Source: a phage. From it: a stretch of 64,000 bases of DNA. The notes under the pieces are model-generated. The model had not been told where the DNA came from. It made no database searches and was given only the letters and a program-made list of their open reading frames with translations. Below, piece by piece: positions 1 to 64,000 of the stretch (position 1 is its first letter; the number at the start of each line of letters is the position of its first letter). The stretch lies in sequence record OZ413489.1. The stretch is one strand, 5' to 3'. Both the position numbers and the translations under genes were made by a program.

Positions 1-1
1 A

Positions 2-400
2 ATGATTTCAGGTTTAACATGGCTGAGTAGGTATAGAGGGATCATAAAAGGTTTAGTTTTTGCAGCGGCTATAGGTACAGCTTATCTTGGGGCCGTGTAT
101 TGGTTTAACTCTAAGCTTAATGAAGCCTACCAAGAAGGTGTGTTAGCAACAGAGTTGAAGTGGGAACGGATCCTTGATCAGCAACAAAAGCAGGCCGACA
201 AAATTAAAATGGGCCACGCAGAGGAGGTTAAAAACCTTGAAAAATCCCTTTCTGATCTACAGGATAAATTAAATATAGCTGAGAGGGCAGGTAGAGAAAA
301 GCAGATTATCTACCTCCAATCGCCTGAAGGTAAGAAGTCAACACTTCCTGATCAGCTTATAGATATTTATAATGAGAGTATCAATCAGGAGGATCGATGA
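2..400 (+). CDS. i-spanin (Rz-like inner-membrane spanin)
   Basis: 132-aa ORF; N-terminal TM segment GIIKGLVFAAAIGTAYLGAVYWF then charged coiled-coil-like region; stop overlaps next start (ATGA). ATG at 2 may be the true start but upstream is outside the window. Confidence 0.45.
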   Translation: MISGLTWLSRYRGIIKGLVFAAAIGTAYLGAVYWFNSKLNEAYQEGVLATELKWERILDQQQKQADKIKMGHAEEVKNLEKSLSDLQDKLNIAERAGREKQIIYLQSPEGKKSTLPDQLIDIYNESINQEDR

Positions 401-684
401 GAGTTGCCACACTGTTTATTGCGTGCTTGTTATTATGTGGGTGTGCAACCAGCGTTGAGAGAGAATACAAGATTGACCCTCCGGATGTAGGAAGGTTGAT
501 TGTTAAACCCCCAGAAGGTGCCATGAAACCACCTGCTAAAGCTATGCCTTTGAAGAAAGGTGCGCCAGATGCAGTGAATTCTGGCATTATGAGGGATAAT
601 AATCTGTCTTGTAGCAATGATAGAGCTAAATTGATCATTTTGCAAGACTATATTAGAACACTTTTTCCAAAGGAGAGAGGTTAA
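397..684 (+). CDS. o-spanin (Rz1-like outer-membrane lipoprotein)
   Basis: 95 aa; signal peptide with lipobox-like LLLCGC; Pro-rich mature part; AGGAGG 5 nt upstream; stop overlaps terminase start (TAATG). Confidence 0.5.
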   Translation: MRVATLFIACLLLCGCATSVEREYKIDPPDVGRLIVKPPEGAMKPPAKAMPLKKGAPDAVNSGIMRDNNLSCSNDRAKLIILQDYIRTLFPKERG

Positions 685-1109
685 TGTCTAAGATTTACGG
701 ACCGTGTTCTGAAAAGCAGAAGATGATCCTAGAAAACGATGCAGATATTTTGGTAATCGGCGGTGCCGCAGGGTCTGGCAAGTCGTTCCTCTTGCAATTG
801 ATGCCACTTAAAATTATTGATGACCCCCACAGCTCTGTGGTTATGTTCCGAAGAACAACCCCACAGTTGGAAGGTGAGGGTGGATTATGGCCTAAAGCAG
901 TAGCTATTTATAGTGATCTGCCTGAAAACATTAAGCCAAAGTTTAGAGAGAAGGATCATAAGTTCATTTTTCCACGGTTTGATCCGAACACTGGCAAGTG
1001 GGATAGAAGCAAAAAGGGAGCTGTTGTAAAATACTGCCACATGGAGTATGTACAAGATAAGCTTAACCATCAGGGGCTTGAGTACACCATGGTTTGCTTC
1101 GATGAGGGT
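684..1109 (+). CDS. terL: terminase large subunit, exon 1 (ATPase N-terminal part)
   Basis: Walker A GGAAGSGKS and Walker B-like MVCFDE; frame closes with UAA at 1110-1112, which is the first codon of a group I intron. Confidence 0.8.
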
Positions 1110-1428
1110 TAATTTGTAGCTCTCGTAAAACCTCCCTAATTGCGGGGAAATCTTTATTATTGACACCACCAACCTGTCATGGTAACATGACAGAGGCTTC
1201 GAAGAGAGATCGAAGGTATGGTAACAGTGTGTTAATTTAGATAATCCGCAGCGAAGCATCCGAGAGGATGAACGTTCAACGACTAGTCGAAAGACGTAGA
1301 ATCAAGCGATTCGAAACGGGAGGGTAAGCGGTTGTTGTCGCTTATAAGATATAGTCTGGTCTGCATGGAGACATGCAGCTGCCTGAAAATGGCGGGGCAA
1401 GACTAGCGACCTTGCCCGAACATAAACG
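1110..1428 (+). ncRNA. group I intron 1 (ORF-less, self-splicing type)
   Basis: Core elements in order: P AATTGCGGGGAAA 1138-1150, Q AATCCGCAGC 1243-1252, R GTTCAACGACTAGTC 1274-1288, S AAGATATAGTC 1347-1356; GNRA-capped P9 hairpin 1361-1378; 7-bp P1 between exon 1103-1109 (UGAGGGU) and guide GCUCUCG 1119-1125 with U1109/G1119 wobble; 3' end at G1428 chosen by frame and by tail GAACAUAAACG shared with intron 2; alternative 3' sites 1443, 1446, 1449, 1461. Confidence 0.7.
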
Positions 1429-1745
1429 ACACAATTCGAATGGGAGCAGATAGACTATCTGATGTCTCGTCTGCGATCTCAGTCAAAGTATCCATCAAGA
1501 ATGGTTATCAGCTGTAACCCAGATTCAGAACACATGCTTGCCAAACTGGTTAGATGGTGGTTGGACGATGAAGGGTATCCAGATCCGGAGAAATGCGGTA
1601 AGAAAAGATATTTTATCCGACGCGACGGTGAATTTATCTGGGGAGACTCTAAAGAAGAGTTGATAGAGAAATACACCACGGTTAACGGACTGGGTGTGGA
1701 GATCAAGCCAAGACCGTTGTCATTCTCGTTCATAGGCGCAACCAT
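1429..1745 (+). CDS. terL: terminase large subunit, exon 2
   Basis: In frame with exon 1 when joined at 1109/1429; gives ...VCFDEG/TQFEWEQIDYLMSRLRSQSKYPSRMVISCNPD..., with DE-to-P spacing matching T4-type terminases (recollection); ends in a split codon AU at 1745. Confidence 0.6.
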
Positions 1746-2013
1746 TAAATAATAGTGGCTTCGTGCAGAAATGCACGTCGAATAACTTCGTTAATTGCTG
1801 GAAAATCCGATTGCTAAACGGACAATCAGCAGCCAAGCCTGAATATTCAGGAAGGTTCAACGACTATCCCGAGAGGGAGTAGGGCGCAAGCTTATGGCGC
1901 TCGAAAAGCGAAGCACCCTGAAAGGGGTGGTGATATAGTCTACTCTGCATGGTAACATGCAGCAGCACGTAATGGTGCGGAGGGTGGTGTTGCGACCACC
2001 TTTGAATATAAGG
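1746..2013 (+). ncRNA. group I intron 2 (ORF-less, paralogous to intron 1)
   Basis: P AATTGCTGGAAA 1793-1804, Q AATCAGCAGC 1824-1833, R GTTCAACGACTA 1855-1866, S GATATAGTC 1932-1940; GAAA-capped hairpin 1762-1777; P9 hairpin 1945-1962 (GUAA loop); 4-bp P1 exon CCAU 1742-1745 with GUGG 1755-1758; 3' end G2013 after tail GAAUAUAAGG; alternative 3' site G2031. Confidence 0.65.
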
Positions 2014-2818
2014 ATTCGATAATCCTGTCTGTTTGAGAGACAACCCAGAATACCTTGCTTTCCTTGAAGGTCTGCCGGAACTGGAAAAAGCTCAGCTTCT
2101 TCATGGTAACTGGTTTGCAAAGCCTGAGGGTGCAAACTATTTTCAAAGATCTTTCCTTCGTGATGCCGATAGAGTACCCCTTGGATCAGTATCTTGCAGG
2201 GCATGGGATAAGGCAGGAACCGAGAGAACTTCCGGTAATAAATTTCCTGACTTTACCGCCAGTATTAAGGTAAGTAAAGATAGCGACGGCTTTTATTACC
2301 TGTCCGGTGATTATTGTCCTGAGAACGTGGATGACGGGAGGTATTCCACAGGTCTGGAAGGCAAGTTCTGTAAAAAGGCTGGTGAACGAGATGTGATCAT
2401 CAGGAAACAGGCGCAGTTCGATGGTGATGATTGCATAATCGTCTTCTCTGTGGACCCAGGTCAGGCAGGTAAGAGTGAGTTCTTAACCTCATCCAGATCC
2501 TTGCTCGCCGAAGGGTTCAGGGTTGAAGAAGACCCAATGCCTTCCAACAAATCTAAACTGACAAGGTTCTCACCTTTTGCCAATCTTGCACAACAAGGAA
2601 TGGTGAGGATTGTAAAATCCAGTTTCCATCCTGATACTCTGGAAGCATTTCTGACTGAACTTGAAAAATTCAACGGGGAAAGATCAACATTTAACAGAAA
2701 AGACGACTGGGCCGACTGTGTAGCTTCTGCGATTAATTTCCTAGAGAAAGAGGAGGTAGCACTTCCTTGTGTGATTCCATCAATCTCATCACCTTCTATG
2801 TTCAAGCGTTTTATCTAA
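2014..2818 (+). CDS. terL: terminase large subunit, exon 3 (C-terminal nuclease-domain region)
   Basis: Joined 1745/2014 the codon AU+A reads Ile and continues FDNPVCLRDNPEYLAFLEGL...; spliced product about 515 aa; stop 2816-2818. Confidence 0.6.
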
Positions 2819-2821
2819 GTG

Positions 2822-2850
2822 TTGCCAATCTTAATTAGATGTGGTACAAT
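2822..2850 (+). promoter_or_regulatory. sigma70-like promoter, TTGCCA-17-TGgTACAAT
   Basis: -35 2822-2827, 17-nt spacer, TG-extended -10 2845-2850; upstream of portal gene. Confidence 0.45.
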
Positions 2851-2867
2851 AAAGTAATTGGAGATAC

Positions 2868-2896
2868 TAGCCCTCTGACGAGGGCTATTTTGTTAT
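2868..2896 (+). promoter_or_regulatory. 5' leader stem-loop (terminator-like) upstream of portal gene
   Basis: TAGCCCTC-TGAC-GAGGGCTA then TTTTGTTAT, between promoter and GTG start of portal. Confidence 0.35.
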
Positions 2897-2918
2897 ACTG
2901 TTTTGAGGGGTAAAGCTT

Positions 2919-4475
2919 GTGTCCAAAAAGAACCGCAGGAAACACAACGCCACAGCCAAAACTGTGAATAAATCTGGGAACGCAGGCGCACCAACTCATA
3001 ATGTTCGTATGAGTGAGATCGGTTCTGGCGCACTTTCCCAAATTATGGCAGAATCGCAATCTATGATGGTTGAGGAATTGCGTTGGCCTCAGCTGATTGC
3101 CACAGTGGAGACTATGAAATGTGATTCCACAGTTGCTACTGCCTTAGATACAAAATATGTTTTCATCACGAAAGCATTCAATGATTTTAAGATCCTTTAT
3201 AATGTTAAAAGTGAAGACTCTAAGAAAGCTGCCGAGCTTATAGAGTATTCTTTGCGTAATTTGGCAAACCAACAAACTCTTCGAGATATTGCAAGAAGCG
3301 CAGCTACCTTTAACGAGTATGGTTTTTCACTGTTTGAGAAAGTATACCGCAGAGAGAAAGAAGGTAAATATGCCGGGATGCTTCTTATCGATAAAATTGC
3401 ATTCCGACCTCAGGCCAGCCTGTCCAGATCAGAGCCGTTTGTTTTTGATAAGAATAGCAGAACACTGACAGGTATTTATCAGTCACCTAATGCATTTCTA
3501 AACACTCAGAATGCACGCTGGGCTGGACCTCTTGCTGCAATGCCTTCAAAAAGCTTTAATGAGCCTGAAATTTTCATCCCTGCTAAAAAGCTTATGCTCA
3601 TGACCCTGTCAGGAACAGAATCTAACCCTGCAGGTGTGTCACCGATGATAGGTTGCTACAGATCTTTCCGTGAGAAAGTTCTGATTGAAAACCTTGAGGT
3701 TGTTGGCTGTTCCAAAGACCTTGGTGGTGTGCTTGAGCTGAAAATTCCTTCCAATATTTTGAACAAGGCCAGCATTGACCCGAATTCAATGGAAGGGAGA
3801 ATGGTTGCAGATCTTATGCTTGACGCAGCAAACGCCCATAGTGGTGAGCAAAGTTTCTTTATACTTCCGTCTGATAGAGATAAGTCTGGTAAAGAGCTTT
3901 ACTCCATGACCCTGAAGGGGGTTGACGGTATGGGTAAGCAGTATTCCACTAAAGATTTGATTGATGCCCGTAAGAAGGCGATTCTTGACCGTTTCGGTGC
4001 TGGCTTTATTAACCTCGGTAACGATAACGTTGGATCCTTCTCTCTGTCTGAGTCAAAACAGTCTATCCATGGTCATTTTGTTCAGCGTGATATAGATATT
4101 ATCACTGAAGCCTTCAATAAGGATCTTATTCCACAGCTTCTGGCATTGAATGGTATCATCCTTGAAGATGATGATATGCCTAAACTGAAACCTGGTCTGA
4201 TTGAAGAAGTGGATATGGAGAGCTTCTCCAAGTTTGTCCAGAGGATCGGTGCTGTAGGTTACTTGCCAAAAACTCCTGCAGTAATTAATAAGATTCTTGA
4301 AGTAGGCGGGTTTGATGAAAGATTTGACGAGGACATGGATCAGGAAGAGCTGATGAAGCTCTTGGGCCAGGACATCAGTAGAGCTGGTGATGGAATGGCT
4401 GCAGGATCCACTGGCAACGGCACTTCTAAGATATCATCAACCAGAGATAATTCCATATCCAACATGGAAAATTAA
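2919..4475 (+). CDS. portal protein
   Basis: 518 aa, GTG start with GAGGGG RBS; immediately after terminase; size and position typical of portal. Confidence 0.65.
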   Translation: MSKKNRRKHNATAKTVNKSGNAGAPTHNVRMSEIGSGALSQIMAESQSMMVEELRWPQLIATVETMKCDSTVATALDTKYVFITKAFNDFKILYNVKSEDSKKAAELIEYSLRNLANQQTLRDIARSAATFNEYGFSLFEKVYRREKEGKYAGMLLIDKIAFRPQASLSRSEPFVFDKNSRTLTGIYQSPNAFLNTQNARWAGPLAAMPSKSFNEPEIFIPAKKLMLMTLSGTESNPAGVSPMIGCYRSFREKVLIENLEVVGCSKDLGGVLELKIPSNILNKASIDPNSMEGRMVADLMLDAANAHSGEQSFFILPSDRDKSGKELYSMTLKGVDGMGKQYSTKDLIDARKKAILDRFGAGFINLGNDNVGSFSLSESKQSIHGHFVQRDIDIITEAFNKDLIPQLLALNGIILEDDDMPKLKPGLIEEVDMESFSKFVQRIGAVGYLPKTPAVINKILEVGGFDERFDEDMDQEELMKLLGQDISRAGDGMAAGSTGNGTSKISSTRDNSISNMEN

Positions 4476-4542
4476 AAATTATCAACACAGGTGGTTGCAA
4501 AACCTCCTTTGGCGTGATAAAATAATCCACATGGGGAATAAG

Positions 4543-4962
4543 ATGCCACAGGAAGAAATGATTTCCTACGAAATCATCTACGAGCCTGACACTAAAGATG
4601 CTCACGGTGAGTGGATGAGTAAAGACACCATCAAAAAGGCTAAAGATAACTGGGACGCAGCATACGCTGCAGGCCTAGTTTCTGAAAACCTTTTCCACTT
4701 GACCTCTACAGATGCTTTCACTATTGAAAAGACGTGGATTCAAGAAGAGTTTGATGTTGTAGTAATTGGCACTGAGCAGGTCATCAAGGCTGGCTCTTGG
4801 GTTGCTAAAGTTAAATACAATAATCCTGAATTATGGGAAGCTAAGAAGGCTGGCATTGTTGGTGGCCTAAGCATTCAGGCAACAGGTAATGTTGATGAAG
4901 AAACTGGTGAAATTACCAACGTAAACTTCGGGATCAGTGTTGTAGAAGAGGGCAATGAATAA
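4543..4962 (+). CDS. head morphogenesis protein (function unknown)
   Basis: Track ORF 4387-4962 overlaps portal; ATG 4543 with GGGGA RBS chosen as start (139 aa); lies between portal and scaffold. Confidence 0.4.
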   Translation: MPQEEMISYEIIYEPDTKDAHGEWMSKDTIKKAKDNWDAAYAAGLVSENLFHLTSTDAFTIEKTWIQEEFDVVVIGTEQVIKAGSWVAKVKYNNPELWEAKKAGIVGGLSIQATGNVDEETGEITNVNFGISVVEEGNE

Positions 4963-5939
4963 TGTCTGAAAAAACGATTACTATTAAAGAGAAGGGGATT
5001 GCCCTGTGCCATAAGGCGCAAGGCTATAGCGCTAACAACAGACCTGTATCTCTTTTGATGAAGAGTGATCTTAAGCCTGAGCAGTTAACAGACGATATTG
5101 TTAAGGCACTTCGCCAAGTTACTGTGGAGCTTAGCTTTGAAGAATACCTGCGTCGTTTCTTCGATATGTGGTATGATGATGCTAAAGCACTTGCACACAT
5201 GCTTGGTTTTGAGATTGAAGAGGAGGCTTGGGCTAAAGAGCATCCTGATTGGGAATGGGCGCAAGCTGACGCAGAGTCTTGTATTGCATGGCTGGAAGAG
5301 CGTTGTGATAACGTGACCATTCATAAGGCTGCAAAAGAAGGCAAGCAGCTTAGTGTGGTAGATCAGTACAGCCTGTTAAAAACACAACAGATTTTTGAAC
5401 AAGTAACCGCTGATCTCTTCGATAAAGAAGGGAACCTGATCAAGGCGGTACAGGAACCTGCTGAGGTGGATAAAACTACCGAGGTGGATGATGTTGCAAA
5501 ATCCGCAAATACCGAGGAGAATCCGGTGGACGTAACCAAAACTAAAGAGTATCTGGATCTGCTGAAGCAAGTAGAAGAGCTGAAAGCAACCCAGAGTAAA
5601 GCTGAAGAAATCATCAAGGCCCAGGTTGAAGTTGAAAAAGCTAAAATGCTGACTAAGGCTCAAGCTTTAAGCTTTGTTGGTGAAGAAGATCACGCAACCC
5701 TGGTTGACTTCATGCTGGAAAAAGCTAACGAACCTATCGTAGCTATGCTGGAGAAAGCTCAAGCAAAAATTGAAGAGCTGGAAGCAGAGGTGCATAAAAC
5801 TAAAGAAGAGTTTGCCACCACTGAACATGGTAATGATGGCGAACCTGTTGTGGATGATATTGCGAAATCCGCAGAAGAAATTCTTGCTGAAAACGTTGCA
5901 AAAGCACTTGCTCGTGCACGTGCAGAATCTAACAAATAA
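4962..5939 (+). CDS. capsid scaffolding protein
   Basis: 325 aa, acidic, Ala/Glu/Lys-rich coiled-coil character with internal repeats; just upstream of major capsid gene; TAATG coupling. Confidence 0.55.
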   Translation: MSEKTITIKEKGIALCHKAQGYSANNRPVSLLMKSDLKPEQLTDDIVKALRQVTVELSFEEYLRRFFDMWYDDAKALAHMLGFEIEEEAWAKEHPDWEWAQADAESCIAWLEERCDNVTIHKAAKEGKQLSVVDQYSLLKTQQIFEQVTADLFDKEGNLIKAVQEPAEVDKTTEVDDVAKSANTEENPVDVTKTKEYLDLLKQVEELKATQSKAEEIIKAQVEVEKAKMLTKAQALSFVGEEDHATLVDFMLEKANEPIVAMLEKAQAKIEELEAEVHKTKEEFATTEHGNDGEPVVDDIAKSAEEILAENVAKALARARAESNK

Positions 5940-5959
5940 GACATTAACGGGGGAAATAA

Positions 5960-6349
5960 ATGATTACCGCTCAATATTCTGATATCGTGCTCGGCAAAGT
6001 TGATTCTAGCGATGCTGGCTACAATTTTAAAGAGATGGAAATTACACTGACAGAGCACCACCATGCGGGTACTGTTGTAACAAAAACTGGCACTATCGCT
6101 AACGATGATGGCTCAGACGTTTATGGTGTTCTTGTAGACCGAGCTTTGGTAAAAGATGCAGGAAAAGTTCATCTTGCTGAGCCTCTGCAAACAGGTCAGA
6201 AATATAAACTAGTTGTCGCAGTTCACGGTGTTACCTTTGCAAAAGATAAGCTGCTGGGGTCTAACGGTGAAGCAGCTAAGCAGGCTGTTCTTGAAAAGCT
6301 GGAAGCTCTGGGTAACAAAGTTCACGTCCAGACTCTTGGTGAAGAGTAA
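5960..6349 (+). CDS. small head protein (possible decoration or auxiliary capsid protein)
   Basis: 129 aa; GGGGGAAATAAATG RBS; between scaffold and major capsid genes. Confidence 0.35.
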   Translation: MITAQYSDIVLGKVDSSDAGYNFKEMEITLTEHHHAGTVVTKTGTIANDDGSDVYGVLVDRALVKDAGKVHLAEPLQTGQKYKLVVAVHGVTFAKDKLLGSNGEAAKQAVLEKLEALGNKVHVQTLGEE

Positions 6350-6397
6350 GTCCTAAATTGTTCGGGAAAATATTTAAGTTTTACTTTGGAGAAATAA

Positions 6398-7405
6398 ATG
6401 ATTACTCGTAAAGATGAATTTGGCATTGTTGATTTAGGTGCTACTCTGGACCTTGTTCCACGTCAATTCCGCCTGATTACTGGTATGGATCTGTTCGAAA
6501 CCCGTCTCGGCACCTCAACAATTGCTCAGATTGAGCGTGTTGATGAAGTTGTAACCGACATTCCGGCACGCCGTCGTGGTGGTGAGCGTAACTACGTTGG
6601 TAGTGAACGTGCTCAGGTTAAAAACCTGAACATCCCGTTCTTCCCTCTGGACAAAGGCATCACTGCCGCAGATGTTCAGAACTTCCGTCGTTACTTCACT
6701 CCTGATGCTCCGAAAACTGTTCAGGACGTAGTAACCCGCGTTGTTCGCCGTATCCGTGTTTCTCATGAAGCACTGCGTGAGAAAGCGCTGTTCCAGGCTA
6801 TTCTGGGTAAATCCTATGCACCTGGTGACACCACCTGTCAGTATGATTACTACACTCTGTGGGGTGTGTCTCAGAAGTCTGTTGAGATCGACCCTGCAAA
6901 AGCAGATCAGGATCCTATGGAGGTTCTGGAAGAAGCTCGTCTGCACATCGCACTGCAAGCTGGTGATAACGCAGCTGGCTATCGCATTGTAGCTCTGTGC
7001 TCACCGGAGTTCTTCAGTGCTGTTACTCATCACCCGCTGGTAGAACTGGCATACACCTATTACGGCTCTGCTCAGGAACCTCTGCGTCGCCGTCTGGGTG
7101 CTGGCGGTCAAGACAGCGTATACCGTGTGTTTGAGCATAAAGGTATCACCTTTATCGAAGATATCTCTGGCAATATTCCTAAGAAAGAAGCTCGCATTCT
7201 GCCGATGGGTATTGATCAGATGTTCCAGCTGCACTTTGCTCCGGCAGACGATGTTAACGAAGCAAACACTCCAGCACAGGAACTGTACATGTGGTATAAA
7301 CACTCTGCATACCTGCGTGAAGAGAAGATTGAATCTGAAACTTCCATGCTGGCAGTTAACACCCGTCCAGAGCTGGTTGTTAAAGCAACTCTGAAAGGTG
7401 AATAA
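6398..7405 (+). CDS. major capsid protein
   Basis: 335 aa; GGAGA RBS; biased codon use typical of a highly expressed gene; followed by a strong intrinsic terminator; position after scaffold. Confidence 0.6.
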   Translation: MITRKDEFGIVDLGATLDLVPRQFRLITGMDLFETRLGTSTIAQIERVDEVVTDIPARRRGGERNYVGSERAQVKNLNIPFFPLDKGITAADVQNFRRYFTPDAPKTVQDVVTRVVRRIRVSHEALREKALFQAILGKSYAPGDTTCQYDYYTLWGVSQKSVEIDPAKADQDPMEVLEEARLHIALQAGDNAAGYRIVALCSPEFFSAVTHHPLVELAYTYYGSAQEPLRRRLGAGGQDSVYRVFEHKGITFIEDISGNIPKKEARILPMGIDQMFQLHFAPADDVNEANTPAQELYMWYKHSAYLREEKIESETSMLAVNTRPELVVKATLKGE

Positions 7406-7429
7406 TCACTAAGGTGATTCATCCCATAT

Positions 7430-7462
7430 GGGGAGGGGGTTCTCCCCCTCCCCTTTTTATTT
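7430..7462 (+). terminator. rho-independent terminator
   Basis: GGGGAGGGGG-TTCT-CCCCCTCCCC then TTTTTATTTATT. Confidence 0.75.
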
Positions 7463-7486
7463 ATTAGGGTTTAACAGGAGTGTCCC

Positions 7487-8332
7487 GTGAAGAGAGCCGT
7501 ATATCCAGTTGAGTATGATCCTCTATTAAGAGTTTTCAACAATCAGTTAAGTTTTTATCAATTTTTAGCACAATATAATCCAGAAATCAATGTTGGTTTA
7601 TCAGCCCTGCTGCCACCAACAGAGTTCGTTATTGGCAGTGTTCACTATCCATGCAGAACGATTGTAGACTTCTTCGAGAAGATTGCAAAACACACAGGCC
7701 TGCCAATTGATACTGGTATTTCAACTATCCGTATGGGTGTTATTCTTCTGTTCTTCACAGAGAACCTTGATGAAAGCACTTTAACACTGCAAAGCGGGGA
7801 TGTCAATATTACACTCACTCCGTCAGTGTTTAAAGAGGTAGATGCTGCTTTCAAAGTTTCCGTGGCAGAGGGCCATCTGTGGGACCCTGAAGGTATGCCT
7901 AAAAAAGTGACCATAAACGATGAGCAATGCAACATTGTTTATGAAGAAGATACCCAAACTTTCACCATCGAGTGGCCTAAGAAACGTTCTCAGGTTGTAA
8001 ATCTTGGGCTGGTTTCTACAGTAGCTCCACTGCCTGAACCAGAGCCGGAGCCACCTGTAGGTCCTACTGAACCAGGTGGTGGCGGTGAAGAATCCCCAGA
8101 TCCGGCTGCACCGGGAGGCACTGAGCAGGATCCTGAACAGGCACAAGAATCAAGATCTTCTCGCAGTGATGTTGATGCCATACTGCAGCAGGCCGCAGCT
8201 CTTAACAACGAAGATGACAAAAGTGGTTCAAAAGATGCACTCCAAACCTTCGCCAAAGAGCACGGTGTTATCTTAAGTAAGGCAAAAACTTTCCAAAATA
8301 TGATGAAAGATTTTGAGGCTGCACTGGCATAA
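7487..8332 (+). CDS. virion protein with Pro/Glu-rich linker (function unknown)
   Basis: 281 aa; GTG start with AGGAG RBS; low-complexity PLPEPEPEPPVGPTEPGGGGEESPDPAAPGG segment. Confidence 0.4.
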   Translation: MKRAVYPVEYDPLLRVFNNQLSFYQFLAQYNPEINVGLSALLPPTEFVIGSVHYPCRTIVDFFEKIAKHTGLPIDTGISTIRMGVILLFFTENLDESTLTLQSGDVNITLTPSVFKEVDAAFKVSVAEGHLWDPEGMPKKVTINDEQCNIVYEEDTQTFTIEWPKKRSQVVNLGLVSTVAPLPEPEPEPPVGPTEPGGGGEESPDPAAPGGTEQDPEQAQESRSSRSDVDAILQQAAALNNEDDKSGSKDALQTFAKEHGVILSKAKTFQNMMKDFEAALA

Positions 8333-8342
8333 TTTTGTTAAG

Positions 8343-8377
8343 GCCCCTTCCAAATCAGGAATGGGGCTTTATTTTTA
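8343..8377 (+). terminator. rho-independent terminator
   Basis: GCCCCTTCC...GGAATGGGGC stem then TTTATTTTT. Confidence 0.6.
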
Positions 8378-8391
8378 CGAGGTATTTTCAA

Positions 8392-9012
8392 ATGGCATGG
8401 TATGAAGATGAAGAGATTATCCAGTCACCGCCTAACCATGATGGTGTAGTCGATACCCCAGAAGAACCACCAAAAGAAGATCCTGTACCTCCGGAACCTG
8501 ATCCAGACCAACCTCTTATTAATATTATGAGGTTGTTGCTTGGCAATGTTGATGAGGAAACCCTCCCTGATGAGGTAATTAAAACATTCCTTGACATGGA
8601 GAAGTTGAAACTAAATTATCCGGCAGATCCTGATAAGCTACCTCTACTTAAGTACAATGTGCTTGTGCAGCTGGTGCGGTGGCTGATGATGCAGGAAGTG
8701 TCCAGCGGTAATGCAAGTATAACTTCCCGTCTGGAAAAAATAGGTGATGAGACCATAGAGATTCGTGGTGGATCTTCCTACGCCCAATGGAAGGATTTCC
8801 TTGATTGGCTGCTGGCACACCCAGACTATGTAGATTCTGAGCTAGATGCTTACAGCAGAATGATTATCATTGGTGGTGTTCGTGTAGACGAAGGAATTCG
8901 GGTTAAATTTAATGAAAACAGCAACGGACCGTTCGATGTCCAGGGGATTACACCTATCAGCGGTCTAAATAACCAACCTCCTCGCCACCCAAGACGCAAA
9001 CGCAGTTTTTAA
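8392..9012 (+). CDS. hypothetical structural protein
   Basis: Track ORF 8335-9012 trimmed to in-frame ATG 8392 (MAWYEDEE...) because the upstream part overlaps the terminator; Pro-rich acidic N-terminus. Confidence 0.4.
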   Translation: MAWYEDEEIIQSPPNHDGVVDTPEEPPKEDPVPPEPDPDQPLINIMRLLLGNVDEETLPDEVIKTFLDMEKLKLNYPADPDKLPLLKYNVLVQLVRWLMMQEVSSGNASITSRLEKIGDETIEIRGGSSYAQWKDFLDWLLAHPDYVDSELDAYSRMIIIGGVRVDEGIRVKFNENSNGPFDVQGITPISGLNNQPPRHPRRKRSF

Positions 9013-9018
9013 AAATTG

Positions 9019-9047
9019 TTGCTTTTGATGTATCTTTGTGGTAAAAT
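9019..9047 (+). promoter_or_regulatory. sigma70-like promoter, TTGCTT-17-TGgTAAAAT
   Basis: -35 9019-9024, -10 9042-9047 preceded by TGG. Confidence 0.45.
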
Positions 9048-9065
9048 ACATTAGTGAGGGATATA

Positions 9066-9530
9066 ATGCTAAAGGTTAAATGTCAAACAAGGTTCAACCT
9101 AAAGCGTTTAGATCGCTTCTACAAAGAACTTGTGAGACTTGAAAGTAAAACAATAACCTACGGCTTTTATGACGAACCTCACCCGTCAGGCTTAAATATG
9201 GCAACATTGGCAGCCATTCACAACTTCGGTTGGAACGGGCTGCCTGTTCGCAATTTCATGGAGACAGCTTTTGCATTTCACAGCACTCAACTACAGACCT
9301 TGACAGAAAAATTGTTGAGAGCTATGGCTAGAGGATCAAGTGCAGAGGCTATTCTTAAGCAGATGGGGGACACAGGGGCCAAAGCTATCCAGTTTGTTAT
9401 TGAGGCTGGTCAGTTTAGTAACCCTACTGTTAGTGAGCAGTGGGCACAAGAGAAGGGCTTCAACGAGGCTATGCGGCATTACGATGTGCTGCTGGAATCT
9501 GCAACCTTTAAAATTGGACAGCAAAAATAA
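9066..9530 (+). CDS. hypothetical head-tail joining region protein
   Basis: Track ORF 9054-9530; ATG 9066 with GAGGGA RBS preferred; 154 aa. Confidence 0.4.
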   Translation: MLKVKCQTRFNLKRLDRFYKELVRLESKTITYGFYDEPHPSGLNMATLAAIHNFGWNGLPVRNFMETAFAFHSTQLQTLTEKLLRAMARGSSAEAILKQMGDTGAKAIQFVIEAGQFSNPTVSEQWAQEKGFNEAMRHYDVLLESATFKIGQQK

Positions 9531-9539
9531 GGGGGTTGA

Positions 9540-9965
9540 GTGGCAGCAGGTTATAAGCTGATAGGAAAGAACAGGCTAATACCCCGTAAAACATTCAAAG
9601 GTCGCCACAGAGTGTATAACAAAACAGTTGGTGGTCCTTTTGCTAACGAGGGGTTAGAATTTGAGTATGAAGAGTTTGATGTCTTAGAGTGTGTTGTGCA
9701 GCCGTTGACAGGAAGGGCAGCTAAAGATTACTCCTCTCAAATAAATCCAGAAGGTGACAGACAGTACGAGGCTTTTACAGTCTACTCCTCAACCAAGTTG
9801 TATAGTCCAGATGAAGGAACATATGCAATGGCTGATCAAATTCAGCTGCCTGACATCCGTGGTGACTTGAAATGGTTTACCGTTTTAAAATGCGATGCAT
9901 ATGTTACCTCTGGTGGTGGGAGATATAGATTTTTTGTGGTAGAAGAGCCTGAAGGAGAAGACTGA
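9540..9965 (+). CDS. hypothetical head-tail joining region protein
   Basis: 141 aa; GTG start with GGGGG RBS. Confidence 0.4.
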   Translation: MAAGYKLIGKNRLIPRKTFKGRHRVYNKTVGGPFANEGLEFEYEEFDVLECVVQPLTGRAAKDYSSQINPEGDRQYEAFTVYSSTKLYSPDEGTYAMADQIQLPDIRGDLKWFTVLKCDAYVTSGGGRYRFFVVEEPEGED

Positions 9966-10516
9966 TGGAAGCTTTCGAAAAAGTTTTTTCTGATCTTGAA
10001 ACAACCATTGCTAAGCTTGTCAAGGTTGCCACAGGAAGAACTGTAGTTTTGGCAGAAAGCTCTACCATACCGAAGCCGGAAGGTGAGTTTGTGCTTTTAC
10101 AAACCTTGGCGATCAATCCAACCACTTGGGAAGATAATGAGTTTCAAGACGCGGAGGGTAATGCCTACGTCACCCACAGTTACACTGTTACTTATCTGTT
10201 AACAGCTTATCGTGGCAGGGCATATGCTGCACTTAGCAGAGTATTGCAAGCAATAAACCTTCCGATGTTTTATGACAAGTATTTCCCTCTGGGATCGTGC
10301 TTTGCCTACTCTAACAATTCAACAATCTCACCTCAAAGAGTGCCGTTGAATAAGCAGACGTATGAAAATAGAGCCACTGTGATGCTGACATTTAACGTAA
10401 GGTTTGTTGAAACAGACATTGGGGCTTTTGAGGATCTTCAGGGAATTAAGGCTGAAATAACCACACACTTTCCTTCACCCAATTCTGGTAAAGCGGTTAC
10501 AGACAGTGGTCAGTAA
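9965..10516 (+). CDS. hypothetical head-tail joining region protein
   Basis: 183 aa; ATG overlaps upstream stop (TGATG). Confidence 0.4.
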   Translation: MEAFEKVFSDLETTIAKLVKVATGRTVVLAESSTIPKPEGEFVLLQTLAINPTTWEDNEFQDAEGNAYVTHSYTVTYLLTAYRGRAYAALSRVLQAINLPMFYDKYFPLGSCFAYSNNSTISPQRVPLNKQTYENRATVMLTFNVRFVETDIGAFEDLQGIKAEITTHFPSPNSGKAVTDSGQ

Positions 10517-10588
10517 TCGTTATAATTGTGTAGTGTAATGATTACACTGCGTGTTTGATATCCGTGCACAGATATTAAGAGGAAACAA

Positions 10589-11965
10589 ATGCCATATTTA
10601 GATAAAGTGGTAGATGTTACAGTTAACCTCGGAACCCAGCCTATTGACACTGTAGGTTTCGAAACTCCCCTGTTCATCGCTATCCACAACAACTTTACTG
10701 AGCGAGCTCGCGTATACGCTGAGCTGGATCAGATGGTGGAAGATGGTTTCGCACAAGGCTCTGCAGCGTATGAGTTTGCAGCAAAAGCTTTTGGTGGTGT
10801 ATTCCCTCCACAATACGTTATGATCGGCAGACAGGCCAAAGAAAAGACCACTGTAGATTTTAAAGGTATTGCTGCCGCAGCTGATACCGATGTCGTAATG
10901 ACTATTGCAAAAGGTAGCTACAATACTTCTTTGATAGTGCCTATCTCTGGTGGAACAGGTGCAACTCAGATTGCAGAGTCAATGAAGACTAAAATTGAAG
11001 CAGATGATAGCTTGAACGATATCACTGTAGAGGCTGCTGAAGGTGTTCTCACCATCACGGGTGATTGTACTGTTGGTTATCATACTGGCAACTATACAAT
11101 CAAAAATATCGCCAATGCTGAAAAACCTTCTACAGTAGTTGATAAGATCAATGCTGAGCGTGACAATTGGTACTTCCTGTGCCATGAAGACCACACCGAC
11201 ATTGAAGCATGTGCTAAGTGGGCTCAGGCTAACTACAAGCTGCATGTCTACTCTACTGCAGAAGATGTGACTGGTAAAGATAATAACATCGCCACCAAAC
11301 TGATGGCTGCACAATATGACAGTGTTGGCATGTACGATCCTCGTGCTGATAAAGATTTTCCAGAGGGTGGTATCGTAGGCGCTATGGCATCCAACGATCC
11401 GTCTTACGGTGACAGCTTGCACTTAAAACAGATGCCGGGTGTGATTGCACCATCTCTGACTTTAACTCAGCGTATGGCGATTTGGGAAAACCACGTTAAC
11501 TTCTACAGGATGATTAACGGTGTCGGTGCTTTCTGGGAAGGCAAGTGTGCTTCAGGTCAGTATGCAGACGCTATTCGTTTTGCACACTGGATCAAGTTCA
11601 GATCTGAAGAATCCATGTTTGGGTACATGCATCGTCGCTCCAATATGGGTTTAAGCATGAAGATGTCTGATGATGATCTTCCGGTTATCAAGTCTGTCCT
11701 GATGAACAACCCAATCAACACTGGCATTAAGAATGGTGCGATCCTGACAGGTTTCGACGAAGACAATAATGTATTCTACGACCCGATCATCACAGTTCCT
11801 AAACGTGCAGAAATCCCAACCAATCAGTTGGCTGCTCGTGTTCTGGAAGGTGTGAAAGTAGAACTGGTGTATAACAACGCCCTGCACTTCGTTCGTATCC
11901 GGATCAATGTCCTTCTGGACAAAGTTGGTTCTAAATCCACCAATGCTGTTGCAATGACTGAATAA
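10589..11965 (+). CDS. tail sheath protein (by gene order and size)
   Basis: 458 aa; AAGAGGA RBS; directly precedes a 157-aa tube-sized gene, the frameshifted chaperone and the tape measure. Confidence 0.5.
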   Translation: MPYLDKVVDVTVNLGTQPIDTVGFETPLFIAIHNNFTERARVYAELDQMVEDGFAQGSAAYEFAAKAFGGVFPPQYVMIGRQAKEKTTVDFKGIAAAADTDVVMTIAKGSYNTSLIVPISGGTGATQIAESMKTKIEADDSLNDITVEAAEGVLTITGDCTVGYHTGNYTIKNIANAEKPSTVVDKINAERDNWYFLCHEDHTDIEACAKWAQANYKLHVYSTAEDVTGKDNNIATKLMAAQYDSVGMYDPRADKDFPEGGIVGAMASNDPSYGDSLHLKQMPGVIAPSLTLTQRMAIWENHVNFYRMINGVGAFWEGKCASGQYADAIRFAHWIKFRSEESMFGYMHRRSNMGLSMKMSDDDLPVIKSVLMNNPINTGIKNGAILTGFDEDNNVFYDPIITVPKRAEIPTNQLAARVLEGVKVELVYNNALHFVRIRINVLLDKVGSKSTNAVAMTE

Positions 11966-11975
11966 GGAAGCCTAG

Positions 11976-12449
11976 ATGGAAACTCAAATTTTAACTCCTT
12001 ATGCGTATGACCCTAAAAAGGTCAAACTGTATCTGATGCAGCAGCGTGTCACTGGCTTCGCTGCTGACACCAAGATTGTTGTTTCAAGAAACGAAGACAA
12101 CATTTACCCTCACGTCGGTGTGGATGGTGAAATGTCTGCGGCTCTGTCTCGTAACCAATCTGGTGTTATGACCGTGTCTTTGCAGAACACTTCTGTATGG
12201 AACGCTTACCTTTCTGACTGGCAGAAACAGGCATCGATTACTGGTCTGGTATTCTTCCCAGTTCTGCTGGAAGGTAGCCAGGGTCCTGGTATTTCCACAA
12301 TTGGTTGGATCCAGAAACAGCCTGACCTGACTTACGGAACCGAAGTAGGTCAACTGGACTGGGATATCGGTATTCTGGATGCATGGCTCAACCGTGATAA
12401 CATCACTGGTGCTCTTACTGGCCTCGCAGGTCTTGCAGGTATTATCTAA
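11976..12449 (+). CDS. tail tube protein (by gene order and size)
   Basis: 157 aa; AAGGAAG RBS; followed by terminator, promoter and chaperone. Confidence 0.5.
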   Translation: METQILTPYAYDPKKVKLYLMQQRVTGFAADTKIVVSRNEDNIYPHVGVDGEMSAALSRNQSGVMTVSLQNTSVWNAYLSDWQKQASITGLVFFPVLLEGSQGPGISTIGWIQKQPDLTYGTEVGQLDWDIGILDAWLNRDNITGALTGLAGLAGII

Positions 12450-12467
12450 GGGCACACTTTAGCATAA

Positions 12468-12496
12468 GCCTCACCTTCGGGTGGGGCTTTTTGCTT
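12468..12496 (+). terminator. rho-independent terminator
   Basis: GCCTCACC-TTCG-GGTGGGGC then TTTTTGCTTTT. Confidence 0.7.
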
Positions 12497-12539
12497 TTAT
12501 GGTTTTGACACACGTTCTTGAATTGCTTGGAAGGTTAAA

Positions 12540-12568
12540 TTGACAATGCACCATAATCATGGTAAAAT
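12540..12568 (+). promoter_or_regulatory. sigma70-like promoter, TTGACA-17-TGgTAAAAT
   Basis: -35 12540-12545, -10 12563-12568 preceded by TGG. Confidence 0.5.
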
Positions 12569-12611
12569 ACACAAATATGGTGCACAACATGACTAATAAG
12601 GATGCTATAAA

Positions 12612-13085
12612 ATGGCTATAAACTTTAGACCTACAACAGAGATTGATTTAGCAGGGCACAACTTTGTGATCACCCACTGGGGACCGATGAAAGCAATGAA
12701 AAACATGCCTAAAATCGGTAAGATTGTGGCTGTCCCGCTAGGTGCTATCGGTGGATCTATTATCTCAGGCGGTCAGAACATGGCAGAGGTCCTTCCTACA
12801 GCTCTGGCTTACCTGTTCCAAGAACTTGATGATAACTCTATCGAAGAGTTATTTAAAATTTTGTTCGAAGATATTACCGTAGATGGTGTGGATAAGCTTA
12901 ACCCGGATGTTGTGTTTGCAGGGCATCTGCTGGAGATGATTAAGCTGGCAGGTAAGGTTCTGGAGGTTAACTACGGCTGTTTTTTCACACAAGACGGTTT
13001 AGGAAGCCTTCTGGAGATGTTACAGCAGATGGGTATGATTCAGCAGGTGAACAACCTGGATCAGACTCCGGAAGAGCAGGAATAA
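12612..13085 (+). CDS. tail assembly chaperone (G-like, frame 0 product)
   Basis: 157 aa between tube and tape measure genes; contains slippery heptamer. Confidence 0.5.
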   Translation: MAINFRPTTEIDLAGHNFVITHWGPMKAMKNMPKIGKIVAVPLGAIGGSIISGGQNMAEVLPTALAYLFQELDDNSIEELFKILFEDITVDGVDKLNPDVVFAGHLLEMIKLAGKVLEVNYGCFFTQDGLGSLLEMLQQMGMIQQVNNLDQTPEEQE

Positions 13086-13345
13086 GCAAGGTTGTTGTGA
13101 GGGCCAGTGAGTGGGCAGCCAAGAACAGTTCACTCAACTGGTTCGACTTTCTTTGGTGTAGAGTGCTCAAGAATTTCAAAGGGGAAAATTTTGAATCGCT
13201 AAATCTTGCAGATATGGCGTATTTCCTGAAGCTCTGTGAGTATCTTGATATCGAAGAATTCCTAGATACCGTCCAAAACAGGGAAATGGAGCGGGAGCAG
13301 AAGGCTGCCGCAGCTGCTGCGAAAGCTAAGCGCAGGAGAGGATAA
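12971..13345 (+). CDS. -1 frame extension of tail assembly chaperone (GT-like fusion by frameshift)
   Basis: -1 frame open 12971-13345 (track ORF 13097-13345 is its downstream part); predicted fusion about 244 aa. Confidence 0.4.
   Translation, partial: LRLFFHTRRFRKPSGDVTADGYDSAGEQPGSDSGRAGISKVVVRASEWAAKNSSLNWFDFLWCRVLKNFKGENFESLNLADMAYFLKLCEYLDIEEFLDTVQNREMEREQKAAAAAAKAKRRRG
12980..12986 (+). promoter_or_regulatory. candidate -1 ribosomal frameshift slippery site T TTT TTC
   Basis: X XXY YYZ heptamer in frame 0 (codons TGT TTT TTC); -1 frame is open from 12971 to 13345. Confidence 0.45.
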
Positions 13346-13350
13346 TCTAA

Positions 13351-13388
13351 GGGCCGGATTCCTTTTCTGGGATCTGGCCCTTTTTATT
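13351..13388 (+). terminator. rho-independent terminator
   Basis: 12-bp stem GGGCCGGATTCC/GGGATCTGGCCC then TTTTTATT. Confidence 0.7.
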
Positions 13389-13399
13389 ATGAGGAAACC

Positions 13400-15736
13400 A
13401 TGGCTACAAACAAAATAGTTGCCACAACAGTCAACAAGATTGGCTTTGAGATAGAGAACTCCTCCTACAAAAAAGCTGTAGAGAAAATTCGCAGTATTGG
13501 GAGGGAGTTCAGGAAACTGGGCGAGGATTTTAACTCAGCCAACCCCATGAGTAGATGGCAGGCGGTAGCTGTTAAAACCCAGCAGACAATGCAGCGGGTT
13601 GCCAGACAGCAATCTCAGGCAAATGCTAAACTGCACAGAGAGAGCGTAGCACAGGCCAAGAAAGAGGCTGCAGTAAGGGCTGCAATAGAACGTAGGGAGA
13701 ATGCGAGACGTAAACAAGCTGTAGGTAATCTTACCGCTAAAAATCCAGAAATGGCTAGGATGCGTAAGTTCTACCAGCAGCAAGCTAAAGAGGCCAAAAA
13801 GGCTGCCAAATCTGCACCAGTGTCTTACGGTGGTTATAAGGCACCTAAGGCAAGAGTTTTGGCTAATGCCAAATCTTTCAAATATATCCCAGGTAACCCT
13901 AATATGGGTGGTGTGGCTTCCGACCCTAACCTTGTGAAAGCTCAGACAGCCGCTATGAATCGTTATCATAGACAGCTAAGAAGAGACAGTAAAGCTGGTA
14001 TGGATAATAGGCTTATGTCGGATCGTGAGGCAAGGAGAACCCACCTCTACAACTCCGCGATAAGACTTTCTGCCAAGTATGGGGCCGGATTCCGTGGAAG
14101 CTTGCCAGGATACTCAGAGTTAGAGTCCAGGTTTGCTCGCGGGGAGATGAAGAAGTCAACCTTTAACGCCCACCTGTCAGCGCTGCAGTCTGGGTTTAAA
14201 AGCGCCACCAGCCAAACGCTTACACTAGGCGATGCCATGAGAGACTTACGTAGATCTGTTATTAATGCAACAGCTGCGTATACAGCTTTTTCTGGATTTG
14301 CTGCGGTTAACAGATCCGGTCACATGATGGAGGGGGCAAGTGCTGCTCTTACTGCTGTCACTGGAGATCCAAACAAAGCCAACAGTGAGGTTGCGTTTGT
14401 CCAGCAAGAGGCTATGCGTCTTGGTTTTGATCTCAAATCTGGTCTTCAAGGTTACGCCCAGATGTCGGTAAACGCCAAAAACCAGATGACAAATCAGGAA
14501 GTGCATGAGCTGTTTTCTGCATACTCCCAGTATGCTGCTGCTTATGGTGCCGATGAGGTAAAATACCAGCGCGGTATTATGGCTATCCAACAGATGCTTG
14601 GCAAGGGACAAGTAATGTCCGAAGAACTGAAGCAACAACTTGCTGAAGCATTGCCTGGTGCATACGAACCTTTTATCAAGGCCACCAAAGAGGCTTTTGG
14701 TCTTTCTGAACTCTCCATGGATCAGTTCATGGACATGATGAAGAAAGGTGAGGTTAAAACAGCCAAGATCATGAAGTATGTGGCTAAGTACATGAACGAG
14801 GCATCTGCAGCTGGTTATGAAAGAATGCAGAAGTCTAACGTGCTGGCAGAAAACAGACTGAAAACCTTCATCGAACTGACTCGTCAGAAACTGTTCACCC
14901 GTTGGTCTGACGAACTAACAGAGTTCTATTATACACTAATCCGCACTGGTGAGACTCTGCAATTTGTGTGGGATGCCTCTGGTGATTTTGTTAGCGGGTT
15001 TGTGAGAGGCCTTAACTGGGTAGTTGGTGAACTAAACAACACTATAGTCAAGATCCGCATGTTTTTCCTTGAATGGGGGATTAAATGGGGATTCATAACA
15101 GCTAAGACGAAGGAATATTCTGAAGAGCTTCATGACACCTTTAGCTATGCTAAATGGGCAGGGTTTGCTGCTGCCATCATGCTGGTAGTCAACGCCCTAA
15201 CAAAAGGTTTTGTCATGGCATCCATGCTTGTAAAAACCTTTAAATTCCTTAACTCTCTAAGGGGTGCAGCTGGAGCAGCGGGTGCCGCTACTACAGAAGG
15301 ATCTGGTGGTGGAGCTCCGGCAGGAAAAGGTGGGGGTGGCCTCAAGACACCTGGTGGCAAAGTTGGTCTGCTCGGTAAGCTGGGCATTATCGGTACAATA
15401 CTAAGCGCCGGGGAATTATTTAATGACCGTTACAACCCACTAAGTGAAAGAAATCAGCAGCTAGGTACTATCAGCGATATGATTCGCAAAGATATCATAT
15501 CGGGAGGTAACGGGTTTGTTAATCCTTTGGACACCTTACCTGGCGGGACTCTTCCGTTGCCGGGTGGCCCTGGTTTTGCTTCTCAATTAAGAACTATGGA
15601 AATGCTACCTTTAGAGATCAGTGATGGGAAAATCACGATTTCAATAGATGAGGGTGAGTTTAACAAAATATTTGATGCAAAACTTGAGTGGGAGAACAAT
15701 AAAGATATCAACTTCATGTCTACCGACCTTTGGTAA
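13400..15736 (+). CDS. tail tape measure protein
   Basis: 778 aa; helical Ala/Gln/Lys-rich N-terminal part, Gly-rich tract GAAGAAGAATTEGSGGGAPAGKGGGG; after chaperone pair. Confidence 0.65.
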   Translation: MATNKIVATTVNKIGFEIENSSYKKAVEKIRSIGREFRKLGEDFNSANPMSRWQAVAVKTQQTMQRVARQQSQANAKLHRESVAQAKKEAAVRAAIERRENARRKQAVGNLTAKNPEMARMRKFYQQQAKEAKKAAKSAPVSYGGYKAPKARVLANAKSFKYIPGNPNMGGVASDPNLVKAQTAAMNRYHRQLRRDSKAGMDNRLMSDREARRTHLYNSAIRLSAKYGAGFRGSLPGYSELESRFARGEMKKSTFNAHLSALQSGFKSATSQTLTLGDAMRDLRRSVINATAAYTAFSGFAAVNRSGHMMEGASAALTAVTGDPNKANSEVAFVQQEAMRLGFDLKSGLQGYAQMSVNAKNQMTNQEVHELFSAYSQYAAAYGADEVKYQRGIMAIQQMLGKGQVMSEELKQQLAEALPGAYEPFIKATKEAFGLSELSMDQFMDMMKKGEVKTAKIMKYVAKYMNEASAAGYERMQKSNVLAENRLKTFIELTRQKLFTRWSDELTEFYYTLIRTGETLQFVWDASGDFVSGFVRGLNWVVGELNNTIVKIRMFFLEWGIKWGFITAKTKEYSEELHDTFSYAKWAGFAAAIMLVVNALTKGFVMASMLVKTFKFLNSLRGAAGAAGAATTEGSGGGAPAGKGGGGLKTPGGKVGLLGKLGIIGTILSAGELFNDRYNPLSERNQQLGTISDMIRKDIISGGNGFVNPLDTLPGGTLPLPGGPGFASQLRTMEMLPLEISDGKITISIDEGEFNKIFDAKLEWENNKDINFMSTDLW

Positions 15737-15748
15737 TAAACTGTGCAA

Positions 15749-15773
15749 GGGGGCTCCGGCCCCCTTTATTTTA
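15749..15773 (+). terminator. rho-independent terminator
   Basis: GGGGGC-TCCG-GCCCCC then TTTATTTTA. Confidence 0.7.
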
Positions 15774-15779
15774 TCGGTG

Positions 15780-15808
15780 TTGTAAAAACGGCTATTTTAT
15801 GATACAAT
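15780..15808 (+). promoter_or_regulatory. sigma70-like promoter, TTGTAA-17-TGaTACAAT
   Basis: -35 15780-15785, -10 15803-15808 preceded by TGA. Confidence 0.45.
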
Positions 15809-15841
15809 ATCTAGATGGTATCGGAGTGTCCTGGAGAGGTT

Positions 15842-16726
15842 ATGCCAAGCAATATAGTTGATGAAAAAGACCTGTACAAGCCTCAAGAGGTTAAATCTCC
15901 AAAGGCTGAAAAGGCAGAGCAGCAAACTGAAAGCGATGTAAAGTACACTATGTTTGTCAGCGGTCTTAACTATGGCGGTCGCAATACGGAGATGAAGGGT
16001 AAAAACTTTACTAACGATCTTGCCATTATCTTCGATCAGGTTGAGAATTACTCTTTCAAACATTCTGTTGATAAGACTGGGTTTGCGGTGGAAGATAAAT
16101 CTACCCTGTCAGACCACGCCGTAATTAAAGATGGTGTATTTTCTTTTACTGGTAGGGTAAATACATCCCCACACATAATCTATGAGCAAAACTACATTGA
16201 TAGGAATACTGACTCTAAAAACCCTGCAGCATCTATGCGACCAGGCGCTGCATTGGAGGCTTTGACTGAGATTATCAATAAGCGACAGTTGGTTTCTTTG
16301 GTTACCGAGGAGAGACTTCTTGAGAACTACATCATAACCAGTCTTTCTGCCAACAAGTCTGTTGGTGAAGGCGCTGCAATGGTGTTTGATGTAGAACTTA
16401 CAGAGTTCCGCACATTCTACTTGAATAAGGTTGTTAATGCAACTGTATACAGCAATCCTAAGAAAGTAGGCAAGACCCAACAAAAAGGCGCTGTCAACGA
16501 CTGTAAGAATGGTAGTAACGTAGGTAACAAGAGGGACACAGGAGCATTCGCAGACACTGCATCCACAAACGCTGCAGAGGAGTGGCAGCCATACAAATCT
16601 ATGATGTGGACAGATGAAAACGGTGTTACCCAATCGGCTGCGGATTGGTATTATCAGGAATATGGAAGACCTTCTACCATAGTCCCATCTGAGCAGGGAA
16701 ACTACAACAAAGTTAACGGGAAATAA
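15842..16726 (+). CDS. tail or baseplate-associated protein (unknown)
   Basis: Track ORF 15815-16726; ATG 15842 with GGAGAGG RBS preferred (294 aa); first gene after tape measure. Confidence 0.4.
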   Translation: MPSNIVDEKDLYKPQEVKSPKAEKAEQQTESDVKYTMFVSGLNYGGRNTEMKGKNFTNDLAIIFDQVENYSFKHSVDKTGFAVEDKSTLSDHAVIKDGVFSFTGRVNTSPHIIYEQNYIDRNTDSKNPAASMRPGAALEALTEIINKRQLVSLVTEERLLENYIITSLSANKSVGEGAAMVFDVELTEFRTFYLNKVVNATVYSNPKKVGKTQQKGAVNDCKNGSNVGNKRDTGAFADTASTNAAEEWQPYKSMMWTDENGVTQSAADWYYQEYGRPSTIVPSEQGNYNKVNGK

Positions 16727-16738
16727 GGGGAGCGTATA

Positions 16739-17119
16739 ATGGAGCTTAAAGATTGGTGCATAATCACCTTTGTGTGGGACATTGACGGCTTTCCTGACCA
16801 AACCATGCGTGTTGTTTTAGACAATGAAACGTATGAAATGCGTATGCAATGGAATGAGAGGGATGAGTCCTGGTGGTTATCTCTTGGTCCAGTAGGTGAT
16901 AGCCCTTTAGTAACCAGAAAAGTAACAGCTTGTCAAGATATTTTAGACGGGCTGCATTACAGAGATGATTTACCGAAAGGAAGACTGATGGTGCTGTCGT
17001 TTAAAGACGATCAATATTGGGGTAGAGTTGGAAGATATAACCTTGGGGCGAGATCTGAGCTACAACTTGTATACGGCACCCCGGTTGATCTTTACAAGGA
17101 ACAGCAAGGGTTAGAATAA
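16739..17119 (+). CDS. small tail protein (unknown)
   Basis: 126 aa; AAGGGGA RBS. Confidence 0.35.
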   Translation: MELKDWCIITFVWDIDGFPDQTMRVVLDNETYEMRMQWNERDESWWLSLGPVGDSPLVTRKVTACQDILDGLHYRDDLPKGRLMVLSFKDDQYWGRVGRYNLGARSELQLVYGTPVDLYKEQQGLE

Positions 17120-18123
17120 TGGCAGAGTACAGACGTAGAACATGGCGATTATTGTTTGGTCGTCCTGTAGAACATGGCGGCAAATCAAAAACCAATATCC
17201 CAAAATCTGTTGAAAAGAAAGGGGAGAGTGATTCCGGAGTTTATGAAGTTAGCTCGGACACTGGTGCTGCCAATATAGAGTTTGACATACAAAAGGACAA
17301 TACCAAAGAGCCAAACAAAGGTTATGTGACAGTTTACAACCTGTCTGACGATACAGTTAACTATCTGGACATGCATCAGGCTGATGCCCTTGCAGTTATG
17401 TTTGAAGCTGGCTATGATGATGAGAACCAGTTAATATTCTCCGGAACTGTGGAGTTTGTTGAAGACAGATGGGAAGGTCCGACCAGAAAAACTAAGTTCA
17501 TCTTCGGGGATGGCACTGAGAACATCATTAAGTGCCAAAGCACAAGATCTTATCAGAAAGGCACACCTCTGAACTCTGTGCTTAATGACCTGCTGAAGGA
17601 TATGAACTTGCCAAAAGGTAGGGTTGTTGGTTTTGGAAACCAGACTTTGCAATACTCTATGGCTTTCTCTGGAAACACTGCAGAGAACCTCCGCAGGTTT
17701 GCAAGGCTGACCAACTCCACATTTAGCGTTCAGGATGGGGCTTTGTATTGGACCAAGGTTGGAAAAAGGTTCAAAGACTCTGTGTTTGAAATAAGTGCAG
17801 AGTCTGGGATGCACGGATCTCCTACCCCTAAAAACCCAGAACCTGCTAAAAAACGAAAAGCTAAAGCTGCTGCCAAAGGTGGTTCGACATCTAAAAAGAA
17901 AAAGAAAAACCCGAGAGAGGATGTTGGCCTTACTGTAACCACATGCCTTAACGGAGCTATCCTCCCAGAGTCCACTATTTATCTTAAAAGCAAGCAATAT
18001 ACAGGCTTCTATAAGGTGATTACGGTGCATCATAAGGGCACCATAGAAGGTGGTGATTACACTACAGAGCTTGGCCTTGGGGAAACAGTGGGTGGAGTTG
18101 TTGACAAAACTGAGGAGGTATAA
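17119..18123 (+). CDS. baseplate hub-like protein (by position) with Lys-rich linker
   Basis: 334 aa; precedes spike-like gene; low-complexity PAKKRKAKAAAKGGSTSKKKKKNPRE segment. Confidence 0.35.
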   Translation: MAEYRRRTWRLLFGRPVEHGGKSKTNIPKSVEKKGESDSGVYEVSSDTGAANIEFDIQKDNTKEPNKGYVTVYNLSDDTVNYLDMHQADALAVMFEAGYDDENQLIFSGTVEFVEDRWEGPTRKTKFIFGDGTENIIKCQSTRSYQKGTPLNSVLNDLLKDMNLPKGRVVGFGNQTLQYSMAFSGNTAENLRRFARLTNSTFSVQDGALYWTKVGKRFKDSVFEISAESGMHGSPTPKNPEPAKKRKAKAAAKGGSTSKKKKKNPREDVGLTVTTCLNGAILPESTIYLKSKQYTGFYKVITVHHKGTIEGGDYTTELGLGETVGGVVDKTEEV

Positions 18124-18800
18124 TGGCAATAAATAGGAAAGATGCTGCTGTAAGATCCTTTATAGAAAAAATAATGAGGGACTACCACACCAGTATCAGG
18201 GCCAGAGTTGTCAGTGTAGACTACAGTATCCCTTCTGCAGCCGTGCAGCCAATTGCTGAAACCACGTTTGATGACGGGGATGTAGAGAGATACCCTCTTA
18301 TCTATGACGTTCCAATTCAGGTGATGTCTGCAAACAGCGGAAAGGCAAGGTTAACACTCCCTATTAAGGCTGGAGATGTTGTAGGATTGCAGTTTTCAGA
18401 GAGAAATGAAAACAATAACGACGATCAACAAACTCACGGTCTGTTTCCGGGGTGGGCAATAACCTCTGTTCATTCAGACTCAAACGCTTTACAGATCGAT
18501 CCTGATAACGTAGAGTTATGGAATGATAGGGTTTATTTTAAACTGACACCTTCTGGAGATTTTGAGCTTCAAACACCCGGTGGGACATTACGGTGCGACA
18601 GCAGCGGGGAGTTTTCTTTCACTAACGGGGCTGCCAATTTGCGAGCTGCTGTGGATGGGAATATCAGAATGAATGGTGCTACAATAGACCCATCTGGTAG
18701 AATTATAACTGCTGCTGGCGTGGATTTGGATTCATTCTATGCAGAATATAAAGGTCATACCCACTCTTGCCCTGATGGCGAGACAAGTGGACCACACTAA
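18123..18800 (+). CDS. baseplate spike protein (gpV-like)
   Basis: 225 aa; His- and Cys-containing C-terminal tip motif (HTHSCPDGETSGPH); position after hub-like gene. Confidence 0.4.
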   Translation: MAINRKDAAVRSFIEKIMRDYHTSIRARVVSVDYSIPSAAVQPIAETTFDDGDVERYPLIYDVPIQVMSANSGKARLTLPIKAGDVVGLQFSERNENNNDDQQTHGLFPGWAITSVHSDSNALQIDPDNVELWNDRVYFKLTPSGDFELQTPGGTLRCDSSGEFSFTNGAANLRAAVDGNIRMNGATIDPSGRIITAAGVDLDSFYAEYKGHTHSCPDGETSGPH

Positions 18801-18812
18801 TAGAGGGCTTTA

Positions 18813-19529
18813 ATGGCTACGCTTTATAGTGATATATTGATGGACCCACAGACAGGCGATTTGGCGATAGACAAAGGTCTTGAGTTGATAGATTCAAACC
18901 AGGTAAGTCTGCGCCAGCGCTTGTGGATGAGGTTTAATACGTGGAAGGGGAGCTGGTACTTTGACGAACTGTTTGGCTTCCCTTATATGGACTTTCTCAG
19001 TAAGAAGGTCATGAAGACTGTTCTTGATAACAAGATCATGGAAGTGGCAAGACAAGAGCCGGATGTGCTAAACATCATAAACTTCCAGTCTACCATGGAC
19101 CGAAGATCGAGAACATACCAAGCGTTCTTTGAGGTTGTTACCAAAGAGAACGAGATTGTAAGGCTGGCTTTCGTAGGTCTTGATCAGTTCACCTACCCAC
19201 AACCTGATTCTGGGACAACCTCTCTCTGTGATGATGAGGGTTGGATTAAGTGGGCTAATAAACTGTACTATCTGATCAACTTCAGATTGCCTAGAACAGG
19301 AGATGCCACATGGTGGAACCAGTATGCTGGCCCTGAGATGGAAAATCCGATCCCTGTAGGCTCTCTGTTGACTCAGGATAAAGATCTGCTGATGACTGAG
19401 GCAGAACAAACCATTAACCGCAATACCTGGACGCTTGCTCCAGATGAGCGCGAATACTCTGGTGTTATTGCTACCTCCAATGATGAGGCTATTGCCAACC
19501 AGTCTGGTCGTGCTATTGATGTTAACTAA
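18813..19529 (+). CDS. baseplate wedge protein (W/gp25-like, tentative)
   Basis: 238 aa; GAGGG RBS; N-terminal pattern resembling gp25-like wedge proteins (recollection). Confidence 0.35.
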   Translation: MATLYSDILMDPQTGDLAIDKGLELIDSNQVSLRQRLWMRFNTWKGSWYFDELFGFPYMDFLSKKVMKTVLDNKIMEVARQEPDVLNIINFQSTMDRRSRTYQAFFEVVTKENEIVRLAFVGLDQFTYPQPDSGTTSLCDDEGWIKWANKLYYLINFRLPRTGDATWWNQYAGPEMENPIPVGSLLTQDKDLLMTEAEQTINRNTWTLAPDEREYSGVIATSNDEAIANQSGRAIDVN

Positions 19530-19538
19530 GGAGAAATC

Positions 19539-20207
19539 ATGGCTGTAGCTTATCCTACAATACCAATTCCAGATCTTGAAGATGCAGAAACAGTCCTGAG
19601 TGATGACTTCTTGGTTGTCAACCAGACTGATGGGACAAGAAAGGCTAAGATTGATGATGTTGTCAACGATCTCAGCATTACTAAAATAGTCTATTTCACA
19701 GAGGGTGGTTATCTTAAGAGCAAGAAGGACTTTGCTTATGATCCAGAAACTAAGCGCTACTACACGTGGAACGGGGATTATCCTAAAATAATCCTCCCAG
19801 ACTCCACTGTAGAGGGTGCTGGGGGTGTGTCTGCAAATGCCTGGTCTGTTTTTGGTGAGCTTGCTGCAACTTCTTCTGGCAGAATAGTTGATTACGGATC
19901 TATCGGTGGTCAGCTTGATATGGATCTTGAAGTTGCGGATACCTTTAAGGTTCGACTAACTTCAAATACCACAATCTCTTTTGAAAATCAAACAGAAGGT
20001 CTTGAAGGGGTGGCGAGAACTATAACCGTATGCATTACTCAGACCTCTGGCGGCAACAAAGTCTATTGGCCTGGTAATGTTAAATGGTCCTACGGAAGAG
20101 ATCCTATCCTAACATTTACAGCTGGTGCAACAGACATTTTCAAGTTGGAAACCTACGACAACGGGTTAACTTGGTACGGGGCACTGATTATCGCAGGAGC
20201 TATCTAA
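19539..20207 (+). CDS. tail fibre N-terminal anchor-like protein
   Basis: 222 aa; N-terminus (DDFLVVNQTDGTRKAKIDDVV) is paralogous to the N-terminus of the 1479-aa fibre (DDYLVVQQPDLTRRVKIGDVV). Confidence 0.4.
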   Translation: MAVAYPTIPIPDLEDAETVLSDDFLVVNQTDGTRKAKIDDVVNDLSITKIVYFTEGGYLKSKKDFAYDPETKRYYTWNGDYPKIILPDSTVEGAGGVSANAWSVFGELAATSSGRIVDYGSIGGQLDMDLEVADTFKVRLTSNTTISFENQTEGLEGVARTITVCITQTSGGNKVYWPGNVKWSYGRDPILTFTAGATDIFKLETYDNGLTWYGALIIAGAI

Positions 20208-20208
20208 G

Positions 20209-22806
20209 ATGCGTATTCAACATAACATTGATAACGTATTTCAGATGATTGAGGGGCACAGGAAGTGCCTCGATAACAACACAGGTATTACCAACACCCC
20301 TACACAAAATAAGCTAGTAAACCCTGATGGTCTTATAGCTGCAGGGTGGGCAGGTAATAAGATAAATAATGATTGGGCAATGCATGAGTCCCAAGCTGTG
20401 TTGATTCTGGGATACATTGAAGCATACAGGGCATCGAAAAGCGATTTCTATCTGGGTAGGGCAAAAGATGCTTGGGAAGCTTACAATAGCCATCTTCTGG
20501 GTGCATATGCAGTAGAAAGTAAAATGCAAAGATTGTCCCACTACCCCCTATCCACAGATGGGGTTCCATCACATGGTGGGTTTAAAGATGTGGTGGTGTC
20601 TTTTACCAACGGTAGAGGAAAAATCCCAGCTGGATCTCCGACATGGGGAGAATACCTTGACAAGGCATTCCAAGCGTATAACGGTGTGTTAGGAAGAAAC
20701 ACTGTAGACTCTGATGTTTACGGTGGCACAGATGCTAACCCAGATTGGACAACATCCGGATTAAGTTGGTGGGTTGAGTGGTACATAGCATGGGATGGTA
20801 ACCGCTATTGGGCTAACGGTAGCATAGCCGACAGTGGTCATACGTCTGTAGAGTTCGGCACAATCCAATTACAAGATAAGGGTGTTACAGGCAGCCACAA
20901 GGTGACCTATTGTGTAAGATTACCTCAAGAGCAGGGCGGATCGGTGATACCTGCAGGATCCCCTGTAATTGTAAATCCTATAAACGTGGTTGCAGATAAT
21001 CAGGCCCCAGAGTTGGACGGGGAAGAAATGTGGTGTGACGCTTGTTATCAACTCTACACCTTGACAGGTGAGGAAAAGTATTACACCGCGTTTAAACAGT
21101 CTTACAACAAATTGCTTAATTTCAGTGATATAAACGCCTACGACAAACTGTTTAGGAAGACCACGTTGATTAAGGCACCGTTTACAGATGGTACTTGCCT
21201 TGTTGCAGGAACAGTTCCTGCCATGAGCAGGGACAGTGACGGGTATATCAATTTTAGAATGAACGCACGCCAGCCTTGCGAAATAATTCAAAAAGGGACT
21301 ACATACAAAATAGGCAGAGATGCTGAAATTGTTATGAATTTCGGAGGAGAAGGGGTTCTGTTCCAGCCACATTTCATCCTTAATGATGGCAACAATAACA
21401 AAAAACAGTACAGGATAGGGGTTCCTTTTGGAGGGGCAGAGGTAACAGAAATAGTTGCCAAGGTTACTGATTTCGTAGAGGTAGTTGGTAAAGACGGTAA
21501 TCCGTATCTCTTACCTAAAGAGGAAAACATTGTCGTAAGCGGTGGCGCTAGTGTTAGTATGCAGTATGATACCGACATTTACAACCACTCTGACAACTTC
21601 ACCCGTTGTAATATAGCAAGAGGTAAAGTAACTTTCAATTTTGGGAGAGAGATTTCTTTAAACTCAGTAACTTATCGATCAGATGATGAGATGGTAAGGG
21701 TCAAATTTCTTGACAAAGATAGGTGGTTATGGTATGCTGATCTATATGCCACTAATGGACAATGGATAACAGAAACTCTTACTCTAGGAGATTTCAAACT
21801 AGATCCGACACAACCTCATCACACCGAAGAAGAGATTAAACCTTTCTTTGCTAATCCTAAGGGGCTCACCTCTGTAGATTTCAGCCTAAGCGACAGGCAG
21901 ATAGGTAATGGCTTGTTTGATCTGTACTGCGTAAACACGCTGCCGCAGTTCTATATTGCAGATAGGGATGCTTATCTAATATGGTTTAGCGTATGGATGG
22001 CAAGCAAGACAGAATCAACCGCTAAGGTTGGTGATTGCTATGTCAGAAACTACAAGCAAGGTGCATACAGGCACACACCAGGTGTGTTCCCTGCCGGAAA
22101 GGTGATAGATAAGGAAAACTATCTCTTAGAGGAAAAGCCAAATTGGCCCTACCCTGGCATGCAATACCCAGCAGTATACTGCATGGGTGCAGAAAACATA
22201 GATCGCCATAGATTGTCAAATACAATAGGCTTTCTGTATGACGCTCAAGTCTGGTATAACAATACATTTAAGACAGAGGGTCCAGTTGCCTCACGTTATG
22301 TATGGCAGAGAGGTAATGAAGGGTTGACTGGTTGGTGGGAGATGGTAGATAACTCTAAGCTCCAGTCAAGATCTTTTGTTGCTGCGTGCCGCACAATATA
22401 TGAGCTCAAGAAACATAAAGAACCTGTTGATGAAAGACTGTTCCTGTTCTGCCAGAAATGGGCATGGTTCCTCAACAGATTCCAGTCATCTCATTCAGGA
22501 AATCTACCTACAGACTTTAACACCTCTGGGGGATATTCTTATCAGGACAGAGGAGACAGGATGTGGGTGGTAGGTGAATGGCTTGCAGGCTGCTGCTGGC
22601 TAGGTCTGTGCGGGTATTCAGAGACAATACCTCAAATAGACATTGTTGTAGAAGCCTGTATGAAGCTACTGCAAAAGCACCACTTCATCAATGGGGATAA
22701 TGTTTTAAACGGCTGCTGGGCAGTTTCTGATCCGGTGGGCTATCACTCTGGCGAAATCCTTCGCGGTCTGGGCCTTTATGCTCAATACCGTGGATTGTAC
22801 CTTTAA
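20209..22806 (+). CDS. large tail-associated protein, possible glycan-degrading enzyme
   Basis: 865 aa; Trp/Tyr-rich with enzyme-like composition; sits right after the fibre-anchor-like gene; function inferred only. Confidence 0.3.
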   Translation: MRIQHNIDNVFQMIEGHRKCLDNNTGITNTPTQNKLVNPDGLIAAGWAGNKINNDWAMHESQAVLILGYIEAYRASKSDFYLGRAKDAWEAYNSHLLGAYAVESKMQRLSHYPLSTDGVPSHGGFKDVVVSFTNGRGKIPAGSPTWGEYLDKAFQAYNGVLGRNTVDSDVYGGTDANPDWTTSGLSWWVEWYIAWDGNRYWANGSIADSGHTSVEFGTIQLQDKGVTGSHKVTYCVRLPQEQGGSVIPAGSPVIVNPINVVADNQAPELDGEEMWCDACYQLYTLTGEEKYYTAFKQSYNKLLNFSDINAYDKLFRKTTLIKAPFTDGTCLVAGTVPAMSRDSDGYINFRMNARQPCEIIQKGTTYKIGRDAEIVMNFGGEGVLFQPHFILNDGNNNKKQYRIGVPFGGAEVTEIVAKVTDFVEVVGKDGNPYLLPKEENIVVSGGASVSMQYDTDIYNHSDNFTRCNIARGKVTFNFGREISLNSVTYRSDDEMVRVKFLDKDRWLWYADLYATNGQWITETLTLGDFKLDPTQPHHTEEEIKPFFANPKGLTSVDFSLSDRQIGNGLFDLYCVNTLPQFYIADRDAYLIWFSVWMASKTESTAKVGDCYVRNYKQGAYRHTPGVFPAGKVIDKENYLLEEKPNWPYPGMQYPAVYCMGAENIDRHRLSNTIGFLYDAQVWYNNTFKTEGPVASRYVWQRGNEGLTGWWEMVDNSKLQSRSFVAACRTIYELKKHKEPVDERLFLFCQKWAWFLNRFQSSHSGNLPTDFNTSGGYSYQDRGDRMWVVGEWLAGCCWLGLCGYSETIPQIDIVVEACMKLLQKHHFINGDNVLNGCWAVSDPVGYHSGEILRGLGLYAQYRGLYL

Positions 22807-22810
22807 CATA

Positions 22811-22830
22811 GGGGGCTGTTTGCCCCCTTT
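22811..22830 (+). terminator. weak terminator-like hairpin
   Basis: GGGGGC-TGTT-TGCCCCC followed by only TTT. Confidence 0.3.
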
Positions 22831-22841
22831 CAGGAGAAAGA

Positions 22842-25800
22842 ATGGCTGATATTAAAGTTGTCAGAATTGAATCTCTTCCTGCCACTACCGCAGTGACAGA
22901 GGATGATTACCTGGTTGTTCAACAACCAGACCTGACCCGTCGTGTAAAAATTGGCGATGTTGTCCATGTGGATGGGACTGTTTCTCATGTAATCTCCTTT
23001 AAGGAAGGTGGTAAGTTAAACGGCCCAATGGATTTTGCCTACTTCGAAGAGGAAGACCTCTACCTGCGTTGGAAAGGCGAATTTCCACACACTGTTCCTG
23101 CACTATCTTCACCGTACGCTGATGGTGGGATTACTGACGCTGCATGGATGGTATATACAGATCCGTCCTTAAGGGAGGAGCTGGAATCTACCATTGGCGC
23201 ATCTATGATCATGACAGCCGAAGGGCAGTCTGTCCAGGATGTAATGGATGTTACTGTTCAGACAGCTAACGATGCTAAAGCACTTGCACAGCGTGTAGAT
23301 TTTGGTACGGTGCACACTGTAGGTGATGTTATTCACCTTGATAACTTTGTGGGTCCTGCAGTTATTGAAGAGGGAAGAACTACCAACTACCCTTCTGTAG
23401 CAGCTGGTGAAAAATTTCTGAACGGTGTGGTATCTCGTCGTGATACTACAACTGTTGATGGTATTTTCCGTGGCGCTACCACCGGAGCCATGTACACCAT
23501 TGCAGTAACCAACGGTGTAGCAACAACGAAAAGAATAGCACTTCGTGATGAATTTAAACGCCTAGAGGCAAACAACCCAACAAGAACAGTTATCCGTGCT
23601 GGAGATGATTTAAATACGGCAGGGTACTTGCAGCTTGATGCAACAGGCCGTTGGGGTATGTGGAACCAACAAACAGCTTCGTGGCAACCTCTTGCTATAG
23701 AGCAAGGCGGCACAGGGGCTAGAGATGCCGCTGGAGTCCGTATCAATATCGGTGCTTTCTATAAGCAACGTGCAGCCCTTGAGCCAAATTTCAATATCAA
23801 TAACTTGACTGGTAATCAGGATGGTGTATACTACCAGCCAATGACTGCTTATGCAACTGAGGCAAATGGTTACCCTGCAGGTTCTGGTGCTGGTCACTTG
23901 ATTGTTTGGCAGAACAATGCTAACGGAGGTACAGGTTGTCGTCAGGAATACTATCCATTCTCTAACGTAGATGTTTGGTATTTGAGAACCTATCAGGCCA
24001 ACACAAATCAGTGGACTGCATGGCAGCCGATGGTCAGACCTCGTAACGATGATACCTTTAGATCGCACATCGGTCTCGGGTCTAGAAATACCCCTACCTT
24101 CGGGCACCTTTACCTGTCTCAAAGCACTTCTGAGGTTAAGTTGCCATCAGGTATTCTCCATGGGGATAAATACGGCGCTGACGGTGCCCTTGAGCATGGG
24201 TATAGGATCTACTCTGAGGTAAGAAACGACAATAAGGCTTGGCTGACAATCCACCTGCACAAAGGTGCAAAAGGATCTGAAACTCATAAATATTTAGGTT
24301 TCCGCGAAGACGGCGTATTAGACTGCCCTAAATATATGCAGGTTGGGGATCTTACTGGTCAGCTGACAAACTGGGGACTTGGAGAATGGATTCGTAGTTC
24401 AGGAGCAGAAAGAGGCTTCTGGGGGTCCAAGAAAGCCGCCAAGATGGTTATCTGGGATGGTGGGATGGACGAATCCGGTAACGGCACTCTGGAATGGGGT
24501 GTTTATAACAACCGGAAGGCCAAGTGGGAACCTCTACCTCAAGCCGCAGGTGGCACTGGGGCTACAACTTTAGCAGATGCTCAGAATCTGTTCAAAGTTC
24601 CTGTAGCGGCAGGCGTAAAAGACTTCTTAATACTGCCAAGAACTGCAGGAATGGAAGATGGGAAATACTACCCAATCATCGTTAGAACAGATCCGTATTA
24701 CGCCCCTTCGACAGGTACAGATATTACCATAGTCACCAGGTCTTCATCTGGAAATGACCCTATGAACTGTGCCACCCTGCAGTGTCACTATAGAACTGGC
24801 GGCTGGACGGACAGGGGAGACTCTTTCTACGGGGTAGTAAATTTCTACCAGAATGAAAAAGCACTTCTTGGGATGATTGCTCCAACAAGGGGTAAACAAG
24901 AGTATGTTGCTTTCTATGTGGAGGCTCGTGCTTTCCCTGTCAGCATATACGCAAGTAGAAATGTTGTCGAAGTGTTTACCAGAGAGCAAGATTACCAGGT
25001 TGGGACTGTAACAGACAATCAGAATGGGGTTAAGTTCGTTGCACCTCTTCAGTCAGCAGATTTGAATCTTGCTATTCTTGGAGATAACAACACCAATACC
25101 AGACCTATTGTCGACTTCAAAGGTACTTCAGGGTTCTACACTGGGGGCGGCACACAGTGGCACTATATAGGCACTGCTGAACGCTATGCTGTGATGAGCA
25201 AAATGAATATGCCAAAAGTCGAGCTATGGGCAGACGGTCTTGACTATTTGTGCTACGGCAGTCCTAGAAAGGCGTTATTCTCTAATGCAGGATTCCAGTG
25301 TGCATCCGATGGGACAGAGGATCTGACTAACGGTACGTTTACCTCTAAATGCGGTAATGGTGCTGGTCTCAAAGGTCAGGCAGAGTTCAGATCTACTCCA
25401 GAGGCTGGTCAAGTTATTGTTCGTGATGTTGTAGGTTCTGCTCACAGATTCTACAACTTCAACAAAGATGGCACTTTCTCAGCTCCTGGTGGTTTTGTAT
25501 GCCACACAGGTGCAGACTGGAACAACCAGTTCGGGAATAACAACCCTTCTAAAATAATGGCTGGTAACGTCAACGGACCTGAAGGTTCCATGGTTGTAGC
25601 AGGGTTGTCGGTTGGTTTTTCTGGAAACTACGCTTTCCAGATGGCAGGTCGTTTAGACCAGCTGTATACTCGTTCCATAGAGCAGGGAAACCACAGAGCG
25701 TGGAACAAAGTTATTCAGCACCGTGGTCAAGGGTTGGGAACTAATGACCTTAACGACTACAAGGCAGATCGTGAAGGGATTTACCATCAAGAGGCAAATG

Positions 25801-27281
25801 CCAACGCCACAGCGGAAAGAAATTACCCACCAGGACAGCAGATGGCTGGTACGCTGATCGTTCTTAGAAACTCCGCTAACGAAGGAACAGGTTGTATCCA
25901 GATATATAAAATGTATCTTGGTGGAACATGGGAAAGGTATTACAATAACCTTGGCAGCGGAATGGCTTGGAGTCCTTGGAAGAGAACAAGCTTCCCAGAA
26001 AACACAACTGCTCCAGTTATGCCTGACTTGTGGTTGCCTTTAACCTCTAACCTAAAACCTGCATTGGGTGAAGGTGAGATGGTCTTCTCCAGACCTTCCA
26101 CAGCAACCTATTTCACTAAGCGGGGTGTTATGGCTGTTGCACAAGCAAACCAACCACGTTTTGAAAGAGATGGGTTGCTTATCGAGGGGCAAAGGACAAA
26201 CCTCATGCTCAACAGTGAGGACCCAAGCAAGTGGGGTGCACAGCAAGCGATTACTGTCGGTAGCACTGTAACAAATACTAACGGCACAAAAGGTGCAAGA
26301 TTTACAGTAAACACCGCATCCGGTGTAGAAACAACAGCGTTAAACCTTGCCACTGTTCCAGCCACTAGGGGTGCCGATGTGACAGGTGCTGAGAAATTCT
26401 GTACTGGGTCTATTATTGCAAGGGGAGGTAAAGCGAACCAGAGATTACGTGTAAGATTCGACATGTATGACGGATCCACCACAGTATTCCAAGGTGACGC
26501 TTATGTTAACCTGTCAACACTTGAAGTTAAAACAACAGGGGATGCAGCTGGGAGAATTAAAGTAAAAGCTGAGAGATGGCAAACAGCCGGACCTGCTTGG
26601 GTAAGGATTGCCGCTACGTTTGAGGCAGCGGCCTCTGACAAGAATATCGGTTGCCAGTTCCAGATTGCCCCGCCGGAGAGTTCTCAACATGCCGTAGGGG
26701 ATTGGGTTGACGTTGCAATACCTCAGTTTGAGTTGGGATCTTGTGAGTCCTCGTTTATCCCTACAGGGTCTTCACCTGTAACCAGGGCGGCAGATCTTTG
26801 TAAATTCCCAATGACGGATAACCTAGCGCCCAGACCATTCACTATCGCCGCTACGGTTGATGCCAACTGGAGAGGCTGGGGCAAAGCTCCTAACGCAGCC
26901 CCTAGGGTTATTGATACAGAGGGTCATCAATCCGGTGCTTTATTTATCATGGGGTTTGGCTCTGCAACAAATATTGCGGAGGACGGTTATCCATACTGTG
27001 ATATTGGAGGGTCAAACAGACGTGTTTACGAGATGGCTAAAGCCCGTAAATTGAAAATTGGGTTCAGGATAAAAGGGGACGGTAAAACATGCTCTTTTGC
27101 TAACGGATTGGTAAGTACGGAAACACAGTCTTCTTGGGAGTTCCTGGCAGGAGGCGCTTTCCTCCGCATTGGTGGTCAAACGGCGACAGGTGAAAGACAC
27201 CTATTTGGTCATATTAAGGACATAAGAGTTTGGAACTCTGCGTTGACAGATACTCAACTCATGATGGAGAGTGTTGAATAA
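22842..27281 (+). CDS. long tail fibre protein
   Basis: 1479 aa; fibre anchor-like N-terminus; two GGTGA motifs; duplicated about 60-aa module; C-terminal lectin/LamG-like segment (recollection). Confidence 0.5.
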   Translation: MADIKVVRIESLPATTAVTEDDYLVVQQPDLTRRVKIGDVVHVDGTVSHVISFKEGGKLNGPMDFAYFEEEDLYLRWKGEFPHTVPALSSPYADGGITDAAWMVYTDPSLREELESTIGASMIMTAEGQSVQDVMDVTVQTANDAKALAQRVDFGTVHTVGDVIHLDNFVGPAVIEEGRTTNYPSVAAGEKFLNGVVSRRDTTTVDGIFRGATTGAMYTIAVTNGVATTKRIALRDEFKRLEANNPTRTVIRAGDDLNTAGYLQLDATGRWGMWNQQTASWQPLAIEQGGTGARDAAGVRINIGAFYKQRAALEPNFNINNLTGNQDGVYYQPMTAYATEANGYPAGSGAGHLIVWQNNANGGTGCRQEYYPFSNVDVWYLRTYQANTNQWTAWQPMVRPRNDDTFRSHIGLGSRNTPTFGHLYLSQSTSEVKLPSGILHGDKYGADGALEHGYRIYSEVRNDNKAWLTIHLHKGAKGSETHKYLGFREDGVLDCPKYMQVGDLTGQLTNWGLGEWIRSSGAERGFWGSKKAAKMVIWDGGMDESGNGTLEWGVYNNRKAKWEPLPQAAGGTGATTLADAQNLFKVPVAAGVKDFLILPRTAGMEDGKYYPIIVRTDPYYAPSTGTDITIVTRSSSGNDPMNCATLQCHYRTGGWTDRGDSFYGVVNFYQNEKALLGMIAPTRGKQEYVAFYVEARAFPVSIYASRNVVEVFTREQDYQVGTVTDNQNGVKFVAPLQSADLNLAILGDNNTNTRPIVDFKGTSGFYTGGGTQWHYIGTAERYAVMSKMNMPKVELWADGLDYLCYGSPRKALFSNAGFQCASDGTEDLTNGTFTSKCGNGAGLKGQAEFRSTPEAGQVIVRDVVGSAHRFYNFNKDGTFSAPGGFVCHTGADWNNQFGNNNPSKIMAGNVNGPEGSMVVAGLSVGFSGNYAFQMAGRLDQLYTRSIEQGNHRAWNKVIQHRGQGLGTNDLNDYKADREGIYHQEANANATAERNYPPGQQMAGTLIVLRNSANEGTGCIQIYKMYLGGTWERYYNNLGSGMAWSPWKRTSFPENTTAPVMPDLWLPLTSNLKPALGEGEMVFSRPSTATYFTKRGVMAVAQANQPRFERDGLLIEGQRTNLMLNSEDPSKWGAQQAITVGSTVTNTNGTKGARFTVNTASGVETTALNLATVPATRGADVTGAEKFCTGSIIARGGKANQRLRVRFDMYDGSTTVFQGDAYVNLSTLEVKTTGDAAGRIKVKAERWQTAGPAWVRIAATFEAAASDKNIGCQFQIAPPESSQHAVGDWVDVAIPQFELGSCESSFIPTGSSPVTRAADLCKFPMTDNLAPRPFTIAATVDANWRGWGKAPNAAPRVIDTEGHQSGALFIMGFGSATNIAEDGYPYCDIGGSNRRVYEMAKARKLKIGFRIKGDGKTCSFANGLVSTETQSSWEFLAGGAFLRIGGQTATGERHLFGHIKDIRVWNSALTDTQLMMESVE

Positions 27282-27613
27282 TGAATATTTTTACCCTTGG
27301 ATTCACTGACAGGGAGGACTTTAACGGTTTCATGGATGAAATCGGCTTTTATGAGAATGAGGTGTTGCAAAACACCCTTCTTGTAGAGGTTGTCGGGTTC
27401 ATTTACACAGAGACTGGAGACACTTATGAGGCCGAAGATGAGTTTGGCAACATGGTTGTCTACCCAGTTTGCGAGAAAAGTGAATTGTTTTATGTTAACG
27501 TTCTGGCTCTAAACGGGGATGCAGAAAACATCATCTCTAAAAGCGGAAAAGTTGTAGATCCGATAAGGTTGAACATGTTCGACCCATCAGTATCCACCTT
27601 GGAAGCACTTTAA
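27281..27613 (+). CDS. small acidic protein, candidate fibre chaperone
   Basis: 110 aa; start overlaps fibre stop (TAATG). Confidence 0.3.
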   Translation: MNIFTLGFTDREDFNGFMDEIGFYENEVLQNTLLVEVVGFIYTETGDTYEAEDEFGNMVVYPVCEKSELFYVNVLALNGDAENIISKSGKVVDPIRLNMFDPSVSTLEAL

Positions 27614-27620
27614 AGTATTG

Positions 27621-27648
27621 CCCTCGCTTCGGCGGGGGTTTTTTGTTT
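27621..27648 (+). terminator. rho-independent terminator
   Basis: CCCTCGC-TTCG-GCGGGGG then TTTTTTGTTTG. Confidence 0.7.
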
Positions 27649-27651
27649 GTA

Positions 27652-27680
27652 TTGCGTATTAACTTAAAATCTGGTAAAAT
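27652..27680 (+). promoter_or_regulatory. sigma70-like promoter, TTGCGT-17-TGgTAAAAT
   Basis: -35 27652-27657, -10 27675-27680 preceded by TGG. Confidence 0.45.
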
Positions 27681-27711
27681 AACTATCATAATTGTTTAAC
27701 CTGGAGGCATA

Positions 27712-28302
27712 ATGTTTTTATGGGAAAGGCCTAGATACCTTCCAGATATTAGATTAGAGTTGCTGGCAGATATTGTCACGTTTAAAAGTCCGTTTACAGG
27801 TAAAACGCAAAAAGTAACCTATGCCACGCCTAACTGGAAAGGCACTTTGACGGTCTCCAATATCAGCGAGTCACAGTTACTAGAGCTTAAGAGCTTTGTT
27901 GATCAGGTGTATAAAGATGGGAACATCTTTCTTATTAAAACTTACGGTCACTCGGTAACAGCTAACGAGCCAATCGCCCTTGGGCCTACTGGTAACGACG
28001 ATTTTTTGAAGACTGTTGGGTGGGAGCCAAACAGAGACATAGCCAGAGCCGGGGATAAAATATCTGTCAATGATGAATTGAAAGTGGTAACAGCTCCAGT
28101 GCGTAGCGATGGTGTTGGGTCTGCTGTTATAGGCATATCTCCAAGACTTAGAAAACCTATTGCCGCAGGGGACACCATGAAGATAATAACTCAATCTCCG
28201 AAGGGTAGGTTTCATATCAGAGATATTTATAAAATTAAGCAAAAAGTCGATGCTATGCAAAAAGGTGATAATATAGTTATCAACTTCTTTGAGGATTTCT
28301 AA
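27712..28302 (+). CDS. distal tail protein (lambda M / GTA g12-like, tentative)
   Basis: 196 aa; GGAGG RBS; first of four genes ending in a J-like host specificity gene. Confidence 0.3.
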   Translation: MFLWERPRYLPDIRLELLADIVTFKSPFTGKTQKVTYATPNWKGTLTVSNISESQLLELKSFVDQVYKDGNIFLIKTYGHSVTANEPIALGPTGNDDFLKTVGWEPNRDIARAGDKISVNDELKVVTAPVRSDGVGSAVIGISPRLRKPIAAGDTMKIITQSPKGRFHIRDIYKIKQKVDAMQKGDNIVINFFEDF

Positions 28303-28303
28303 G

Positions 28304-28855
28304 ATGATCAGAGCGCCATTAGATAATTTATTTCTTGAAAAGCTGGAGCTTGATGGTGTTGAGATCTTAATTGCTGCAAAGCTGGAGCTACCGACAGGAA
28401 CTGTCAGGGTGTGCTCAGGCACTGGTGTTGTAGTAATTGAGGGGCAACATTTTATAGGGATAGGTGGATCAGCAACATTAACCGCTGTGTCTGAGAAAGA
28501 TGCCACCAACTTCGGATCTGTGGTAGCGACATTGAACGGGTTTGATCCTAAGTATGTGGGTGATCTGCTAAAGACTGAGTATTCTGGTTGTCGTGCCACG
28601 TTGTACATTACCGCTATGGAGAATGGTCTGCCTGTTACAACTAATGGCTTGTTTGACGGCCTTATAACAGATATGGCTATTCAGACAGGTGAGAATAGCG
28701 CTTTGTCCATATCCATCTCTTCCATCTTTAACAGTTGGTTAAGAGGTTTTCCTTATCGGTACACGGAGGAAAGCCACAGCTCAAGAAACGATAATGACAG
28801 ATTTTTTAAATATGTGGATCAGGTGGCGAGCCGCCCGATCATTTGGGAGGTTTAA
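28304..28855 (+). CDS. distal tail protein (lambda L / GTA g13-like, tentative)
   Basis: Track ORF 28289-28855; ATG 28304 with GAGGA RBS (183 aa); assignment by order only. Confidence 0.3.
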   Translation: MIRAPLDNLFLEKLELDGVEILIAAKLELPTGTVRVCSGTGVVVIEGQHFIGIGGSATLTAVSEKDATNFGSVVATLNGFDPKYVGDLLKTEYSGCRATLYITAMENGLPVTTNGLFDGLITDMAIQTGENSALSISISSIFNSWLRGFPYRYTEESHSSRNDNDRFFKYVDQVASRPIIWEV

Positions 28856-29280
28856 TGAGCACACACCCTCGTTTAGTGGATTGGCAAGAAAGATTGTGGA
28901 AAGTGTTTGACGAAGAGGCCACCATACCTTTTGAATGGGGATTCCACGATTGTTGCACCTTTGCAGCTAAGTGTGTTGATGCCCAATACGGAACAGATTT
29001 TCTTTCTAACTTCGAAGGAACGTATAAAACAGAGTTGGAAAGCAAAAGATGGTGCATGCTTCGTTTCAAAACCACACACCTGCCTACTATTTTTGATCTC
29101 TTTATGACTCGGCTGGATACTCCTAAACAGGTTCAGCGTGGAGATATTGTCATTTTCGAAGGTCTGAACGGGCTCACCGCTGGTGTGTTCTGGAACAACC
29201 AGATTTGGGCGAAAGGTGATAAAGGGGTCTTTATGTTCGACATGAAAGATTCTATCGTTGTTGATGTCTGGAGGTATTAA
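28855..29280 (+). CDS. NlpC/P60-like tail peptidase (tentative)
   Basis: Track ORF 28843-29280; ATG 28855 (141 aa); WGFHDCCTF and GDIVIFEG resemble phage NlpC/P60 Cys-His peptidases located before J-like genes. Confidence 0.35.
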   Translation: MSTHPRLVDWQERLWKVFDEEATIPFEWGFHDCCTFAAKCVDAQYGTDFLSNFEGTYKTELESKRWCMLRFKTTHLPTIFDLFMTRLDTPKQVQRGDIVIFEGLNGLTAGVFWNNQIWAKGDKGVFMFDMKDSIVVDVWRY

Positions 29281-32200
29281 TGCCAATTGCAATGATTGAT
29301 AACATCGTTGCTTCTGCAAGATCTTCAAGTTATGACTGGAACGCATCCAAGGCAGCTCTGGCTGACAGCCTGAACACTGTGACCACCAGAACTTTGGATA
29401 AGATTTTTGAGGGCAACAAATCTTACAGAAGTCAGCAAGATAGACAAAAGCTTCTCAGATCTTCTGCTGCACCTTGCTCTGTAGTGTATGGGAAGACACG
29501 CACATCTGGATTGCTTGCGTTTTTGGAGCAGGATAGCGACAGAACCCTCCATTGTGCTATTGTTCTTGCCAATCACCCTCTGGAAGGTATAGAAGATATA
29601 CTCATCGACGGTAATCCTATTTCCTCGTATGGGGATTTGGTATCGTGGGAGCTACATAACGACAGAAAAACATCGGATCCTTTCATGGGTACACACTGCC
29701 CATCGTGGTCACCAGACATGATAGGTAGAGGGATCAGTTGGCTACGTGCCAGCTTCAGGTTTGACCCTAACAAGTTCCCTTTTGGGTTGCCAAACGTTAC
29801 ACTCGTCAAGGTTGGTAAAAAATGCTATGATCCCCGTATCAGTAAAGAGGTGTATACCAATAACGCGGCCTTGGTGATCCTAGACTATTTAAGAACGTAC
29901 CTTAAATGTCCTGACGAAACCATCAACTGGGAGTCCTTCAAGGAGGCTGCCAACATATGCGACGAGGCGGTAAAAAACGCGGACGGAACCAGTGAGCGCC
30001 GTTACACCATTAACGGTGAGTTCGACATGGATGAGGCTCCAGCAAGTATTATGGCAGAAATGCTGAAAGCTTGTGGTGCAGATCTCAGCTATGTAGCTGG
30101 TAAGTATGGACTGCTGGTAGGTGCATACTATGGCCCGGCAACAATGACACTAAGTGAGGATTGTGTCTGCGGTGAGGTTAAGATCTATCCTGAAGCCTCA
30201 TTTGACAAAAGATCTAACACAATAACTGGCAGATTCACTAGTCCGACCAAAGGGTATTCTGAAACAGATTTTCCATCAGTGTTTGTCCCAGAGTGGATAG
30301 AGAAGGATGGAGAAAGAAAGATAATCGATATAGACTATCGCTTTGTTACCAGCCCTTATCAAGCTCAGCGTGTTTCTGCAATATTCTTAAGACGTGCCAG
30401 AGCTGGCAGGATTATTGAAGTCACCTGCAATATGCGAGGTTTTAAATTTAAGCCTGGTCGTTACGTCACAATGGATCTTCCAAGTATTGGTATAGTGGGC
30501 CAAGAAATGAGGGTTCTTGAATGGGAGTTCACCAAAAAGGGCGGTGTCAAGGTAAAACTTCGTCAAGATGCTAAAGAGTGGAATGATGCCACAGGGCAAC
30601 TTCCGGATTCCGGCGATGTAGATATTCCGATATCCCCGTCCGGTGTAGCTCAGCCGCAAAACTTCAGATACTCCGTTCTCCAAGCTGGGGAAGTAACTCA
30701 CGGTGTTTTGGCCTGGGACAACGTTGGGACTTACGCTCAAAATATTGTGCAGGTAAGAAAGAACGGAGAGATTGTTTGGACAGCACAGACAGTTGAGCAG
30801 TTTGTCAGAGTAGAAGGTTTGACAAAAGGGTCATACACAGCAACCGTGGTTGCAACATCTTATAAAGGTGGTGTATCTCCAGAAGCGTATTGTGAGTTTA
30901 ACATTCAGGCACCTGAAGCTCCGGTTTCTGTAGAGGTTAAGCAAGGATACTTTGCTATCACCTTGATTCCGCATAGTAGGGATTTAGCAAGTGTTAGCAC
31001 CCAGTATGACTTTTGGACATCCGGTATGACAAGGTTGCCCGACACCAGTGATGCAACCGTTACTTCAAACGCCACCCGTATGGGTGTTGGTTCAACTTGG
31101 ACATCTGAAGGTCTGCAGAACGATAAGGTTTATTATTGGTATATTCGAACCACAAACGCTTTTGGTAGTTCTCAGTTTGTAGAATGCGCTGCACGCTGCT
31201 ACACCTCTATTGAGGATTTGATGCCTCAGATAGATGCTGAATTTAAAAAGACAGAAACTTATAAAGAGTTGATGAGCACTTTAGATTCATCTATTGAAGA
31301 GGTTGAAAATAGGGTCACAGAACTTAACAGGTACATGGATGGTAGGGTAGATGAGGCATTCCAGCAACTTGGAGACAGAATAGGTGCGGTAGTTACAGAG
31401 ACAACTCAGAAGTTTGAGGATGTCAATGGCAATATCACAGCGCTGGATAGGAAACTTGTTGCTGCACAGAACAAGTTCACCAACGATCTGAACACTGAAA
31501 GTGGAAGATTGGCATCCCTGATTGAGACAACCAATAAAGCAACTACTGATCTTCTGAACAAAAAGACAGAGGCTTTAGATGAGAAATTGGTTGCCGCCAA
31601 AGGTGAGCTGGTAGAGCAGATAGAGGGAGTTGAGAGCGGGTATTTGGCCGGAGATAAAACTCTGGATGGTAAGATCAATACTCAGAGAACAGAACTTGAC
31701 GCAAGCATCTTGAGCACTAACCAGGCCACTGTGGATCTTTTGAACAGGACATCTGAAACTCTGGATCAAAAGATTAGTCAGACAAACGCGACGGTATCTA
31801 AAAACTATACCACCCTTGACGGCAAGATAACTACCGCAAAAACTGACCTCAACACCTTGATTGCCAATACCAACAAGGCCACCACTGACTTGTTGAATCA
31901 GAAAACATCTGCACTGTCAGAGCAGATAACTTCTGCACGTGGGGAGATTTCTACCAACAAGCAAGCGATTGATGCTTTGGATGGAAAACTGACCTCCACA
32001 AAAACAGCGCTGGATGCTACAATTTCCGATACCAATAAAGCCACTGTGGACCTTATCAACGGCACAGCGTCAGCTATTCGTCAAGAACTTGCTGTTGCTA
32101 AGCAGGAGATCATTGATGATGTTGGGGATGTGTCTGAGATCAGGGCTGCAGTAGCTACAACATCTAAGGCTGTAACCGACTTAGAGGGTAAAGTAAATGC

Positions 32201-33119
32201 TCAATGGGGCACAAAAATACAGGTAGACTCCGCAGGGAATAAATATGTTGCAGGTATTCAGTTGGGGATGGAAGGGTCTGGAGGCCAAGTTCAATCCTAC
32301 TTCATGGTTAGCGCAAACAATTTTGCGGTATACAACCCTGGCAATGGAACAGCAACCCTTGCTTTCGCAATCAAGAACAACCAAGCGTTCTTGAAAGACG
32401 CTTTTATAGAGAATGGCACGATCTCCTCTGCCAAGATTGCACAAGAAATTTCGTCAAACAACTACGATGGCAACGGGTACCATAAATACGGTTGGTATAT
32501 TAACAAGAACGGGCACGCCCAATTTATGGATGTGTGGGTGAAAGGCAACATCAACGCCAGTTCTGGTAACTTCACAGGGGCAGTTAACGCCACTAGTGGT
32601 ACCTTCCGTGGGGATGTTTATGCCAATAATGGTAGCTTTAGAGGCACCATAGATGCAACCGGAGGTACCTTCCGTGGTCGTGTAGAAGCTTCTGTTATCC
32701 GCGCTAACCAGTTCGAAGGTGCAATTGTTGCACACAGGACTTACGGAGATTGTGCTCCAGTATATAACTCCCAGCAAAGGGTTTGCCGTTGGAGGTGGAG
32801 ATACGTAGATAACGTTTCAGGTCAGGGTAAGAACGTAACATTCTTCTTTAAACTGAATGGTACTCTTGCCAGCTCCCAACTGAATGCATGGATAGCTGGT
32901 CATCAGATCCTTGCTGGCAAGAAGTATTTTAACGACAACAACGGCATGTGCGCGGTAGGGATAACAGGTCTTGGTGAACAAACTATAGACATTGTTATCG
33001 AGATTTACACACCGTGGTCAACGTCGAGCGTGACAGGTGTCACAATTTCCTGTCCTACTGTGATAGTAAGTCGTTCAAACTCTAGCTTCCAGGGACCTTG
33101 GAACGAGTCTCACGACTAA
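29280..33119 (+). CDS. host specificity / central tail fibre protein (lambda J-like)
   Basis: 1279 aa; N-terminal region resembling J-type tail proteins, FN3-like segment, four tandem coiled-coil repeats, C-terminal Gly-rich beta-helix-like repeats. Confidence 0.5.
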   Translation: MPIAMIDNIVASARSSSYDWNASKAALADSLNTVTTRTLDKIFEGNKSYRSQQDRQKLLRSSAAPCSVVYGKTRTSGLLAFLEQDSDRTLHCAIVLANHPLEGIEDILIDGNPISSYGDLVSWELHNDRKTSDPFMGTHCPSWSPDMIGRGISWLRASFRFDPNKFPFGLPNVTLVKVGKKCYDPRISKEVYTNNAALVILDYLRTYLKCPDETINWESFKEAANICDEAVKNADGTSERRYTINGEFDMDEAPASIMAEMLKACGADLSYVAGKYGLLVGAYYGPATMTLSEDCVCGEVKIYPEASFDKRSNTITGRFTSPTKGYSETDFPSVFVPEWIEKDGERKIIDIDYRFVTSPYQAQRVSAIFLRRARAGRIIEVTCNMRGFKFKPGRYVTMDLPSIGIVGQEMRVLEWEFTKKGGVKVKLRQDAKEWNDATGQLPDSGDVDIPISPSGVAQPQNFRYSVLQAGEVTHGVLAWDNVGTYAQNIVQVRKNGEIVWTAQTVEQFVRVEGLTKGSYTATVVATSYKGGVSPEAYCEFNIQAPEAPVSVEVKQGYFAITLIPHSRDLASVSTQYDFWTSGMTRLPDTSDATVTSNATRMGVGSTWTSEGLQNDKVYYWYIRTTNAFGSSQFVECAARCYTSIEDLMPQIDAEFKKTETYKELMSTLDSSIEEVENRVTELNRYMDGRVDEAFQQLGDRIGAVVTETTQKFEDVNGNITALDRKLVAAQNKFTNDLNTESGRLASLIETTNKATTDLLNKKTEALDEKLVAAKGELVEQIEGVESGYLAGDKTLDGKINTQRTELDASILSTNQATVDLLNRTSETLDQKISQTNATVSKNYTTLDGKITTAKTDLNTLIANTNKATTDLLNQKTSALSEQITSARGEISTNKQAIDALDGKLTSTKTALDATISDTNKATVDLINGTASAIRQELAVAKQEIIDDVGDVSEIRAAVATTSKAVTDLEGKVNAQWGTKIQVDSAGNKYVAGIQLGMEGSGGQVQSYFMVSANNFAVYNPGNGTATLAFAIKNNQAFLKDAFIENGTISSAKIAQEISSNNYDGNGYHKYGWYINKNGHAQFMDVWVKGNINASSGNFTGAVNATSGTFRGDVYANNGSFRGTIDATGGTFRGRVEASVIRANQFEGAIVAHRTYGDCAPVYNSQQRVCRWRWRYVDNVSGQGKNVTFFFKLNGTLASSQLNAWIAGHQILAGKKYFNDNNGMCAVGITGLGEQTIDIVIEIYTPWSTSSVTGVTISCPTVIVSRSNSSFQGPWNESHD
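31520..32100 (+). repeat. tandem 150-190-nt repeat units inside J-like gene
   Basis: Four diverged copies starting near 31530, 31716, 31869 and 32021 (ACCAATAAAGC... / TNKATxDLLN at protein level). Confidence 0.5.
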
Positions 33120-33127
33120 CCTTTAAA

Positions 33128-33153
33128 GCCCCGCTTCGGCGGGGTTTATTTTT
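33128..33153 (+). terminator. rho-independent terminator
   Basis: GCCCCGC-TTCG-GCGGGG then TTTATTTTT. Confidence 0.7.
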
Positions 33154-33162
33154 ATGCTCAGA

Positions 33163-33191
33163 TTGACTATTGTTACAAAATTTGGTAAAAT
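33163..33191 (+). promoter_or_regulatory. sigma70-like promoter, TTGACT-17-TGgTAAAAT
   Basis: -35 33163-33168, -10 33186-33191 preceded by TGG. Confidence 0.5.
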
Positions 33192-33224
33192 ACCTTGTAG
33201 AGATTTTCATACCGGAGGAGTGAC

Positions 33225-34715
33225 GTGGCTAAGTATGGATTGACAGAGGCTGGTTTCGTTATACCAACCCTAAATGACCTAATCGTTGAAACTAAGCAAA
33301 GCCTGATCCGTGCTTTTGGCGAAAACTTCAACGTACAGAGTAACTCCGTTGCAGATAAGCTGACCACTATCTTCAACGAGCGAGAGTATCAACTTATTCT
33401 TATGGCAGCATCTGTATACGCATCACAGACGCTGTATGGGGCAGAAGGTATTTACCTAGATGAGCTTCTTGGAAGACAGGGTATTTACCGAAGAGGCCGT
33501 TCTAAATCATCAGGTACCTGCCAGTTGACAATCAACACAACTGTGCCGTACAATATGATTTATGATTCCAAAACTTATACACTGGATAGTGGCAACTTTG
33601 TTCTTAGCAATGATGTGCAGGTGGCAGGGAATCTTATTGCCCACAGAATAAATGCTCCAGACCTAAGGATTGGTAAATACAACTTTCAAATCACCAACCA
33701 GACAGATGGAAGTATCAAAACAAAAAGTCTGGTTTTAACAGATAAGTCTCTGGACTCTTCTGATCTGCCAAGCTTTTACGGAGAGATTAAGCAGTTCATT
33801 GTCGATAATACAACCCTGTTGAACGACGATTTGATTCAGATCGATATGTTGACAGGAACGTTGTGGATAGGGTACAATTCGAATCTTGATCAAGTTGGAC
33901 TTAATAGTAGGGTAGATTTCAGAGTATCCCCGATTGTAGGGGAAAGAACTATCACACTGGATGTTATCGCTAACGAGGCTGGTGAGCTGTCAAGAGAAGC
34001 AGAAACCGTGACAACAATGTCACCTACTCCTAGTGGATTTATCAAGCTTACCAACCGAGAAAGATTCAATGAGGGCAGGGATGTTGAGAAAGACTCAGAG
34101 TATCGCTTAAGAGCTTCCAGCACAAAACAGTTAACATCTAAGGCTACCCGTCCTGCAATCCTTAGCGCTGTAAGCGAGGTGAAAGGTGTTGAGAAAGTGA
34201 GAGTGTTCTCCAACAACACCGATAAAACTGATGCTAAAGGTATACCTCCTTACAAGTTCCAAGTGGTTGTGTTTGGTGGTGCAACGGAAGACATTTGCCA
34301 AGCACTTTACCAAACTATAGCCTGTACGAACAGGACTTATGGTAATATTTTCTACGATGTCACTACATCTGATGGTCAAACTGAAAGAATTTATTACTCC
34401 AAGGCAAATACCTACCGCCTAGATGTAAGAATTACCTACTCCGGTGCCGCACTTTCCACAACCGAAAAAGATGCCATTGTAGAGGCTCTTTTGCAGGTTG
34501 TTAACGGACTGGATGTTGCAGATACGTTGTATAATATCCAATTGGTCGGCGCTGCATCTGCTGCTGTATCAATAGGCAGATTTAATAGACTGGTAATTCA
34601 AGTTAAACCAGTAGGAGCTTCTGATGAAGCTTACACTACAAACGATATTGTTGCGAACATGACCGAGGTGTTTGACCTCGACGAAAGTAATATAACTTTC
34701 CAACAAACTATTTAA
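33225..34715 (+). CDS. baseplate J-like protein
   Basis: 496 aa; GTG start with GGAGGAG RBS; N-terminus (YGLTEAGF...ADKLTTIF...ASQTLYGAEGIYLDELLGRQGIYRRGRSKSSG) matches the Baseplate_J family pattern as recalled. Confidence 0.55.
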   Translation: MAKYGLTEAGFVIPTLNDLIVETKQSLIRAFGENFNVQSNSVADKLTTIFNEREYQLILMAASVYASQTLYGAEGIYLDELLGRQGIYRRGRSKSSGTCQLTINTTVPYNMIYDSKTYTLDSGNFVLSNDVQVAGNLIAHRINAPDLRIGKYNFQITNQTDGSIKTKSLVLTDKSLDSSDLPSFYGEIKQFIVDNTTLLNDDLIQIDMLTGTLWIGYNSNLDQVGLNSRVDFRVSPIVGERTITLDVIANEAGELSREAETVTTMSPTPSGFIKLTNRERFNEGRDVEKDSEYRLRASSTKQLTSKATRPAILSAVSEVKGVEKVRVFSNNTDKTDAKGIPPYKFQVVVFGGATEDICQALYQTIACTNRTYGNIFYDVTTSDGQTERIYYSKANTYRLDVRITYSGAALSTTEKDAIVEALLQVVNGLDVADTLYNIQLVGAASAAVSIGRFNRLVIQVKPVGASDEAYTTNDIVANMTEVFDLDESNITFQQTI

Positions 34716-34726
34716 GGCGGCGAGAT

Positions 34727-35413
34727 ATGGCAGAGATTAAGTCGGATGTTAACCACATCCACACTCTGCCAGATTTTGTTCAGGGAGGTCTTGACTACCT
34801 GCCTGGAGATTTTCTGGCTGAGAAGGTTAATTTGGTCACATTCTTAACCGTGTACCTTAAAAGGTTGGAGGATGTTGATAAGATGCTGGTAGGTTTGGCT
34901 GAAGGAAGATTGCTTAACAATGCCAGCGGAAGATACCTTGACGAAGTTGGTAATCAACTTGGTATTCTTAGGAATGGACTTTCAGATGCTGATTTTCGTG
35001 CCACACTAATTATTCAGCAGGCCGCAGCATCAAGGGGCGGGACTCGCGAAGATGTCATCTCCACCTTGCGACAATTGTTCGGAAGAAACAATTTCGATAC
35101 GTGGAAAGGAGACAACTTCAGGTTTGACATAAATATTAGAAAAACTTGCTTTGACATATTGCAGTCTATCGATCAGATCTTAGATATGCTACCATTGCCT
35201 TGTCATTTGCGTCTTACAGAATCGCAAGGGCAAGCTTTTGGTTTTGAAGGGGACCATACAGCTCTTGGCTTCGGATCAGTGTGGGAAGAAAACCAATTCG
35301 GAGTTGGTGGGCTGGCTACTTTGCTGTATGTTCCTGACGTAAGACCTGATTGGGACACCACAACCATTTATTGTGAAAGTATTACAGTAAACGCAACTAG
35401 ACAGGAGGGTTAA
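34727..35413 (+). CDS. baseplate protein (gpI-like, tentative)
   Basis: 228 aa; follows J-like gene as in P2/Mu-type baseplate modules. Confidence 0.4.
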   Translation: MAEIKSDVNHIHTLPDFVQGGLDYLPGDFLAEKVNLVTFLTVYLKRLEDVDKMLVGLAEGRLLNNASGRYLDEVGNQLGILRNGLSDADFRATLIIQQAAASRGGTREDVISTLRQLFGRNNFDTWKGDNFRFDINIRKTCFDILQSIDQILDMLPLPCHLRLTESQGQAFGFEGDHTALGFGSVWEENQFGVGGLATLLYVPDVRPDWDTTTIYCESITVNATRQEG

Positions 35414-37485
35414 TGGCAACAGCTATTTTTAAACCTTACCGTGATTACTCTACAATGGCTGCACGGTTTCATTACCGCACAGTTCAGGATACTGCAGTTC
35501 CTGGTAGGGATTATAATCATGTTGAGGGTGATGTAACTATCCCAATTGGGGCAACCAGTATTGAGATCCCAGTGGAAATTGTTGACAAATTACCCAACAG
35601 GTTGCCAAGAAGCTTCTTTATGGAGTTTTCATCAAAATCTCAAGGGGTGATGATTGGAACACAAAGGGCGAAATGTACAATAGTTTCAGATGAGAATCTT
35701 GACAGGATATCTTGGGATACTGTCGAGGAGAGAATGTTTCACCCAAGATATTGGGTTACATCTACCCAGCAGACTGAAAGCACCTGTATTGTTGCAGATA
35801 ATAACTGTTGTATTAACCGTTTAGTGTCAAGAACATATGGAGGTATGGCTGGGTGCATTTGGGAAACAGTTGACAAGTATGACCATTTCGGTATTGGGTT
35901 TGATGATCATTATGAGATGAGAAATACCAAGCTTTGGTTCAGAATGTCAATAACCAACGCCAGCAACTTCTCCACTCCTGAAAAGATGATTATGACTGTA
36001 GACCTTGTTGATGGCACAATCATCTATGTTCCTTTAGCTCAATATGCTGTCAGCATCTCAGAGGATAAGAATGTTGCAGAAATTCATATTGATTTCGAGG
36101 ACTGCGTCGGGATGGACCAGAACAACAATATGATGGGTGTTGATCCTCGACAGGTGAGAAGGATTTTAATACCGCTTATGCCTAAAGATTGGGTAAGCAA
36201 TAGCACAAACCCAAGAACGGAAAATGTAGAGTGTGAGTTGCGCCTAGATCTGCTTCAGCCAGACACAGGCTGGAAAATGATGCAACTTAACAATATTCAG
36301 GTGAAAGAACACGACGTTGGGATCTGCACAGCATATGACGATATGTGGAACGTGTCTCCTTTAAGGGTGTTGAACAATATCAAGCGTCTGGGCTATACCG
36401 GAACCATAAACCATTATGTTGGTATGAGTCATTATTATGACTACACATGGTCAGGAACTCAATGGTCTATAAACAGAACAGGAGCGCTAAACGCTGCAGC
36501 TTATAAATGGCATGATGATTTTATGTACAATGCCAAACGACATAACTTCGACGTTATGCAATCTGTAAGTTTTGAGCTTTTCAGCGATGCCTGCCCGTTG
36601 GAATGGACCCAAAGAGACTGGAACGATAACTACGCTAAAACAGGGTATACACCTTGTAGCTACCTCCTGTCTCCAACCATTGAAGAGGGTATGAATTTCC
36701 TTACTGCAGTATTTAAGAATTTTGCATCAGCCGCTATGAGAAACAACCTGCCAGTGATTATGCAGGTTGGTGAACCGTGGTGGTGGTACAATACCGATAC
36801 TCGTAGACCTTGTATTTATGATTACCCTACAAAGCAGGCGTTTTATGATGAGACAGGTGAGTATGCATTAGATATTGGGACTATTGACGATCCTAAAACT
36901 GGCGGTGTTTACGACAAGTATGTAGCATTTTGTCGTGGTAAGCTTGGCGCTCGTATTGCGGCTATTTCAAAGGCAATAAAGGCACACGCTGCATCAGCTC
37001 AGATGACAGCTCTACTGTTTTTCCCAACCATTATGGAAACCGAGCTTACGCAAAAGCTTAACCTTGCTGACCAATATAAAAAGGAAGCAGGTGCTCTTGA
37101 TTTCTTCTGCACCGAGTGCTACGATTGGGTGATGCAGGGAGGTATTGAAAAGGCAAAAGAGTCTGTAAACATACCTATCGTTAAGTTAGGTTGGCAACCG
37201 TCTGAAATACAATACCTTGCAGGGTTCGTTCCTAGTAAAGAGCTTGCTCCGGTATATGGTTACGACCCAACCAGGAATTACCAAGAATTTTTATGGAGAT
37301 GTATTTGCGGAAACATGGCAACTATAGAGTATAGATATCCTGAGGTAAAACAGTATGTGTGGGCATACCCGCAAGTAATGTCTGACAGCATCACTGTTAC
37401 CGCTAGAGATTCTACCGTGCTTCATATGGGGCAGGTTGCTCTGAAAGGGTATGTAGAAGATGTTGTCCCGCCAGACTTCTCATAA
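35413..37485 (+). CDS. tail-associated protein with Calx-beta-like N-terminus and enzyme-like body
   Basis: 690 aa; GRDYNHVEGDVTIPIGATSIEIPVEIVD resembles a Calx-beta fold; remainder Trp/Tyr-rich. Confidence 0.35.
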   Translation: MATAIFKPYRDYSTMAARFHYRTVQDTAVPGRDYNHVEGDVTIPIGATSIEIPVEIVDKLPNRLPRSFFMEFSSKSQGVMIGTQRAKCTIVSDENLDRISWDTVEERMFHPRYWVTSTQQTESTCIVADNNCCINRLVSRTYGGMAGCIWETVDKYDHFGIGFDDHYEMRNTKLWFRMSITNASNFSTPEKMIMTVDLVDGTIIYVPLAQYAVSISEDKNVAEIHIDFEDCVGMDQNNNMMGVDPRQVRRILIPLMPKDWVSNSTNPRTENVECELRLDLLQPDTGWKMMQLNNIQVKEHDVGICTAYDDMWNVSPLRVLNNIKRLGYTGTINHYVGMSHYYDYTWSGTQWSINRTGALNAAAYKWHDDFMYNAKRHNFDVMQSVSFELFSDACPLEWTQRDWNDNYAKTGYTPCSYLLSPTIEEGMNFLTAVFKNFASAAMRNNLPVIMQVGEPWWWYNTDTRRPCIYDYPTKQAFYDETGEYALDIGTIDDPKTGGVYDKYVAFCRGKLGARIAAISKAIKAHAASAQMTALLFFPTIMETELTQKLNLADQYKKEAGALDFFCTECYDWVMQGGIEKAKESVNIPIVKLGWQPSEIQYLAGFVPSKELAPVYGYDPTRNYQEFLWRCICGNMATIEYRYPEVKQYVWAYPQVMSDSITVTARDSTVLHMGQVALKGYVEDVVPPDFS

Positions 37486-37497
37486 TCAGGAGATAAA

Positions 37498-38538
37498 ATG
37501 TCAAAACCTAGTTTTCCATTAGAGATTTGGGCAGAGGAGGATCAGGTTCTGCCTAACACCCACAGACAGAACAGGCTACGCCCGATTGATGATTTGTGGA
37601 GAAAAGGTTGGGATCTTGGTCAAAAGCCCTCATGTGAAGAACTTAACTATATTTTCAATATGCTCGGGACTTGGGCAAAATACATCGCTGACGAGCAGAT
37701 CCCCGCTCAAGAAGGCCGTTATCTGGTACGTGATAATAACTTGAGTGATCTTTTGAACATTCCTGTTGCCCGTAGAAACCTTGGGATTATTACTAAGGAA
37801 GAGGCAGACGCCAGGTATGTAAAAGTTACAGGTGATACAATGACAGGCCCATTGGGTTTGCAACGTATCAACTTTAAAGCTGCCGAGTCAGATAAGGCTT
37901 GGATAGAGACAACTATTGGCCCAGATAAGACAACTCTCGACTTTGGGTTAAGTGATAATACCGGGTCGTTTGATGATGGTGGTACATCTACAGTGGATGC
38001 GTTCCGTTGGAGATTCCAGCCAACTCAGCCGGATATTAATCCAGAGTTCACTTTGATGTACCTTAACGCGATCACGGCTAACCGTGCGCTGTTGAAAGTG
38101 GTAGGCAATGTTGAAGTTGTCGATAACATGAGGTGCAATAACCTTACTATCAGCAATACAGCGACATTCACCAACTGTAATGTGGCTAGTCAGTTGACGG
38201 CTGGGTCAGTGTATGTTAATGGTGGTGCAAGTTGTGACAGTATGGTTGTAAGAAGCCAGCACTGTGTTGTCGGTAACAGAAATGTGGTTCGCTCTGTGAA
38301 CGGAGTGACGGCTAACGGTAACGGTGATGTAACGATCACTATCCCGCAGACAGGTGTGCAAGACATCAGAATCGGTGCAAGACTTGTTGACGGCGTTTCC
38401 GAATCTCCAATTCGCAACGGCTACGTTGTCACAGGCTGGCATTTCGGTGACAAAAAAGAGATGCGTGGTTCAACCTACTGGGCAGGACCTTTACAAAAAC
38501 TTGTAAACGGTCAATGGATCACTGTTAATTATGCATAG
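37498..38538 (+). CDS. tail fibre protein (P2 H-like C-terminus), copy 1
   Basis: 346 aa; AGGAGA RBS; C-terminus ...LQKLVNGQWITVNYA resembles the P2 H fibre C-terminus (recollection); followed by Tfa gene. Confidence 0.55.
   Translation: MSKPSFPLEIWAEEDQVLPNTHRQNRLRPIDDLWRKGWDLGQKPSCEELNYIFNMLGTWAKYIADEQIPAQEGRYLVRDNNLSDLLNIPVARRNLGIITKEEADARYVKVTGDTMTGPLGLQRINFKAAESDKAWIETTIGPDKTTLDFGLSDNTGSFDDGGTSTVDAFRWRFQPTQPDINPEFTLMYLNAITANRALLKVVGNVEVVDNMRCNNLTISNTATFTNCNVASQLTAGSVYVNGGASCDSMVVRSQHCVVGNRNVVRSVNGVTANGNGDVTITIPQTGVQDIRIGARLVDGVSESPIRNGYVVTGWHFGDKKEMRGSTYWAGPLQKLVNGQWITVNYA
38494..38523 (+). repeat. 30-nt conserved segment at fibre 3' end (copy 1)
   Basis: CAAAAACTTGTAAACGGTCAATGGATCACT; 29/30 identical to 40552-40581. 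Confidence 0.6.
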
Positions 38539-38552
38539 ATCGGAGGACTAGC

Positions 38553-39137
38553 ATGAAAATACTTCAAGAGTTTAAACTTTACCAACCGGGATCTGGCGAA
38601 TACCACTCCAACAAGGAAACCAAGGAGCTGACCCCTCAAGAGGTTGAGGATTACACCGCATACACTGGGTATTTTTTACGTAATGATGATGGCGATTGGT
38701 ATGTGCAGTCACGAACATTACGACAAGAAAATCCGGGTTGTATCTTCCTACTTGTTGACGAGAAGGGAATTCTTAAGACATCTACAGAAGAACCTGATGC
38801 CTTATGGCCTGCTCCAGGTCTTCGTGTGGTTATCGCCAAAAAAGAAGAGGTACCAGAAAACATTATGCTTCACCACGACGCTTTGCGTTTAGTTGGTGAT
38901 GAATTTGTCACAGATAATGAATTCTTTGTTCAACAGGCAGAGGGTGTCATAGAGACAGAACTTGCTTGGGCTACTGCTAGAATTGGTGCCTATCAAGACA
39001 TGATTGACCTTGAATATGATCTTACTGATGACCAGAAACGTAACATCAGAGATTTGAAAATGTACAGGGTAAAACTTCTTGAAATAGATACATCTAAAGC
39101 CCCTGACATTTTCTTCCCGGAGCGACCTACCCTCTAA
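38553..39137 (+). CDS. tail fibre assembly protein (Tfa-like)
   Basis: 194 aa; C-terminal ELAWATARIGAYQDMIDLEYDLTDDQKRNIRDLKMYRVKLLEIDTSKAPDIFFPERP matches the Tfa C-terminal domain pattern. Confidence 0.55.
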   Translation: MKILQEFKLYQPGSGEYHSNKETKELTPQEVEDYTAYTGYFLRNDDGDWYVQSRTLRQENPGCIFLLVDEKGILKTSTEEPDALWPAPGLRVVIAKKEEVPENIMLHHDALRLVGDEFVTDNEFFVQQAEGVIETELAWATARIGAYQDMIDLEYDLTDDQKRNIRDLKMYRVKLLEIDTSKAPDIFFPERPTL

Positions 39138-39148
39138 GAGGAGGTGTT

Positions 39149-39463
39149 GTGGAGTTGGATTTGGCGGCATTGTACGGTATCTGCATGGGTACCGTTGTCC
39201 CGATCTGTGTATGGGCTTTCAACCAGTGGCACACCAAATGGAAAGGCATTTCCAAGAGGTTGGATGAACTGGAGAAAGACCTCATCTTAGTGAAAAACAG
39301 TATGGTTACAAAAGATAAACTTGATTCCGTTATCGAGACCCGGTTAAGCAAGCTAGAGGCCGATATTAACGACCTTAAGCAGGATGTCAGGACAGATGTC
39401 TCCGGCATCCGAGCTGATGTACAAAAGATTTTGCACATGCTCGTAGAGCATAGTAAAAGGTAA
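39149..39463 (+). CDS. small membrane-anchored coiled-coil protein
   Basis: 104 aa; GTG start with AGAGGAGG RBS; hydrophobic N-terminus AALYGICMGTVVPICVWAF then coiled coil. Confidence 0.3.
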   Translation: MELDLAALYGICMGTVVPICVWAFNQWHTKWKGISKRLDELEKDLILVKNSMVTKDKLDSVIETRLSKLEADINDLKQDVRTDVSGIRADVQKILHMLVEHSKR

Positions 39464-39472
39464 ACAAAGGTC

Positions 39473-39505
39473 AGAACGGAAAGGACTCCGTTCTTGCATT
39501 TTGTT
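39473..39505 (+). terminator. rho-independent terminator
   Basis: AGAACGGA-AAGGAC-TCCGTTCT then TGCATTTTGTT. Confidence 0.55.
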
Positions 39506-39522
39506 CTCTAAAGTGTTAAAAT
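39494..39522 (+). promoter_or_regulatory. sigma70-like promoter, TTGCAT-17-TGtTAAAAT
   Basis: -35 39494-39499 (overlaps terminator 3' end), -10 39517-39522 preceded by TGT. Confidence 0.4.
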
Positions 39523-39552
39523 AGTCCTAAGGAATTTTCTCAGGAGAACGTG

Positions 39553-40596
39553 ATGACTAAACCAGTTATCCCTCTTGATATTTGGGCCAATCAGGATGTT
39601 GTGCTTGAAAATACGGGAGAGTTGAATAAATCTCAACCAAAAAAAGAAGAGAGATTGAAAGGTTGGGATATGACACAAAGAGTGGCATGTGAAGTTGTTA
39701 ACTTTGAACTCCACATGCTTTCTGCGTGGTTAAAGCATTTAACAGAAGATGTTGTCCCAGGATGGGATAATAGATTCTTAAGGGTCACTAATAATCTAGC
39801 AGACGTTCCAGACAAAGCTGCTGCACGTCAAGTTCTCAATGTATACTCGCCTGAAGAAATGGACGATCTGTATGTTGACAAGTCTGGAGACATAATGACT
39901 CAGACTCAAACTTTAGGCCTTCAAAGAATCGAGTTTGCATCTGCGTCAACAGACAATGCGGCAATATATACCACCATAACTCCAGACAAGACGACGATGG
40001 ATTTCTGGATTATGGACAACATCGGTGGTGCTGACGGCACAGACCTTGATGATCCTTCTCACCAAATAGACGGGTTCCGTTGGAGATTTCAACCTTCTGG
40101 TGGGCAGCCTGTGTTTTCGGCTATGAAGCTCAATGCTATAACTGCCAACCGTGCAAGACTGGCCATCCAAGGAAATCTTGAATGCAACGATGCAAAAAGT
40201 TCCTCTGCAAATGCCAATGCGGTCACGATACCAAGAGCCACTGTTAACGGACAACAATCCTGCGGAATCGCTCAAATAGGTGGAAGAGTTGATTGTAACG
40301 ATGAAACAGTCAGGGGTCAATATGCAACAGTTGGTGGAAGAAACGTGGTCCGCAGGGTAAATGGTAACGGCGCAGACAGTAGTGGTAACCTTACTATCCC
40401 TATGCCCAGCAGAGGGGTTGATGATGTAAGGATAGCAAACCGTTTCAAAACCACCTACAGAGAGTCAAGAGTCTACCCTGGACATGTGATGTGCTCTGGT
40501 AACTACGCTTATAAACACCCTTATCAAGGTGATTACTGGACAGGTGCTATCCAAAAACTTGTAAATGGTCAATGGATCACTATATCTTATGCTTAA
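39553..40596 (+). CDS. tail fibre protein (P2 H-like C-terminus), copy 2
   Basis: Track ORF 39550; ATG 39553 with AGGAGA RBS; 347 aa; diverged paralogue of 37498-38538 with shared FRWRFQP and ...QKLVNGQWITISYA. Confidence 0.55.
   Translation: MTKPVIPLDIWANQDVVLENTGELNKSQPKKEERLKGWDMTQRVACEVVNFELHMLSAWLKHLTEDVVPGWDNRFLRVTNNLADVPDKAAARQVLNVYSPEEMDDLYVDKSGDIMTQTQTLGLQRIEFASASTDNAAIYTTITPDKTTMDFWIMDNIGGADGTDLDDPSHQIDGFRWRFQPSGGQPVFSAMKLNAITANRARLAIQGNLECNDAKSSSANANAVTIPRATVNGQQSCGIAQIGGRVDCNDETVRGQYATVGGRNVVRRVNGNGADSSGNLTIPMPSRGVDDVRIANRFKTTYRESRVYPGHVMCSGNYAYKHPYQGDYWTGAIQKLVNGQWITISYA
40552..40581 (+). repeat. 30-nt conserved segment at fibre 3' end (copy 2)
   Basis: CAAAAACTTGTAAATGGTCAATGGATCACT. 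Confidence 0.6.
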
Positions 40597-40607
40597 AAAG
40601 AGGGTAA

Positions 40608-40874
40608 ATGAAACTAACTCAGTTTTTATGGGGACTGGTTGCGGCATCTGATGACCCTACGAAAGTGTCCCAAACTAAGCTATGGTCGAACATAGGCATG
40701 GCGGTGATGACTGGGGTGTTTATTCATATGGGGTATAATGATACGCTTCCTGAATGGTATGCGTGGATATACGCGCCTTCAGTAGCTTGCCCCCAGCTTA
40801 TTAGCAAATTCATCTCGCTCCGGTGGGGTTGCCAGCACCCTGACCACGTTAAAAACGAAGAGCAAAAAGCTTAA
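40608..40874 (+). CDS. small membrane protein
   Basis: 88 aa; AGAGGG RBS; hydrophobic segments IGMAVMTGVFIHMGY and WYAWIYAPSVA. Confidence 0.3.
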   Translation: MKLTQFLWGLVAASDDPTKVSQTKLWSNIGMAVMTGVFIHMGYNDTLPEWYAWIYAPSVACPQLISKFISLRWGCQHPDHVKNEEQKA

Positions 40875-40883
40875 GGAGAAATC

Positions 40884-42629
40884 ATGGCGCAAGACATGAC
40901 AAGCTTTGAGCAGGCGGTAGATCAAGTAATTGTTGATTCTGAACGTTTGCACCTGATTGTCAACGGTAACGCTGTGGATGAAGTTGTCGTAGAGGATGGG
41001 ACCACCATCCCTACGGTACGAAAAGCCATGCTTGACACCCTTTATTTTAAAACGCCACCGATCCCTTGGGCGTATGGTGCATCCACAACAGTTTTTAACC
41101 AGCTGTACGAGTTTAAAGGGGACACAGGCCCTCAGTGGTGGTACGCTCCCGCAGCATCAAAATCTAACCCGGTTAGAATGCCAGCAGATCCTTCACAATC
41201 TCCAAACTGGAGATTATATACCGATTCTGCAGTAATGGCAAAATACTACGCAAAACTTAACAGTCCGAGGTTCGAAGGTGACCCGCGAGTACCTACGCCT
41301 CCAATGGACGACAAATCCGAGTCTATAGCAAACACAGAGTTTGTTGTTGACTATGTGGATAGCATATTTGAAGCCATGGAGGGAATGAAAGTTACTGTAG
41401 GGTCTTTGGTGGTAAAAGGTCTTACAGAACTTGCTAACACTATAGTTGGTGGCACACTCACCTTACATGGGCCTGTTAATGGAGCAGATTCTACTGCACG
41501 CTTCAGGAACCTAATCCTCACGGCAAATACTTCTACACTTACTTTTGCGTGGAGTGATCCTAAGCATGCAGACTGGAGAAGCACAGAGCTGCAACCTCAT
41601 GAAGTGTCCACCCACAGGGTTATAGCTGACACTATAACTTCTGGGAAACCAGTGGCTAATAATAACGATGTGCATTTTGATGGTCTAGGTAATAACTTTT
41701 TTGACTACGTGTACATTCGTGGTAATGCCATGAAGGCAGCAACCGAACCGACATTGCAGGTAGATGGAACCACCAGGGTTAAGAACCTTGAGGTGACAGG
41801 CACTGTTACAGGGATAACCTACTCTGTCGATGGCACCATGATTTACCCTAGCTATATTGAAAGCACGGGGGACGCATTAATAAATGGTGATTTAGAAGTT
41901 GGCGGATCTGTAGTTATTCGAGGTACAGCCTCTATCCAAAACATAGCTCTGAATACCCTAAGAGTCAATGAGCGTGCAACTTTTGAAGGGGAAGGGCTTA
42001 CAGCCAACAAAGGTGTAATTACCGAGCTGACAACCACTACTTTAACTGCAACAACTGCAAACTCTGAAAACTGCAACGTTACCAGAAACTTGCAGGTAAA
42101 TGGAGATGTTAGTTTAAACGCAGCAGGGACGGGCACCACCTACCTTCACAACCTTGAAATATCCGGCACAGTGACTGGGTGGCTGCCAGACTTCTCTAAT
42201 GTCAACTTTGTTTGTAATGGCATTAACTCCAGTGGCAAGATAACCACCTCTCAAGAAATTGAGGCGGGTAAAACCATTACTGCCCCTACTTTCCACGCAG
42301 GAAAGGTAGATTTTGATTTAGAGGAGGTTGACGCGTCCAGTGGGACATGGACACCTAACGGGCAGGCCAGTATGTATGTTGTCCACGCGAAAGGGGATTT
42401 TACAATAGGACAATGGCCTGGTACATCAGCGGAAGATAAACCTTATCCATTCACTGCGGTTATCTATGTCATTCAGGATGCTGTAGGTCACAACGTGACT
42501 TTGCACGATAAGTATGCTATCCTGTCGGCAACGCCTGTTATTAATAACAAGGCTAATAGTGTTACCTTGCTGCAATTAACATATTGTGGTGTTGGTGATA
42601 TCGTAGACGTAGTAATTGCACAACGTTAA
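40884..42629 (+). CDS. tail fibre or spike protein
   Basis: 581 aa; AAGGAG RBS; Thr/Gly/Val-rich beta-helix-like repeats. Confidence 0.4.
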   Translation: MAQDMTSFEQAVDQVIVDSERLHLIVNGNAVDEVVVEDGTTIPTVRKAMLDTLYFKTPPIPWAYGASTTVFNQLYEFKGDTGPQWWYAPAASKSNPVRMPADPSQSPNWRLYTDSAVMAKYYAKLNSPRFEGDPRVPTPPMDDKSESIANTEFVVDYVDSIFEAMEGMKVTVGSLVVKGLTELANTIVGGTLTLHGPVNGADSTARFRNLILTANTSTLTFAWSDPKHADWRSTELQPHEVSTHRVIADTITSGKPVANNNDVHFDGLGNNFFDYVYIRGNAMKAATEPTLQVDGTTRVKNLEVTGTVTGITYSVDGTMIYPSYIESTGDALINGDLEVGGSVVIRGTASIQNIALNTLRVNERATFEGEGLTANKGVITELTTTTLTATTANSENCNVTRNLQVNGDVSLNAAGTGTTYLHNLEISGTVTGWLPDFSNVNFVCNGINSSGKITTSQEIEAGKTITAPTFHAGKVDFDLEEVDASSGTWTPNGQASMYVVHAKGDFTIGQWPGTSAEDKPYPFTAVIYVIQDAVGHNVTLHDKYAILSATPVINNKANSVTLLQLTYCGVGDIVDVVIAQR

Positions 42630-42638
42630 TATATATCT

Positions 42639-42669
42639 AACCGCTCCTGACGGGGCGGTTTTCTTATCT
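42639..42669 (+). terminator. rho-independent terminator immediately upstream of giant gene
   Basis: AACCGCTCC-TGAC-GGGGCGGTT then TTCTTATCT; only about 10 nt before RBS of 42680. Confidence 0.55.
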
Positions 42670-42679
42670 GGAGAACACA

Positions 42680-45600
42680 ATGCTTCCAATCCCTTTGCTA
42701 AAACTTGGTCGTCATTTCCTCGATAAGAGGGGTGGAATTAAGGAACTTGCTGTTCTGTCATACCCAATAGACAACAGTGATGGTACAAGCAACACAGTAT
42801 CCTATGTAAATAGCTTAGCTATACTTTTTGATGATGGTCAGCTTAATATTACTGGCTATAATAGGTTCGGAGAGTGTCGGACTGGAGATCTTGATACAAT
42901 AAACTATCCTAATGAGGCAGCTTGGAACGTAGACCATGTTTGGAGAGCTGACCGTGCATTTGTAATCCGCACATTCGATAATAAATTTTTCTATATTGGT
43001 TGCACAGCTGGTCTTATCGGATCGGAGGCAGCAGGTGGAAACGATGTTTGTGTCAGAGAGTGGACACCTTTGCCGGAACAGATCGTAACAGGGTTGCATT
43101 TGGACACCCATCCTGAGAGACTTGTTGAAGTAATGGGTGGCGTAAACAATACAGTGTGGGTAATTGCTGCACCAGAGGCTGATGGTATGCTTCACCTGTA
43201 CGGCTCTGGCAATAATACTTACGGCTCTCTTCATGTTGACAAAAGTCAACACGCTACTCCAGTTAAGATCGGTGAAACATCTGAAAGTCCAGAGACAGGT
43301 CCTTGGAAAAATCCAAGAATTAATTGTGAAGTTCATGACAACTCGGTTATTTTTGGTGGTCCTAACGGATTCTGGATTGCAGGTTACGATTTCTTAAGAA
43401 ATAACAGCAAAAACACACTAGTTTATCCAGCCGAGCATGTGACTCTTGACCAGTTTAAAGGCATCCCGGTGGGCGAGACATGGAAAGGGTTCATGTGTGG
43501 ACCTAATGGTGCAATTATAGCCACAGAAAGGATGCACAAACCTGATGACCAACAGCTTGTTAACGTATTCTACGGGCAAGACGTCTGGGGAGATGACACA
43601 TGGCGTTCCTTAAATATCACCTACACCCATGAGGTGATAATGGCTCGTGGATACGGCACAAGTGGCATTTTCTTCAATAATGGCACTAAACAGTATCGTG
43701 GATTCTCTCGCAACTTGTGTAATGATATTGGTGCACAATCTGCAAACAATAGCCCTAGGGCTAATTTTATCCACTATCAGGCTCTTGCTACAGCTAAATA
43801 TGTTGAGCAACGCCTGCCAGTTAGCTGGACAGAGAGTGTTTATTTCCAAGGCATCCACAGGGAAGGTTTCTTAGGAACCTTTACTGTTGTTAATGGCAAA
43901 CTTTGGTGGTCAGGCATCCCAAGGGGGAGTTTTGCAGGATCTAACAACCTCTTTGGCGGCAGACTTAACAGCCAAGGGTTCACAGAGATTCCGGAGAATT
44001 GGTATAAAAATGTCCCGGTAGATAGCTGGGGTATCGAAGACATCTTTGATGTCAATGGTGTGAGCAATGTTAGCAACATTTACATCGGAGATACTGTCAA
44101 GATGAAATTGAAACCTCAGCCGGAGGGTGCTACGTTCATTATTGACAAGATTGAGTTGGTAAATGCTGCAGGCACTGTTGTTACAGATGCAAACTATCAG
44201 TTCTCCACTAACTGGAACCATGGTGGTGCTAACGAAGTTGTGGTCACCCAGTATAACCGTAACATCAACAGACGTGGTTTGTATTCTATCAAGATCACCT
44301 ACCATGACAAGCATGGCACTGGAAGAACCTGTACGACAAGGACTTTGAACTGGAACACTATAGTTCCTGCGTATCCGTCCAACGGCAAGTGGCATACCGT
44401 TGGTAGAAACAAGCAGTTCCATGTTAACGATACTGTATACTTTGGGCTGAATGGGACCCAGCCTGCAGTAGAAGGGGATACATCGTATATGGTCAGACTC
44501 CACAGAATGGATGCTGGATCAGTCACTTATGATGTGACCCAAGAGATCTACGATCAAAGACGCGCCACGTATGACAATATTGTGAAAACACAAGCCTTGT
44601 GGAAGTTCAATCCTAATGGCAAGGGTGGTAAAATGTTGCAGGTTAATGAGCAGAACGGAACGTCGTTGACTGTTCACGAACACCCAGACCCTTGGCCTGA
44701 TCCTGGAAAACCTCACCCGGGAGCTCGTACACTGAAAATTGTCAGCCATGATGCAGGGTATTTCGGAATACGCTGGGAAGCTACAGTAAGATATGTCGAC
44801 GGGACAACAAACAACATAGGGATTACACTTGGCGGCACTAGTGAAGATAACTCGCTGAAAATTGCCTACACGCCTAGAGGTATCTCTATTGATAATATGG
44901 ATGTTGTTCGCAATGGTTACGGCGATGTGAATGTCAAAGTTACTCTTGGCGAACATCTTGGTGGGGAAAGGATCATCATGTATGCCTTTGATCATGATCC
45001 ACGCACCAATGGAACTTATGCAAATCAGGCATGGAGTTACCTGATAAATGCACCTGAGCCGAATACTAAAGAGTTCTACTATGGTATGAAGCGAGATGTG
45101 TGCAAGAAAACAGGAACACATGACTGGATTGCTATCTGCGTTAAAGATGAGCGCACAGCTTGGGATGAGCCTGTTAACAGATGGTTCATAGGTATTCCTA
45201 CCAGAAGTGATAAGTATGTCGCAGAATATATTGTATGCATGGGCGGTACCAACCTAAACATGTGTTGGAACGAAGATGTAAACAAATACTCTGATTATGA
45301 CTATATGAGGGATTACTCTTGTAATTTGTGGTTTAACCAAACTACAGGTTACCCTCCGCGTCAGGCAAGGGTAAATCCTGCAATCTTTACAGATACGCAG
45401 GTTTTCTTGACAAAACAGGCCAACGAGGTTCAGACCTTCAAGAATAACTATGACCCTAACAAGTGGTTCTACAACTGTTACGGCGCATTTTTCTGGGGAC
45501 CTGGTGAGTTACCTGGTGGAGGATCTTGCTTGAATGAGGCAACTTACGCCAGTGACTACATCATGGGGCAGGTCAAGAAGTATAAGATAATCCCCGGTCC

Positions 45601-48316
45601 TGAGACTCTGGGCAATGCCGTTGACCCTTATATCATCATGACTGCACTGAGATCAAACATGGACGGGACATCCATGTCTATGCAAATTCCGGTAACAAAC
45701 GGGTACAAACGTGTTGTGATGATCATTAAGTGCGATCTGATCGGGAAGCAAGTTCTTGCAGAAAACGGGACATCCACACATCCTTTTGAGATCGCTCTGC
45801 ACTATCAGTTTGCTGACTCACCTTTTGCAGGGGATAAGAGAATATCTGATACAGACGCACAGCGTTGTAAGAAAGTATTGTTGGGTGCAGGTTGGTGGTG
45901 GTATGAGTTTGATTTAACAGACAAATTCACCGACACGTCTAAAGTTGTAACAGGACTTCGTCTAGACCTTGGCGAGAACATGCACAAAGCTGTTTGTGAT
46001 GGCACCTATGGTGACCCTACAATATACCTAAAATATGTTTCTTTTGAGCATCCGGAAGATGTTGTCTACGGTCCAAAACTGAGATTGTTTGGCAGCTGGA
46101 TTGCAAAAGATAGGGTAGGCATGGGTAAGAAGGTAAGAGGGCTCTTGGTTGATGCAGGAACAGAAGACATGCTGGTTAATGCAGTGTGGCCTGAATTACC
46201 TGGGACTCAGTGGGACAACTCAGCCAAATCTATAAACTGGTTTAACATTCATAGGGCCATGTGGACCACTAACTGCTACTTGTGGAGAGAGCTTAACGAT
46301 CAGGCCTTTGGATTCAGCGATGGTAGAAGGATGGCGATCATTTGCTGGACAACACTGCAAAGATGTTATGACCATGACTATGAGATTGGGGGCAGGGCAT
46401 GGAAAAATATCAGGGATAGAATCATAACCAATTTTGCAGACGACAACGGTGGTGGAGCACATAACTTTGGCACAAGCCGACTCATCCATTTGAACGGATC
46501 CTCAGCCTACAAGAAAGAAGGTTACTCTGGGTCTATGATCGAGTGGGGTCTGGTGAAAGATGCTCGCGTATTGATGGGCCAGCAACTTGCTGCCGCAATA
46601 GGTCCCAGCGCAGTGCAGTCGGTTAAACCAGCGTGGTTCGATATTCCATTGTGGTCACCCGGAACACCGGGAACTGCTGCAATCAACCCTACCACTGGGG
46701 ATCTAGAAATCTCCTGGGAGGACTTGAAGCAGGTCGGTGGTTGGGACAAAACAGGGTACCAGGTTCAGTGGTGGAGAGCTGATGGATCTTTAGCTGCTGA
46801 TGAGTTTGTTAAGGACAATTTCTACACTATGTCCTCTGCAAAAGCACAGCAATTATTTGGTCAGGCAACTCCGTCAACGATCACCATGTCTATGTGCTGT
46901 AAAGACAACAGGACTGGAGCTTTGGGGCCAAGGGTTGCTAAAGTTTTCTCAGGTATTAAATGGAATCTACCTGTCCAAAGTATTTCATGGAAGCAAATAG
47001 GTGATAACAAGCTGCTGGTTACCCCTGCCTGTCAGTTCAACGCAACTCTTAACGTTGATCCTGCTGTTGCGGCAAACTCAGCTAAAGCTTCTGACTTCTC
47101 TGTGTCTAACACTGCTATGGCAGATGTGAGGAAGATTGACACGCTGAACGCCAGAATTACCTGTAAAAACACTTATGGCACATTCCAGATCATCAACAAC
47201 TTCACAGATGCTGATTCTAAGGTAGTGAGGACAGCAAGCCAGACTTTGAGTTTAGGAACTCTGGCCTATGCGGCCCTGATCACTGAACAGTCGGCAACAC
47301 TCCAAGGAGGTGGTGTAGGCAAGTCCATTACAACACCTGTGTGGAAGCCAAATGAGTGGGTTGTGTTTGATTTGACTGTGGACTTCTCCAGCGATAATAA
47401 CTGGACATGGGTAAGGAATTGTTTGTCACAGTTGATGGGCGGTCCAAGCTCCGTTAGTGATAGTCACGACTCTACTGACCCGAGTGTGTTCCAGGTAGGT
47501 AAAACTCACCCAGAGACTGGAGAAACGTTGCCTGACAGGAAGTATGCTTTGGTTTGCATCTCTTACGGGAAGGCAGATGTCACCTTCTCAGGGACACACA
47601 CTTATAACGGAACCTACAACTTCTCAAGGAAGTATAGTCTCAAAGCAGGGAACATTATAGACGAGGTTGGTGTGCTGTATAATCCGGGCAACGGCATAGG
47701 GATTGTTGGTGGTAAACTGCAGATGCAGGAACCTTCTATTACCCCTTCCAACGTATCCGGGATTAGAAAGACTTGGGAAAGTAGTAATACCAACATTGCA
47801 ACAGTGGATGCCACCACAGGACTGGTAACATTTAAAGCTACTGGGAATGTCACCATAAAGTTTGTAGTTACAGATGATGCAGGGCGCAAAACGTCTTCAA
47901 CATCTTTTACTGTCAAACAGATGGCACCACAGTGGAGAATGTGGATAGGTACAGCAACAAACGGGGCATACCCTAATCCGGCAGGTACTTCTGGTATGAA
48001 GACTTTCTCTACAAGCAAACCGATGGAGTACGGCAGCGGTCCTAAGGTAGGGCAGATGGTGTACTTTGGTGCGTATATTCCTGAAATTATAGGGCTTCCG
48101 AGAAGTCAGCTTCAGTTGCTGTTTGGGGCTGGTGTTGACGATCTTGCCACTTTCGGGTATAGCGACAACATCGAGGCTGCAAGGAGTTCAGGATGGGTAG
48201 GGTTCAGAATGGAGTCTGGAAAGGAAGGCAGGATTCTAGGGACAGCCTCTATAGGTGTTATGTTCCCTGGTGACCAGCAGTATCGTCTAGAAGCCTACGC
48301 AACCTTTTCTCGTTAA
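42680..48316 (+). CDS. giant virion-associated protein with C-terminal Ig-like domain
   Basis: 1878 aa; GGAGA RBS; Big_2-like segment (TWESSNTNIATVDATTGLVTFKATGNVTIKFVVTDDAGRKTSSTSFTV); last gene of the plus-strand operon. Confidence 0.4.
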   Translation: MLPIPLLKLGRHFLDKRGGIKELAVLSYPIDNSDGTSNTVSYVNSLAILFDDGQLNITGYNRFGECRTGDLDTINYPNEAAWNVDHVWRADRAFVIRTFDNKFFYIGCTAGLIGSEAAGGNDVCVREWTPLPEQIVTGLHLDTHPERLVEVMGGVNNTVWVIAAPEADGMLHLYGSGNNTYGSLHVDKSQHATPVKIGETSESPETGPWKNPRINCEVHDNSVIFGGPNGFWIAGYDFLRNNSKNTLVYPAEHVTLDQFKGIPVGETWKGFMCGPNGAIIATERMHKPDDQQLVNVFYGQDVWGDDTWRSLNITYTHEVIMARGYGTSGIFFNNGTKQYRGFSRNLCNDIGAQSANNSPRANFIHYQALATAKYVEQRLPVSWTESVYFQGIHREGFLGTFTVVNGKLWWSGIPRGSFAGSNNLFGGRLNSQGFTEIPENWYKNVPVDSWGIEDIFDVNGVSNVSNIYIGDTVKMKLKPQPEGATFIIDKIELVNAAGTVVTDANYQFSTNWNHGGANEVVVTQYNRNINRRGLYSIKITYHDKHGTGRTCTTRTLNWNTIVPAYPSNGKWHTVGRNKQFHVNDTVYFGLNGTQPAVEGDTSYMVRLHRMDAGSVTYDVTQEIYDQRRATYDNIVKTQALWKFNPNGKGGKMLQVNEQNGTSLTVHEHPDPWPDPGKPHPGARTLKIVSHDAGYFGIRWEATVRYVDGTTNNIGITLGGTSEDNSLKIAYTPRGISIDNMDVVRNGYGDVNVKVTLGEHLGGERIIMYAFDHDPRTNGTYANQAWSYLINAPEPNTKEFYYGMKRDVCKKTGTHDWIAICVKDERTAWDEPVNRWFIGIPTRSDKYVAEYIVCMGGTNLNMCWNEDVNKYSDYDYMRDYSCNLWFNQTTGYPPRQARVNPAIFTDTQVFLTKQANEVQTFKNNYDPNKWFYNCYGAFFWGPGELPGGGSCLNEATYASDYIMGQVKKYKIIPGPETLGNAVDPYIIMTALRSNMDGTSMSMQIPVTNGYKRVVMIIKCDLIGKQVLAENGTSTHPFEIALHYQFADSPFAGDKRISDTDAQRCKKVLLGAGWWWYEFDLTDKFTDTSKVVTGLRLDLGENMHKAVCDGTYGDPTIYLKYVSFEHPEDVVYGPKLRLFGSWIAKDRVGMGKKVRGLLVDAGTEDMLVNAVWPELPGTQWDNSAKSINWFNIHRAMWTTNCYLWRELNDQAFGFSDGRRMAIICWTTLQRCYDHDYEIGGRAWKNIRDRIITNFADDNGGGAHNFGTSRLIHLNGSSAYKKEGYSGSMIEWGLVKDARVLMGQQLAAAIGPSAVQSVKPAWFDIPLWSPGTPGTAAINPTTGDLEISWEDLKQVGGWDKTGYQVQWWRADGSLAADEFVKDNFYTMSSAKAQQLFGQATPSTITMSMCCKDNRTGALGPRVAKVFSGIKWNLPVQSISWKQIGDNKLLVTPACQFNATLNVDPAVAANSAKASDFSVSNTAMADVRKIDTLNARITCKNTYGTFQIINNFTDADSKVVRTASQTLSLGTLAYAALITEQSATLQGGGVGKSITTPVWKPNEWVVFDLTVDFSSDNNWTWVRNCLSQLMGGPSSVSDSHDSTDPSVFQVGKTHPETGETLPDRKYALVCISYGKADVTFSGTHTYNGTYNFSRKYSLKAGNIIDEVGVLYNPGNGIGIVGGKLQMQEPSITPSNVSGIRKTWESSNTNIATVDATTGLVTFKATGNVTIKFVVTDDAGRKTSSTSFTVKQMAPQWRMWIGTATNGAYPNPAGTSGMKTFSTSKPMEYGSGPKVGQMVYFGAYIPEIIGLPRSQLQLLFGAGVDDLATFGYSDNIEAARSSGWVGFRMESGKEGRILGTASIGVMFPGDQQYRLEAYATFSR

Positions 48317-48325
48317 CAAGGGGGT

Positions 48326-48359
48326 AAATAAAAAGGGGCCAAACGGCCCCTTTCTTTTT
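48326..48359. terminator. bidirectional rho-independent terminator
   Basis: A-run, GGGGCC-AAAC-GGCCCC, T-run; between convergent genes. Confidence 0.75.
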
Positions 48360-48363
48360 ATAG

Positions 48364-48564
48364 TTAGTAATACTCCCAACATGCCCCATCTTCAGACGGC
48401 TTGACGCGCTTACCTTTATGGTCAACATAGGTATAGCCACAACCTTCACAAATAACAGGTGCTGCATAACCTTCCTTCCACTGCTTCTCCGTGATCAATC
48501 CTTTCAGATCTCCGCAGTCACGACCAAACAACTCTTCAGAACAGTCTTTACAAAAATCAGCCAT
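48364..48564 (-). CDS. small Cys-rich zinc-ribbon-like protein
   Basis: 66 aa; CxxC...C...CxGC pattern (CKDC, CEGCG). Confidence 0.35.
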   Translation of the reverse strand: MADFCKDCSEELFGRDCGDLKGLITEKQWKEGYAAPVICEGCGYTYVDHKGKRVKPSEDGACWEYY

Positions 48565-48633
48565 CTCTATCAGTCTCCATATTTAACCAATCTATATTAC
48601 ATATTGCCGAAGAAACAGTATTTCATTTCATTA

Positions 48634-48852
48634 TCACAGATCTCCAACAACTTCCCAAATACCCCAGTGAGCATCTATATCCTTGATAAAGTATCTTTCT
48701 CCACGGTTTGTCCACACACCTATCCCAACTTTACCATCTATCCCATTGTATACATCTGCCTCATACTCTTTGCCCGGTGTAAAGTGTACACCCATCATAA
48801 GGGCTGTTATTCCATTAGGATTTTTAAATTTAACAAATTTTACTTTGCTCAT
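48634..48852 (-). CDS. hypothetical protein
   Basis: 72 aa ORF, compact spacing with neighbours. Confidence 0.3.
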   Translation of the reverse strand: MSKVKFVKFKNPNGITALMMGVHFTPGKEYEADVYNGIDGKVGIGVWTNRGERYFIKDIDAHWGIWEVVGDL

Positions 48853-48853
48853 A

Positions 48854-49183
48854 TTACTTAATCCTTGCAGTTACAGTAGCGCTATACCCCATGTAGTTAT
48901 GAGACATAAAGAATGTAAGCCCTTTAAGTTCAGGATTCTTTCTAAGAAATCGTTTCAATTTTCGAATGCAATTAACACCATGATCATAGTTTGAGAAATT
49001 AAATTTAATACCCTGCTCCATCATAGTGCACACTTCTTCATGGGTATGCCATTGTCTATCGTGGTCACAAAACCAGTAACCAATACCTTCTTTTTCTTGG
49101 ATATGCAATCCCCAAAATACTTTATGCATTGGATATTTTGGTTTTCTACCATGATAATGTAGTTTAATATTCACATGTGCCAT
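48854..49183 (-). CDS. hypothetical His/Cys-rich protein
   Basis: 109 aa; GGAG RBS 9 nt upstream of ATG; candidate promoter upstream. Confidence 0.35.
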   Translation of the reverse strand: MAHVNIKLHYHGRKPKYPMHKVFWGLHIQEKEGIGYWFCDHDRQWHTHEEVCTMMEQGIKFNFSNYDHGVNCIRKLKRFLRKNPELKGLTFFMSHNYMGYSATVTARIK

Positions 49184-49216
49184 TTTTTGTTACTCCGTTC
49201 TGTATCTGTGATAATG

Positions 49217-49246
49217 AGAATAGCAAACTGGGGTGTGTGCTGTCAA
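49217..49246 (-). promoter_or_regulatory. sigma70-like promoter on minus strand, TTGACA-18-TATTCT
   Basis: Reverse complement of 49241-49246 is TTGACA; of 49217-49222 is TATTCT. Confidence 0.35.
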
Positions 49247-49324
49247 CAACATTTTTAAGCGTTTTGGGGAAGTTTTTTGAAAGGTGGGTGTAATCACAAG
49301 AGAGGGTGGAGTTATTGAAGGCAC

Positions 49325-49342
49325 AGGCCTCTTTTGAGGCCT
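49325..49342. other. perfect palindrome AGGCCTC-TTTT-GAGGCCT (hairpin without U tract)
   Basis: Lies between two minus-strand genes; no flanking T-run on either strand. Confidence 0.3.
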
Positions 49343-49351
49343 TAAAGTCGA

Positions 49352-49732
49352 TTATGACACTTTGACGTAGCGCTCTGACAGAGCTGGAAAGCCAAAAGCA
49401 GTACCTATACTACCGTATGCTACCCACCATTGAAGTTCATCGTGACACCATTTTCCGATCAGGAAGGTGCTGGGGTAGCGGGTCAGTATTTTGGCATAAG
49501 CTTTAGGGTCTGCATCTTCTGGGATAATGATACTTGGAACATCTTTGTTATGGCCACAGCAGCAGTTTAGAGTTTTCAATCCTGCCGCCCATAGACTCAT
49601 GATAGGCTTAGCCATGCACTTATCAAGGCACACACGTTTTTTGCCGTCACGGAGCTTTTTAGGCACATCAACGATAACATTTTGATGCTTGGCACCTTTC
49701 ACTTTCCAATTATAGGATTTACACTTGCACAT
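49352..49732 (-). CDS. hypothetical Cys-rich protein
   Basis: 126 aa; GGAGA RBS; Cys clusters CKCK, CLDKC, CCCGHNK. Confidence 0.35.
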   Translation of the reverse strand: MCKCKSYNWKVKGAKHQNVIVDVPKKLRDGKKRVCLDKCMAKPIMSLWAAGLKTLNCCCGHNKDVPSIIIPEDADPKAYAKILTRYPSTFLIGKWCHDELQWWVAYGSIGTAFGFPALSERYVKVS

Positions 49733-49762
49733 TTAATCAGTCTCCATCTAGAAAGCAATACT

Positions 49763-49933
49763 TTACTTAAAATCTTTGTCACCTATTACGATTGCACGAA
49801 TCCACTCATTGTGATGTTCAATGGCGGTAAGGTGTAACATAATGCAGTGATTGTCATTACCAAACACGGTGCGGTAAGCTTTAGCAGCACCATGATATAA
49901 CTTCCACATCAGGTAATGATATCTTCGCCTCAT
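49763..49933 (-). CDS. unannotated small ORF (56 aa), translationally coupled
   Basis: Not in the supplied track (under 60 aa); ATG overlaps stop of upstream HAD gene (ATGA); MRRRYHYLMWKLYHGAAKAYRTVFGNDNHCIMLHLTAIEHHNEWIRAIVIGDKDFK. Confidence 0.25.
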   Translation of the reverse strand: MRRRYHYLMWKLYHGAAKAYRTVFGNDNHCIMLHLTAIEHHNEWIRAIVIGDKDFK

Positions 49934-50409
49934 GGCTCTTTCTCCGGTTCAGGATCTGGGTAATCTTCAATAATAAAGGGCCATCCGTTCCGCTTAGCCT
50001 CAGACTTGTACTCAATCTCCTTCATTGCAAACTCTAACTGATTTTTAGCCGGAATACATGCCGGAGAATCATCAACCCAGATATCTGGGTAGATATCAAA
50101 CTGCGCCAGGTAGGCTGCCTTCTGAACACCGCCAGTATAAAACACACCAACATCGAGCTCCTTGCGCCAATACTCAATGTCCACATTGTCTTGAGTAATG
50201 AATCGGAAAGTCACAAGGTATACTGTCCACCCCTCCTTCTTCAGGTCCCTGATCAGGCGGGAGAAGATGAAAGGGCTCGCATTAAACGTTCCATCAAAGT
50301 CAATGGCAATGATGTGCGTGCCGTGGCGAGTCTCATATGGATTGCTTGTGGTAAGATTGCTGTAGTTAAAAGGGACCTCTTCCCCGCAGTAGCTGTAGTC
50401 CATATTCAC
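49930..50409 (-). CDS. HAD-superfamily phosphatase-like protein
   Basis: 159 aa; motif I IAIDFDGT (DxDGT) and acidic motif WVDDS. Confidence 0.45.
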   Translation of the reverse strand: MNMDYSYCGEEVPFNYSNLTTSNPYETRHGTHIIAIDFDGTFNASPFIFSRLIRDLKKEGWTVYLVTFRFITQDNVDIEYWRKELDVGVFYTGGVQKAAYLAQFDIYPDIWVDDSPACIPAKNQLEFAMKEIEYKSEAKRNGWPFIIEDYPDPEPEKEP

Positions 50410-50681
50410 ACCTTCTCGTTGATAAATTTACGGGCGGTTTGGTGAGTTGTTTCTGCTGTCTTCAGAATAATATTAATTTTATCGTCAAGATCATTCATCT
50501 CAGCAGTTAATTCAGGAATCTCTCCGGCATGCATAGTGAAATCATACATAGACATGCCAAGAATCTCATTGATTCGGCGGTTGCATTCTGCAGCACGCTG
50601 GTTCATTTTCCAAGCTAACACCAGAGCCTCTTGCGTAGCCTCCAGTGCAAAGTCTAATACGTCAGCTTCTTCTTTCGTCAT
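50406..50681 (-). CDS. hypothetical helical protein
   Basis: 91 aa; start overlaps downstream gene. Confidence 0.3.
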   Translation of the reverse strand: MTKEEADVLDFALEATQEALVLAWKMNQRAAECNRRINEILGMSMYDFTMHAGEIPELTAEMNDLDDKINIILKTAETTHQTARKFINEKV

Positions 50682-50736
50682 CTCAGTCTCTCTTGTTGTA
50701 TTGTTGGTAGGTGCATGAACACCTTATATCTCACTT

Positions 50737-51303
50737 TTATTCAAACTGCAATAGTAAGTCCACCACCGCGCTAGGTCTGTCAACAAATTCCCCAGGTCCA
50801 CATGCCCACAGAGGGTATCCGTCTACATACCGCCAAATCCAACCTGCGGTGTGGAGTTCGAGCAGGGCAGTGCCGTCCTTACTGTCAACCACTCTTTCCC
50901 ACAGTGTCGGGCAGCGAAGCTTGAGGATCGGATCCCCTCCCTTATACCCATCCATGTAGATACCCATTGCAAAGTTCAGCATCATCTTTTTGTGCACTGA
51001 TCTTTTACTGAGGGTACTCATCACTTCCTCTTTGTGAATGTTTGTAAGCTTCTCCTTGGCTACCCGCAGATCGTTGCAACCATTGTTCAGCAGATCTTCC
51101 AGACACTTGATCCGAAGGTCGTGAATGTCTTTGTCGTGTACCGTTGGCACAGGGTCGTAGCGGTATAGCACTGTTGATACAAGGTTGCTCGGGTGTGGGT
51201 CTGACAGCAACCCATAACCCCAATACTCTTCTGTATCTGAAAGGACAAGACACCCAATGTCTCTGTCAAGCTTTCCTGTGTTGTAAGCCACATTGACCGC
51301 CAT
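50737..51303 (-). CDS. hypothetical protein
   Basis: 188 aa ORF in minus-strand operon. Confidence 0.35.
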   Translation of the reverse strand: MAVNVAYNTGKLDRDIGCLVLSDTEEYWGYGLLSDPHPSNLVSTVLYRYDPVPTVHDKDIHDLRIKCLEDLLNNGCNDLRVAKEKLTNIHKEEVMSTLSKRSVHKKMMLNFAMGIYMDGYKGGDPILKLRCPTLWERVVDSKDGTALLELHTAGWIWRYVDGYPLWACGPGEFVDRPSAVVDLLLQFE

Positions 51304-51305
51304 GA

Positions 51306-51551
51306 CTATAGCTCCACTAGCAAAGTGCTTTCAAAGTGCCGTTCATGCAAACCGTTGTAAGGGACCACTTCTACAACGCCATCACGGACATATGGGGCCA
51401 TCATGGTGGTATAATCTCCAAACGGGTTGGTATTGTCACTAACCACAACCACCTTCTGCCCTTCCTTGGCAGAGTGCCAAATAGATCTGCACTTCATCAG
51501 GTGTTCGAGAGCTCCAGGTAAAATTTTGTTACGTTCTTTACGGGTCTTCAT
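51306..51551 (-). CDS. hypothetical protein
   Basis: 81 aa; overlaps neighbours by a few nt. Confidence 0.3.
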   Translation of the reverse strand: MKTRKERNKILPGALEHLMKCRSIWHSAKEGQKVVVVSDNTNPFGDYTTMMAPYVRDGVVEVVPYNGLHERHFESTLLVEL

Positions 51552-51997
51552 AACAGATATAGCTCCTTATGAAAGTGGTCTTTTAATTTCTCACTGAGAA
51601 ACTTCTTGATACCTTCCTCTAAAGTGTTTTCGATGTAGTCCAGCTTAACTGCTTCGATGGACATATCATAGATTGCCAGCTCTAAGCTGTCAAGTCCCAT
51701 CATAGCATGAACCATAAGATTTTCATCTTCAGATACATTCAGGGGACTTCCTATAACATCTGGAGGCAGAATAGTTTCCCAATTATTCTGGGTGGTAGTT
51801 CTCCCGCCATCTACTTTACGGCGCAGTTCGAATGTGTTCTTAGTGTAGAACACTTCATAAGAAACGATACGACTGTCACTCTCATAATAAACGAAGTTCA
51901 GGTAGGAGCCTAGCCGCAGTCGGCAAACTTCCACCCCAAACCATTGTTTCTTATAAGAATTCAGGCTAATGCTGTCGCATTCACGTTTGCTCAACAC
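51548..51997 (-). CDS. hypothetical protein
   Basis: 149 aa. Confidence 0.35.
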   Translation of the reverse strand: MLSKRECDSISLNSYKKQWFGVEVCRLRLGSYLNFVYYESDSRIVSYEVFYTKNTFELRRKVDGGRTTTQNNWETILPPDVIGSPLNVSEDENLMVHAMMGLDSLELAIYDMSIEAVKLDYIENTLEEGIKKFLSEKLKDHFHKELYLL

Positions 51998-52013
51998 GGC
52001 TATCTCCTTTTTG

Positions 52014-52247
52014 TTAATCTTCGTAAATCAGGATTTCTGCTTTAGGTTTTCGTGCTTTCAGATCCAGCTCTATCCAATGCACCATGGCTGTTTCAAGAAA
52101 AACAGCCTGGATGCATCCGTCCTCAGCGTGCCCTACCAACATAACAAGATCTTCACCTTCGTCATCTGCATCACGAACATACAGAATCTCTCCAGATTCA
52201 AAGTCTTTCACAACCTGATTGCTGGATAATTTACGAATTTTTGCCAT
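52014..52247 (-). CDS. small protein, paralogue family member 3
   Basis: 77 aa; KDFESGEILYV...GEDLVMLVGHAEDGCIQAVFLET aligns with 52249-52512 product. Confidence 0.4.
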   Translation of the reverse strand: MAKIRKLSSNQVVKDFESGEILYVRDADDEGEDLVMLVGHAEDGCIQAVFLETAMVHWIELDLKARKPKAEILIYED

Positions 52248-52248
52248 A

Positions 52249-52512
52249 TCAGAAACCCTCTAAAAAGCTCTTGTAGAAAACAATCTCAGTATCCACACCA
52301 GTCACAATCTTGTCGTTCCTGATTTCATCAGTAAGATAGGTGTCAAAACGCAGAACCTGTGTGGTATTGTCGCACATCCACTCAGCTGTGACCATGGCGA
52401 AAATCTTAGCATCCTCATTATCTGGTGTAAATGTTACCACCTCACCACATTTAAATTTTTCGATAGGTTGCGTGTTAGCTTTCGGTTCTGCAATAGTGAT
52501 TTTCGTGGTCAT
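52249..52512 (-). CDS. small protein, paralogue family member 2
   Basis: 87 aa; EKFKCGEVVTF...AKIFAMVTAEWMCDNTTQVLRFDT. Confidence 0.4.
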   Translation of the reverse strand: MTTKITIAEPKANTQPIEKFKCGEVVTFTPDNEDAKIFAMVTAEWMCDNTTQVLRFDTYLTDEIRNDKIVTGVDTEIVFYKSFLEGF

Positions 52513-52769
52513 TACTCTTCCTCCATAGTTTCACCAAATACTTCGATACGAGCATCGAGCTCTGTTGCTTTCAGCTCCCCAACAAAATCTTTTAGTTCTT
52601 TCTCGTCCAGATCGTAAGCCCACACACAAGAAGAACATGCAGATTTCACAATCAGCAGCGTAGATACACGGCCTGACTCTGTGATCATGCTCACAATGGT
52701 TCCCACAGGGAACGTGTTGATAGCTTTTTTAACTGGGCGTTCAGATTTGATTACTACTTCTGTTGCCAT
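52512..52769 (-). CDS. small protein, paralogue family member 1
   Basis: 85 aa; similar length and N-terminal pattern (MATEVVIKSERP / MTTKITIAEPKA). Confidence 0.4.
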   Translation of the reverse strand: MATEVVIKSERPVKKAINTFPVGTIVSMITESGRVSTLLIVKSACSSCVWAYDLDEKELKDFVGELKATELDARIEVFGETMEEE

Positions 52770-52784
52770 AAATAACGTCCTCTC

Positions 52785-54266
52785 TTACTTAGCGTACTCG
52801 ATTAATTCCACAGTTTTCCCAAAGCTCGGGATATAATTTTTATTATACCCTTCGGTGAGAACCCATAAAGTATCGTACTTTTTCCACTTGTTGTCAACAG
52901 CCTTTTGTTCAAAGTTATGCTCAAAGTATAGGTCGGTCAGGACGATGACATCTTTTGCATTTGGTATGTTGGCATCCAGATACTCGAACACGCAAGCAGC
53001 TGTTGTGCCCCATGTTGAGTGGACCTCATAGTTAATCATCTCATCGATGTTACCGCGAGTGTATACTTTAACCTCTCCAACCTCCGTTGACCAACAGAAC
53101 ATAGTAACCTTAAACTCTTTATACAAATTGCACAACCCGGTGATCTCATTGAACATTTTCTTTAAAGTTCTTTGTGAGATCGACCCAGAAACGTCTAAAG
53201 CCACTACAATATCTATAGTGTTTTCCGGATTACGACCAGGAACAATAACGTGTTGATTCTTGTTTATAGCTCCAACTTTTCGCATTGTGGTGGTCAAAGA
53301 CCCAGATCGGCGACCAGGTTTTCTGTAGGTTAACTCAGCCTTTCTTTTAGATAACATACGTTGCTTAATAATATCTATATAATTGATTACAGGCTTGCCT
53401 CTGTTTTTGACAAACTCGCGCACCGCCTCGGGGCAACGACCTCCTGAAGCTTGCATTGCTGCTTCCAACATGTCACCAGAGTCCTGCATGGCCTGATCTT
53501 TGTCAGATTGACTGATTACTGGTTGCGGCTGATCATACCCCATAGCCTTTCCAAGATCATCACTAGTGCCACCGTTCCCGCTCATGTGATCATCGGTTTG
53601 TCGTTTATCTCCTTGGGAGTTCTCACCTTTACCGTTCTTACTTTTACCGTTATTCTGATCTCTTTGCTTATCAAGAACTGCATAGACGTTCTCAGCAATC
53701 CATCCATGAAACCTCATGTCGCAGTAGCAATTAGCTAAGAAGCCAAAAGGCTTACCTTTTACGAACTCAGTGCTTTTCCCCTTCGGGAAGAAAACACAAG
53801 GAGGCTTACTAAAGTCAACCACAAGACCTGTGTTGATAACGTGATCACAAGCAATATTGAACAGTTCCGGCTCAAAGCTTTTACCACGGACCAGATGATC
53901 ACAGATAATATGCCCCACCTCATGTGACAGAAGAAAGGCCACCTCTTTCACAGATTTTGGGGAATAGAAAACCTCAGCCATCTCAAACTGCTTGTCAGTC
54001 AGAGATGCTTTAAGAATGGTTTTACGCTCATCCGCCAACCCCATAATGAACTCAGGGCTGTAGTAGATGCGTTTATGGTCGGTTGCCATGGTGGAGCACC
54101 ATGTGTGGTTTTCTACGAACTGCAACCCTGACAGTAGTGTGCCATAAAACGGCAGCTTTTCAAGGAGATACATACGTGCAGCCTGCAACATTCTCAGGGC
54201 ATCATCTTTCTGTGAGGCAATGATTTCTGAACTTCTGCTATCCATTAAAACTCCAGAAGGGGCCAT
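52785..54266 (-). CDS. VWA-domain protein with N-terminal HExxH metallopeptidase-like domain (DUF2201-like)
   Basis: 493 aa; LSHEVGHIICDH zinc-binding-like motif; Gly/Asp/Ser-rich linker; C-terminal VWA MIDAS motif IVVALDVSGS. Confidence 0.55.
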   Translation of the reverse strand: MAPSGVLMDSRSSEIIASQKDDALRMLQAARMYLLEKLPFYGTLLSGLQFVENHTWCSTMATDHKRIYYSPEFIMGLADERKTILKASLTDKQFEMAEVFYSPKSVKEVAFLLSHEVGHIICDHLVRGKSFEPELFNIACDHVINTGLVVDFSKPPCVFFPKGKSTEFVKGKPFGFLANCYCDMRFHGWIAENVYAVLDKQRDQNNGKSKNGKGENSQGDKRQTDDHMSGNGGTSDDLGKAMGYDQPQPVISQSDKDQAMQDSGDMLEAAMQASGGRCPEAVREFVKNRGKPVINYIDIIKQRMLSKRKAELTYRKPGRRSGSLTTTMRKVGAINKNQHVIVPGRNPENTIDIVVALDVSGSISQRTLKKMFNEITGLCNLYKEFKVTMFCWSTEVGEVKVYTRGNIDEMINYEVHSTWGTTAACVFEYLDANIPNAKDVIVLTDLYFEHNFEQKAVDNKWKKYDTLWVLTEGYNKNYIPSFGKTVELIEYAK

Positions 54267-54273
54267 TGGCCCC
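54259..54273. promoter_or_regulatory. palindrome GGGGCC-ATT-GGCCCC spanning start codon of 52785-54266 gene
   Basis: Perfect 6-bp inverted repeat; ATG (complement of 54264-54266) and G-rich RBS lie inside the stem. Confidence 0.35.
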
Positions 54274-54278
54274 TGTCA

Positions 54279-55319
54279 TTATTTAACGTGTTTGAAAATA
54301 CCTGCCAACTCGGTCATTGTCATGCGGGTGGTCTTCATAAGATCTGTCATAGCTTTCTCCATAATTGGAGATACTACCATAAAGTTTCCTTTAGTGAAAC
54401 CTTTATTCCAGTCGGTCACCAACAGTGGTTTAAGTCCAGCTCTGAGACGTTCACCAGTTAAAGCACAGCATTTGCGAATATACGAACTCTTAAATTGGCT
54501 GAACGACAGATCAACTTTCATACCTGCATCGTAGAACGTTTGACAATAGAAAGTGTAAGCCTTAGCAATCTCAACATCATCAGGCAGTGCAGGAACCTCT
54601 TCTGCAATCCCCTCTTCGACCTCCTGAGGCTCTTTTTCCTCTTCAGAGTTCTGTTCTTCAACTTCTTCTGTCACAGTCTCGTTCACGATGTCTGAAATGT
54701 GTTTGTTGGCTGCACGATCAGCCATGAAATTTTTAAAGTCCTGCATTGGTGACATATCTTCTTCCTCTTCGTCAAATAGTGCTAGTTTATCTTCTTCTGT
54801 CCCGTATTGCAAGATGAAATCTTCAAAAGTATAATAACCTTTCAATTTCTCCATACGCTCTTCGCTCAGGTGGAGCATCATCTGCTGGACAATTTTTCGA
54901 TCAGTTTTGTCTTTAATCAGGATTGCAGTCTTTTTATCTACCAGACAGTCTTTCAGAGCATTGCACCTCAACCCTACCACACAACAATTGTCAATTGCGT
55001 AAGGACCTTCATCATCTATACGCTCCAAAGATGGGTAGAAAGGATTCCCCAGCCCGTTTTCATCTGTGTGCATGTCAAAAGGTATAAGGGTATAGTCGCA
55101 TACTCCATCTCCTAAAAGTTTTTTACCAAATAGGAGGTATTCTTCCCATGACAGGTCGAACTCTATATCTCGTTTCCGTGCGTTATTCTGTTTGCGTCTA
55201 TATTTTTTGAGCAAGCGCTCTAACTCTTCTGGTGTATAATATTTTTCAAGATTCATGAGTCGTCTCTCGTGCTCTGTAAGTGAAGAAATCGTATCAATTG
55301 TCTCAACAGATGTCAACAT
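54279..55319 (-). CDS. acidic protein with tandem His-Me-finger (HNH-like) zinc-loop modules
   Basis: Track ORF to 55322 (TTG); ATG at 55319 preferred; SLERIDDEGPYAIDNCCVVGLRCNALK resembles the HNH zinc-binding loop, with a degenerate second copy; long Glu/Asp-rich linker. Confidence 0.35.
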   Translation of the reverse strand: MLTSVETIDTISSLTEHERRLMNLEKYYTPEELERLLKKYRRKQNNARKRDIEFDLSWEEYLLFGKKLLGDGVCDYTLIPFDMHTDENGLGNPFYPSLERIDDEGPYAIDNCCVVGLRCNALKDCLVDKKTAILIKDKTDRKIVQQMMLHLSEERMEKLKGYYTFEDFILQYGTEEDKLALFDEEEEDMSPMQDFKNFMADRAANKHISDIVNETVTEEVEEQNSEEEKEPQEVEEGIAEEVPALPDDVEIAKAYTFYCQTFYDAGMKVDLSFSQFKSSYIRKCCALTGERLRAGLKPLLVTDWNKGFTKGNFMVVSPIMEKAMTDLMKTTRMTMTELAGIFKHVK

Positions 55320-55329
55320 CAAAAACGTG

Positions 55330-55358
55330 TTGACTTTACTCTAACTCTACAATATAGT
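55330..55358 (+). promoter_or_regulatory. sigma70-like promoter, TTGACT-17-TATAGT
   Basis: -35 55330-55335, -10 55353-55358; in divergent intergenic region upstream of 55399. Confidence 0.5.
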
Positions 55359-55398
55359 GCACCCATTCGAAAGAAAACTAACATAGGAGCACTTACTT

Positions 55399-56298
55399 AT
55401 GGCAAATCTTAACAGTTTTAGTACGCGGTGGAAACAGGACATAACAACCAATCTTTCAGCTGGGGACATCCTTTCTGCAATTTACGAGGCTTTAGATGAT
55501 AAAGCTACTTCAAAAGCGGTTTGTACCAACCCGCTAATTCCTGTAGTGATGAAGGTTATTGAGCGTAGATTGGTATCTGGGTCTGATAAGTGGACATATT
55601 TAGATAATGAAGGACACACCTATTCCAATGGGTACGTCGATATAAAAGTAGAATACGCGGTATCATACCGCCGGAGCGGTTCTGTAACTTTCAACTTCTC
55701 TGGAGGTTTTCGATCTCTGGCTACCTCACCTTTTGTTTCCTCAGAGGAGAAGTATGAGCTGCCATTTCTTTGGATGATGGCTAACGCGACAGGAAAAACC
55801 CCCGTTAGCATCCGAGTAAAATACAACTACAACGGATCTAGTAAGATCTATGCCGAAAGTGTCTCAGCAAGTTTTTATTTTGTGATGGGGGATGGAATCC
55901 TCAAACATATAAAGATGTGCGATATGCATGATGTTATAAATGAAGTGACTGATAAGAATGTTCTAGTGAAAGACCTCAACAATTTTTATACACCCGGAGA
56001 CTATTACGTCAGCCGTCCACTGTGCATCTTTAATGCCGCACACCCTCTAGGTGAGTATTTGATCGCCAATAGCGATATTGCCAATAACCGCTTCGAGGTA
56101 GCAAGAGTTCAGAATGAGGTATTGACATCTTGCAAGAGCGGTGATAAGTTTACCGAAGAAGAGATGGGTGTTTTAGAAATGATGGGATATAAGTGTAGCC
56201 TTTGGGTAGATGAGGTGTTTAATGATTGCATCTATGGACAGGATATTTACCCATTAAAGAAGTATACTGATACAAGTTTAATTTATGCAAGGGTTTGA
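55399..56298 (+). CDS. hypothetical protein
   Basis: 299 aa; first gene of plus-strand early operon. Confidence 0.4.
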   Translation: MANLNSFSTRWKQDITTNLSAGDILSAIYEALDDKATSKAVCTNPLIPVVMKVIERRLVSGSDKWTYLDNEGHTYSNGYVDIKVEYAVSYRRSGSVTFNFSGGFRSLATSPFVSSEEKYELPFLWMMANATGKTPVSIRVKYNYNGSSKIYAESVSASFYFVMGDGILKHIKMCDMHDVINEVTDKNVLVKDLNNFYTPGDYYVSRPLCIFNAAHPLGEYLIANSDIANNRFEVARVQNEVLTSCKSGDKFTEEEMGVLEMMGYKCSLWVDEVFNDCIYGQDIYPLKKYTDTSLIYARV

Positions 56299-56300
56299 CT

Positions 56301-56573
56301 ATGATGAAGGCATGTGGTAATGTATATTACGTCGGTGAACATGTTCAGGCAGACAGTGTGTGGAAATCTATTAAGTCCACCACTGACGATGCCTTTCTGA
56401 GTGGACTATGTTTCCCCAATCCGGGAGACATCCTCCCTCATCCTGGAGATTTTGTTGTCAACAAGATGGACGGTTATACCGTGTGCCTGATGGTTGAAAA
56501 AATCTTTTTAGACACTAGACACAATCACCGTCTTGTGTTAAAATTTCAAGAATGTAAAATGACAATTGCCTAA
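56301..56573 (+). CDS. hypothetical protein
   Basis: Track ORF 56295 (TTG); ATG 56301 preferred; 90 aa. Confidence 0.3.
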   Translation: MMKACGNVYYVGEHVQADSVWKSIKSTTDDAFLSGLCFPNPGDILPHPGDFVVNKMDGYTVCLMVEKIFLDTRHNHRLVLKFQECKMTIA

Positions 56574-56586
56574 GGAGACCTTACCG

Positions 56587-56943
56587 ATGTCTAAAGTTAC
56601 TTATCGTGCAGCTATTTACTGCAATGAACACCCAATCAACAATGATGGTCACTGCCTTTTTAAAGAAAATCAGTTGGGATGTATTGTCCTCCCTGATGAA
56701 GGGAAAGGTTATCTGATTGCATTGACAGGGTTTGAACCTGAAGCTCTGGAAGCCAATCTGGACTACCTGGTAGAAGAGGGTGCTGCAGACCTGGTTGCCA
56801 ATGGCTTCTCCATAAGCCTTGACGAAGTGGAGCGCTTCATGGGCAATTACCGTGTAGTGCGTGAGTTTACTATCGAGGTGGAAACTCCAGAGTGGGGTAG
56901 CCATGAAACTAATGCCGAAGAAAAAGAAGAGGAGGTAGAATAA
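56587..56943 (+). CDS. hypothetical acidic protein
   Basis: Track ORF 56566 (TTG); ATG 56587 with AAGGAGA RBS preferred; 118 aa. Confidence 0.35.
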   Translation: MSKVTYRAAIYCNEHPINNDGHCLFKENQLGCIVLPDEGKGYLIALTGFEPEALEANLDYLVEEGAADLVANGFSISLDEVERFMGNYRVVREFTIEVETPEWGSHETNAEEKEEEVE

Positions 56944-57200
56944 TGAAAGTGCAGATCTTGACTAATGCCGAGAAGATGTTTATTGAAGATACACCTTTTG
57001 AAGCTGGTGAGCTCCAGTTCATTTATTTTGTTGACTTAGATAAGGTGTTCCCTGCACTGAATCTTGGTCTGGATGAAGTTCCTCATAAGGTTTTGTGCCA
57101 AGTTGTTCGTGCATTAGCGGCAGATGGGGAGTTCCACACCCTTGAAGATGTCCAGACCTACGGGTATCTTGAACTACAACGAGAAGAAGAGGTGGACTGA
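56943..57200 (+). CDS. hypothetical protein
   Basis: 85 aa; TAATG coupling. Confidence 0.3.
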   Translation: MKVQILTNAEKMFIEDTPFEAGELQFIYFVDLDKVFPALNLGLDEVPHKVLCQVVRALAADGEFHTLEDVQTYGYLELQREEEVD

Positions 57201-57202
57201 TA

Positions 57203-57583
57203 ATGGCCCGGTGGAAGACAACAGTTGACCTTCATGATCAGTGGTTAGGACGCATCACTGAAGACGGGAAGCTAGTGGAGTGGGACAATAAGCATGTTAG
57301 CGAGTTGGCAAGTATTGTGGCTGGCAAGTTACGCTCCAAGTTCCCTGAACAACTGGATCCTGATAGTTCAAAGTTCGATCCTGAGTTGGAGGATGTTGTA
57401 TACTACTTCGACACCGTTGATGACTACGACGCGTGGTTTGCAGCACGGGAGCTTTACCCACAAGGCTCTGCTATGCGTCAGATGGAAGAAGATTATCCTC
57501 CGTGTGAGCAATTCAATAGTGCAATGACTTGCCTCTATGATTGGGCAGATAAGAACCTTGTCTGGATTCGGACTGCATTTTAG
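57203..57583 (+). CDS. hypothetical protein
   Basis: 126 aa. Confidence 0.3.
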   Translation: MARWKTTVDLHDQWLGRITEDGKLVEWDNKHVSELASIVAGKLRSKFPEQLDPDSSKFDPELEDVVYYFDTVDDYDAWFAARELYPQGSAMRQMEEDYPPCEQFNSAMTCLYDWADKNLVWIRTAF

Positions 57584-57627
57584 TGGGCAGGAATGGCGGC
57601 AAGGATGCTGCTTAAGGAGTAGTAGAG

Positions 57628-57897
57628 ATGTTATACCAGCAATATGAACTTCGTGCAGAAAAAGAGTTAAATTTTGACAAAGATATTCACAGATATTATT
57701 ATGGGAAAGTTAGAGGGCAAGCAAGAAAGTGTACTCCAACACTCTTTTATGCCAGCAGACGACTAGCGCCAGAAGAGGCAACAGCAGAAAGGGTTGCGTA
57801 CAACTGGAGAGTCACGTATGATATTGACAGATCCGATGTGATATCTGTTTTGGAAAACTTTGAAAACACTTACACACAAGTAGAGGACTTTTACTAA
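57628..57897 (+). CDS. hypothetical protein
   Basis: 89 aa; AAGGAG RBS. Confidence 0.35.
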   Translation: MLYQQYELRAEKELNFDKDIHRYYYGKVRGQARKCTPTLFYASRRLAPEEATAERVAYNWRVTYDIDRSDVISVLENFENTYTQVEDFY

Positions 57898-59081
57898 TGT
57901 CAAGAAACGTATTCGAAAGTGGTCAAATCACTGTCCGTGAGTTGCCAGCTATTATTCAGTTTGCCCAACGTCATAGCCGATCTGTCCTAATTTTGGGACC
58001 AATGGGTGTGGGTAAAAGTCAGGTGATGAAGCAGATCGCTGATAATATGTTCGGTGAGCGAGATGACAACCTTGTTGACGTGCGACTGTCAGATAAAGAT
58101 CCTGCCGACTTATCTGGGCTACCTATCCCTGTAGAGGCGGATGGAACTACACGTACAGTGTTTGCAATTCCAGAATTTTGGCCTGCGGATCCTGACTGGA
58201 GCGGAATTATCTTTCTGGATGAGCTCACTCATGCAGATAACTACCTGCAAAAGGTTGCAATGCAAATTATGCTTGACCACAAGTGCGGTACCTATGCATT
58301 CCCTAAGGGTTCTGTTTTTGTGGCTGCTGGTAACCGTTCTACAGATGGTGCGGTTCTTTCGGCGCTCGAAGCCCCTCTGGCTAACCGTTTTATCATTGTA
58401 GAGGTTACAAGCAATGCAGAGGTGTTTATTGAGGACTACGCATTCCTTAATGGGGTGCACTCCTCTGTAATTGGATATCTGAAAAGAGTTCCATCAGCTA
58501 TCGATAATTATGAGGCCATGGCTGAGATTAATTGTCCATCTTTTGCCACACCGCGATCTTGGGTTGCTGCATCTGATATCTTGCACGATTTTGACAGCGG
58601 TATTATTTCTGACGCTATGGCCCGTGTTCTTCTGCAAGGTGCTATTGGTCACACTGCAGCGGTAGAGATCTGGACATACCACACCAAGAAACGCAATTTA
58701 CCTGAAATCGGTCGGATTATGGCAGGTGGTTGCAAAGAATACGTAGGTCCTAAGCAGCCAGACATTTTGTGGATTCTTGGATCTGAAGGTTGTATCGCTA
58801 TTCGTAATATGATGGAAAATGCAAGTATCTCAGACGAAGATCTTGTCAGCTGCGTGGCAAACTTCCTCGATTTCCTTTGGGAAAACTTCAAGGACGAGAA
58901 CCGAGATTTTGTATTCTCAGTCTTTATGGCGATGATGAAACCTAATGCCTTAGGAAATGCCTTGCTTATCGGCAAAGGGCGTGACAAGATTGTTGCTCAG
59001 CTGATCAAAGCATACCCAAACCTGATGAAGATTGTAAAAGAGTTTGGTGAAGAGTTTAGCGCCATTTTGGCTAAAGCTTAA
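57897..59081 (+). CDS. AAA+ ATPase (MoxR/CobS-like, AAA_5 type)
   Basis: 394 aa; Walker A GPMGVGKS, Walker B IIFLDE, sensor-like AAGN. Confidence 0.6.
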   Translation: MSRNVFESGQITVRELPAIIQFAQRHSRSVLILGPMGVGKSQVMKQIADNMFGERDDNLVDVRLSDKDPADLSGLPIPVEADGTTRTVFAIPEFWPADPDWSGIIFLDELTHADNYLQKVAMQIMLDHKCGTYAFPKGSVFVAAGNRSTDGAVLSALEAPLANRFIIVEVTSNAEVFIEDYAFLNGVHSSVIGYLKRVPSAIDNYEAMAEINCPSFATPRSWVAASDILHDFDSGIISDAMARVLLQGAIGHTAAVEIWTYHTKKRNLPEIGRIMAGGCKEYVGPKQPDILWILGSEGCIAIRNMMENASISDEDLVSCVANFLDFLWENFKDENRDFVFSVFMAMMKPNALGNALLIGKGRDKIVAQLIKAYPNLMKIVKEFGEEFSAILAKA

Positions 59082-59090
59082 GGGGGTTGT

Positions 59091-59471
59091 ATGGCTAAAG
59101 TAGGTAAGCGGGGAAACTGCCTGGTGGTATTGACCGAGGAGCCGGAGAAGGAGTACGAATGCAGCTCCACTTGCGTGATCGATATCCGAGAAAAAGATGT
59201 AGATGAAATCTGGTTTAAAATATTGGACGCTTGCGACAGCAGTGATTATTTCTTCATCTATGTCAACGATAAGGCTGGGTTCTTCCATGACGACGGAGAG
59301 TTGCCGTATGAAATCTATGAACTTGTAGAGGCTTGCCATCGTGGAGATGCGGAGTTGTTTGGCTTACGGCTGAAAAGCGGTAAATTCTTCTATCAAGATG
59401 AGTGCATGAATCTTCATAACTTTGTAGAGGGAACTTGCAACGATGGAGAGATTTTGGCACACTATGATTAA
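59091..59471 (+). CDS. hypothetical protein
   Basis: 126 aa; followed by terminator. Confidence 0.35.
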   Translation: MAKVGKRGNCLVVLTEEPEKEYECSSTCVIDIREKDVDEIWFKILDACDSSDYFFIYVNDKAGFFHDDGELPYEIYELVEACHRGDAELFGLRLKSGKFFYQDECMNLHNFVEGTCNDGEILAHYD

Positions 59472-59484
59472 TTTCTAAGACCTC

Positions 59485-59511
59485 CCCCGCTTCGGCGGGG
59501 ATTTTCTATTT
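59485..59511 (+). terminator. rho-independent terminator
   Basis: CCCCGC-TTCG-GCGGGG then ATTTTCTATTT. Confidence 0.65.
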
Positions 59512-59520
59512 GGAGTTATT

Positions 59521-60021
59521 GTGAAAATTAAGATCTTTGCTATTATTTTGAGCGCATTTTTATCGCTGCCTGTTGTTGCAGCACCAAAACAAAAAGTATA
59601 CCATACTTGCAAGCCATCAGATACTAAGGAAAACATTCTAGCATGCAATATCTACAGGGAAGCTAGAGGGGATGGCACGATGGGTATGCTGGCATCTGGG
59701 TTTGCCACCCTAAACAGGAAATCTCACCCCAAATACCCAGACACCATAAGAAAGATTGTCTACCAACCTAACCAGTTTTCGTGGACAAACCACGGCAAAA
59801 CTTTTAAGGTGACAGAAAAAGATTCATGGGATCACGCTAAAAGTCTTGCAAAGATGCTTCTAAAGGTCTATAATAACAACCATGTTGCATACATGGCTAT
59901 GGACATAACAGGTGGAGCAACACACTACCATACAACCAAAGTACGACCGAAATGGGCAAAAAAGATGCAGAGGACAGCTCAATTCGGGAGTCATATCTAC
60001 TACAAGGAGCGCAATAAATGA
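59521..60021 (+). CDS. secreted cell wall hydrolase (SleB-like)
   Basis: 166 aa; GTG start with GGAG RBS; cleavable signal peptide MKIKIFAIILSAFLSLPVVAAP; CNIYREARGDGTMGMLASGFATLNRK...YQPNQFSWTN matches the SleB/Hydrolase_2 pattern. Confidence 0.5.
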   Translation: MKIKIFAIILSAFLSLPVVAAPKQKVYHTCKPSDTKENILACNIYREARGDGTMGMLASGFATLNRKSHPKYPDTIRKIVYQPNQFSWTNHGKTFKVTEKDSWDHAKSLAKMLLKVYNNNHVAYMAMDITGGATHYHTTKVRPKWAKKMQRTAQFGSHIYYKERNK

Positions 60022-60563
60022 TTGTAAACAGTAATGAAACTAAAGCAGTACTAACCGGAAATATGGAGGTCACCAGGGGCTCAATTTCTCTGAACAAAGA
60101 GACTTTTGGGCTAATCATTAAAGGGATTTACGAAGATAAGGTGCTGGCAAGCTGCCGTGAACCAATCTTCAATGCTGTGGACTCTCATGTTGAGTCTGGA
60201 CGGGGTGATGTACCGATCATCATTCACTCCCCTACAGACCTTGAACCATACTTCTTTGTGCAGGACGTTGGATTGGGTATGTCAGAAGAGATGGTCCGCA
60301 ACACTTTCATGAACCTCGGGGAGTCAACCAAGCGCAACAGCAACGCTCTGGTAGGTAATAAAGGTGTAGGTTCAAAGGCCCCGTTCAGCATGGTTGACCC
60401 TGCAGATGTGGTTAGTGTGCCATACCAACACAATAGCGCCAAGTGCCGTGCATGCCGCTATGAGATTGTGGTAGCTCCGGAAGCACGCAAAGATGGAGAC
60501 CCTATTGAATATGTAGTTGATCGTGACGGTAACACTATCGACATTCTTTACGAGGAGGCGTAA
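60018..60563 (+). CDS. GHKL-type (Bergerat fold) ATPase domain protein
   Basis: 181 aa; N-box EPIFNAVD, G1 box DVGLGM, G2 box GNKGVGSKAPFS. Confidence 0.45.
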   Translation: MIVNSNETKAVLTGNMEVTRGSISLNKETFGLIIKGIYEDKVLASCREPIFNAVDSHVESGRGDVPIIIHSPTDLEPYFFVQDVGLGMSEEMVRNTFMNLGESTKRNSNALVGNKGVGSKAPFSMVDPADVVSVPYQHNSAKCRACRYEIVVAPEARKDGDPIEYVVDRDGNTIDILYEEA

Positions 60564-61933
60564 TGGAAAAAGGGCAGTATGATGTAGGCACAGATGCTGC
60601 CCTCGTTGCAATCATGAGCGGTGAGAATGTCTTCGTTTCAGGACCTGCAGGTTGTGGGAAGACGTATCTCATCAACATGATCCAGTCGATGTATGGAGAC
60701 TCTTGCATAACGGTTGCCCCGACAGGGGTAGCCGCTTTAAACGTTAATGGAGCAACAGCACACCGAACCTTCGATCTTGCAGCAGGTGTGAGCATGGAGT
60801 CAGACTGGACCGCAATAAGGGCAAAAACAGCAAAGCCTTTGAAAAGCAAGGCATTTACCATCCTAATTATCGATGAAATCTCTATGATCCGTGCTGATAA
60901 GTTTATAGAGATGGATAGGAAACTCCGCTTCCTTCGAAAAAATGACAAACCTTTCGGAGGCATACAGGTCATATTGTTTGGCGATTTTTACCAGGCACCT
61001 CCTGTTGTCTCTTCTATGGAGAAGGAAGCCTACTTCAACTTCTACCATACGGACCTGTGTTGCTATACCGAATCTTGGAAAGAGCTTGACCTCCACAACA
61101 TAGCCCTAATAGATCAGTTCCGACAGGAGTCTATTCGATTTGCCACAATGCTCAACTGTGTTCGTGAGGGTCGTCGCATAAAAGAGGTTGTAGCAGAACT
61201 TAATGCTCGCTGTTACAAAGGAGGTGTACCAACAGATGCTCTCACAATTTGCGCCACCAACAAACAAGCAGAGGAAGTGAACAGAAGGTTCTATGATGCC
61301 ATCAACGCCCCAGAGAAGGTATACACTGGTGAAATGAAGGGTAAGTTTCCCTCCACCCTGCCAGTTGAGCAGGAGATGAAGTTGAAAATTGGCATGAAAG
61401 TTATGATAACCGCCAACGATGTTGACCCGACGCACAAAGTACCTTATTATGTTAACGGAACACGTGCCACAATTGTTAAATTTAAGAACAAGGCGGTGGT
61501 GGTAGAGCTTGAAGATGGAACACAGGTTGACATAGAGCAGAGGTTGTGGGAGAATAACGAGTATAAGCCATCTCAGAGATACAACATTGCAGAAAGGAAG
61601 ATGGAGAAGTTTATAGAGAGGGTAGTGATTGGGTCATACAGGCAACTTCCTCTGAAATCTGGGTATGCCGTAACATCTCATAAAAGTCAAGGACTTACGC
61701 TAGATTGTTACAACCTGGACCTTGGAAAGAACGGAGCTTTCTCTCCTGGGATGACGTATGTTGCTTTGAGTCGGGTTAAGACAATACAAGGAATAAACTT
61801 GTTGCGTCCACTAAGAGAAGTTGACATTATTGTTGACCCGCGAGTCGTAGAGTTTTACAATACAACATTCCCTGACTTAGACAAAATTGTCAGGAAAGAT
61901 TTTGAAACCAGAGCCGAAGAGGGGGACGTATGA
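60563..61933 (+). CDS. SF1B DNA helicase (Dda/Pif1/RecD-like)
   Basis: 456 aa; Walker A GPAGCGKT, Walker B ILIIDEISM, GDFYQAPPV, SHKSQGLTLD. Confidence 0.6.
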   Translation: MEKGQYDVGTDAALVAIMSGENVFVSGPAGCGKTYLINMIQSMYGDSCITVAPTGVAALNVNGATAHRTFDLAAGVSMESDWTAIRAKTAKPLKSKAFTILIIDEISMIRADKFIEMDRKLRFLRKNDKPFGGIQVILFGDFYQAPPVVSSMEKEAYFNFYHTDLCCYTESWKELDLHNIALIDQFRQESIRFATMLNCVREGRRIKEVVAELNARCYKGGVPTDALTICATNKQAEEVNRRFYDAINAPEKVYTGEMKGKFPSTLPVEQEMKLKIGMKVMITANDVDPTHKVPYYVNGTRATIVKFKNKAVVVELEDGTQVDIEQRLWENNEYKPSQRYNIAERKMEKFIERVVIGSYRQLPLKSGYAVTSHKSQGLTLDCYNLDLGKNGAFSPGMTYVALSRVKTIQGINLLRPLREVDIIVDPRVVEFYNTTFPDLDKIVRKDFETRAEEGDV

Positions 61934-62271
61934 GTTTGTGGAGAAATATCGTTAACTACGTGTGCGGCAATCCAACTCCTGAAGAGAAGGATGTTGTGAT
62001 TCACGATTTTACTAAAAGATCTCGTGAAAAAGATCTACTGCTAACAAAGGTGACTGATAAAGATCCTGCAGTAGGGGACTGGGCAGGTTTTGCGTTTACA
62101 TCGGACAAATACACCTTTAACAAAGGTGACTACCTTGTTGTGGATTTTAACGAAGACATTGAGGGTGCTGAACCTTACTATCAAACCCTTATTGTTGCAG
62201 GGTGTGTTGATCTCTCTGCAGGCATGCACAGTTTGATTCTTTTTGAGCTTGACTCTGAAGACCTTGAGTAG
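61930..62271 (+). CDS. hypothetical protein
   Basis: 113 aa; start overlaps helicase stop. Confidence 0.3.
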   Translation: MSLWRNIVNYVCGNPTPEEKDVVIHDFTKRSREKDLLLTKVTDKDPAVGDWAGFAFTSDKYTFNKGDYLVVDFNEDIEGAEPYYQTLIVAGCVDLSAGMHSLILFELDSEDLE

Positions 62272-62331
62272 TAAGATGTGAGTATAAAGGGGAGGCACTC
62301 CTCCCCACAAAAACTAAGGAAGCACTAAACG

Positions 62332-62634
62332 ATGAAACGTTATAAACCATACACTTTTGAAATCGATTTCGAACTTGACGATATGTTTACTGTGGAAGCT
62401 CAGGCAGTAGTTCAGTTGCCAGATCCGGAGTGCCGGGATTCTGATGTTGACTGTTACGGATTTAGACAAATCACCGATGTGCATGTTTACCACAACGGTG
62501 AAGAGGTGGACTTCCACCAACTGCCAAACGATATGCGCCACTCAATTTACAAACGTGCAGCCCGTGAACTAGAGTCCTATCTGGATGCAGCGACGACAGC
62601 AGCTGCATTTGCTGAAGAAGTGGGAGGTTTCTGA
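62332..62634 (+). CDS. hypothetical protein
   Basis: 100 aa; AAGGAAG RBS. Confidence 0.3.
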   Translation: MKRYKPYTFEIDFELDDMFTVEAQAVVQLPDPECRDSDVDCYGFRQITDVHVYHNGEEVDFHQLPNDMRHSIYKRAARELESYLDAATTAAAFAEEVGGF

Positions 62635-63029
62635 TGATTACAGGTGTGAAGATTATCCAATACCACTTAACCAAATTGGAAGATGCTGAAAAAGAGCTTG
62701 CAGAAGTTCTGAATAGTGGATATACTTTACTATCATGCGCCTGCTCAGACACATACGCTGTGTGGACACTTATCCGGAAGGAAGAGCCTGCGTGGATCTT
62801 GGTGCCAAACCCTAAGATCATTAGTGAGGTGGATGACTACGCTCAGGACGGCCTGCCAGAAGGCTGGGAAGTATGGGAAGGTGGTGAAAACCCTGCACCA
62901 GGTAAGTGGGTAAAATACAAACTACGTAGCGGTGCACAGTACGCTGACTACTCTGATGACCTGGACTGGAGTCATTCTTCACCAGGATCATCTGCAAGTT
63001 CATATGATATCGTAGCTTTTCAGGAATAA
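62634..63029 (+). CDS. hypothetical protein
   Basis: 131 aa. Confidence 0.3.
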   Translation: MITGVKIIQYHLTKLEDAEKELAEVLNSGYTLLSCACSDTYAVWTLIRKEEPAWILVPNPKIISEVDDYAQDGLPEGWEVWEGGENPAPGKWVKYKLRSGAQYADYSDDLDWSHSSPGSSASSYDIVAFQE

Positions 63030-63041
63030 GGAGAAGAAGGT

Positions 63042-63524
63042 ATGTCAGATTTTATGTGGAAAGTAGGTTACGCAACCCCTGAAATGTGTGAGGCTTGCTT
63101 TGTTAAAATAGGCCGCGAGGATATCGACAAAGTGATCCTTAAGTTTCGTGATGTGGCTGTAATCGGCAACCGAGTGCTTAAGCACTTAAAGAATCTGAAG
63201 CTCACCAAAAAGAAGTTCTTTGGACTTTTCGAAGAGAAGGTTGATGCTTGGACCCATTGCATTCAGGAAGCTAAATCTCACTACAGTGCCATCGTTACTC
63301 CAGAACGGGTAGCAAAGATGGAAGGATTCATCAACAGCACAGAATTTGAGTGCCTAAAGGCTGCCCTTGATAGCTATCCAAAGTGCCTCAAACACCTTGA
63401 CAAGTATGCAGAAAAGGATGGTGAAATGTATCTCACCCTGGACGCATATTATGAGATGCAAGAAATTTTAAATTTAGATTTGACATTGGTATCCACCGAG
63501 TATACAATAGGTATCCGGGTTTAA
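63042..63524 (+). CDS. hypothetical protein
   Basis: 160 aa; AAGGAGAAGAAGG RBS. Confidence 0.35.
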   Translation: MSDFMWKVGYATPEMCEACFVKIGREDIDKVILKFRDVAVIGNRVLKHLKNLKLTKKKFFGLFEEKVDAWTHCIQEAKSHYSAIVTPERVAKMEGFINSTEFECLKAALDSYPKCLKHLDKYAEKDGEMYLTLDAYYEMQEILNLDLTLVSTEYTIGIRV

Positions 63525-63530
63525 CACTAG

Positions 63531-63557
63531 GCCCTGCCCGAAAGGGTGGGGCTTTTT
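63531..63557 (+). terminator. rho-independent terminator
   Basis: GCCCTGCCC-GAAA-GGGTGGGGC then TTTTTGC. Confidence 0.55.
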
Positions 63558-63575
63558 GCATTAGGAGACAGCAAA

Positions 63576-64000
63576 TTGAAATTTATCTACAAAGAACACT
63601 ACCACAAAGGTGTTGTGTGGAGTCTATTTGACGGGTCTGGTGGTGCAGTCATTGACTGGGCAAAAGCTGGGTACCTGTGCCTGTGCTTTAATGCAGAAGG
63701 TGCTGATCACGGCAGTTATGCAGAGGTTATAACCGATCATCCCAACATTCACTATGTGGATTATTGGATTGACCCATGGTTCCCTCAGGAAACTTTTTGC
63801 ATGTACCCAGCTCCAGACTTTATTCTTGCATTTCCTCCGTGCACGCATTTAGCGGTATCAGGTGCTGCACATTTTAAGAAAAAGCTGGCTAAGGACCCCA
63901 TGATCCAAATTAATGCTGTAAAGGATGCTCGGGTTGCGGAAGAGCTGGGAGAGATTTACGATTGCCCGTGGCATGTAGAGAATCCTGTGGGTGTTATGTC
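63576..64000 (+). CDS. DNA (cytosine-5) methyltransferase, N-terminal part (runs off window)
   Basis: TTG start 7 nt after AGGAGA; open to window end; motif I LFDGSGG and motif IV FPPCTHLAVSG. Confidence 0.55.
   Translation, partial: MKFIYKEHYHKGVVWSLFDGSGGAVIDWAKAGYLCLCFNAEGADHGSYAEVITDHPNIHYVDYWIDPWFPQETFCMYPAPDFILAFPPCTHLAVSGAAHFKKKLAKDPMIQINAVKDARVAEELGEIYDCPWHVENPVGVM

What the first reader, a model, noticed from the sequence alone, without database searches (positions are those of the whole stretch)
52014..52769. Tandem array of three paralogous small proteins (77-87 aa)
Three consecutive minus-strand genes encode related proteins (shared pattern F-x-x-G-E-hydrophobic ... D-x-E-D ... 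V-x-A-E ... L-R/F-F-D/E-T). Tandem paralogue arrays in phage early regions often target host factors or defences.
Basis: seen in the sequence. Interest (0 to 1): 0.45.

Follow-up and report, generated by a model that had tools for sequence, protein, structure and literature searches.

The report
Tandem small beta-barrel phage paralogues
Three neighbouring small genes of an rV5-like E. coli phage are real, very diverged copies of one ancestral gene for a ~9 kDa acidic beta-barrel protein; the phage can grow without any one of them in the laboratory and their job is still unknown.

The parts
52512..52769 (-). pC (85 aa, pI 4.65). Orthologue of rV5 ORF14 and bas54_0054, in phrog_10698. It is the variable slot of the array.
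   Evidence: The ORF is and the PHROG hit (E=4e-48). 74 of 118 Vequintavirus records carry this allele; the other 44 carry two ~41%-identical genes instead. DNA identity to Murica falls from 92-100% to 45-57% exactly across 52772-52502. dN/dS is 0.01-0.18.
52249..52512 (-). pB (87 aa, pI 4.46). Orthologue of rV5 ORF15 and bas54_0053, in phrog_12861.
   Evidence: The ORF is and the PHROG hit (E=9e-62). It is present in all 118 records at >=93% identity. A pC-type HMM scores it at 23.9 bits, E=1.2e-6, with 0/10,000 shuffles. dN/dS is about 0.01-0.03 although dS is up to >1.
52014..52247 (-). pA (77 aa, pI 4.59). Orthologue of rV5 ORF16 and bas54_0052, in phrog_12046. It is the most diverged member.
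52785..54266 (-). Upstream neighbour in the same operon: a 493-aa DUF2201_N putative metallopeptidase plus VWA-like protein (rV5 ORF12, bas54_0055). It is the conserved left border of the slot.
   Evidence: Pfam gives PF13203 at 4e-28 and PF09967 at 4e-11. It directly abuts or overlaps the gp017 homologue in Seunavirus.
51548..51997 (-). Downstream neighbour: a 149-aa protein (rV5 ORF17, bas54_0051, phrog_6790). It is the conserved right border of the slot.
   Evidence: It is 47-49% identical in the sister lineage, where it follows the single family member.
54279..55256 (-). First gene of the operon: an Srd-like 'anti-sigma factor' (rV5 ORF11, bas54_0056). The likely start is the ATG at 55256, not the TTG at 55322.
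   Evidence: PHROG hits to Srd, sigma-70 decoy and HNH-type families are.
55288..55316 (-). Sigma-70-type promoter (rV5 'P11'): TTGACA, 17 nt, TACGAT with an upstream TG.
   Evidence: The scan is and the sequence. The same site is annotated as a promoter in the rV5 record. The rV5 paper defines genes 11-26 as one transcription unit (PMC3606486).

Best explanation
SHOWN. The three genes are diverged tandem duplicates of one ancestral gene. They encode ~9 kDa, acidic (pI 4.5-4.7), soluble single-domain proteins. The gene family is restricted to rV5-like phages and one uncultured sister lineage.
- Seunavirus has no copy in the slot between the DUF2201/VWA gene and the gp017 homologue. The sister lineage has one copy there, and Vequintavirus has three or four.
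- The first slot (pC) is exchanged as a cassette between isolates.
- Each orthologue group is under strong purifying selection, so each copy does something useful.
- None is needed for plaque growth on E. coli K-12.

INFERRED (moderate). The fold is an SH3/Tudor-like small beta barrel. The genes are co-transcribed by host RNA polymerase from the sigma-70 promoter P11, together with the Srd-like and DUF2201 genes. They are translationally coupled, so they are made early and in similar amounts.

INFERRED (weak; my committed mechanism). Each paralogue is a stoichiometric protein-binding module that docks onto a different host protein, either a host-takeover target or a strain-variable defence component. 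Duplication plus divergence, and allele swapping at the pC slot, widen or shift the set of targets. That makes this a host-range / accessory function rather than a core one.
For: - Homology: (E=1e-6 class against real ORFs, 0/10,000 shuffles, hhalign 86.7%). The single-copy sister-lineage protein P0036 is the top hit of all three sub-family HMMs.
- Restriction: only 118 Vequintavirus records in the phage collection. There are 6 hits at E<=1e-3 among 1.84e9 representatives.
- Slot history.
- Cassette replacement.
- Selection.
- Operon.
- Dispensability: HIDEN-SEQ on Bas54 (10.1101/2025.11.20.689424) found 12/12, 13/15 and 17/17 TA sites disrupted, all three classed 'Non-essential'. The Bas54 proteins are 77/77, 86/87 and 83/85 identical to those of the window.
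- Acidity.
Against: - No direct evidence of any binding partner or phenotype exists.
- On clinical isolate CFE311 the insertions are not significantly depleted: log2FC -1.32 (q=0.68), +0.33 and +0.46.
- Within each orthologue group selection is purifying, not diversifying. An ongoing arms race is visible only as allele replacement at pC.
- The fold assignment rests on a medium-confidence model of one member. The pC model is poor (pLDDT 51) and no single PDB hit is significant by Foldseek.
- Early timing is inferred from a promoter consensus, not from expression data.
Confidence: 0.5

Rival explanations
1. The small proteins are adaptors, substrates or regulators of the neighbouring DUF2201 (metallopeptidase + VWA) protein and its MoxR ATPase partner (window 57897-59081), working with them as one counter-defence module.
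For: The family sits immediately after the DUF2201 gene both here and in the sister lineage. In Bas54 the MoxR ATPase is required on CFE311 and against defence system DS-28 (log2FC -7.23). The DUF2201 gene is also depleted (-2.20, q=0.009) and the gp017 homologue trends the same way (-2.28, q=0.195).
Against: In that same experiment insertions in pB and pC have no effect, and the effect on pA is not significant. Seunavirus phages keep DUF2201 and gp017 with no such genes in the slot between them. The sister lineage keeps a second copy about 25 kb away in an unrelated neighbourhood.
Confidence: 0.15
2. They are transcription or RNA modulators. Either they are Tudor-like domains that dock on RNA polymerase (as the CarD, Mfd-RID and UvrD C-terminal domains do), or they are Sm/Hfq-like RNA binders. 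In either case they would cooperate with the Srd-like protein in shutting off or redirecting host gene expression.
Against: These matches are generic to the SH3-like fold and rank below eukaryotic Tudor and BAH domains. There are no Pfam hits to LSM, CarD_TRCF_RID or KOW. All members are acidic (net charge -1 to -9), which argues against direct nucleic-acid binding, though not against RNAP binding.
Confidence: 0.15
3. They act against competing phages or mobile elements (superinfection exclusion or inter-phage conflict) rather than on host defences.
For: The same accessory-locus signature applies: dispensable, lineage-restricted, variable in copy number, and carrying cassette alleles.
Against: There is no specific evidence. 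The proteins are small, cytoplasmic and acidic, with no membrane segment. By my own recollection (not checked here), classical exclusion proteins are often membrane proteins.
Confidence: 0.1
4. The resemblance is chance or convergence among unrelated small beta-rich ORFs, so there is no paralogue family.
For: Pairwise BLASTP is non-significant. PHROGs keeps three separate families.
Against: Profile scores exceed all of 10,000 composition-matched shuffles and give E of about 1e-6 against 724 real ORFs. The alignments are full-length and collinear. A single-copy outgroup protein bridges all three.
Confidence: 0.03

Closest known systems
PHROGs phrog_10698, phrog_12861 and phrog_12046 (all 'unknown function')
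   Same: The three proteins are full-length, high-scoring members of these three families (E=4e-48, 9e-62 and 5e-55).
   Different: PHROGs treats them as three unrelated families. Here they are shown to be one superfamily that also includes the Murica gp013/gp014 alleles and the sister-lineage proteins P0033 and P0036.
SH3-like small beta barrels of the Tudor / BAH / PWWP / Sm-Hfq / KOW class (best match: Sds3 capped Tudor domain, PDB 7sxi_A)
   Different: No sequence-level membership was found (no Pfam or PDB-sequence hit). No aromatic-cage or Sm motifs were identified. The proteins are acidic, stand-alone and phage-encoded. The model is of medium confidence only.
Variable accessory-gene loci of phages, i.e. 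'accessory regions' between conserved genes that often hold counter-defence genes (as framed in bioRxiv 10.1101/2023.04.06.535777, of which only the abstract was seen, in the listing)
   Same: The block of small genes sits between two conserved genes, is absent from that slot in related genera, varies in copy number and allele between near-identical genomes, and is dispensable in the laboratory.
   Different: No counter-defence activity has been demonstrated for these genes. Within alleles the selection is purifying.
Bas54 (phage MaxBurger) genes bas54_0052, bas54_0053 and bas54_0054
   Same: These are near-identical orthologues (77/77, 86/87 and 83/85 residues) with direct transposon-insertion data.
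   Different: That study annotates them only as hypothetical, non-essential proteins. It does not report paralogy, fold or function.

Membership tests
Tandem paralogue array (the finding's own claim) | The genes are adjacent, on the same strand and co-transcribed. | tested here: met
   Junctions are 0-1 nt apart and each gene has its own RBS. There is no minus-strand terminator between the promoter at 55316-55288 and position 49500.
Tandem paralogue array (the finding's own claim) | There is statistically significant sequence homology among all members. | tested here: met
   Only profiles show it. C to B gives E=1.2e-6 and B+C to A gives E=1.8e-6, each with 0/10,000 shuffles; hhalign gives 86.7%. 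Pairwise BLASTP fails.
Tandem paralogue array (the finding's own claim) | The members are real protein-coding genes rather than chance ORFs. | tested here: met
   dN/dS is 0.01-0.24 across 3-7 genomes per gene. pA and pB are conserved in all 118 Vequintavirus records, and the pC slot is always occupied, by pC in 74 and by two ~41%-identical genes in 44.
Tudor / SH3-like small beta-barrel fold | A five-stranded, strongly bent antiparallel beta barrel of about 60 residues. | tested here: inconclusive
Tudor / SH3-like small beta-barrel fold | Sequence-profile membership in Pfam Tudor, KOW, SH3, PWWP or similar. | tested here: not met
   No Pfam family reaches significance for any of 12 members. 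The profile against PDB sequences gives a best E of 0.39, and 1.2 for Spt5 KOW.
Tudor / SH3-like small beta-barrel fold | An aromatic cage that binds methyl-lysine or methyl-arginine. | not tested
   Model coordinates were not inspected. The alignment shows no conserved aromatic cluster beyond the near-invariant F20 (pC numbering).
Hfq / Sm-like RNA chaperones | Sm1/Sm2 sequence motifs and basic RNA-binding surfaces; a ring oligomer. | tested here: not met
   There is no LSM Pfam hit. All members are acidic, pI 4.2-5.7. Oligomeric state cannot be tested here.
RNAP-interacting bacterial Tudor-like domains (CarD / Mfd-RID / UvrD C-terminal domain) | Sequence membership in CarD_TRCF_RID or a UvrD C-terminal profile. 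| tested here: not met
RNAP-interacting bacterial Tudor-like domains (CarD / Mfd-RID / UvrD C-terminal domain) | Binding to the RNA polymerase beta-subunit lobe. | not testable with these tools
   This needs pull-down or co-folding experiments.
Phage counter-defence (anti-defence) proteins | The gene is required for infection only when a given defence system is present, or it neutralises that system when expressed. | tested here: inconclusive
   The published Bas54 transposon data show no significant depletion on isolate CFE311 (q=0.68, 1.0 and 1.0). Only single insertions and one extra host are available, and paralogue redundancy is untested. No library of anti-defence families was available. 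PADLOC, which covers defence systems, gave no hit.

The most novel reading that the evidence does not exclude
The array is a diversifying set of SH3/Tudor-like 'binder' proteins. Each would neutralise a different strain-variable host immunity component, or an RNAP / host-takeover target. The pC slot would act as a swappable specificity cassette exchanged between phage lineages. One observation points that way: pC is 63% identical to the sister lineage's dispersed copy (P0033) but only 31% identical to its syntenic copy (P0036). If true, this would be a new structural class of phage counter-defence or host-takeover protein with a built-in allele-exchange mechanism.
Probability: 0.2. Interest if true: 0.6.

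Novelty: new member of a known kind. Interest (0 to 1): 0.3.

Why it matters
rV5-like phages are widely isolated and used in E. coli O157 biocontrol and therapy cocktails, yet most of their early genes are unannotated. This work merges three 'orphan' PHROGs into one beta-barrel family with a traceable duplication history of 0, 1, 3 and 4 copies and a cassette-like variable slot. That gives a concrete, small target for host-range and counter-defence experiments: delete the whole array, and swap alleles. It also explains why single-gene transposon screens may miss its function, because the paralogues may be redundant. It does not reveal a new kind of biological system.

Tried and rejected
1. Pairwise BLASTP among the three proteins gave nothing significant. 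First-pass hhalign with shallow profiles was only marginal for pA (P=0.013 and 0.025).
2. The word-indexed homologue searches returned only relatives sharing >80% identity over the aligned part, some of them truncated fragments, so they did not deepen the profiles.
3. A column-shuffle hhalign null timed out. I replaced it with hmmsearch against shuffled sequences.
4. The Pfam, PDB-sequence and PADLOC scans gave no significant hit.
5. The pC AlphaFold model, built with the B+C alignment, was too poor to use for fold search (pLDDT 51).
6. Foldseek against the PDB gave no significant single hit. The afdb50 library was unavailable.
7. I asked whether the PVP-SE1 85-aa gp217, which lies between the Srd-like and DUF2201 genes, is a family member. 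No HMM signal was found (E>2), and it belongs to a different PHROG. Rejected.
8. No other family member was found among the ORFs of >=40 aa in the 64-kb window.
9. There is no DNA-level direct repeat within the array, so the duplications are old.
10. I first read contig L011 (P0033) as evidence of transfer into a Krischvirus-like phage, because of an 84%-identical 240-nt segment. I withdrew this when the same gene was found on 139-141 kb sister-lineage contigs that also carry the canonical slot.
12. The HIDEN-SEQ 'CFE303' sheet, as stored, duplicates the CFE311 output. Only one extra host could therefore be read.

Full report
1. IDENTITY OF THE WINDOW AND THE GENES

The region is 97.6% identical to rV5-like Escherichia myophages of the genus Vequintavirus.
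- pA, 52014-52247, 77 aa
- pB, 52249-52512, 87 aa
- pC, 52512-52769, 85 aa

They correspond to rV5 ORF16, ORF15 and ORF14 and to bas54_0052, bas54_0053 and bas54_0054 of phage MaxBurger/Bas54. The Bas54 proteins are 77/77, 86/87 and 83/85 identical to those of the window. Each gene has a Shine-Dalgarno-like sequence. The stop and start codons overlap or are 1 nt apart: TAATG, then TGATATG.

2. IS THE PARALOGY REAL?

Pairwise BLASTP says no: no alignment at E<=100 for A/B and B/C, and E=0.53 for A/C. PHROGs files the proteins in three different families of unknown function (phrog_12046, phrog_12861 and phrog_10698). The only hint there is a full-length E=0.078 hit of pB to pC's PHROG.

The word-indexed database search returned only relatives sharing >80% identity over the aligned part. 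The way forward came from tblastn. In 44 of 118 Vequintavirus genomes the pC position holds two tandem genes (Murica gp013 and gp014). These are 41-42% identical to pC and 37% identical to each other. With these alleles the signal emerged in steps:
- The pC-type HMM picked pB as its best non-family hit among 724 ORFs of the window and six loci (E=1.5e-4).
- A B+C HMM scored pA at 13.3 bits, with 0/5000 shuffles as high.
- An exhaustive HMM scan of 1.84 billion representatives added three more divergent alleles, P0033, P0034 and P0036. A profile holding no pA sequence then scored pA at 23.3 bits (E=1.8e-6 against real ORFs; 0/10,000 shuffles, null maximum 11.7).
- hhalign gave 86.7% probability (P=4.4e-6) over a collinear 69-column alignment.
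- The pC-type-only profile scored pB at 23.9 bits (E=1.2e-6) and pA at 14.8 bits (E=8.5e-4).
- The next-best window ORF scored E=0.46.

In the family alignment G is invariant and F nearly invariant within F-x-x-G-[T/E]-[I/V]-[V/L]. An I near the C-terminus is also invariant.

3. REAL GENES UNDER CONSTRAINT

pA and pB are present in all 118 Vequintavirus records. The pC slot is occupied in all of them, by pC or by the two-gene alternative. Nei-Gojobori estimates among three to seven genomes per gene give dN/dS of 0.01-0.11 for pA and pB. For pB, for example, there are 34.5 synonymous against 4.5 non-synonymous differences. The pC-type alleles give 0.01-0.24. The antisense ORF 51969-52229 is not supported by this codon-position pattern.

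4. FOLD

AlphaFold2 with pA's own shallow alignment gave a medium-confidence all-beta model (pLDDT 69.5, pTM 0.58, seven strands). pC modelled with a B+C alignment was poor (pLDDT 51), although its first five strands fall roughly where the sequence alignment would place them relative to pA.

In BFVD, rank 1 is the pA orthologue. Rank 4 (E=0.078) is an 84-aa protein of Vequintavirus Pr121LW. Its length matches Pr121lw_144, the 94%-identical pC orthologue. I could not verify that accession mapping.

I conclude that an SH3/Tudor-like small beta barrel is likely. There is no evidence for membership in any specific Tudor, Sm or KOW sequence family. All members are acidic (pI 4.2-5.7, net charge -1 to -9) and lack hydrophobic segments.

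5. DISTRIBUTION AND HISTORY

In the phage collection all three proteins occur only in the 118 Vequintavirus records, even at E<=1. The exhaustive scan found just 6 representatives at E<=1e-3.

The flanking genes are much more widespread. They are the DUF2201_N/VWA gene (493 aa; Pfam) and the gp017 homologue (149 aa). The slot between them varies by lineage:
- In the Seunavirus phages PVP-SE1 and EC152 the two flanking genes overlap directly, with nothing between them.
- In an uncultured sister lineage the slot holds one family member, the P0036 type. This lineage comprises contigs of 118-141 kb, with DUF2201 61-62%, Srd-like 64-66% and gp017 47-49% identical to the window. P0036 is the best hit of the A, B and C sub-family HMMs alike.
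- At least two contigs of that lineage also carry a dispersed second copy, the P0033 type, about 25 kb away.

The simplest history is a single ancestral gene in this slot, followed by tandem duplication to three in Vequintavirus, and a further change at the first position.

P0033 is 63% identical to pC, whereas the syntenic P0036 is only 31% identical. This hints at exchange between loci or lineages.

At the DNA level, identity between the window and Murica is 92-100% on both sides and drops to 45-57% exactly over the pC ORF (52772-52502). Murica has about 260 extra nucleotides there. This is a sharply bounded cassette replacement. No DNA repeats remain within the array.

6. EXPRESSION CONTEXT

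A consensus sigma-70 promoter (TTGACA, 17 nt, TACGAT, with an upstream TG) lies at 55316-55288. It is followed by an RBS and the ATG at 55256 of the Srd-like gene. The same site is annotated as promoter P11 in the rV5 record. [quoted passage not shown] No minus-strand terminator-like site was detected from there down to position 49500. Early, host-RNAP-dependent co-transcription with the Srd-like and DUF2201 genes is thus a reasonable inference, but it has not been measured.

7. EXPERIMENTAL DATA FROM THE LITERATURE

The HIDEN-SEQ preprint (10.1101/2025.11.20.689424) built a saturated transposon library of Bas54. bas54_0052, bas54_0053 and bas54_0054 had 12/12, 13/15 and 17/17 TA sites disrupted, and all three are classed 'Non-essential' on E. 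coli K-12.

In the competitive comparison of BW25113 against clinical isolate CFE311 their log2 fold changes are -1.32 (q=0.68), +0.33 and +0.46 (q=1.0 for both). None is significant. The sheet labelled CFE303, as stored, is a duplicate of the CFE311 output. Single insertions cannot exclude redundancy among paralogues.

8. MECHANISM

Shown:
- This is a lineage-restricted family of tandemly duplicated genes for small acidic proteins.
- Each copy is under purifying selection and is individually dispensable in the laboratory.
- The first slot is a swappable cassette.

Inferred:
- The fold is an SH3/Tudor-like barrel, and the genes are expressed early.

My committed but weakly supported mechanism is that the proteins are stoichiometric binders of host proteins, either takeover targets or strain-variable defence components, with the paralogues covering different targets. 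The rivals are:
- adaptors of the DUF2201/MoxR module, which fits the position but not the CFE311 data, the lack of these genes in the Seunavirus slot, or the dispersed copy;
- RNAP- or RNA-directed modulators working with the Srd-like protein, which rests on fold-generic matches only, and the acidity argues against nucleic-acid binding;
- inter-phage competition;
- chance similarity, which is statistically rejected.

9. NOVELTY AND VERDICT

The genes are annotated as hypothetical proteins in about 100 genomes. In the sources I read their paralogy is not noted: the rV5 paper has no occurrence of 'paralog', PHROGs splits them into three families, and the HIDEN-SEQ passages I read list them only as hypothetical, non-essential proteins. 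Unifying them, assigning a probable fold and tracing the changes in copy number is new detail. The kind of object, a small accessory-gene family in a variable phage locus, is familiar. Interest is 0.3.

Noticed in passing
window 52785-54266 (-), 57897-59081 (+) and 51548-51997 (-): The DUF2201/VWA gene next to the array has a MoxR-type ATPase about 3.6 kb away on the other strand. In Bas54 the MoxR gene (bas54_0063) is required on isolate CFE311 and against defence system DS-28 (log2FC -7.23). In the same supplementary table the DUF2201 gene is also significantly depleted (-2.20, q=0.009) and the gp017 homologue trends the same way (-2.28, q=0.195). In the passages of the preprint that I read, only the MoxR gene and bas54_0140 are highlighted. 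In Cronobacter phage CR9 an 'ATPase' gene sits immediately upstream of the DUF2201 gene. A MoxR + VWA/metallopeptidase (+ gp017?) counter-defence module seems likely.
   Followed up: partly
window 54633-54743 (-), inside the Srd-like gene: A short internal segment of the Srd-like gene is hypervariable between the window and Murica (58-68% identity with indels, against 92-100% around it). It falls in the acidic E/D-rich middle of the protein.
   Followed up: no
window 54279-55322 (-): The mechanical ORF call starts at the TTG at 55322, but the sigma-70 promoter P11 (55316-55288) lies inside that extension. The real start is most likely the ATG at 55256, as annotated in Murica and Bas54.
   Followed up: yes
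GenBank records MG0656xx (for example MG065658.1 and MG065661.1): Sixteen records named 'Campylobacter phage' with host Campylobacter jejuni are about 97% identical to E. coli rV5-like phages across this locus. Mislabelling or contamination looks likely.
   Followed up: no
window 52785-54266 and 51548-51997; RefSeq records NC_011041, NC_041871 and NC_022323: RefSeq and PHROG labels call the DUF2201/VWA protein 'HNH endonuclease' and the 149-aa gp017 homologue 'tail protein'. Pfam shows only DUF2201_N plus a VWA-like domain for the former and nothing for the latter. Both are non-essential in Bas54. The labels look like propagated misannotation.
   Followed up: partly
L008 119-1258; L008 4938-5531 and 5574-6128 (also L017-L020): The sister-lineage contig carries a TnpB-like gene (OrfB_IS605 / Cas12f1-like_TNB) just upstream of the Srd-like gene. 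It also has two tandem homologues of rV5 gp019 (27-30% identical to window 50737-51303). Tandem duplication therefore recurs in this operon.
   Followed up: no
window 51306-51551 (-): The 81-aa gp018 homologue hits two PHROGs: phrog_4868 at E=6e-33 and phrog_12865 at E=1.6e-7. It may be another small-protein family split across PHROGs.
   Followed up: no
L011 2070-2307: A segment of about 240 nt near the dispersed P0033 copy is 84% identical to Krischvirus (RB49-like, T4-type) phages. This suggests a gene shared between unrelated myophage lineages.
   Followed up: no
bioRxiv 10.1101/2025.11.20.689424, Extended Data Table 8: In the stored text of the supplement, both resampling sheets (listed in the table's description as Data S6, K-12 vs CFE303, and Data S7, K-12 vs CFE311) have headers naming the CFE311 sample and carry identical values in the rows compared. 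The CFE303 result for Bas54 therefore could not be read.
   Followed up: yes

Follow-up and report, generated by a model that had tools for sequence, protein, structure and literature searches.

A MoxR-type ATPase and a VWA/metallopeptidase protein encoded as a split pair in a Vequintavirus genome: a probable two-part remodelling module

The stretch of DNA analysed here (the window; 64,000 nucleotides of sequence record OZ413489.1) belongs to a Vequintavirus, an rV5-like coliphage with a whole genome of about 136 kb, and shares 97–99% identity with GenBank records. Two of its genes are considered here, one encoding a divergent AAA+ ATPase of the MoxR class and the other, on the opposite strand, a VWA cochaperone with an N-terminal zincin-like metallopeptidase domain (Table 1). 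A preliminary description of the locus had likened the two proteins to the partners of cellular MoxR–VWA chaperone systems. The open reading frames on which it was based have proved to be real (394 aa for the ATPase, and 493 aa from the first ATG for the other, at 52785..54266 on the minus strand), as have their divergent orientation, the 3,630 bp between them and the four motifs HEVGH, DVSGS, GPMGVGKS and IIFLDE. Both genes had been named accordingly in public records of rV5-like coliphages before the present analysis, the MoxR name having been given to rV5 gp4 in 2013, and a MoxR–vWA-peptidase pair has been described in jumbo phages (Iyer et al., 2021; PMC7824862). A literature search found no experimental work on the ATPase–VWA/peptidase pair for any phage.

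Table 1. Features of the locus, with positions in the window.
Feature	Position	Strand	Remarks
VWA cochaperone + N-terminal zincin-like metallopeptidase gene	52785..54245	−	rV5 gp12 equivalent
VWA-like domain	52803..53210	−	Pfam DUF2201, residues 353–488
MIDAS motif DVSGS	53181–53195	−	Residues 358–362
Putative metallopeptidase domain	53304..53984	−	Pfam DUF2201_N, residues 95–321 (493-aa numbering)
ACDHVIN	53832–53852	−	Peptidase domain
HEVGHIICDH	53895–53924	−	Peptidase domain; HEVGH, residues 115–119, at 53910–53924
GC-rich palindrome AGGGGCCAATGGCCCCT	54258..54274		Between Srd-like gene and VWA gene
Srd-like anti-sigma factor gene	54279..55256	−	325 aa as annotated; PHROG, public annotation, rV5 paper
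Divergent intergenic region with back-to-back σ70-like promoters	55257..55398		Consensus scan and sequence
Leftward σ70-like promoter, TTGACA-17-TACGAT	55316–55288	−	Towards Srd-like gene, then VWA gene
Rightward σ70-like promoter, TTGACT-17-TATAGT	55330–55358	+	Towards seven genes, the last being the ATPase gene
Divergent MoxR-class AAA+ ATPase gene	57897..59081	+	394 aa; rV5 gp4 equivalent
Walker A, GPMGVGKS	57996–58019	+	Residues 34–41
Walker B, IIFLDE	58206–58223	+	Residues 104–109
Sensor 1, AAGNR	58323–58337	+	
Arg finger, LANRF	58377–58391	+	
Sensor-2 region, ATPRSW	58545–58562	+	

Profile searches assigned the minus-strand protein to two Pfam families with scores exceeding the gathering thresholds, namely DUF2201_N, a putative zincin peptidase (E=4e-28), and the VWA-like DUF2201 (E=3.6e-11). 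In an alignment of 47 sequences of the VWA family, H115, E116, H119, H124, A139 and D141 of the peptidase domain are invariant, as are the residues of a complete MIDAS (DxSxS…T…D), formed by D358, S360, S362, T421 and D445. The HExxH helix gives weak profile matches to the small zincins MJ1213, BepA and HtpX, while the VWA domain matches integrin I domains; the VWA fold has also been recovered in fold searches with the structural model, with NorD from the NorQ–NorD complex as the top Foldseek match. A disordered insert rich in Gly, Asn, Lys and Asp is present in the peptidase domain at roughly residues 205–250, and pLDDT drops below 50 at residues 211–235. According to some database labels this protein would be an HNH endonuclease, a 'DNA repair ATPase' or an anti-sigma factor, with PHROG 1314 labelled 'HNH endonuclease' and such names also appearing in several GenBank records. 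Hardly any credence can be given to this, as Pfam returns no HNH or nuclease match on the 493-aa protein and both DUF2201 domains above cut-offs, the model has a VWA fold, and neither the HExxH nor the MIDAS motif varies; the labels look like a misannotation passed on from record to record.

In the ATPase, Walker A, Walker B, sensor 1, an Arg finger located ahead of strand 5 and sensor 2 do not vary across 46 sequences. The window protein itself does not reach the Pfam gathering thresholds of AAA_5 and AAA, and its homologues at E≈1e-44 bear AAA_3, AAA_5 and bpMoxR domains. When the family profile was compared with the PDB, Midasin AAA modules were the best match, and the structural model (pLDDT 85.4) has NorQ and CbbQ2 as top Foldseek matches, with about 100 extra helical residues forming a C-terminal domain that NorQ and CbbQ lack. 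The Pfam assignments, the domains of the homologues, the structural matches and the gene linkage presented below support the earlier identification of MoxR–VWA partners with a metallopeptidase on the VWA protein, and the gathering scores and the invariance seen in the 46–47-member alignments argue against chance occurrence of the motifs.

The VWA protein probably starts at M8 (ATG at 54245), which gives a product of 486 aa, rather than at the first ATG of the open frame (54266). This start is favoured by a GGAG located five bases upstream of the ATG at 54245, by the position of the first ATG within a GC-rich hairpin, and by the lengths of the homologues (484–487 aa) and of the publicly annotated protein (486 aa). 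The hairpin corresponds to palindrome AGGGGCCAATGGCCCCT, which encloses the upstream ATG and leaves the GGAG and the second ATG free, and it may have a role in RNA stability or in the choice of translation start.

The genes surrounding the pair had been regarded as small and unknown, a view which holds only in part. The leftward operon opens with an Srd-like gene, directly upstream of the VWA gene, whose PHROG matches are 'decoy of host sigma70' and 'Srd anti-sigma factor'; it is taken here as context and not as a demonstrated component of the module. The rightward operon continues beyond the ATPase gene with a cell-wall hydrolase, rII remnants and a Dda-like helicase. Judging by the consensus, the intergenic region between the two operons may act as a divergent promoter, and in PVP-SE1 a promoter has been annotated at the corresponding place; σ70 consensus matches in the region (20 found, 17 expected) are overall not above chance. 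Matches to a late-promoter motif, TGGTAAAATA, are overrepresented in the window (20 against 5.8 expected), with 16 of the 20 on the plus strand of the structural region, and a scan of the window found none upstream of the ATPase or VWA gene. The position of the genes and the lack of this motif favour pre-late expression over a role in virion assembly. An early region, as initially proposed, is plausible in view of the σ70-like promoters between the genes and their location outside the stretch rich in late motifs, from which the timing itself is predicted. Co-regulation is assumed, since other genes lie between the two in this genome, but divergent operons leaving one back-to-back promoter region would still allow co-expression before the late genes.

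Linkage of the two genes has been observed across phages and bacteria. A DUF2201 gene is present in 70 of the 80 IMG/VR loci having a relative of the ATPase, and the other 10 contigs break off no more than 1.1 kb past the ATPase gene. The two genes share a strand in 68 of these 70 viral loci and in nine of ten loci from genome bins (MAGs), in both sets with DUF2201 almost always directly downstream, and every sufficiently long ATPase locus in the IMG/VR and MAG sets also has the VWA gene. The pair is adjacent in Certrevirus PBES02, in cyanophage S-TIM5 and in bacteria, as well as, by match coordinates, in N4-like phages and jumbo phage Atu_ph07. In Thermus phiFa and PA5oct the two genes keep to one strand but are separated by 0.9 and 2.9 kb, respectively. 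Among the loci compared, a split pair occurs only in Vequintavirus, Seunavirus and close relatives, in whose ancestor an adjacent pair (ATPase gene followed by VWA gene) would have been separated. The combination of a MoxR-type motor ATPase and a VWA adaptor carrying a fused zinc peptidase is a widespread phage and bacterial module, and it is likely that both reading frames are the halves of one such conserved module, split in this lineage and acting together. The distance of 3.6 kb, the opposite strands and the unrelated genes in between could instead mean that the two proteins no longer cooperate and have taken independent roles after the split. This appears very unlikely, considering that Vequintavirus and Seunavirus, at about 45–50% amino-acid identity, both retain the two genes intact in the split layout, that all interface-independent catalytic and MIDAS residues are still invariant in the family alignments, that both genes leave one divergent promoter region, and that the VWA gene is found at all sufficiently long ATPase loci.

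Several known systems resemble the pair. The MoxR/vWA-metallopeptidase pair of group 2.2 jumbo phages comprises the same two families with the same domain architecture, and has been described computationally only, with a proposed function (Iyer, Anantharaman, Krishnan, Burroughs and Aravind, 2021; Viruses 13:63, PMC7824862). Both window proteins match Atu_ph07, PA5oct, phAPEC6-like and Erwinia phages directly by tblastn; the jumbo-phage genes are linked on one strand, whereas those of the window, which is not from a jumbo phage, are separated and divergent. In phage N4, gp24 (AAA ATPase) and gp25 (vWFA) are homologous to the window proteins (21–28% identity, E=1e-10 to 1e-21), being adjacent, part of the 14-gene core of N4-like phages (Schitoviridae) and carried on middle transcripts (PMC4193335). 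N4-like phages differ in being podoviruses with another genome organisation, where the two genes are co-directional and the proteins shorter. Bacterial pairs of an AAA_5 ATPase and a DUF2201_N/DUF2201 protein, as in Sulfurivermis fontis, present the same families in the same order, with 31% identity (E=7e-37) between the phage ATPase and a bacterial ATPase encoded beside a DUF2201 gene and about 22% (E=2e-10) between the DUF2201 proteins, a family of 14,736 50%-identity clusters at E≤1e-30. These pairs are cellular, and HtpG, Hsp15, thioredoxin and Lon are found alongside in the few related genomes examined.

The best structural matches for both window proteins are the solved complexes NorQ–NorD and CbbQ–CbbO, which resemble them in the Walker motifs, in an Arg finger preceding strand 5, in having a VWA partner with a MIDAS and in the linkage of the genes, at only 10–22% sequence identity. 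A cryo-EM study of NorQD, which described finger-in-pore docking and ATP-driven twisting (PMC13036017), serves as the mechanistic template. By analogy, the ATPase would form a hexameric ring on which the VWA domain would dock, with the MIDAS site capturing a particular client by one of its acidic residues; ATP hydrolysis would twist or stretch adaptor and client, and the fused zincin domain would cut the exposed client. Such an assembly would amount to a split, adaptor-targeted ATP-dependent metalloprotease, and the pair is most likely an ATP-driven, MIDAS-targeted machine for remodelling and cleavage before late morphogenesis. NorD and CbbO, unlike the window VWA protein, have no peptidase domain, and the clients of NorQD and CbbQO are metalloenzymes encoded nearby (cNOR and Rubisco), whereas the window pair has no linked client gene. 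It is improbable that the pair is a chaperone for metal insertion or metalloenzyme activation like NorQD, CbbQO, CoxDE and CobST, with the HExxH domain handling the metal ion. While the closest solved structures, NorQ and NorD, act in iron insertion into nitric oxide reductase, many MoxR–VWA pairs serve metalloenzymes and nucleotide-metabolism enzymes are frequent among the phage neighbours, the invariant HExxH with its conserved Glu and the putative-metallopeptidase label of DUF2201_N point to catalysis instead of metal handling, and in the lineages compared the pair has no conserved metalloenzyme gene linked to it as a candidate client. In FtsH an AAA+ module and an M41 zincin are fused in one protein, and the proteasome lid brings together an AAA+ ring, the Rpn10 VWA and the Rpn11 metalloprotease; they represent other AAA+ clades and peptidase families, fused or otherwise arranged, and serve as a comparison, with no membership claimed for the window pair.

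Regarding the client of the proposed remodelling and cleavage machine, a virion precursor is somewhat less likely than a cytoplasmic complex acted on during the early or middle phase, such as the replication or transcription machinery of the phage or a protein of the host. A possible but less favoured role is that of a virion-assembly chaperone and protease, with the pair folding or assembling structural proteins and processing them proteolytically. An assembly role has been proposed for the homologous jumbo-phage pair, citing p618 (MoxR) and p892 (VWA) of Acidianus two-tailed virus (ATV), presented in that source as a chaperone in tail development and as the one viral MoxR–VWA pair backed by experiment (PMC7824862); ATV is an archaeal virus, and its VWA protein is without a peptidase domain. 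This role would fit the Hsp20 and virion-protein genes adjoining the pair in cyanophage S-TIM5 and the 'ESI-MS/MS' note in the PA5oct ATPase record, and the core-gene status in N4-like phages would suit a housekeeping morphogenetic function. Nonetheless, the window pair is not part of the structural module and lies apart from the late-promoter motif, N4 gp24 and gp25 are middle and not late genes (PMC4193335), the usual neighbours in other phages are genes of replication and nucleotide metabolism (exonuclease, ThyA, dUTPase, RNase H), and neither protein figures among those that the rV5 paper names in its text as virion components.

An effector of host takeover or counter-defence, by which the module would recognise and then remodel or cleave a host defence, stress or envelope factor, is an equally tentative proposal. 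Homologues of the neighbouring genes act on the host (the Srd-like anti-sigma factor, rIIA/rIIB and the cell-wall hydrolase), and cellular MoxR–vWA couples are used by conflict systems (PMC7159879). The genes for HtpG, Hsp15, thioredoxin and Lon adjoining the bacterial pairs examined hint at proteostasis clients, with mimicry by the phage copy being possible. Against such a role, the search with PADLOC models gave no matches. Counter-defence genes are also usually patchy and fast-evolving, from which the pair differs in belonging to the N4-like core, in being nearly invariant within Vequintavirus and in its persistence within a replaced neighbourhood, the ATPase and VWA genes being the only ones of this neighbourhood that the window shares with PBES02.

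More than 100 GenBank records of rV5-like coliphages (Vequintavirus) match the 6.3-kb region holding both genes at 97–99% identity, JeffSchatz (Bas55), for example, at 99.0% across its full length, and the encoded ATPase does not differ from that of phage V5/rV5 (100% identity). When the sequence was re-checked, the two ORFs of the preliminary description were found with the strands, lengths and all four motifs reported for them, and the separation, put there at about 3.6 kb, was measured as a gap of 3,630 bp between ORFs on opposite strands. In public records the plus-strand gene has already been named 'MoxR ATPase' or 'ATPase', its rV5 equivalent gp4 having been designated 'MoxR – ATPase' in the 2013 rV5 genome paper (PMC3606486), while the minus-strand gene appears as 'putative metallopeptidase' or 'VWA-like domain-containing protein', with some records mislabelling it as 'HNH endonuclease', 'DNA repair ATPase' or 'anti-sigma factor'. 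The window itself adds little, since both genes are already annotated under the same names and this kind of system is known and has been published from computation. What is new here is small and consists of a lineage-specific split of the pair around a bidirectional promoter and an argument for pre-late expression. Sixteen GenBank 'Campylobacter phage' records (e.g. MG065654 and MG065666; ~135 kb, host given as C. jejuni) also match the region spanning the pair, across which they are ~97% identical to E. coli vequintaviruses, and their host label is questionable.

Positions and strands of the features discussed
Feature	Position	Strand	Remarks
Structural region	1-46409		1–46.4 kb
Region spanning the pair	52785-59081		
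VWA protein ORF	52785-54266	−	rV5 gp12 equivalent; PHROG 1314
Probable VWA protein start	54245	−	Second ATG
GC-rich palindrome AGGGGCCAATGGCCCCT	54258-54274		Perfect, 7-bp; between Srd-like and VWA genes; encloses first in-frame ATG
Srd-like anti-sigma factor gene	54279-55322	−	PHROG 3118
Leftward σ70-like promoter TTGACA-17-TACGAT		−	Intergenic region; predicted, consensus scan
Rightward σ70-like promoter TTGACT-17-TATAGT		+	Intergenic region; predicted, consensus scan
299-aa protein	55399-56298	+	
ATPase	57897-59081	+	394 aa; rV5 gp4 equivalent
Antisense ORF in ATPase gene	58119-58460	−	
Antisense ORF in ATPase gene	58019-58228	−	
rIIA–rIIB fusion ORF	60018-60563	+	181 aa, in frame
rIIA–rIIB junction	about 60390-60420		

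The minus-strand product had been described as a VWA/metallopeptidase protein, and profile searches bore this out, with two Pfam families scoring well above their gathering thresholds: DUF2201_N ('putative metallopeptidase domain') in the N-terminal part, at residues 95–321 (E=4e-28; 99.2 bits against a cut-off of 23.2), and DUF2201 ('VWA-like domain') in the C-terminal part, at residues 353–488 (E=3.6e-11; 43.7 bits against 26.4). Among the matches listed, DUF2201_N is present in 60/60 homologues and DUF2201 also in 59/60, and the DUF2201 family is large, with 14,736 clusters (50% identity, E≤1e-30) in which full-length proteins of 370–450 aa with both domains predominate. In an alignment of 47 sequences extending down to about 20% identity, H115, E116, H119, H124, A139 and D141 are invariant, where H115/E116/H119 would constitute a zincin-type HExxH and H124 and D141 are candidates for further ligands. 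The HExxH and a candidate third metal ligand are conserved family-wide, as in a putative zincin. Residues D358, S360, S362, G420, T421 and D445 are likewise invariant in this alignment, and a complete MIDAS motif (DxSxS…T…D) is made up of D358, S360, S362, T421 and D445. The protein has a VWA (Rossmann-like α/β) fold, and AlphaFold modelled it with confidence (pLDDT 85.5) outside residues 211–235, a disordered insert. When compared to the PDB with Foldseek, the first two ranks were taken by the VWA domain of NorD, captured with the NorQ ring, in alignments of 226–229 columns against ~150 for a bare VWA core, plain VWA domains aligning over shorter stretches; in the predicted model, this excess is only suggestive of a possible finger-like extension. 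The N-terminal domain gave only weak profile matches, to small zincins and at the HExxH helix, and a single-sequence PDB search with the protein returned no match.

The previously reported length of 493 aa holds for the open frame, but translation probably begins at the second ATG, yielding 486 aa, given that GGAG lies five bases upstream of this codon while the first ATG is inside a GC-rich palindrome, and that homologues measure 484–487 aa and the GenBank annotation gives 486 aa. The palindrome may serve to fix where translation begins, or it may stabilise the RNA. As for the other names in circulation, 'HNH endonuclease' was rejected because the Pfam and NCBIfam scans contained no HNH or nuclease family and the predicted fold is zincin-like plus VWA instead, and both 'DNA repair ATPase' and 'anti-sigma factor' go against the DUF2201 matches, the invariant motifs and the fold searches. 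The protein also falls outside the ATP-dependent chelatases (CobS/CobT, BchI/BchD), whose VWA subunit combines an AAA-like domain at its N-terminus with an acidic linker and which have a large, substrate-binding third subunit (CobN/BchH). The 'HNH endonuclease' label is attached to PHROG 1314 (DUF2201 zincin–VWA) as well as to PHROG 3118 (Srd-like anti-sigma factor), both with members in the window, and it has spread, without Pfam or fold support, to many recently annotated phages (N4-like and jumbo).

The MoxR-like character ascribed to the plus-strand product did not emerge from the protein alone, which scored 16.7 bits with AAA_5 against a Pfam cut-off of 22 and had no AAA_3 match; single-sequence Pfam, NCBIfam, PADLOC and PDB searches matched it at the P-loop region only, below family cut-offs. 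It did emerge from its relatives. AAA_3, AAA_5 and, in some cases, bpMoxR domains are present in those found at E≈1e-44 (31–36% identity, ~85% of the protein covered), and within the family of 46, matches to AAA_5 and AAA_3 at E≤1e-3 were obtained for 19 members and to bpMoxR for six. As the ATPase is itself sub-threshold, yet its relatives carry AAA_3/AAA_5, it is placed in a divergent MoxR subfamily, a classification which came from family alignments and structure prediction. Both the Walker A (GPMGVGKS, residues 34–41) and Walker B (IIFLDE, 104–109) motifs are present, and G37, G39, K40, S41, D108 and E109, together with the sensor-1 Asn and the sensor-2 Arg, are invariant across the 46 aligned sequences. 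An Arg finger immediately N-terminal to core strand 5 is characteristic of MoxR proteins (PMC7159879), a position taken in the ATPase by LANRF (161–165), where L161, N163 and R164 are invariant and a strand (165–170) follows directly. In the secondary structure of the predicted model, a β-hairpin (75–81/84–90) lies between strand 2 (59–63) and the strand of Walker B (102–108), which fits the helix-2 insert of the MoxR clade, and a short two-strand element at ~129–134, a candidate pre-sensor-1 β-hairpin, lies ahead of the sensor-1 strand.

The best PDB match of the ATPase family profile is Midasin, a MoxR-related, MIDAS-bearing AAA protein. With the predicted ATPase model (pLDDT 85.4), Foldseek ranks 1–18 are all NorQ and CbbQ2 (E=4e-8 to 5e-6; TM-score normalised to the target 0.55–0.64), which are MoxR ATPases with VWA partners, and other AAA+ clades follow at E≥6e-6. 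Unlike NorQ or CbbQ, in which there is no equivalent, the phage ATPase bears ~100 helical residues at its C-terminus. Two long antisense ORFs lie within the gene and have BLASTP matches to antisense ORFs of the certrevirus PBES02 and the seunavirus PVP-SE1, a by-product of sense-frame conservation and not evidence of a gene.

That the two proteins are partners, as the preliminary description held, is supported by gene linkage across phage lineages and bacteria. Among the matches listed, a DUF2201 protein is encoded in 70/80 IMG/VR loci with a relative of the ATPase, the remaining ten all ending within ~1.1 kb downstream of the ATPase gene. The DUF2201 gene lies directly downstream on the same strand in 68 of these 70 listed loci (gap −58 to +548 bp), most of which belong to one environmental clade and are not independent; the two exceptions are vequintavirus-like and Seunavirus-like. 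The same linkage, with the DUF2201 gene directly downstream, occurs in nine of ten loci on genome contigs, all of them metagenome bins that are probably phage-derived and have little bearing on cellular distribution. The genes are also adjacent in a 155-kb phage-like contig, in N4-like phages and the Agrobacterium jumbo phage Atu_ph07 (by match coordinates), in cyanophage S-TIM5, and in bacterial chromosomes, represented by three closely related gammaproteobacterial genomes. In two further phages the genes share a strand without being adjacent: Thermus phage phiFa has them 0.9 kb apart, and the Pseudomonas jumbo phage PA5oct 2.9 kb apart, the gap holding a homing endonuclease. With a bacterial ATPase whose gene adjoins a DUF2201 gene, the phage ATPase shares 31% identity (E=7e-37), which argues that both partners descend together.

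Within the same subfamily, the pair is adjacent in PBES02 and split in PVP-SE1 as it is in the window. The ATPase and VWA genes are the sole genes common to the neighbourhoods of the window and PBES02, and are conserved islands within a fast-changing region. No other gene is common to the Vequintavirus and Certrevirus neighbourhoods, and no third conserved partner was found, the 126-aa ORF downstream of the ATPase being dissimilar to the one that follows the pair in PBES02. Judged by linkage, there is clear evidence for a true partnership, even though the genes are split here. The conclusion drawn is that a single split took place, in an ancestor shared by Vequintavirus, Seunavirus and close relatives, and that selection continued to act on both halves. 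In the gammaproteobacterial loci, HtpG, Hsp15 and thioredoxin are encoded upstream of the AAA_5–DUF2201 pair, and ferrochelatase and Lon downstream; with so few and such closely related genomes, this proteostasis-flavoured neighbourhood may be a coincidence.

The two genes belong to divergent operons separated by a 142-bp intergenic region. In the leftward operon, the Srd-like anti-sigma factor gene comes first and the VWA gene second, while the ATPase gene is the seventh of the rightward operon, its start overlapping the stop of the preceding ORF (TAATG). Taken over the whole region, a consensus scan for promoters and terminators gave no excess over chance, and of its matches only the divergent promoter pair at 55288–55358 was used, corroborated by the bidirectional promoters described at the same place in the rV5 paper and by a promoter annotated at the equivalent place in the PVP-SE1 record. 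A T4-late-like motif, TGGTAAAATA, was found upstream of late genes by the rV5 authors. At up to one mismatch, the window contains 20 matches against 5.8 expected, a number which no shuffle reached, and 16 of the 20 are on the plus strand in the structural region, an enrichment that fits the late-promoter motif proposed by those authors; none of the 20 lies upstream of the ATPase or VWA gene. In N4, where the pair corresponds to gp24 and gp25, both homologues are transcribed in the middle phase and count among the 14 core genes of N4-like phages (PMC4193335; PMC2784036), and the virion proteins that the rV5 paper names in its text include neither gp4 nor gp12. Position and motifs thus point to pre-late expression of both genes. 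The 299-aa protein of the rightward strand is called 'putative alpha 1-3 fucosyltransferase' in GenBank, a name that looks unsupported, there being no Pfam, NCBIfam or PADLOC match and a PHROG without assigned function.

The location and motif evidence weakly favours an earlier cytoplasmic role over one in virion assembly and processing, which has been proposed for a homologous jumbo-phage pair by Iyer et al. (PMC7824862), drawing an analogy with ATV p618/p892. In keeping with their proposal, the S-TIM5 pair adjoins Hsp20 and virion genes, and the PA5oct ATPase record bears a mass-spectrometry note. A host-directed or counter-defence role is also possible; the pair, however, has no PADLOC match and is conserved like a housekeeping function, unlike a typical accessory gene. 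Literature searches, in which subscription journals were thinly covered, found no experimental function for any DUF2201–MoxR pair, and no functional or expression data on the pair's genes were found in the literature on Vequintavirus MoxR, Schitoviridae von Willebrand proteins, PA5oct transcriptomics or CRISPRi-ART.

A mechanistic model is provided by cryo-EM of NorQ–NorD, where a 'finger' of the VWA protein enters the pore of the MoxR hexamer, a second, C-terminal contact is made at the post-sensor-1 loop, and a rotation powered by ATP serves to stretch the adaptor and to remodel the client, a mode which its authors suggest is general for AAA+/VWA pairs (PMC13036017). By analogy, the MIDAS site of the phage VWA protein would capture an acidic residue of a client, the ATPase, presumably as an interacting hexameric ring, would then remodel this client, and cleavage would fall to the fused zincin; motor (MoxR), adaptor (MIDAS) and zincin together would amount to a split, adaptor-targeted, ATP-dependent metalloprotease. 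Such machines would be spread over N4-like phages, Vequintavirinae, several jumbo phages, a cyanophage and a Thermus phage, and the client could be a host protein or a phage replication/transcription complex. We offer tentatively, and with doubt outweighing confidence, the full proposal that the pair is a split, trans-acting, ATP-dependent metalloprotease, a core pre-late factor that remodels and cuts one specific cytoplasmic client, and not a virion-assembly chaperone. If true, this would constitute a new class of phage-encoded regulated protease and would give N4 gp24/gp25 a function after decades.

Few genes without an assigned function are as strongly conserved as the ATPase–DUF2201 module in several large groups of virulent phages, and rV5-like therapeutic and typing phages carry it almost unchanged; the identity of its client would fill a gap both in what is known of phages and in the MoxR–VWA field, which is poorly understood. 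Vequintaviruses can be grown on E. coli K-12. This, along with the targeted knock-downs of capsid and rII genes performed in vequintavirus EdH4 in a CRISPRi-ART study, would make them a convenient test system for the module.

Downstream of the pair, the window carries an in-frame rIIA–rIIB fusion, in which rIIA residues 1 to ~126 (98% identical to JeffSchatz rIIA) are joined to rIIB residues 345–401 (100% identical to JeffSchatz), with ~2.62 kb, comprising most of rIIA and nearly all of rIIB, missing when compared to that phage. The junction falls within a short motif common to both paralogues (SMVD..DV.SV), and none of 120 vequintavirus records contains it in one piece. The overlap of the rIIB stop with the helicase start has been retained. 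The fusion resembles the classic T4 r1589 rIIA–rIIB deletion, and the loss fits the CRISPRi-ART result that rII knock-down in EdH4 is harmless in hosts without Rex.

Follow-up and report, generated by a model that had tools for sequence, protein, structure and literature searches.

T4 Srd is the characterized member of the protein family treated here. The T4 protein associates with the N-terminal half of RNase E and stimulates this enzyme, as described in three articles that cite Qi et al. 2015 (PMC7430671, PMC13232886, PMC9409239), and its T4 record calls it a 'postulated decoy' of sigma factors. For the coliphage rV5, gp11 was published in 2013 as a homologue of T4 Srd, and bidirectional promoters were predicted beside it, at the same position as those described below (PMC3606486). 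A second system that bears on this family is the restriction endonuclease PacI (PDB 3ldy, 3m7k), which forms group 20 in the classification of His-Me finger proteins by Jablonska et al. 2017 (PMC5714182). In PacI a tyrosine of the omega-loop replaces the histidine, and the metal is held by an aspartate and an asparagine (PMC5714182; PMC4081073). In the literature searched, the term 'PacI-like' was met only in a study of homing endonucleases of Skunavirus phages (PMC12724721).

Here we analyzed a locus on a 64,000-nt stretch of phage DNA (sequence record OZ413489.1; 'the window' denotes this whole stretch), in which a minus-strand gene of this family is transcribed divergently from a rightward early operon. 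The gene, its family and the divergent promoters are already known from rV5 (2013); the PacI-type reading of the protein and its tandem architecture are a modest addition.

Gene identity, start codon and promoters

The window belongs to an rV5-like (Vequintavirus) coliphage and shows 99.8% identity to phage JeffSchatz. We found 118 vequintavirus records matching the region, all of which carry the gene at the same locus, and related genera possess an Srd-like gene as well. The gene in the window, orthologous to rV5 gp11, opens the leftward early operon, and its product matches phrog_3118 at 2e-109. The initial annotation missed the existing family name and the characterized member T4 Srd, as well as the published description of rV5 gp11 and its promoters. 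Across deposited genomes the same protein is labelled 'anti-sigma factor', 'anti-termination', 'HNH endonuclease', 'type II restriction endonuclease' or 'hypothetical protein'. Scanning the window protein with Pfam, NCBIfam and PADLOC gave no significant match, and for ten distant relatives with other architectures neither a Pfam match nor an informative name from a cluster look-up was obtained.

The minus-strand reading frame, whose stop codon ends at 54279, can be read from an ATG at 55319, which corresponds to the 346 aa given in the initial annotation. By comparing six vequintaviruses we observed that this ATG is replaced by AGG or AGA in four of the six relatives. The 63 nt (21 codons) by which the 346-aa form is longer house the gene's own promoter followed by a GAGAGA Shine–Dalgarno sequence, and both this GAGAGA and the ATG at 55256 are conserved in the six phages. 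The latter start, which gives 325 aa, is the one annotated in several GenBank records (JeffSchatz, Gotham and rV5_ev168), and distant homologues begin with the Met of MNLEKYY. Because the upstream ATG is lost in four of the six relatives and the extension holds a conserved promoter, the start at 55319 is probably wrong and the protein most likely comprises 325 aa rather than 346 aa. Residue numbers refer to the 325-aa form, and all features are listed in Table 1.

Comparison of the six vequintaviruses shows no variation in the −35 hexamer of the promoter that serves the Srd-like gene, and TA[C/A]GAT as its −10 hexamer; a promoter is also annotated at this minus-strand site in phage Gotham. The rightward promoter named in the initial annotation is present as well, with conserved hexamers and a variable spacer in the six phages, and the first gene of the operon it precedes lies at 55399–56298. 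Promoter-like sites are no more numerous here than expected by chance (5 found versus 3.5 ± 1.9 expected), so that the support for the promoters comes from the conservation of their hexamers and not from the site count. A 'terminator-like' hairpin at 55312–55334 was rejected, since the divergent −35 hexamers together form a palindrome that accounts for it. For the G+C-rich hairpin downstream of the Srd-like gene we calculated an RNA fold energy of −18 kcal/mol (z −2.3), and it may act as an intercistronic stabilizer or attenuator.

Table 1. Position of the features at the Srd-like locus, in coordinates of the window
Feature	Position	Strand	Basis or remark
G+C-rich hairpin between the stop of the Srd-like gene and the next gene	54258..54274	-	terminator-like scan
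Srd-family coding sequence	54279..55256	-	325 aa + stop; orthologue of rV5 gp11 and JeffSchatz bas55_0055 ('anti-sigma factor')
C-module, residues 225–325, degenerate copy of the N-module without active-site signature	54282..54584	-	
Acidic linker, residues 166–224, predicted disordered	54585..54761	-	
Helical extension after the N-module, residues 111–165, common to T4 Srd	54762..54926	-	
N-module, residues 1–110, helical lead-in followed by a beta-beta-alpha core of the His-Me finger, PacI type	54927..55256	-	
Signature motif SLERIDDEGPYAIDNCCVVGLRCNALK, residues 76–102	54951..55031	-	translation; PacI alignment
Promoter of the Srd-like gene, sigma-70 type with extended −10, TTGACA-17-(TG)TACGAT	55288..55316	-	consensus scan, 10/12 matches with TG
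Divergent promoter of the rightward early operon, TTGACT-17-TATAGT	55330..55358	+	consensus scan; annotated promoter in Gotham

The N-terminal module and its relation to PacI

The N-terminal motif to which the initial annotation had drawn attention is encoded where expected on the minus strand, and we compared it with PacI and with 196 diverged N-type domains whose pairwise identity is at most about 50%. Six residues of the N-module, E78, R79, Y86, N90, N99 and K102, align to D92, R93, Y100, N104, N113 and K116 of PacI. Within the 196 domains Y86 and N90 are found without exception, an acidic residue (E or D) at position 78 occurs in 195, R79 in 193, N99 in 191 (with His in four others) and K102 in 176; the complete [ED]RYNNK signature is present in 172.

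[quoted passage not shown] The general-base His that ends the first strand in this superfamily is absent, and its position is taken by Arg79, which aligns to R93 of PacI. The canonical HNH or beta-beta-alpha-Me nucleases (T4 endonuclease VII, I-HmuI, Gme HNH, McrA and the HNH domain of Cas9) have the beta-beta-alpha core in common with the Srd-like family, as well as the spacings of Asp/Glu, structural Asn and helix Asn, but they carry the general-base His where the Srd-like family has an invariant Arg (193 of 196). The omega-loop Tyr that stands in place of the catalytic His in the PacI group is found as the invariant Y86; the number of its counterpart Y100 was deduced from the alignment, and it is the sole Tyr between the two core strands of PacI.

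Searching with Foldseek, we observed that the matches in the PDB are almost all HNH domains, and the best viral structural matches in BFVD are phage 'anti-sigma factor' proteins together with HNH or uncharacterized proteins of giant viruses. A family profile of 120 sequences, run with hmmsearch against PDB sequences, returned PacI as the best match (E 0.0033), and comparing the N-domain profile with PacI by hhalign gave 93.6% (E 2e-7). A PacI fragment for its part matches phrog_1035 (8e-7), phrog_3322 and phrog_3118 (8e-4); phrog_1035, labelled 'endonuclease VII', is also matched by the window protein (1e-10). Applying phmmer with the single protein and a shallow 16-sequence profile to the PDB sequences yielded chance matches only, and neither the HNH nor the Endonuclease_7 model of Pfam was matched. 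With sequence/profile homology to PacI found by the deeper comparisons, the His-Me finger resemblance proposed in the initial annotation holds; the outcome which that annotation named as refuting it, a profile search without such similarity, did not occur.

The 'zinc loop' of the same annotation has to be abandoned: there is no zinc site, no catalytic His and no conserved Cys4 or His set. PacI possesses two Cys4 zinc sites, whereas a search for them in the Srd-like family found neither, and the only conserved cysteine is C53 (194 of 196). At the positions of the other zinc ligands of PacI, C66 is replaced by Thr or Ser, and C109 and C112 have no conserved Cys as counterpart. Judged by its sequence, the N-module is a histidine-free nuclease-like domain of PacI type. 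It keeps all residues of the PacI active-site signature, and its inactivity cannot be assumed.

Relation to T4 Srd

The N-terminal domain of T4 Srd proved homologous to the window protein in several comparisons. The window protein matches phrog_1400, 'Srd anti-sigma factor', the group that contains T4 Srd, at 6.5e-9 and phrog_4592 at 2e-14, and BLASTP against T4 Srd gave 1e-6 with 24% identity over 143 aa. Residues 4–158 of T4 Srd match positions 7–169 of phrog_3118 (E 1.5e-16), and a broad N-domain HMM recognizes the Srd N-terminus at 6e-28 in a single comparison. Both proteins carry the signature C-x-Y-[ST]..F..SLER[IF]D-x4-Y-x3-N-x8-N-x2-[KR] in this domain and have the following helical region in common, and in each case the gene is early, promoter-proximal and carried by a large virulent myovirus. 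Collinearity over the full length was not found: neither the N nor the C profile has a match in the C-terminal half of Srd. T4 Srd differs by its length of 248 aa, a basic middle region, the lack of an acidic linker and a C-terminal part that is not detectably a domain copy. By eye the C-terminus of T4 Srd (LSFIDKLKLKRGYPLNCSIF) resembles a shortened second copy of the module; this idea was dropped, as the broad N-domain HMM lent it no support (score −0.3). In the literature searched we found no experiment on any vequintavirus orthologue, and searches for Srd together with HNH or PacI, or for vequintaviruses together with anti-sigma factors, gave nothing relevant.

Helical extension, acidic linker and second module

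In the predicted structure the helical extension is composed of helices 117–129, 132–138, 144–151 and 154–165, with pLDDT values mostly between 92 and 97. It is followed by the Glu/Asp-rich linker noted in the initial annotation, which is real: residues 144–224 contain 28 D+E versus 5 K+R, corresponding to 35% D+E and a net charge of −23. In two AlphaFold models the pLDDT falls sharply at about residues 165–222, to 31–71 (mainly below 50) in the first model and to block means of 44–69 in the second, and we consider the linker to be a predicted disordered stretch of about 60–80 residues. In relatives the acidity is retained, while the sequence is divergent and the length ranges from 37 to 94 residues.

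The region behind the linker had been described as a degenerate second copy of the N-terminal module, and this was confirmed by profile–profile comparison. Using deeper profiles, hhalign aligned the C profile with the N profile in register over 84 columns (97.9%, E 3.5e-13), which supersedes both the direct BLASTP comparison of the two halves (not significant, E 0.94) and a shallow profile–profile comparison (marginal, E 0.049). In alignments with T4 Srd the two halves cover the same segment; the C profile matches the T4 Srd N-domain at 4.5e-5, and BLASTP of the C-module against T4 Srd gave 8e-4. The AlphaFold models predict an identical order of secondary-structure elements in the two halves, with a pLDDT of about 95–98 over most of the C-module and 88 in its last five residues. 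At the positions equivalent to the signature the C-module has L279, V280, F287, N291, E300 and M303. It is well conserved and basic (pI 9.2), and only Y234, C264 and N291 are near-invariant family-wide. Relatives with two N-type copies retain D-R-Y-N-N in both. From these comparisons the C-module is a true copy of the N-module, degenerate and, by its residues, catalytically dead.

The resulting architecture differs from that of PacI, a 142-aa homodimer that cuts TTAATTAA with Mg2+ as cofactor, in that one intact and one dead copy are united in a single chain by an acidic linker. No confident packing between the modules was obtained with AlphaFold (pTM 0.50–0.57). The C-module resembles Smad MH1 and the Enpp nuclease-like domain, inactive binding domains that have retained the fold and lost the general base together with the metal ligands (PMC5714182); the difference is that the dead domain of the window protein shares its chain with an apparently intact copy.

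Discussion

The explanation that we regard as best, and to which we give about an even chance, is that the gene encodes an early host-takeover factor similar to T4 Srd, which would dock on RNase E and combine an N-module pocket with a dead C-module in a pseudo-dimer. Host sigma-70 RNA polymerase would transcribe the gene from its near-consensus extended −10 promoter, back to back with the rightward early promoter; expression would be early, judging only from promoter type and position. By analogy to T4 Srd, the protein would most likely dock on the catalytic half of RNase E, a component of the RNA-decay machinery of the host, and accelerate the turnover of host mRNA. As its working surface it would use the strictly conserved PacI-like pocket in the N-module, which would bind a nucleic-acid phosphate and a metal ion and possibly cleave. 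The dead C-module would stand in for the second subunit found in a PacI-like dimer, resulting in a fused pseudo-dimer with one live site, and the acidic linker would tether the two modules flexibly, possibly also acting as a shield within the molecule. Against this explanation, it transfers a function from T4 Srd at 24% identity, with only the N-module and the helical region in common. As to a role as adaptor, the near-invariant full catalytic set of PacI exceeds the apparent need of a pure protein–protein adaptor.

The conserved catalytic set leads to the possible, more tentative reading that the protein is an active Tyr nuclease of PacI type which, at an early stage of infection, either cuts or nicks the DNA of the host or cleaves RNA, with the N-module as single live site and the dead C-module supplying the second half of a fused dimer; the RNase E story would then be secondary or inapplicable. 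PacI works with exactly this histidine-less set (PMC5714182; PMC4081073), all six signature positions are present and near-invariant in the 196 domains, relatives with two N-type copies retain the set in both, and the family goes by the name 'HNH endonuclease' in PHROGs and RefSeq. This has to be weighed against the effect of T4 Srd on mRNA, which PMC7430671 attributes to stimulation of host RNase E. Moreover, both structural Cys4 zinc sites of PacI are missing, and the literature searched holds no report of nuclease activity for any Srd-family protein. An unspecific DNase would presumably also endanger the phage's own genome if its DNA is unmodified, and we know of no modification of rV5-type DNA. 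Carried further, the whole Srd family including T4 Srd might form a zinc-less, Tyr-dependent nuclease branch of PacI type with a live site, of which the vequintavirus form would be a linker-gated pseudo-dimer; we regard this as doubtful.

It is improbable that the protein is an inert regulator whose modules bind DNA or RNA, or a DNA mimic whose linker imitates DNA in order to trap a host protein. Inactive DNA-binding His-Me fingers such as Smad MH1 do exist (PMC5714182), and the initial proposal of a DNA-binding regulator derived from a nuclease fits the C-module, which is well conserved and basic without the catalytic set; the N-module keeps the full signature, and such strong conservation of an active-site set is unexpected for a purely inert binder. 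Nor did the Pfam scan detect a helix-turn-helix or other regulator domain. The net charge of the linker and its acidity in relatives would suit a DNA mimic, but the acidic residues lie in a segment that is predicted to be disordered and varies in length and sequence, and not on a folded surface. The known DNA mimics Ocr and ArdA are folded, and a folded scaffold with ordered acidic side chains was not found in the predicted structures of the window protein. An anti-sigma factor, or a decoy of sigma-70 or sigma-S that switches transcription from host and early genes to later genes, is decidedly improbable. Many GenBank records carry the label 'anti-sigma factor' or 'anti-termination', and the wording of the T4 record points in the same direction; the label, however, traces back to that postulate, and stimulation of RNase E is the only function attributed to Srd in PMC7430671, PMC13232886 and PMC9409239. 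No Sigma70 or anti-sigma family of Pfam was matched up to an E-value of 1, and the fold and the structural neighbours are those of a nuclease and not of a sigma or anti-sigma protein. Both the anti-sigma label and the idea of a DNA mimic are unsupported by our analysis. A selfish mobile gene for a free-standing homing HNH endonuclease would account for the HNH-like fold, and PacI-like HNH genes of other phages are presumed to encode homing endonucleases (PMC12724721). We hold this to be very improbable here, as the promoter-proximal early-operon locus is the same in all 118 matching vequintavirus records and in related genera, a distribution that is conserved and not sporadic, and the Pfam scan found no accessory DNA-binding domains.

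Many deposited phage genomes carry a wrong label for the gene. The series from a single domain to a tandem with both copies intact and further to a tandem with one dead copy would neatly illustrate how a homodimeric nuclease turns into a fused pseudo-dimer. If the nuclease reading of the whole Srd family were true, phage 'anti-sigma factors' would really be metal-dependent enzymes that cleave or nick nucleic acids, and the accelerated host mRNA decay credited to RNase E activation would at least partly be the catalysis of Srd itself or would depend on its catalytic pocket. The intact Tyr-based signature makes E78, Y86 and N99 concrete and cheap targets for mutational tests in T4 Srd and its relatives, and the outcome would throw light on the shutdown of host mRNA by large virulent phages.

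Family membership and prior annotation

The 2.3 kb around the minus-strand gene analyzed here (the Srd-like gene, orthologous to rV5 gene 11) share 99.8% identity with JeffSchatz, an Escherichia phage of the rV5-like Vequintavirus group, and 118 phage records retain this region along 80% or more of its length. The JeffSchatz equivalent, bas55_0055 (minus strand), is labelled 'anti-sigma factor', other records use 'anti-termination', 'HNH endonuclease' or 'hypothetical protein', and one protein cluster is named 'type II restriction endonuclease'. [quoted passage not shown] The gene was thus already in print, as were its relation to Srd and the divergent control region, and it belongs to a known, already annotated family. 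The present analysis newly places the protein in the PacI-type (Tyr) branch, its signature being intact, proves that it is internally duplicated, with the second copy dead, and corrects the start codon and promoter.

Pfam, NCBIfam and PADLOC contained no model for the protein. In PHROGs it matched phrog_3118 (HNH endonuclease, E 2e-109), phrog_4592 (decoy of host sigma70, E 2e-14), phrog_3322 (endonuclease, E 6e-14), phrog_1035 (endonuclease VII, E 1e-10) and phrog_1400 (Srd anti-sigma factor, E 6.5e-9). An exhaustive profile search returned 3487 cluster representatives at E <=0.001 (181 at E <=1e-10), mostly 230-330 aa long and with the same two-part layout. T4 Srd, taken from the T4 record, aligned with residues 8-143 of our protein by BLASTP (E 1e-6), its residues 4-158 matched phrog_3118 at 1.5e-16, and in a single comparison it matched the HMM built from 196 N-type domains at 6e-28. 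[quoted passage not shown]

A PacI-type domain with a conserved signature

We analyzed two AlphaFold models, based on 16 and 120 aligned sequences (residues are numbered in the 325-aa form). Both show two confident domains, the first holding the N-module (residues 1-110) and the second the C-module (225-325), with a low-confidence segment between them. Mean pLDDT was 77 and 89, respectively, with both domains mostly >95 in the second model; for residues 165-222 it was <50 in the first, and in the second the block means there dropped to 44-69. The pTM of 0.50-0.57 indicates no confident packing of the two modules. Foldseek matches in the PDB were individually weak (E >=0.025) and nearly all HNH domains, with PacI at a probability of 0.99. 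PacI was also the best PDB sequence match of the 120-sequence profile (E 0.0033; PacI residues 30-124), the 196-domain profile matched the PacI segment in hhalign (93.6% probability, E 2e-7), and in the reverse search this segment matched phrog_1035 (8e-7), phrog_3322 and phrog_3118 (8e-4). The His-Me finger similarity proposed in the initial annotation thus withstood profile searching. Among predicted viral structures, the neighbours were 'anti-sigma factor' proteins of phages and, from giant viruses, HNH or uncharacterised proteins, in line with a PacI group described as 'predominantly viral' (PMC5714182).

In PacI the usual general-base His is absent, an omega loop Tyr being used instead, and the metal ligands are one Asp and one Asn (PMC5714182, PMC4081073, PMC3384342). 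We take Y100 to be this Tyr, since it is the sole Tyr between the PacI core strands. The profile alignments (120-sequence profile; hhalign) pair E78, R79, Y86, N90, N99 and K102 of our protein with PacI D92, R93, Y100, N104, N113 and K116. Among the 196 N-type domains (representatives clustered at 50% identity) Y86 and N90 are each present in all 196, and the other positions are kept in 195 (E/D78), 193 (R79), 191 (N99; His in 4) and 176 (K102). The full set of six, [ED]RYNNK, is found in 172 of these 196 domains, and T4 Srd carries E-R-Y-N-N-R. Judged from these alignments, the PacI-equivalent catalytic positions of the N-module are under strong constraint. The CxxC...CxxC of PacI is represented in the family by C-x-Y-[TS] and non-Cys positions, leaving C53 (194/196) as the only conserved Cys. 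The motif quoted earlier (residues 76-102) is indeed encoded, but the N-module is not a 'zinc loop', because the zinc ligands are absent; sequence and model comparison identify it as a PacI-type beta-beta-alpha-Me domain that has neither the zinc sites nor the general-base His.

A degenerate second copy and an acidic linker

In the AlphaFold models the C-module repeats the element order of the N-module (long helix, short helix, Cys-containing loop, two strands, helix). It aligns to a part of T4 Srd that the N-module also matches (BLASTP 8e-4; C-profile 4.5e-5), and deep profiles of the two modules matched with 97.9% probability (E 3.5e-13, 84 columns). At the signature positions the deep-profile alignment places L279, V280, F287, N291, E300 and M303, so that the structural Asn and the Cys (C264) alone are retained, in agreement with the residues that are near-invariant family-wide in this module (Y234, C264 and N291). 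The second copy, already suspected to be degenerate, is therefore real, and the C-module is a true copy of the N-module that is predicted to be catalytically dead. Eleven relatives have two N-type copies and keep D-R-Y-N-N in both, and single-domain relatives of 106-170 aa also exist. As PacI acts as a homodimer (PMC4081073, PMC3384342), we infer a series from a homodimeric single domain via a fused tandem with two live sites to one live and one dead site, the last being the stage that this clade would represent.

The Glu/Asp-rich linker was likewise recovered: residues 144-224 contain 28 D+E vs 5 K+R and are predicted to be disordered. Its acidity is kept in relatives, where its length is 37-94 residues and its sequence is not conserved, whereas T4 Srd has no acidic linker.

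Start codon and divergent promoters

The 346-aa ORF of the initial annotation exists, but its start is likely ATG 55256, which makes 325 aa the most likely length of the protein. ATG 55319 is AGG or AGA in 4 of 6 vequintaviruses, while ATG 55256 and an upstream GAGAGA Shine-Dalgarno-like element are conserved in the six; distant homologues (39-64% identity) and several GenBank records start at the Met of MNLEKYY; and the 63-nt 'extension' holds a minus-strand promoter of the extended -10 type, close to consensus, whose -35 hexamer is invariant in 6/6 phages. The plus-strand promoter reported before was found as well, its hexamers being conserved and its spacer variable. Both sites coincide with promoters annotated in phage Gotham. 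Since promoter-like matches in the region are not above expectation (5 observed vs 3.5 +/- 1.9), the support for the promoters lies in their conservation. The Srd-like gene is promoter-proximal, the conserved promoter ahead of it being of the sigma-70 type.

A 'terminator-like' inverted repeat, GTCAACAT-N7-GTGTTGAC, was rejected, as it merely reflects the back-to-back -35 hexamers (TTGAC on each strand, 13 bp apart). A single regulator acting on this symmetric -35 site could in principle shut both early promoters.

Coordinates of the features at and around the Srd-like gene
Feature	Position	Strand	Remarks
Structural and tail-fibre module end	1-48316	+	
Lateral tail fibre	42680-48316	+	1878 aa
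Leftward early operon side	48.3-55.3 kb	-	
DUF2201_N putative metallopeptidase + VWA-like domain	52785-54266	-	Pfam 4e-28, 4e-11
G+C-rich hairpin, 7 bp	54258-54274	-	RNA AGGGGCC-AAU-GGCCCCU
Srd-like gene, longest ORF	54279-55319	-	346 aa
Motif, residues 76-102	54951-55031	-	
Extended -10 promoter	55316-55288	-	TTGACA-17-(TG)TACGAT; consensus scan
Divergent -35 hexamers	55312-55334		
Plus-strand promoter	55330-55358	+	TTGACT-17-TATAGT
First gene of rightward operon	55399-56298	+	widely annotated 'putative alpha 1-3 fucosyltransferase'
Rightward early operon side	55.4-64 kb	+	
MoxR-like AAA ATPase	57897-59081	+	other side of the divergent promoters

Neighbouring genes

The structural and tail-fibre module is followed in the window by two divergent early operons, and no tRNA genes are present within the 64 kb. 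In JeffSchatz, bas55_0055 is followed downstream by a 'putative metallopeptidase' and small hypothetical genes up to the tail-fibre gene, and its plus-strand neighbour is labelled 'putative 1-3 fucosyltransferase'. The product of the first rightward gene in the window matched no Pfam family at E <=1 and belongs to phrog_12338, a PHROG of unknown function; by sequence its fucosyltransferase annotation seems unsupported. The metallopeptidase/VWA and MoxR-like ATPase genes look like a split MoxR-VWA pair. The former's family, phrog_1314, is labelled 'HNH endonuclease' in PHROGs and one GenBank record names the gene 'putative anti-sigma factor'; both seem to be misannotations. The hairpin (-18 kcal/mol, z -2.3) lies 5 nt past the Srd-like stop codon and includes ATG 54266, the earliest in-frame ATG of the downstream gene, for which JeffSchatz annotates a later ATG (54245), with a GGAG Shine-Dalgarno just after the hairpin. 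It could act in intercistronic stabilisation, attenuation or translational coupling.

At this locus, 16 'Campylobacter phage' records (host C. jejuni; e.g. MG065672 (L008), MG065647 and MG065654) share 90-99.6% identity with rV5-like phages of E. coli, and A141, the one opened of the 16, is marked UNVERIFIED. This similarity suggests a mislabelled host or contamination.

Proposed role

Taken together, the observations of the initial annotation were largely right and its interpretation partly so. The idea of a DNA mimic is weak, as no evidence for it was found and the acidic residues lie in a disordered, variable segment. The database label of an anti-sigma factor is unsupported: it traces to an old postulate, and the protein has a nuclease fold and no sigma-related Pfam match. 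As the main alternative, the protein could be an active nuclease or nickase of the Tyr type in its own right, for which the near-invariant, complete catalytic set speaks; however, the zinc sites are missing and the literature searched reports no nuclease activity, and we regard this as possible but less likely. A homing endonuclease is unlikely, because the gene position is fixed and universal.

T4 Srd is described as associating with the N-terminal catalytic half of RNase E and stimulating the enzyme, with faster host mRNA decay (Qi et al. 2015, as cited in PMC7430671, PMC13232886 and PMC9409239). By analogy, the Srd-like protein most likely takes part in host takeover as T4 Srd does, at roughly even chances. 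The gene would be expressed early by host RNA polymerase, and its product would use the conserved PacI-like pocket of the N-module as its functional surface and may have in the dead C-module a substitute for a second subunit.
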